A stretch of DNA of 12,873 nucleotides from Candidatus Eiseniibacteriota bacterium (GCA_041946735.1 JBHGAY010000054.1:1-12873); one strand, 5' to 3'. Positions 1-12,873 are shown, numbered from the stretch's first letter. Numbers and translations are program-made. Notes: a model not told the origin generated them from the sequence alone.

Positions 1-192
1 CGGCTCTCGATCCTGATCGCGCGACTGCGCTACCGCGTCGATCCGGAGCCGATCCCACCGGCCGACGACGTCGAGGGGCTCGCGGCGTGCTGGAAGCGGA
101 TCTACAACACGATCGAGGGCAAGGGGACGGTGGAGGACTTCGTCGCCGCGTACCGGCGATTCGTCAGGCCGGCGCGAGAGACAGTCGCGTGA
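1..192 (+). CDS. 5'-truncated phage protein, probable lysozyme-like/endolysin C-terminus
   Basis: Not in ORF track. Frame 1 is open from base 1 to TGA 190-192: RLSILIARLRYRVDPEPIPPADDVEGLAACWKRIYNTIEGKGTVEDFVAAYRRFVRPARETVA. The ARLxY..PEPIP..DDxEGLAxxWKxxYNTxxGKGT pattern is one I recall from a phage family often annotated lysozyme-like. The stop overlaps the next GTG. Confidence 0.6.
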   Translation, partial: RLSILIARLRYRVDPEPIPPADDVEGLAACWKRIYNTIEGKGTVEDFVAAYRRFVRPARETVA

Positions 193-464
193 GCGTCCGC
201 CACACCGTCACCCGGCTCGATCCGCACGTGACCTATCGCGTGACCTGCAACGGGGCCGTGATCGGGACCGGGATGCGTCCGGACACTCACGGGGTCCTCG
301 TCTTTGAGGCACCTTCCGTCACCGGGATCCGGATCTGCTCGGAGGGTGGGATGTCGTCGATCGAGGAGCCGCCGATCGAGGAGCCGGAGCGGCCGGCGCC
401 GGAGAGGCGGCGATGGTGGGAGCGGCTGATCGGATGGATCCGGGGGCTGCTTGGGAGGCTTTGA
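189..464 (+). CDS. Hypothetical 91-aa protein: beta-rich N-terminus, Pro/Glu linker, C-terminal amphipathic helix
   Basis: GTG at 189 overlaps the upstream TGA (GTGA); its own TGA overlaps the next ATG (TGATG 462-466). Ends RRRWWERLIGWIRGLLGRL. The track start at 87 lies inside the upstream gene. Confidence 0.7.
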   Translation: MSVRHTVTRLDPHVTYRVTCNGAVIGTGMRPDTHGVLVFEAPSVTGIRICSEGGMSSIEEPPIEEPERPAPERRRWWERLIGWIRGLLGRL

Positions 465-673
465 TGGAAAAGCGAATCGAGCACTGGTTCACGTATCACG
501 CTCCGAAGCCAGAGCAGATCGGGCACTACAACGCGTTGCGCGAGGCGGCCAAAGTCTTCGCCCTGGCGATCGCTGAGCACACGCCGCAGGGCCCGGATCA
601 GACCACCGCGATCCGCAAGGTCCGCGAGGCGGTGATGACGGCAAACGCCGCGATCGCCTGCGATGGAGTCTAG
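464..673 (+). CDS. Acb2/Tad1-like helical-hairpin protein (69 aa), candidate immune-signal sponge
   Basis: ATG 464 with SD GGGAGG 453-458. MEKRIEHWFTYHAPKPEQIGHYNALREAAKVFALAIAEHTPQGPDQTTAIRKVREAVMTANAAIACDGV matches the FTYHAP..EQ...Y..LR..AK.FA..I....P......AIRK..EAVM.ANAAIA family that I recall as Acb2/Tad1 domain. Confidence 0.75.
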   Translation: MEKRIEHWFTYHAPKPEQIGHYNALREAAKVFALAIAEHTPQGPDQTTAIRKVREAVMTANAAIACDGV

Positions 674-683
674 GTAACCCAAC

Positions 684-760
684 GGGCGAGGGGCTGCGCG
701 CGTCCGGACCAGGACCTCACGCACGGGTGAGTAGAGCCGGACCTCTGCAGCGCCTCGCCT
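684..760 (+). other. Long imperfect stem-loop in the convergent intergenic region
   Basis: GGCGAGGGGCTGC 685-697 pairs with GCAGCGCCTCGCC 747-759 (one mismatch); GTCCGG 702-707 with CCGGAC 737-742; CTCAC 716-720 with GTGAG 727-731. Confidence 0.6.
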
Positions 761-769
761 TGTCAGGGT

Positions 770-807
770 GAGCCCCGGCCGCTGATCTCAAGCGCGCGCC
801 GGGGCTC
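770..807. terminator. GC-rich hairpin between convergent transcription units, possible terminator
   Basis: GAGCCCCGGC 770-779 / GCCGGGGCTC 798-807 form a perfect 10-bp stem, with inner CGCT/AGCG. No clear U-tract on either strand. Confidence 0.45.
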
Positions 808-862
808 GGTCGTTGGGGGCGGTATCAGAAACTCCTCCCGAACTGCGGCGAAACCTATACCG

Positions 863-1801
863 CTACTCCTCGCGTGGTCCGCCGTAGACGATCTCGGTGC
901 CCAGGTAGGGAGCGATCACCGCGTATCCTCGCCAGCCGTCGATTCTCTCGCCGTCCCTGTCGTGGCCCTCCTCGATCACCCAGTAGCGCAGCACCGCCGA
1001 TGCACGCTCCTCCTCCGGCAGCGAGGCGCGCGCCTCACGCAGCAGATCCAGCGCCTCCACCGGTGCGTTGCGCGGATCGTTGCCCGTGCCGTAGACGTCG
1101 CGCTCCCACCGCCAGCCCGGACGCTCCAGAGCCAGGCGCTCGTCGCGGTAGACCGCACCGCACTCGATCCCCTCCTCGAGGAGCCCGCGCAACCGCGCGC
1201 TGCCGTGCTCCCGCGCCCAACGCACGCGCTCCGCCTGCTCCGCGAGCTGCGGCGCCAGCCTGCGGCGCTTCGCCTCGGCCTCCGCCTCGGCTACCGCTGC
1301 CGGGACGTGAGCTCTCAGCACGTCGTAGCCGACGACCGTGTATCCGGTGTAGACGAGAGGTCCGTCCCAGTCGTAGCGCGCCTCCGTCGAGCAGTGCGCC
1401 AGGTAGCCCTCCGGCGTCACACGCCAGTCCAGCGGCAGCGCCGCCCACCGCTCTGCCCTGGTGCGATCCTCCGCCGCGCGCTCGGCCGCGTGCCGTTTCG
1501 CCGTCTCGACCGCCTCCCGGTGCTCCTCGACGACCGCTTCGGCGTGTGCGATCGCAGCCTCGGCGTCCACCGGGCGGGAGTCCGCAGCGCCGGAGACCTC
1601 GCTGTACCCGCTGCCCAGCCGGATCGGCACCGTGCACGTGGCCTCTCCGCTGTCGGAGACCGCGGTCCACGGCAGCGCCAGCAGTCTCGGTAGCAGCTCC
1701 GCCGGCACGTAGTAGGTCTGCGCCCGCGTCGCCGGCGCGCCCTCGAGCAGTGCCTCGCGCTGCGCGTCGTCGGTCAGGTGGATCGTGATCGTGTGTCCCA
1801 T
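863..1801 (-). CDS. Hypothetical protein (312 aa)
   Basis: ATG at 1801 follows strong SD GAGGAGGAATCC; starts MGHTITIHLTDDAQREALLEG. Protein-like composition, with charged helical segments and WAREHGSARL...EEG...Y..ERLA.ERPGW. No family recognised. Confidence 0.85.
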   Translation of the reverse strand: MGHTITIHLTDDAQREALLEGAPATRAQTYYVPAELLPRLLALPWTAVSDSGEATCTVPIRLGSGYSEVSGAADSRPVDAEAAIAHAEAVVEEHREAVETAKRHAAERAAEDRTRAERWAALPLDWRVTPEGYLAHCSTEARYDWDGPLVYTGYTVVGYDVLRAHVPAAVAEAEAEAKRRRLAPQLAEQAERVRWAREHGSARLRGLLEEGIECGAVYRDERLALERPGWRWERDVYGTGNDPRNAPVEALDLLREARASLPEEERASAVLRYWVIEEGHDRDGERIDGWRGYAVIAPYLGTEIVYGGPREE

Positions 1802-1813
1802 GGATTCCTCCTC

Positions 1814-1934
1814 GCGGGGCGCCTCGCCCCGCCACTCGCTCCGTCTGCCGCCGGCACCTCGCCGGCGCCCGCCCGGGACCACGCGGAGGTGGAGCTTCCC
1901 CGGGCACGGGGGGCGGGAGACCGTCCCACCCCCG
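1814..1934 (-). promoter_or_regulatory. Structured leader of four hairpins, two with GAGGY pentaloops
   Basis: Minus-strand hairpins: GCGGGGC-GAGGC-GCCCCGC (1814-1832), CGCCGGC-GAGGT-GCCGGCG (1849-1867), GCCCGGG..CCAC-CTCCGC-GTGG..CCCGGGC (1871-1905), GGGGGTGGGA-CGGTC-TCCCGCCCCC (about 1908-1933; one pair is G-U on the minus strand only). Confidence 0.6.
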
Positions 1935-1943
1935 GGTGAGTGC

Positions 1944-2231
1944 CTACTGCTGCGCGGGGCGCCAGTCGCGACCGACGACGACCCGGTAGGTGGACCGGTG
2001 GTAGACCTGTTGCCAGCCGCCCGCGCGACGGTAGGCGCTCGGGTGCGCGATCACGGTGCCGCCAGGGGTCGTGTAGTAGGAGCCGGTGCCGGTGGCGTGC
2101 GGCGCCTCGGCGCCGTCCACGAGCTCGACGGGCACGTAGCTCGGGACGCCAGCAGCCTGGCGAGCAGCGCGACGGTAGGCGAGAGAGTCGGTGGACAGGA
2201 TCGCGACGGGGGTGCTGAGGGTGGCGGACAT
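1944..2231 (-). CDS. Hypothetical protein (95 aa)
   Basis: ATG at 2231 with SD GAGGAGGT; MSATLSTPVAILSTDSLAYRRAARQAAGVPSY...DWRPAQQ. No family recognised. Confidence 0.8.
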   Translation of the reverse strand: MSATLSTPVAILSTDSLAYRRAARQAAGVPSYVPVELVDGAEAPHATGTGSYYTTPGGTVIAHPSAYRRAGGWQQVYHRSTYRVVVGRDWRPAQQ

Positions 2232-2235
2232 GACT

Positions 2236-2303
2236 GACCTCCTCGGTCGATGTCTCCCCCGGACCTCCCGGGGGCTGGAGCGTCGGATCACCTCGACCCG
2301 ACG
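2236..2303 (-). promoter_or_regulatory. Leader with three GAGG(T/A)-pentaloop hairpins
   Basis: Minus strand: CGTCGGGTC-GAGGT-GATCCGACG (2281-2303), CCCCCGG-GAGGT-CCGGGGG (2256-2274), GACC-GAGGA-GGTC (2236-2248, contains the SD). Confidence 0.65.
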
Positions 2304-2308
2304 CAGAC

Positions 2309-2359
2309 AGTATCGACCTGGGGCGCCTCGGCAACAAGCGAAATCGGCTGAAATCGGCT
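2309..2359 (-). promoter_or_regulatory. Sigma70-type promoter with upstream 10-bp tandem direct repeat
   Basis: TTGTTG (2337-2332)-17 bp-GATACT (2314-2309); alternative TTGCCG-16-TACTGT. The predicted start falls at the base of the first leader hairpin. GAAATCGGCT occurs twice, 2340-2349 and 2350-2359. Confidence 0.55.
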
Positions 2360-2370
2360 AAGGCATTGCG

Positions 2371-2979
2371 CTATGGATCGATCCAGGCGCCAGCGTAGGC
2401 GCTCACCTCGAAGCTCTGACAGTCGGGGAGGCGAGGCACGGACGGAAGCGTTGCGAACTTCGTCTCTCCGGGCTTTAGGCGATGGAAGAGGGCTCTCGCG
2501 CTCCACTCATTGCCCGCACAGTCCATGCCGTAGACGTGAACATCGATCGCTTCTTGCTCTCCGTCATTGCGGACGTAGACCGTGATCCCCCGGTACTCCA
2601 CGTCGGGCATGACACCCCAGGCAGTGAGCGTGTGATCGCGCCCTGGCTCGGACGGAGAGTCCTCCCCGCACCCCGCCAGCATCGCCGCCGCTAGCGCAAC
2701 GCCGATCAGCACGCAGGTGGCCACCCAGACGATCCGAGTCCTCCGCTTGTCGGCCTCGAGTTCTTCCTCGGTCATAGGTGGCCACTCTCGCGGCTCCTCG
2801 GGTTCCGGTGCGGCGAGCGCGGGTACCGCCAGGATGTACATGAATCCGAAGAGCGGCGAAACCAGGAGAGAGAAGAAGAAGACGCCGGCCGCGGACCGAT
2901 GCTTAGCCGACGCGATGGCCGCATTCACCCCAGATCCGACGAGCCAGAAGATCACAGCAACAGCGATCGCCTCTGCCAT
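2371..2979 (-). CDS. Membrane protein (202 aa): two N-terminal TM helices, internal lipobox, FxLYD-like beta domain
   Basis: ATG 2979 with SD GAAAGGAGG. Hydrophobic AIAVAVIFWLVG and GVFFFSLLVSPLFGFMYILAV; then KRRTR-IVWVATCVLIGVALAAAM-LAGC (Cys104); then VYVRNDG...VHVYGMDCAGN...LKPGETKF, resembling the FxLYD domain. The track extension to 3309 overlaps int. Confidence 0.8.
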   Translation of the reverse strand: MAEAIAVAVIFWLVGSGVNAAIASAKHRSAAGVFFFSLLVSPLFGFMYILAVPALAAPEPEEPREWPPMTEEELEADKRRTRIVWVATCVLIGVALAAAMLAGCGEDSPSEPGRDHTLTAWGVMPDVEYRGITVYVRNDGEQEAIDVHVYGMDCAGNEWSARALFHRLKPGETKFATLPSVPRLPDCQSFEVSAYAGAWIDP

Positions 2980-3008
2980 GGGGCGGCCTCCTTTCGCTGG
3001 CGACGAGT

Positions 3009-4178
3009 TTACACGCCCCGCCCGAGCTCGTCTAGTCTCCTTGCCCACGCCTCCAGGGCAGCCCGCATCTCCGCCTCGTACTCGTGCCGGTCGTAGATCC
3101 CCGTCACCGAGGGGTCCGCGTGACCGAGGATCCGCCGGACGACGACGCGGGGAGTGCCGAGCGAGGCGCACCCGGTCGCGGCTGTGCGCCGGAGGTCGTG
3201 GGGCGTCGCGCGCTCGAGGTTGAGCCGGGCGCAGAGCTCGCGCATTCGTCGCGCGATCGCGACCCGGGAGTAGGGCTGCCCTCGCCGGCGGTCCGAGCCG
3301 AAGACCCACGGCCCCGGGTACGACGCGGCGGCCGCCTCGATCACCTCGAGGGCCTGGCGCGAGAGGGGAACCAGGTGCTCCCGGTTGCCCTTCGTCCGCT
3401 CCGCGGGGATCAGCCAGGTCCGGCTCGCGCGGTCCACGTCACGCACCCGCATCGTCGCGATCTCCCCCGGTCGCGCACCGGTGAGCAGAATCGCCAGGAG
3501 CGCCTGAGACGGGCGATCGTAGGCGGGGGCCTGGCGGAGCATCGGAACGAGGGCCGAAAGCTCGCGAGACGCGAGCGCTCGGTCTCGAGTCCGTCTCTGC
3601 GCCGGAGTCTCCACCCCTACACAGGGGGAGTGCGGGACGAGCTCGCGCCCGGGCGCCGCAGCCCAGGAGTACATCCGCCGCAGGACCGCGAGTGTGCGGT
3701 TCGCGGTGACCGGCGATCCCCGCCCGACGATGGCATCGAGGAGCGCGACGATCTCGCGTCCCGTGATCGAGGACGCGGGCCGGGCCTGCCAGCCCGGGGG
3801 GGTCTCCCGCCGGAGCAGCGCCTCGTCCTGGCGCCATGAGCGCTTCCGGGGGCGGGCGTAGAGCTCGAGGTACTGAGAGCGCAGCTTCTCGAAGCTGATC
3901 CCCTCGGTCGGTTGCGCGAGGACTACGGCGGGGTCCTGCCCGGCCTCGAGCGCCTCGAGCCCGCGCGCGTGACGCAGTCGCGCCTTCCCTAGCGAGAGCG
4001 CCGGGAAGGTGCCGAGAGGCAGCCACGTCTGCTTGCCGCCTTTACGCAGGCGGTAAACCATGATCCACGTCTTCTTCCCGGAGACCCCGACGCGGATCCC
4101 GAAGCCGCGCGACTCCCACTTCTCGTAGCGCTTCGGGCCCGGTCTCAGGTTGCGGATCCCGATGTCGCTGAATCGCAC
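3009..4178 (-). CDS. int: Tyrosine recombinase/integrase, P4-like (389 aa)
   Basis: Arm-binding N-terminus GFGIRVGVSGKKTWIMVYR..LGTFPALSLGKAR; catalytic motifs TGARPGE (R), TKG (K), HDLRR (HxxR), LGH and IYDRHEY (Y). SD GGAGGGG 5 nt before GTG. Adjacent to a tRNA 3' fragment. Confidence 0.97.
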   Translation of the reverse strand: MRFSDIGIRNLRPGPKRYEKWESRGFGIRVGVSGKKTWIMVYRLRKGGKQTWLPLGTFPALSLGKARLRHARGLEALEAGQDPAVVLAQPTEGISFEKLRSQYLELYARPRKRSWRQDEALLRRETPPGWQARPASSITGREIVALLDAIVGRGSPVTANRTLAVLRRMYSWAAAPGRELVPHSPCVGVETPAQRRTRDRALASRELSALVPMLRQAPAYDRPSQALLAILLTGARPGEIATMRVRDVDRASRTWLIPAERTKGNREHLVPLSRQALEVIEAAAASYPGPWVFGSDRRRGQPYSRVAIARRMRELCARLNLERATPHDLRRTAATGCASLGTPRVVVRRILGHADPSVTGIYDRHEYEAEMRAALEAWARRLDELGRGV

Positions 4179-4192
4179 GCGTGCCCCTCCGT

Positions 4193-4214
4193 GGCTAACA
4201 GCCGGCTAACAGCC
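4193..4214 (+). repeat. Integrase arm-type sites, left pair
   Basis: GGCTAACAGCC at 4193-4203 and 4204-4214; the same motif recurs on the other side of the att core. Confidence 0.8.
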
Positions 4215-4221
4215 GTCGCGG

Positions 4222-4252
4222 ATTGTAGCGATCCTCACCGAGCCTCGGCGAG
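4222..4252 (-). promoter_or_regulatory. Candidate int promoter with overlapping palindrome
   Basis: -10 TACAAT (4227-4222); weak -35 TCGCCG 18 bp upstream. The near-perfect inverted repeat CTCACCGAG-C-CTCGGCGAG (4234-4252) covers the -35. Confidence 0.45.
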
Positions 4253-4329
4253 CCGAAAATGCCACAGAATACGGGGGCGATCGGGTCCTGGCGGGGCTCC
4301 TCGGAGCCGCGCGGAGCATCCGGACGATC

Positions 4330-4374
4330 ACTCTGGATCATGGAACCGGGGTTCGAGTCCCTGCTCCCCAGCCA
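4330..4374 (+). mobile_element. attP core: 3' half of tRNA-Gln(CUG)
   Basis: Anticodon loop CTCTGGA (CTG 4333-4335), TCATG, variable GAAC, T-arm CGGGG-TTCGAGT-CCCTG, acceptor strand CTCCCCA, discriminator G, CCA. The 5' anticodon stem, D-arm and 5' acceptor strand are absent. Confidence 0.92.
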
Positions 4375-4392
4375 CTTTGAAGGCAATGAGAT

Positions 4393-4423
4393 AGCCCCCG
4401 TCGGAGCGAGTCCGGCGGGGGCT
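4393..4423. terminator. Hairpin downstream of the tRNA fragment and of the convergent regulator gene
   Basis: AGCCCCCGTCGGA-GCGAG-TCCGGCGGGGGCT, a 13-bp stem with one T-G pair and a short T-rich 3' end. Confidence 0.65.
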
Positions 4424-4426
4424 TCT

Positions 4427-4449
4427 GGCTAACAGCCGGGCTAACAGTC
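4427..4449 (+). repeat. Integrase arm-type sites, right pair
   Basis: GGCTAACAGCC 4427-4437 and GGCTAACAGTC 4439-4449. Confidence 0.8.
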
Positions 4450-4790
4450 TACGGCTTCTTGCCACCCCCCTCCAGTGCCGTCTCCAGGGCCTCGATTGCC
4501 CGCTTCGTCCGCTCATCCCTCGGATCGAGCCGGTAGCGCACCGCGAGCCAGATGAGCCAGCGGATGTAGCTGCTCTTGTCCGGGTAGCGAATCTGCTGGA
4601 GCAGGTCCCCCCATTGCTTGCCGAGATCCGGGACCTGCGGGTTGTTGAGATCGACATACAAGCCGCTCCGCTTGCGGCCAGCCTGCATGTCCAGGAGCGG
4701 ATCGTAGGTGCCCCCGGTGTCTGGTTGGGTCATCGGGTCGTCCTCGCTCGTAGCGATCACGAGATAGTCCGGAACGTCATCGCTCACCAT
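4449..4790 (-). CDS. Putative ribbon-helix-helix repressor in the CI position; start uncertain (4796, 4790 or 4733)
   Basis: Lies between attP and the divergent promoters. RKRSGLYVDL (strand) - PDLGKQWGDLLQQIRY (helix) - PDKSSYIRWLIWLAV (helix B, resembles the SxxIRxxI of CopG/Arc). SD-like GGGGAG before ATG 4790 and GAGG before ATG 4733. Confidence 0.6.
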   Translation of the reverse strand: MVSDDVPDYLVIATSEDDPMTQPDTGGTYDPLLDMQAGRKRSGLYVDLNNPQVPDLGKQWGDLLQQIRYPDKSSYIRWLIWLAVRYRLDPRDERTKRAIEALETALEGGGKKP

Positions 4791-4892
4791 CCTCACTCCC
4801 CCTGTTGTCGCTCTCCCGTTTGCATCCCTGGACCACCATTACGATCGTGCAATCTGCAAGGCGACTTTAGGGGATAGTTCGTGAGCCCTCTA

Positions 4893-4922
4893 ACTCTAGA
4901 TCGTCCCACCCCTTGATTTCAA
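4893..4922 (-). promoter_or_regulatory. Leftward promoter
   Basis: TTGAAA (4922-4917)-18 bp-TAGAGT (4898-4893), within the most AT-rich patch of the window. Confidence 0.6.
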
Positions 4923-4936
4923 AAAGAAAAAAGTTA

Positions 4937-4966
4937 TTGACCGCTCTGTCATGGCCGATCTAGGGT
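4937..4966 (+). promoter_or_regulatory. Rightward early promoter
   Basis: TTGACC (4937-4942)-18 bp-TAGGGT (4961-4966), with an upstream A-tract 4921-4932 (UP-element-like). Confidence 0.65.
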
Positions 4967-4972
4967 CTAGAC

Positions 4973-5143
4973 ATGCGAGCCACTAGACCAACAGAGCCGC
5001 TGAAGGTCATCGCGATCAAGACCCCCGAGGCCCTCCACCAAGAGCTGCATATCCTTCGGCGGCGCTTGGGGTTCCACAACATCACCGACATGCTCCTGCC
5101 CGTCTTGCGGGAGTTCGCCGCGAAGCACAGGAGGACGCAGTGA
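4973..5143 (+). CDS. Small ribbon-helix-helix (Arc/ParG-like) protein in the Cro position (56 aa)
   Basis: Not in ORF track. MRATRPTEPLKVIAIKTPEALHQELHILRRRLGFHNITDMLLPVLREFAAKHRRTQ: alternating strand KVIAIKT, P-E-x-L-H helix A, G turn, helix B. The stop overlaps the GTG of alpA. Confidence 0.75.
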   Translation: MRATRPTEPLKVIAIKTPEALHQELHILRRRLGFHNITDMLLPVLREFAAKHRRTQ

Positions 5144-5439
5144 TCCAGGTCGTCGTGACCGTACCGGAGGGCTTCCTCCGGATCGACCAGGTCGCGAAGC
5201 GCTGCGGGCTGGGGGAGACGCGGATCCGCGAGATGGTCGCGACTGGAGAATTCCCAGTTCCACGCCAAATTTCGCGGCGCGCGATCGCCTGGTTGGAGAG
5301 CGAGCTCGTCGAGTGGATGCACTCGCGCCCGCGGGTGGCCGCGGACGCCAACGAAGAAGCCCCCGCTCCTGATCCGAGCGAGGGCCTCAACGACCCGTCT
5401 CAGGTGGTAGCTGAGGCTGGCCGCGTGGCATCAGTCTAG
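5140..5439 (+). CDS. alpA: AlpA-family regulator/excisionase
   Basis: FLRIDQVAKRCGLGETRIREMVATGEFPVPRQISRRAIAWLESELVEW fits the AlpA consensus; SD AGGAGG; AlpA proteins typically partner P4-type integrases. Confidence 0.92.
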   Translation: MIQVVVTVPEGFLRIDQVAKRCGLGETRIREMVATGEFPVPRQISRRAIAWLESELVEWMHSRPRVAADANEEAPAPDPSEGLNDPSQVVAEAGRVASV

Positions 5440-5478
5440 GCCCCCTGGCGCTCCACCGCCAGAGGCGAGGTGCCCATC

Positions 5479-5682
5479 ATGGCCCTACGTCCCGCGCTCG
5501 TCGAGGAGCAGCGTCGACTCTCCTCGGTCCTGCACACCCTGTCCTGGGCTGCACGCCTGTCGTGTTTGCCCGACACCCGCAGGGAGCTCCGCGCTGCGTG
5601 CGCGCGAGTCCGGCGGACGATGCGAGTCAACGCCACCGTGATCGCCGCGCCCTACCGGCCGACGTCGTGGGACCGAGTCTGA
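5479..5682 (+). CDS. Hypothetical protein (67 aa)
   Basis: SD GAGGT 7 nt before ATG 5479; TGATG overlap with the next gene. Confidence 0.6.
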   Translation: MALRPALVEEQRRLSSVLHTLSWAARLSCLPDTRRELRAACARVRRTMRVNATVIAAPYRPTSWDRV

Positions 5683-5930
5683 TGCCCCCGGCCGACGACA
5701 CCTCCGGGCACGGCATCCTGCGCAACTGCGCCGTCTGCGTGCACTGGGATCGCTGCCGCGCGCGCGAGGCTTCGGTCTACGCGCTCTCCGCGAGCTTCCC
5801 GCGCCTGACGAGCTCGCACGCCGTCCTGCCCCGGCACCACCTGTACCGCGCGCTCGCGGGAGTCTGCGACGCGTACGAGACGAGCGCCCGACCCGACCCG
5901 CGGGCGGAGCTCCGCGAGGTGCCGGCGTGA
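5682..5930 (+). CDS. Small Cys-containing protein (82 aa), possible metal binding
   Basis: Coupled start at 5682; CAVCVHWDRC...CDAYE gives four Cys; GTGA overlap downstream. Confidence 0.65.
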   Translation: MPPADDTSGHGILRNCAVCVHWDRCRAREASVYALSASFPRLTSSHAVLPRHHLYRALAGVCDAYETSARPDPRAELREVPA

Positions 5931-6028
5931 GCCCCTCGGCCTGGCTTCCCCTGCAGCTCGCGATCGAGCTCGTGATTCTGGCCGCCACCGTGCGCCACCT
6001 GTGGCGCTGGAGAGGAGAGATCCTGTGA
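5927..6028 (+). CDS. Small single-TM protein (33 aa)
   Basis: Not in ORF track. MSPSAWLPLQLAIELVILAATVRHLWRWRGEIL; SD GAGGT; GTGA overlaps at both ends fill the gap exactly. Confidence 0.65.
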   Translation: MSPSAWLPLQLAIELVILAATVRHLWRWRGEIL

Positions 6029-6969
6029 CACCCGAGACCATGTCGATCGAAGTCGACGAGGCGAAGGAGCGATGGCTCCAACGGCGCCGCACCGGCATCG
6101 GGGGATCCGACGCCCCCGTCGTCATGGGCCTGAGCCCCTACAAGGGACCGCTGCAGCTCTACTGCGAGAAGCTCGGGATCGGAGAGCTGCCGAACGTCGA
6201 GTCCGAGGCTGCCGAGTGGGGGATCCTCCTCGAGGAGCCCGTCGCCGCGAAGTACGCGCGTGCGACCGGCCGGAAGCTGCTCTATCCCGGTCCCTACACG
6301 ATCCAGCGCAGCGAGGCGTACCCGTTCGCGATCTGCACCCTGGACCGCGTGATCGTGGCCGATCCGCCCGAGAATCCGGACCGCGAGCTGTGGAAGGAGA
6401 TGGTCTTCAACCACGATCGCGGCGTCCTGCAGATCAAGACCACGGGCGCGACGCACGAGGACGACTGGGTCGACGGCCCGCCGCCGCACGTCTACTGCCA
6501 GGTCCAGCATGAGATGGCCGTCACCGGCTACCAGTGGGCCTCGGTCGCGGTGCTGATCGGAGGCCAGAAGTTCCGGTGGTGCGACGTTGCCCGCGACGAG
6601 GCCTACATCGCGCAGCTCATGGAGGCCGAAGCCGCCTTCTGGCGGCGAGTCGAGACTGAGGACCCGCCCGAGCCCGGACCGCGCGACGGCCGCACGCTCG
6701 CCGCTCTCTATCCGACCGACTCCGGCGCGGTGATCGAGCTGCCGCCCGAAGCGCTTCAGTGGGACGTCGCACTCGAATCAGCGAAGGCCCGCGAGAAGGA
6801 TGCGCGGTACGAGCGCGAGACGCTCGAGGCCAGGCTCAAGGCCGCCCTGAAGGACGCCTCCATCGGCGTTCTTCCCAACGGAGTGAAGTACACCCTGAAG
6901 TCCCAGACCCGAGCCGCATACGTCTGCCCGGAGAGCACGTTCCGAGTGCTGCGCCGGTCGACGAAGTAG
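6025..6969 (+). CDS. yqaJ: YqaJ-family (lambda exonuclease-like) viral recombination nuclease
   Basis: WLQRRRTGIGGSD, SPYK, WGILLEEPVA, TLDR, LQIKT, QVQHEMAVTG, VAVLIGGQ; SD AGAGGAG before GTG 6025; directly upstream of recT. Confidence 0.93.
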   Translation: MTPETMSIEVDEAKERWLQRRRTGIGGSDAPVVMGLSPYKGPLQLYCEKLGIGELPNVESEAAEWGILLEEPVAAKYARATGRKLLYPGPYTIQRSEAYPFAICTLDRVIVADPPENPDRELWKEMVFNHDRGVLQIKTTGATHEDDWVDGPPPHVYCQVQHEMAVTGYQWASVAVLIGGQKFRWCDVARDEAYIAQLMEAEAAFWRRVETEDPPEPGPRDGRTLAALYPTDSGAVIELPPEALQWDVALESAKAREKDARYERETLEARLKAALKDASIGVLPNGVKYTLKSQTRAAYVCPESTFRVLRRSTK

Positions 6970-6984
6970 AGGAGGCCCCCGACA

Positions 6985-7998
6985 ATGGCACAGCAGAACA
7001 CGGGACAGATCGTCACGAGCGAGCAGAAGTACAACTCGCTGCGCGGTCTGCTCGAGAAGAACAAGGCCCAGATCGCGATGGCCTTGCCGAAGCATCTGCA
7101 CGCGGATCGGATGCTGCGGATCGTCCTCACGAGCGTCCGCAAGAATCCGAAGCTCCTGACCTGCGATCAGGAGAGCTTCATGGCTGCGGTCATGACGGCA
7201 TCGCAATTGGGAGTCGAGCCGGACGGCGTGACCGGGCGTGCCTGGCTCTTGCCGTACTGGAACGGGAAGCTCCAGCGCAACGAGGTGCAGCTCCGCGTCG
7301 GGTATCAGGGCCTCATGGATCTCGCGCGGAACAGCCGGGAGATCGGTGGATGGTTCGTCGGCGCGGTTCGCGAGAAGGACACCTTCGACTACCAGTACGG
7401 CTCCGAGCAGTTCCTGAGGCACCGGCCGTACGACGGCCCGGGAGACGCGGGCGACCTGAAGTTTGCCTACGCCGGAGCGCGCCTGAAGGACGGCTCGGTG
7501 CAGTTCCGCGTCCTGAATCGGGTACAGATCCAGCGCGCGAAGGACGCATCCTCGTCTCGCGATCGCGACGGGAAGCTCGTCGGACCCTGGATCACCGACG
7601 AAGAGGAGATGTGGATCAAGACCGCGATTCGTCGTGTCGTCAAGATCCTGCCGGCATCGCCAGAGATGCGCGCGGCTGCGGCGATCGACGAGCTCGCCGA
7701 ACGCGGGATGCCGCAGAACCTCACGGCAGACATGGCGGATCTCCCGCCAGCCGCGCCTGACGAGGACATCGAAGACGCTCCGTTCGAGGAGCAGCAGCAG
7801 ACCACGGGGGAGGCGCCGCGTCAGGAGGCCCGTTCGGCCGATGGGGACCCGGCCCGGACGGAGACCGCGTCGGCGCCTCCTCCCACTCGTGCGCAGCAGG
7901 CCGTCCGCCGTCCGGCGCCGACGGCGCAGCAGCAGCGTCCGACCCCTCGCCCCGGCGGTAACGGCGGCCGCGTCACGGCCCCGACCGTCGATCTGTAG
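6985..7998 (+). CDS. recT: RecT single-strand annealing protein
   Basis: ALPKHL.ADRMLRI.LT.VRKNPKL..C...SF..AVM.ASQLG.EP, AWLLPY, GYQGL.DLAR.S, GPW..D.EEM..KT.IRR..K.LP.S.E; SD GAGGAGG. Confidence 0.96.
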   Translation: MAQQNTGQIVTSEQKYNSLRGLLEKNKAQIAMALPKHLHADRMLRIVLTSVRKNPKLLTCDQESFMAAVMTASQLGVEPDGVTGRAWLLPYWNGKLQRNEVQLRVGYQGLMDLARNSREIGGWFVGAVREKDTFDYQYGSEQFLRHRPYDGPGDAGDLKFAYAGARLKDGSVQFRVLNRVQIQRAKDASSSRDRDGKLVGPWITDEEEMWIKTAIRRVVKILPASPEMRAAAAIDELAERGMPQNLTADMADLPPAAPDEDIEDAPFEEQQQTTGEAPRQEARSADGDPARTETASAPPPTRAQQAVRRPAPTAQQQRPTPRPGGNGGRVTAPTVDL

Positions 7999-8008
7999 GG
8001 GGCGCGCG

Positions 8009-8311
8009 ATGAAATGGACGACGGCACAGCCGACAGAGCCCGGCATGTACTGGGGGGGCTGGTTCGACGAGTACGAATCGAGGCGGATTGGACCGCACCT
8101 CTTCGTCTTCCGCACCGACCCCGATTCCTTCATCCGGTGCGTCTACAAAACCGCGGACAGAACGGTGAGGGCAGTCCATGTCTGGTCGCAGATTAGCGAG
8201 CCGAAGATCCCTGGGCGAGTGGATGTCGCCAGCATTGACGAAGCGATTCCCCTCTTCCTCGACGCAATGGAGCGGGACGGCGCGCCGGTTCGGGAAGGCG
8301 GTGCCGCGTGA
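8009..8311 (+). CDS. Hypothetical phage protein (100 aa)
   Basis: ATG 8009 after AGGGGG; begins MKWTTAQPTEPGMYW, a W...P..PG.YW motif I recall from small phage proteins; GTGA overlap with the next gene. Confidence 0.75.
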   Translation: MKWTTAQPTEPGMYWGGWFDEYESRRIGPHLFVFRTDPDSFIRCVYKTADRTVRAVHVWSQISEPKIPGRVDVASIDEAIPLFLDAMERDGAPVREGGAA

Positions 8312-10389
8312 ACCCCGCGCACCTCTCGATCCGCAACTTCCTCGGGATCACCGAGGCCGACTACGACCTCTCGCAGCCGATCACGCTGCTCAGCGGCCAC
8401 AACGGCGCGGGCAAGTCGAGCACGCTCGATGCCATCAAGTTCGCCCTGACCGGCCGCTGCCGTGGCACCGACGCCGGAGGCAAGGGCGCGGAGAATCTGA
8501 TCCGGATCGGCACCGACGAGGCAAGTGTCGACTTTTCGTGGACCACTCCCGAGGGGAGCTGGCAGCTCGTCCGCACGATCGCGCGCGGGCGCGGCGTCAG
8601 CGTGGCCCTCGTCGAGCCCGGGGGCACGACCCTCTCGGGCGTCGCACCTGTCCGGGCGCGTCTGGAGTCTCTGATCGGAAACGCCGATCTCTGCGAGGCC
8701 ACTCTTGATGCGCCCTCCTTCTTCGCTCTCTCCCGGGACAAGCAGGCGAAGGTTCTCGCCACAGTCGTGGGGAGCGAGTACACGGTCCTCGCCTGCGAGG
8801 AGGAAGCCCGCGCTCTCGGTCTCTCGGATCCGGCGGTCGACTCGGTCTCTCGGGTACTGACCAAGCTGACCGCCGGCCGGGAGACGTTCGGGGGAGAGGT
8901 CCTCGAGGCCGCGTATCAGCGGGCCTACACCAAGCGGACCGAGGAGAAGAAGACGCTCAAGGACCTCGAAGCGGAGCTGAAGCAGAAGCCCCGCGTCGGG
9001 AAGGTCCCGACCGACGAGGAGATCAACGCCTCGGCCGACCTGCTGTGCCAGACCGAGGACGAGACCGGGCGCGTGCGCGAGAAGATCGGCGCGCTCCGGG
9101 CTCGCGTCGAGCAGCGGCAGCAGATCGAGGATCAGATCGCGGAGGCAGAGAAGCAGCTCGCCGCGATCGAACCGACCGAGCAGCAGCAGGCAGATTCGGA
9201 CCTCGTCCTCGCGCTCAACGACGCGGAGTGCGGCCCTTCGCTCGAGGAGTTGCAGGACGAGGTCCTGTCTCTCGAGGACGCGTGCGGTTCGGCGACCGCC
9301 TCGCTGGCAGAGCGTGAGCAGGCGAGGAAGGAGCTCAAGGACCTCACCGACCGTGAGGACCAGGAAATCGTCGCGATCGAGAGCGGCGCGATCGTTTGCC
9401 CTTCGATCCACGCGCCGGCAGAATGCCCCCTGTCGGCCGCGCGGAAGACGGAGCGGACGGCGCTCCTGCCCGGGCTAAAGAAGCAGGCTTTCGCGGATAA
9501 GCAGAAGCTCGTGAAGGCGTGCACCGCTCGGGACAAGGCGCGCAAGGATCTCGATGCGCTGGAGAGTGGACTCGCCGCCGCACGGCTGCGGCTCAAGGAC
9601 GCGCAGCGCAAGCAGGCGGAGATCGCGGAGCGCCAAGCGCAAGCCGCTCGATCCGAGGGGGAGGACGCCGGCCGGCGGGAGGCGATCGAGCAGCAGCTCG
9701 CCGATCTCCGCGGTCGGCTCTCCTCTCTCGGAGATCCGCAGGCCGATCTCTCGGCAGCGGAGCAGCGGCTCTTCGGGCTCCAGCGTGACGTCACCGAGGC
9801 TCGCCGCGTGGGGGAGGACCTGGCCTCTCAGCAGCGGTTGGCCGACGAGCGCACGACGCTGGAGGTCCGCCTCGAGCAGCAGCGTGCGACGGTCACGGTC
9901 CTGGAGGAGATCGTCCCGGCGCTCGGGCCGAAGGGCATCCCCGCGCGGCTGATCCAGCGCGCGGCCGAGCCGCTGATGCGCCACGCCAACCTTGTACTCG
10001 ACGACCTCACCGACAACGGCTACGCGCTCTCGGTCACCGCGGGAGACGCGGGGCTCGAGCTGGAGATCTGGAAAGCCGGCAACGAGGAGGCGCTGCCGAT
10101 CGAGATGCTCTCGACGTCGGAGCGGCTGCGGATCGGGGTCGCCCTGGGGGCGGCACTCTGTGGCCGGACGCTGCTCGGGGTGCTCGTGGTCGACAACGTG
10201 GACATTCTGGACGCGGACAACAAGCAGCTGCTGGGCCAGGTGGTCCGCGATCTCGGCAACGTCCAGTCGGTGATCTCGATCTCGACGCGCGAGAAGCCCG
10301 CGTGGCCAGCGGAGGGGATCGCCTCTTACTGGATCGAGGGCGGAGTCGCGCGGGCGGTCGAGTTTCTGGGAGAGGAGGTGACGGCGTGA
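8308..10389 (+). CDS. Rad50/SbcC-like coiled-coil ABC ATPase with degenerate motifs (693 aa)
   Basis: LSIRNFLGI, Walker A GHNGAGKSS, long coiled coils, central CPSIHAPAECP, signature LSTSE, Walker B/D-loop VLVVDNVDILD. Confidence 0.9.
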   Translation: MNPAHLSIRNFLGITEADYDLSQPITLLSGHNGAGKSSTLDAIKFALTGRCRGTDAGGKGAENLIRIGTDEASVDFSWTTPEGSWQLVRTIARGRGVSVALVEPGGTTLSGVAPVRARLESLIGNADLCEATLDAPSFFALSRDKQAKVLATVVGSEYTVLACEEEARALGLSDPAVDSVSRVLTKLTAGRETFGGEVLEAAYQRAYTKRTEEKKTLKDLEAELKQKPRVGKVPTDEEINASADLLCQTEDETGRVREKIGALRARVEQRQQIEDQIAEAEKQLAAIEPTEQQQADSDLVLALNDAECGPSLEELQDEVLSLEDACGSATASLAEREQARKELKDLTDREDQEIVAIESGAIVCPSIHAPAECPLSAARKTERTALLPGLKKQAFADKQKLVKACTARDKARKDLDALESGLAAARLRLKDAQRKQAEIAERQAQAARSEGEDAGRREAIEQQLADLRGRLSSLGDPQADLSAAEQRLFGLQRDVTEARRVGEDLASQQRLADERTTLEVRLEQQRATVTVLEEIVPALGPKGIPARLIQRAAEPLMRHANLVLDDLTDNGYALSVTAGDAGLELEIWKAGNEEALPIEMLSTSERLRIGVALGAALCGRTLLGVLVVDNVDILDADNKQLLGQVVRDLGNVQSVISISTREKPAWPAEGIASYWIEGGVARAVEFLGEEVTA

Positions 10390-10610
10390 GCCCGAAGGTC
10401 GCCCGCCCGTTCAACACGGAGTGTCGCGGCTGTGGCGAGATGATCGCCATGTTTCCCTACACCGACCGCAACGGCTGCGCACGCTGGATGCCGACGAACT
10501 TCGAGGACGGGTTTCCGCCGGAGAGGGACGAGTGGGATCCGCAGACGATGACGTCGCACTTCGCGACGTGCCCGGAGGCGGAGAAGTTCCGCCGGAGTCG
10601 CGAGCAGTGA
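10386..10610 (+). CDS. Phage CxxC...HxxxC zinc-finger protein (74 aa)
   Basis: SD GAGGAGGT, GTGA overlap; CRGCGEMI...WMP...SHFATCPEAEKFR, a recurrent phage small-protein signature. Confidence 0.85.
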   Translation: MSPKVARPFNTECRGCGEMIAMFPYTDRNGCARWMPTNFEDGFPPERDEWDPQTMTSHFATCPEAEKFRRSREQ

Positions 10611-10852
10611 GCCCCTACGCGATGCGGTTACAGGGCGAGCGCCTACAGGCGCGACTCGCGCAGATGCACGACGAAGCCGAGCGCTTTCTGGCGGAGTGGC
10701 CGGTCACGGCGGACAACTTCCCGATGTTCCGGATCGTCTGGAGCGATCAAGGCCGCGTTCGGCGGATCTACTACGGGCCAGACGTCGTCCTCGAGCAGGA
10801 GGTAGAGCCCGTGATTGTGAGCACGCCCTTCGGCCCGGTTGCGCTCGCATGA
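10607..10852 (+). CDS. Hypothetical protein (81 aa)
   Basis: GTGA overlap at 10607; MSPYAMRLQGERLQARLAQMHDEAERFLAEW... Confidence 0.65.
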   Translation: MSPYAMRLQGERLQARLAQMHDEAERFLAEWPVTADNFPMFRIVWSDQGRVRRIYYGPDVVLEQEVEPVIVSTPFGPVALA

Positions 10853-10926
10853 GAGACGCAGAGGTGTTCCTTCCCCGGTCGCCGGTGTTCACCAGGAAAC
10901 CCGAAACCCGTAAAGGAGGTGCCCCG

Positions 10927-11289
10927 ATGAGACCAGGCGGCCAAAAAACGTGCAGGAGTATACGTCGCTCAATCGCGGCCGGGGGAGGCCTGTTACTCGC
11001 GCTCCTCATTCTTGCGGGCTGCTCAGACTCGGAGGATCCGCCACTCGACGCTCTGCTCGGAAAGACGACGCCACGCGGATCGCAGATCCAGCTCGCCGCA
11101 CCGCCGAAGGCGGGTGCATCGCTTCCGGCCTACCCGACTTCCGACGAGATCACGAAGCACGTGTACAAGCTGTGCAGAGTCGACGGTAAGACGAGGCGGT
11201 ATCTCCACCAGCGACAGGTGTGGAGTCGGACCACCGGGCAGATGATCGACTGGAGCGCACCCGACTCCGTCATCGTACAGAGCTTCTAG
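10927..11289 (+). CDS. Predicted lipoprotein (120 aa)
   Basis: SD AAAGGAGGT; basic n-region, h-region GGLLLALLI, lipobox LAGC (Cys32). An in-frame coupled ATG at 10849 is an alternative start. Confidence 0.75.
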   Translation: MRPGGQKTCRSIRRSIAAGGGLLLALLILAGCSDSEDPPLDALLGKTTPRGSQIQLAAPPKAGASLPAYPTSDEITKHVYKLCRVDGKTRRYLHQRQVWSRTTGQMIDWSAPDSVIVQSF

Positions 11290-11293
11290 ATCG

Positions 11294-11324
11294 GGCGGCC
11301 CGAACGCCGGGCCGCCATTCCTTT
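11294..11324 (+). terminator. Probable intrinsic terminator
   Basis: GGCGGCCCG-AACGC-CGGGCCGCC (perfect 9-bp stem) followed by ATTCCTTT. Confidence 0.6.
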
Positions 11325-11383
11325 GCCGTTTCAGAGGTTACGAAAGACTCATGACGGTGTGCGCACCGACTAGAGGAGGGCAG

Positions 11384-12415
11384 ATGCGGGAGGAAGTCGA
11401 CGTGGTCGAGCAGACCGAGGTCGCCGTCGAAGCGGCAGACGCAGATCGCGAGGAACCGCACACGGTGCGCGTAATCAAGACGCATCGCGTGATCTCGACT
11501 CCGCTCTCGGATGCGTCGCGGGCAACGCTCGCGGACAAGATGACGAAGGCGGTTCTTCGGATCCGGGGCCTCGAGGGGGAGAAGAAGAAGTACGACGCCG
11601 ACCTCAACGAGCAAATCAAAGCCGCCGAGGCGGAGCTCTCGCTCCTGGCGGACGAGAACGCGAAGAAGGAGCGCCCCGAGACGGTCGAGGTGGAGCTTCG
11701 ATACGACTACACCGATGGCAAGGTCACCGTCGTCCGCATGGACACGATGGCCGTCGTCGAGGAGCGCGCCATGACGGACGCCGAGGCGCAGTGCCCGATC
11801 CCCTTCGATCAGCAGCAGGAAGACGACTGGAAGACGGCCGAGGAGGTCGCGGCGTCGCTGCCGGTGGAGCCGATCACGATCACGATCATCAACGTGGACG
11901 CCGACGGCGGGGAGTACGAGCGGACGCTCTCCGTGGATCAGCAGCAGCAGCCGATCGGCCGCATTGCTGACGAGGTCGCTCTCGAGATGGATTACGACGA
12001 GGACGAGAGCGATCCGCCGCTGCTGCAGATTCTGCGTGATCCGGACCCGGAGCGCTGGGAGGATCTCGACCGCACGAAGACGCCCGCACAGCTGGGGATC
12101 GCGGACGGCGACCGGCTGAACCTGTACTTCGCGAGCAGCCTGCCGAAGAACCACACGACGCTGATCTGGCGGCGCGCCGACAAGCCCGACGGCGATGCGT
12201 TCATCCTCTCGTACACCAAGGAGGACGTCACCGACCAGGATCTCGACCTCCTCGCTCTGCACGCCGCGAAGCATTTCCGCCTCGGGACGAAGCAGCGCGC
12301 CGCGATGGTCGTCCGCCAGGCCGGCGGCAAGGTGGATCTCGATCGCAGCAAGTCGCTCGTCGAGATCTTTGGCGACGAGCTCGGGAGCGAGATCGAGCTG
12401 GAGATCGTGCTGTAG
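11384..12415 (+). CDS. Phage coiled-coil/beta protein fused to two tandem ubiquitin-like (beta-grasp) domains (343 aa)
   Basis: SD AGAGGAGG before ATG 11384. The N-part carries the LE.EKK...IK...R.DT..VV..R.MT..E.Q phage motif; the C-part has two 88-aa units ending DLDRTKTPAQLGIADGDRLNLYF and DLDRSKSLVEIFGDELGSEIELEIVL. Confidence 0.75.
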   Translation: MREEVDVVEQTEVAVEAADADREEPHTVRVIKTHRVISTPLSDASRATLADKMTKAVLRIRGLEGEKKKYDADLNEQIKAAEAELSLLADENAKKERPETVEVELRYDYTDGKVTVVRMDTMAVVEERAMTDAEAQCPIPFDQQQEDDWKTAEEVAASLPVEPITITIINVDADGGEYERTLSVDQQQQPIGRIADEVALEMDYDEDESDPPLLQILRDPDPERWEDLDRTKTPAQLGIADGDRLNLYFASSLPKNHTTLIWRRADKPDGDAFILSYTKEDVTDQDLDLLALHAAKHFRLGTKQRAAMVVRQAGGKVDLDRSKSLVEIFGDELGSEIELEIVL

Positions 12416-12422
12416 CACACGA

Positions 12423-12500
12423 CCGGCCGGGGCGGGCGGCTCTGACGCTCATCAACCTGCTCGCCCTGGCCGGATCGCAAACCAGGCCGCAAGGACGGCC
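12423..12500 (+). promoter_or_regulatory. Structured intergenic RNA: 17-bp stem plus small GGA-loop hairpin
   Basis: 12423-12439 pairs with 12457-12473 (14 Watson-Crick plus 3 G-U); GGCCG-CAAGGA-CGGCC 12485-12500 sits just before the SD. Confidence 0.55.
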
Positions 12501-12517
12501 AGAAGGGAACGCGAAAG

Positions 12518-12799
12518 ATGGGACCTGATATCCGGATCGTGATTCTGCAACGGGGCTGGGTGACGGTCGGCGAGTACGAGACCCTCGACGGCGCCGTTGG
12601 CGCCGATCAGCGGCGTCTCGTCAACGCGAAGGTGATCCGCCGGTGGGGCACGACAAAGGGCCTGGGCGAGCTCGTCGATGGTCCGCTGCCCAACACCATC
12701 CTCGATCCGGCCGGCGAGGTTCGATTCCACGCGCTCGGCGAGGTGGCCTCGATCGTGGTCAACGCCAAGAAGTGGCGGCCCGTGCTGTGCGGCGCGTGA
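12518..12799 (+). CDS. Small phage beta protein, DUF6948-like (93 aa)
   Basis: IRIVILQRGWVTVG...LVNAKVIRRWGTTKGLGELVDGP...T.LD is a recurrent phage family, which I recall lying upstream of Gly-X repeat ORFs. The DUF label is tentative. Confidence 0.75.
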   Translation: MGPDIRIVILQRGWVTVGEYETLDGAVGADQRRLVNAKVIRRWGTTKGLGELVDGPLPNTILDPAGEVRFHALGEVASIVVNAKKWRPVLCGA

Positions 12800-12873
12800 T
12801 GGGTTCGTTGGGGGAGGACGCGCAGGCGTCCTCCGGCGACGGCTACGGCGACGGCTACGGCTACGGCTCCGGC
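12799..12873 (+). CDS. 3'-truncated Gly-X (GDGYG) repeat protein
   Basis: Not in ORF track. TGATG overlap; MGSLGEDAQASSGDGYGDGYGYGSG runs off the window. Confidence 0.75.
   Translation, partial: MGSLGEDAQASSGDGYGDGYGYGSG
12835..12873 (+). repeat. GGC(G/T)(A/C)C hexamer tandem array
   Basis: GGCGAC GGCTAC GGCGAC GGCTAC GGCTAC GGCTCC GGC, continuing to the window edge. Confidence 0.9.

Follow-up and report, generated by a model that had tools for sequence, protein, structure and literature searches.

A predicted HDV-like ribozyme and paired GG-pentaloop hairpins in the leaders of a two-gene prophage cassette

Introduction

The boxB hairpin of the lambdoid nut sites carries a GNRNA-type pentaloop ending in A, is bound by N and acts on transcription elongation. 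CsrA and RsmE sites require GGA and lie in hairpins near or over the SD, often in several copies. The targets of the ANTAR proteins EutV, NasR and AmiR have hexaloops in which position 1 is A and position 4 is G, and their second hairpin competes with a terminator (PMC3369931). Guanidine-II riboswitches consist of two hairpins with identical conserved loops, joined by a linker that varies in length and sequence (PMC5558903). SAS and ESAS, found in Cluster K mycobacteriophages, are repeated signals just before the starts of non-structural genes, and concern Actinobacteria (PMC3203893). In bacteria, self-cleaving ribozymes such as the hammerhead and the twister also lie close to particular phage genes, for reasons that a 2019 review calls undetermined (PMC6765202).

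Here we describe a compact case of such an association: a two-gene cassette with a putative promoter of its own, a predicted ribozyme at the joint between the cistrons and a hairpin signal at each ribosome-binding site and on the ribozyme arm. It lies in a 12,873-bp contig, the whole of which we call the window, from a metagenome-assembled genome of Candidatus Eiseniibacteriota (4.89 Mb, 68% GC). The window is the end of a prophage.

Results

Gene setting. The hairpins sit in two intergenic regions, ahead of the genes for a 95-aa and a 312-aa protein (Table 1). Searches of Pfam and PHROG gave no significant family for these two proteins or for the membrane protein, and a tRNA scan of the window found none. 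A promoter scan of window positions 700-3200 at a consensus threshold returned no sites, the promoter look-alike in Table 1 falling under the threshold. A terminator scan of the same positions returned one terminator-like site, within a gene, and none in either intergenic region. At two homologous loci, L039 and L043, near-consensus sigma-70 promoters (11 of 12 matches) lie just upstream of the first hairpin pair. Intergenic region 1 was checked for a hammerhead or other ribozyme; no conserved core was found there, and these candidates were rejected for its absence.

Table 1. Features of the window, in coordinates of the whole contig
Feature	Coordinates	Strand	Remarks
312-aa protein gene	863..1801	-	Third after integrase; ATG at 1801; partner conserved with the hairpin module
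SD of 312-aa gene	1807..1813	-	GAGGAGG; starts on the base right after hairpin 5
Hairpin 5	1814..1832	-	7-pair stem; loop GAGGC 1825-1821; proximal, directly 5' of the 312-aa gene SD
HDV-like self-cleaving ribozyme (predicted)	1838..1905	-	Cleavage predicted between 1906 and 1905
P1	1905-1899 with 1877-1871	-	
P2	1895-1891 with 1842-1838	-	Pseudoknot, 5 pairs
P3	1890-1888 with 1880-1878	-	
L3	1887-1881	-	
J1/4	1870-1868	-	GGG
P4	1867-1861 with 1855-1849	-	Hairpin 4 of the initial annotation; L4 GAGGU 1860-1856
J4/2	1848-1843	-	C1847 aligned to conserved GGC
Hairpin 4	1849-1867	-	7-pair stem; loop GAGGU 1860-1856; predicted ribozyme stem P4
10-pair hairpin	1909..1933	-	Ends 3 nt before the predicted cleavage site
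95-aa protein gene	1944..2231	-	Second after integrase; ORF and SD read; ATG at 2231
Hairpin 3	2236..2248	-	4-pair stem, weak; GAGGA 2244-2240 within SD GAGGAGG of ATG 2231
Hairpin 2	2256..2274	-	7-pair stem; loop GAGGU 2267-2263; proximal, leader of 95-aa gene
Hairpin 1	2280..2304	-	10-pair stem (one G.U); loop GAGGU 2294-2290; distal, leader of 95-aa gene
Weak promoter-like site	2309..2337	-	TTGTTG and GATACT, 17 nt apart; 5' of hairpin 1 by about 5 nt; read from sequence, low confidence
Membrane protein gene	2371-2979	-	First of three minus-strand genes after integrase
Tyrosine integrase	3009-4178	-	
AlpA-type excisionase, RecE, RecT, SbcC-like ATPase	from 5140 onward	+	

Hairpins in the window. 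A descriptor scan located on the minus strand all five GAGGN hairpins listed in the initial annotation, with stems of 4-10 pairs where 4-9 bp had been given. Minimum-free-energy folds of the two regions keep all four strong hairpins. Hairpin 3 is absent from the minimum-free-energy fold of its region and is probably no more than a ribosome-binding site; taken alone, it would carry no weight. The GAGGC hairpin (hairpin 5) folds with its G-C closed, which leaves an AGG triloop. Two hairpins had been assigned to the approach to each gene's SD; they are found at those positions, but hairpin 4 is stem P4 of the predicted ribozyme and not free-standing. The five hairpins would therefore belong to different functional units.

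The minus strand of 1802-2370 holds four GAGGN hairpins of at least 7 pairs, against a mean of 0.0065 and a maximum of one in 2000 dinucleotide shuffles. Genome-wide (9.78 Mb of strand), 130 of the 14,381 hairpins that combine a 5-nt loop with a stem of 7 pairs or more are GAGGN; this share of 0.9% equals the background GAGG frequency and is no enrichment. This contig is the only place in the 4.89-Mb genome with four GAGGN hairpins within 490 nt. Because the shuffles are near zero and no other genomic place has four, the cluster is real and local, and a chance origin is excluded.

Predicted ribozyme. In a 1.75-kb search (window 700-2450), the Rfam model HDV_ribozyme (RF00094) matches 1907-1835 on the minus strand over model positions 1-89, with 26.8 bits and an E-value of 0.26. 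The match surfaced in this narrower search only; Rfam run on the whole window at E ≤ 1 gave no match. The score does not reach the RF00094 gathering score of 50, and related loci score 29-42 bits. Rfam HDV models are weak on divergent HDV-like ribozymes. A covariance model (R1) built from three loci other than the window scores the window site at 35.4 bits, with an E-value of 2.7e-5 in 236 kb, and also finds sites in L052, L022 and L030. When R1 was run on the window's own genome, the 150 of 2141 candidates scored did not list the window site and included three other matches (20-28 bits). These three were taken as false since P3 or P4 is missing from them.

Seven ribozymes linked to the 312-aa family were aligned. 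This alignment had been fitted to the model. Pairing holds in 97.3% of its cells, and at 12 of the 16 pairs both bases vary; none of 500 shuffles reaches the observed pairing, and no slid register comes close. The P2 pseudoknot, which is no part of R1, is present in all seven with 5-8 contiguous pairs, and every one of its sequences is different. P1, P3 and P4 are nested in the canonical HDV order. Candidates for the catalytic cytosine of J4/2 and for the L3/P1.1 nucleotides are placed by alignment only: GGC(U/A/C)GA follows P4 in 7/7 (C1847 in the window), L3 starts with UCC and has G at its sixth position in 7/7, and GG stands after P1. Window 1905-1838 is a predicted new member of the HDV-like self-cleaving class. 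The comparison further shows that the distal hairpin of the 312-aa gene is grafted onto stem P4 of this predicted ribozyme.

Conservation beside the 312-aa family. Megablast of the window DNA against phages gave no relative, a DNA search of 61 related genomes gave short chance matches only, and scanning genome and viral contigs with single proteins yielded no relative. Homologous loci were fetched with a profile (A1), an alignment of 312-aa homologues: 5 from genomes, 5 viral and 59 from metagenomes. Up to 1600 nt upstream of the homologues (L016-L084), GAGG is the top loop 4-mer, with 45 of the 797 hairpins that have a 5-nt loop, duplicates included. ACGG and AAGG come next with 20 each of the 797. 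Gene bodies and downstream DNA have GAGG in 10 of 1251 such hairpins. Removal of eight near-identical loci and of loci with 200 nt or less upstream left 52 distinct loci. In these, GAGGN hairpins total 34, where 200 shuffles give 4.0±1.9 and never more than 10; for NNGGN hairpins the total is 124 and the shuffle value 47.9±7.1. A count against shuffles and coding DNA had been set beforehand, and on it GAGGN hairpins are scarcer both in shuffles and in gene bodies and downstream DNA.

The layout of the window is copied in L022 (51% GC) and L039 (68% GC), where a small and a large gene each lie behind a GAGGU...GAGGC/A pair. Loop-to-loop spacing is 21-42 nt in these two loci and the window. The small genes ahead of the conserved large gene vary between loci. 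Other lineages carry AAGGU three times in tandem (L060, L066), AAGGU with ACGGU (L065), AAGGU or ACGGU with UCGGA (L057, L056) and GCGGA with ACGGA (L062, L077). In 61 catalogued hairpins, whose GG at loop positions 3-4 was set by the search, position 1 is a purine in 55 and position 2 is A or C in 58; position 5 is U, A or C, never G. The closing pair is C-G, G-C or A-U. Because other lineages carry AAGGU, ACGGU or UCGGA, the constant part is a pentaloop with GG at positions 3-4 and not an SD complement.

The tandem hairpins are also local to the family. In five whole viral contigs, tandem GG-loop hairpins adjoin the homologue only, and in one viral contig of 71.9 kb (G061) four of six GAGGN hairpins fall within 560 nt beside it. 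Hairpin instances come from a perfect-stem descriptor, so their stem covariation is partly built in; beyond the Watson-Crick seed, internal G.U pairs outnumber A.C pairs by 8 to 2. A MAFFT alignment of 24 hairpin pairs was too poor for modelling, and descriptor counts were used instead. The initial annotation had read a conserved loop on differing stems as a selected structural motif. This reading is borne out: the loop is conserved with the stems left free, and the motif recurs at homologous cassettes on unrelated phage and metagenome contigs of 49-73% GC.

Ribozymes in related cassettes. A permissive Rfam scan began with 16 homologous loci and covered 49 in all. In L039 a twister ribozyme at 668-726 exceeds its gathering score with 48.2 bits; the small gene lies on one side of it and the hairpin pair of the large gene on the other. 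HDV-like matches below threshold occur in L043 (twice), L040 and L022, with further ones in L030 and L052. A type II hammerhead directly follows the large-gene stop in L064, L065, L067 and L069; the one in L065 was read and contains CUGANGA and GAAA as its cores and GUC as its cleavage site. The hairpin pair is kept with the twister in L039. It is also kept where no ribozyme is detectable, at gene 1 of the window, of L039 and of L022, at the first gene of L043, and in L053 and L026.

The P4 pentaloop ends in GGU in all seven family-linked ribozymes (GAGGU three times; AUGGU, GCGGU, GUGGU and UUGGU once each), and a proximal NNGGH hairpin follows six of the seven, L052 being the exception. As a control, IMG/VR was scanned with the HDV core common to five of the seven ribozymes (loci L040, L043, L022 and L052). 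At least 131 stretches matched; 80 of them were retrieved, and 72 of these are distinct. Only 2 of these 72 HDV-core matches, some of which may not be ribozymes, have an NNGGH pentaloop hairpin within the next 160 nt, and with P4 detection that is crude, NNGGH accounts for 2 of the 81 hairpins that have a 5-nt loop. The 312-aa family was not found within ±450 nt of the 72 cores. Since the GG loop is present in 7/7 family-linked ribozymes and scarce in the control, it is a trait of the cassette and not of the ribozyme class.

Position at the ribosome-binding site. From the start of the proximal loop to the start codon, the median distance is 24 nt (interquartile range 22-26, 26 leaders). Where an SD is present, the stem ends 0-3 nt 5' of it in most leaders. 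In the 26 leaders whose start was placed by the protein profile, a GG-loop hairpin lies between -13 and -31 in 15 and is absent in 11, so the 312-aa family can do without it. Several leaders carry one hairpin, not two. In L043/L045 and L042 nothing but the loop resembles an SD ahead of the start. These comparisons show the module to be a leader element of the sense-strand RNA that is joined to the ribosome-binding site, is conserved with the protein family and lies at joints where predicted ribozymes would cut.

The two proteins. The 312-aa family has 1947 representative clusters at E ≤ 1e-3; for the 95-aa protein, one distant homologue was found among 5.8 billion proteins. The structural model of the 312-aa protein has long helices at 80-120 and 167-199 between conserved N- and C-terminal domains, and the C-terminal domain has invariant or near-invariant Arg, Asn, Tyr and Trp. 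A protein function search of the ESM Atlas gave no usable match. Foldseek returned nothing at E ≤ 1e-3 for the full-length model (pLDDT 74) or for the C-terminal domain model (pLDDT 95.6), and the best VIA Z for the full-length model, 4.9, covers the long helices only. A Pol-beta-type nucleotidyltransferase fold fills 15 of the 18 top rows for the C-terminal domain; it was rejected, as VIA Z is at most 3.8, far short of a reliable score, and neither the GS..DE spacing nor the secondary structure agrees with it. Pfam, PHROG, ESM Atlas, Foldseek and VIA show no recognizable RNA-binding family or fold in the 312-aa protein.

Discussion

The hairpins may form the leader module of a phage-borne accessory gene cassette transcribed as one unit. 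Ribozymes would cut the cassette transcript between cistrons, and in the window the 10-pair hairpin at 1909..1933 would cap the new 3' end of the upstream mRNA after cleavage. The pair of exposed GG loops would be a docking site for a sequence-specific trans-acting factor of the cassette. The likeliest candidate reader is the 312-aa protein, the sole constant partner; with its long central helices it could work as a dimer in which each loop is held by one domain. A factor bound beside the SD would determine how strongly each mRNA released by a ribozyme is translated, and perhaps how stable it is, and the cistrons would stay co-regulated although physically separated. Analogues would be lambda N bound to boxB and the ANTAR dimer bound to its two hairpins, with translation as the level of control here. 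We tentatively favor this view, in which a factor specific to the cassette, possibly the 312-aa protein, docks on the paired loops and controls the translation of every cistron set apart by a ribozyme; we regard it as plausible and stop short of calling it probable. A host factor or the ribosome could equally be the reader of the loops. A broader version, which we consider doubtful, is that the hairpin pair is the RNA operator of a large uncharacterized phage protein family, and that HDV-like, twister and hammerhead ribozymes serve interchangeably to divide the cassette mRNA into separately controlled cistrons that all begin with this operator.

Ribosome recruitment by the loops themselves is unlikely but deserves weight. 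Here the purine-rich loops would mimic an SD and pair with the 16S 3' tail, holding the 30S subunit on standby near the SD, or shield the mRNA 5' end in the manner of STAB-SD elements. Loops of the GAGGU and GAGGA type could pair with 4-5 nt of the anti-SD, the hairpin lies right against the SD, and the leaders of L043/L045 and L042 offer nothing else that is SD-like before the start. A translation-initiation role proposed for eukaryotic HDV-like ribozymes in retrotransposon leaders points the same way (PMC6765202). The link to the anti-SD, in the form given by the initial annotation, is nevertheless not borne out by the catalogued loops. Fifteen of the 61 (ACGGU, ACGGA, UCGGA, GCGGA, UUGGU, AUGGU) hold just 3 complementary bases and 13 end in GGC; the GG register is fixed, AGGAG and GGAGG, the best SD words, are not enriched as loops, and behind the hairpin there is usually an ordinary SD. 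Simultaneous pairing of all five pentaloop bases is geometrically impossible, and about 14 nt or more separate loop and AUG, too far for an SD. The 3' end of the 16S rRNA was looked for in the assembly and not found. Distinctly improbable is a passive role as insulator or stabilizer, in which the hairpins keep the SD single-stranded and off the C-rich strands of the ribozyme and protect the new 5' end, with the loop constrained by folding. The stem's end 0-3 nt before the SD in most leaders would suit this, as would the place of the hairpin after ribozymes (a hairpin was likewise added behind the ribozyme in the synthetic RiboJ part) and that of first-cistron pairs right after consensus promoters, at the transcript 5' end. 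Such a role leaves unexplained why one loop register is kept on unrelated stems from 49 to 73% GC and why the loop is shared by P4 in 7/7 family-linked ribozymes but rare at other phage HDV-like ribozymes, and we know of no special stability of a GG pentaloop.

A two-hairpin riboswitch, whose loops would close on a small ligand and thereby expose or mask the SD, is very unlikely. Matching conserved loops, a variable linker and an SD just downstream recall guanidine-II (mini-ykkC) (PMC5558903), and some lineages have loops that contain ACGG. The GG loops are not self-complementary, however, so that guanidine-II kissing is impossible; Rfam has no mini-ykkC match in the 49 loci and the window, the neighbors are phage accessory genes and not transporters or carboxylases, and several leaders have a single hairpin. 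Hardly credible, in our judgment, is an element acting as DNA, either as a joint for cassette shuffling or as hairpins extruded in single-stranded DNA. Each gene does have its own copy of the module, and the small genes before the conserved large gene differ by locus. Recombination handles had been among the initial proposals and find no support: the differing stem sequences offer no homology for recombination, and fixed start-codon spacing, sense-strand polarity, the excess of G.U over A.C pairs and a hairpin embedded in predicted ribozyme folds favor RNA.

The docking of a cassette factor, our preferred reading, would have consequences beyond this prophage. The present comparison names a partner family of about two thousand clusters that is without annotation. 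If the operator reading is true, it would give the ribozyme-phage gene association its first concrete function and add a new RNA-protein recognition pair. Loops that serve as an operator would also be a natural counterpart of the synthetic ribozyme and hairpin part placed before a ribosome-binding site, and could supply a new small RNA tag for orthogonal translation control.

Among described systems, ANTAR targets share with the module tandem small hairpins, variable stems, conserved terminal-loop residues and a short linker, and their reader is a coiled-coil dimer with one loop per subunit (PMC3369931). The window differs in having pentaloops with GG at positions 3-4 and a proximal hairpin that abuts the SD. 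No ANTAR domain was found in the 16 window proteins and no terminator-like site in either intergenic region. Guanidine-II differs in its ACGR tetraloops, which kiss through C-G pairs where the window loops are GAGGN, and in its gene context (PMC5558903). A search for mini-ykkC gave no Rfam match at E ≤ 10 in the window region and none at E ≤ 1-5 in the 49 loci. SAS is an invariable 13-mer lying 3-7 bp before the start; the ribosome-binding site is part of it, with an SD-like AGGAG between short complementary ends, and ESAS is a sequence-conserved 17-bp inverted repeat (PMC3203893). The likeness within the window is confined to hairpin 3, and the SAS 13-mer consensus is absent from the window leaders. 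Unlike these elements, the module conserves the loop only and its hairpin lies 5' of the SD.

Like HDV-like ribozymes, 1905-1838 has a predicted nested double pseudoknot P1-P4 and, by alignment, a U..G loop L3 and GGC in J4/2. It differs in scoring below the Rfam gathering score and in its GGU-ending P4 pentaloop, after which come a second hairpin of the same type and the SD. With boxB, which is read by a phage protein, the module shares a short stem, a pentaloop and copies ahead of different operons, but the last loop base is U or C in all four strong hairpins of the window and in 47 of the 61 catalogued, and the loops sit at the ribosome-binding site. With CsrA and RsmE sites it shares GG-containing loops on hairpins by the SD, but only 14 of the 61 loops end in GGA, in the window that of weak hairpin 3 alone. 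Rfam 15 has no family that matches the hairpin pair in the window and 49 loci. Weinberg et al. (2015) reportedly list RNA motifs near ribozyme-associated genes. The literature searched, on tandem hairpins, pentaloops and prophages, on ANTAR, on ribozyme gene associations and on RAGATH, left the pair undescribed, and the RAGATH hairpin candidates (Weinberg et al. 2015) might include the motif. The GG-loop hairpin pair is a real mRNA leader module, apparently not described before, and is set apart from ANTAR targets, guanidine-II, SAS, boxB and CsrA sites by their defining features.

Ribozymes at homologous loci

Self-cleaving ribozymes of more than one class are found or predicted at loci that carry homologues of the 312-aa protein (the large gene; Table). 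One locus homologous to the window cassette, L039, has a twister ribozyme placed between the small gene and the large gene's hairpin pair. At four others, a type II hammerhead candidate starts immediately 3' of the large-gene stop codon; the sequence of the L065 candidate reads CUGACGAG, CGAAAC and a GUC site. The corresponding position in the window, immediately past the stop codon of the 312-aa gene, holds a 6-pair stem around about 30 nt containing a CUGAUA word, but an Rfam search gave no match there at E ≤ 10.

Leaders and small genes

Just ahead of the predicted HDV-like ribozyme in the window stands a 10-pair hairpin, which, after the predicted cleavage, would cap the upstream mRNA and protect its 3' end. 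Terminator-like hairpins occur in the leaders of two loci, L021 and L046, and the one in L046 is preceded by a 7-codon ORF. Both leaders may work by attenuation or give rise to small RNAs of their own.

The small proteins encoded upstream of the large gene at L039 and L043 are clearly alike by eye, with ARDPRIV and YSERGGRLAS-type stretches in common. Pairwise comparison of these proteins with the 95-aa protein of the window gave only faint similarity (E 2.5). At other loci, unrelated small genes occupy the slot.

Table. Positions of features in the window and at loci with homologues of the 312-aa protein
Feature	Sequence	Position	Strand	Remark
312-aa protein gene	window	863-1801	-	
Stem with CUGAUA word	window	820-862	-	
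10-pair hairpin	window	1909-1933	-	ends 3 nt short of predicted cleavage site
Terminator-like hairpin with T-run	L021	2400-2455	+	between GG-loop hairpins and large gene
Terminator-like hairpin with T-run	L046	2195-2232	+	between GG-loop hairpins and large gene
Small gene	L039	362-631	+	
Small gene	L043	754-993	+	
Twister ribozyme, type P5	L039	668-726	+	Rfam, 48.2 bits (gathering score 37.6)
Type II hammerhead candidate	L065	2234-2290	+	30.1 bits, below gathering score of 37
Type II hammerhead candidate	L064	1569-1625	+	as L065
Type II hammerhead candidate	L067	2674-2730	+	as L065
Type II hammerhead candidate	L069	2391-2447	+	as L065
Weak HDV-like match	L026	4126-4193	+	23.2 bits
tRNA gene	L026	4353-4443	+	54 bits

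HDV-like ribozymes beyond the cassette

Scanning IMG/VR with an HDV-like core pattern (the L3 plus J1/4 words) returned at least 131 viral-contig stretches, a sign that phages carry many HDV-like ribozymes that have escaped annotation. Among the matches listed, some contigs have two copies less than 2 kb apart. At L026, R1, our covariance model of the HDV-like ribozyme, matches weakly downstream of the cassette, and a tRNA gene follows some 160 nt further on.

The 312-aa protein family

The family of the 312-aa protein is large, unannotated and without a Pfam entry: a cutoff of E ≤ 1e-3 gives 1947 representative clusters, and the stricter E ≤ 1e-30 gives 307. Its C-terminal 119 residues gave a confident predicted model (pLDDT 95.6), for which there was no PDB match; Pol-beta-type RNA nucleotidyltransferases are the only structures that it repeatedly resembles, and the resemblance is weak (Z up to 3.8).
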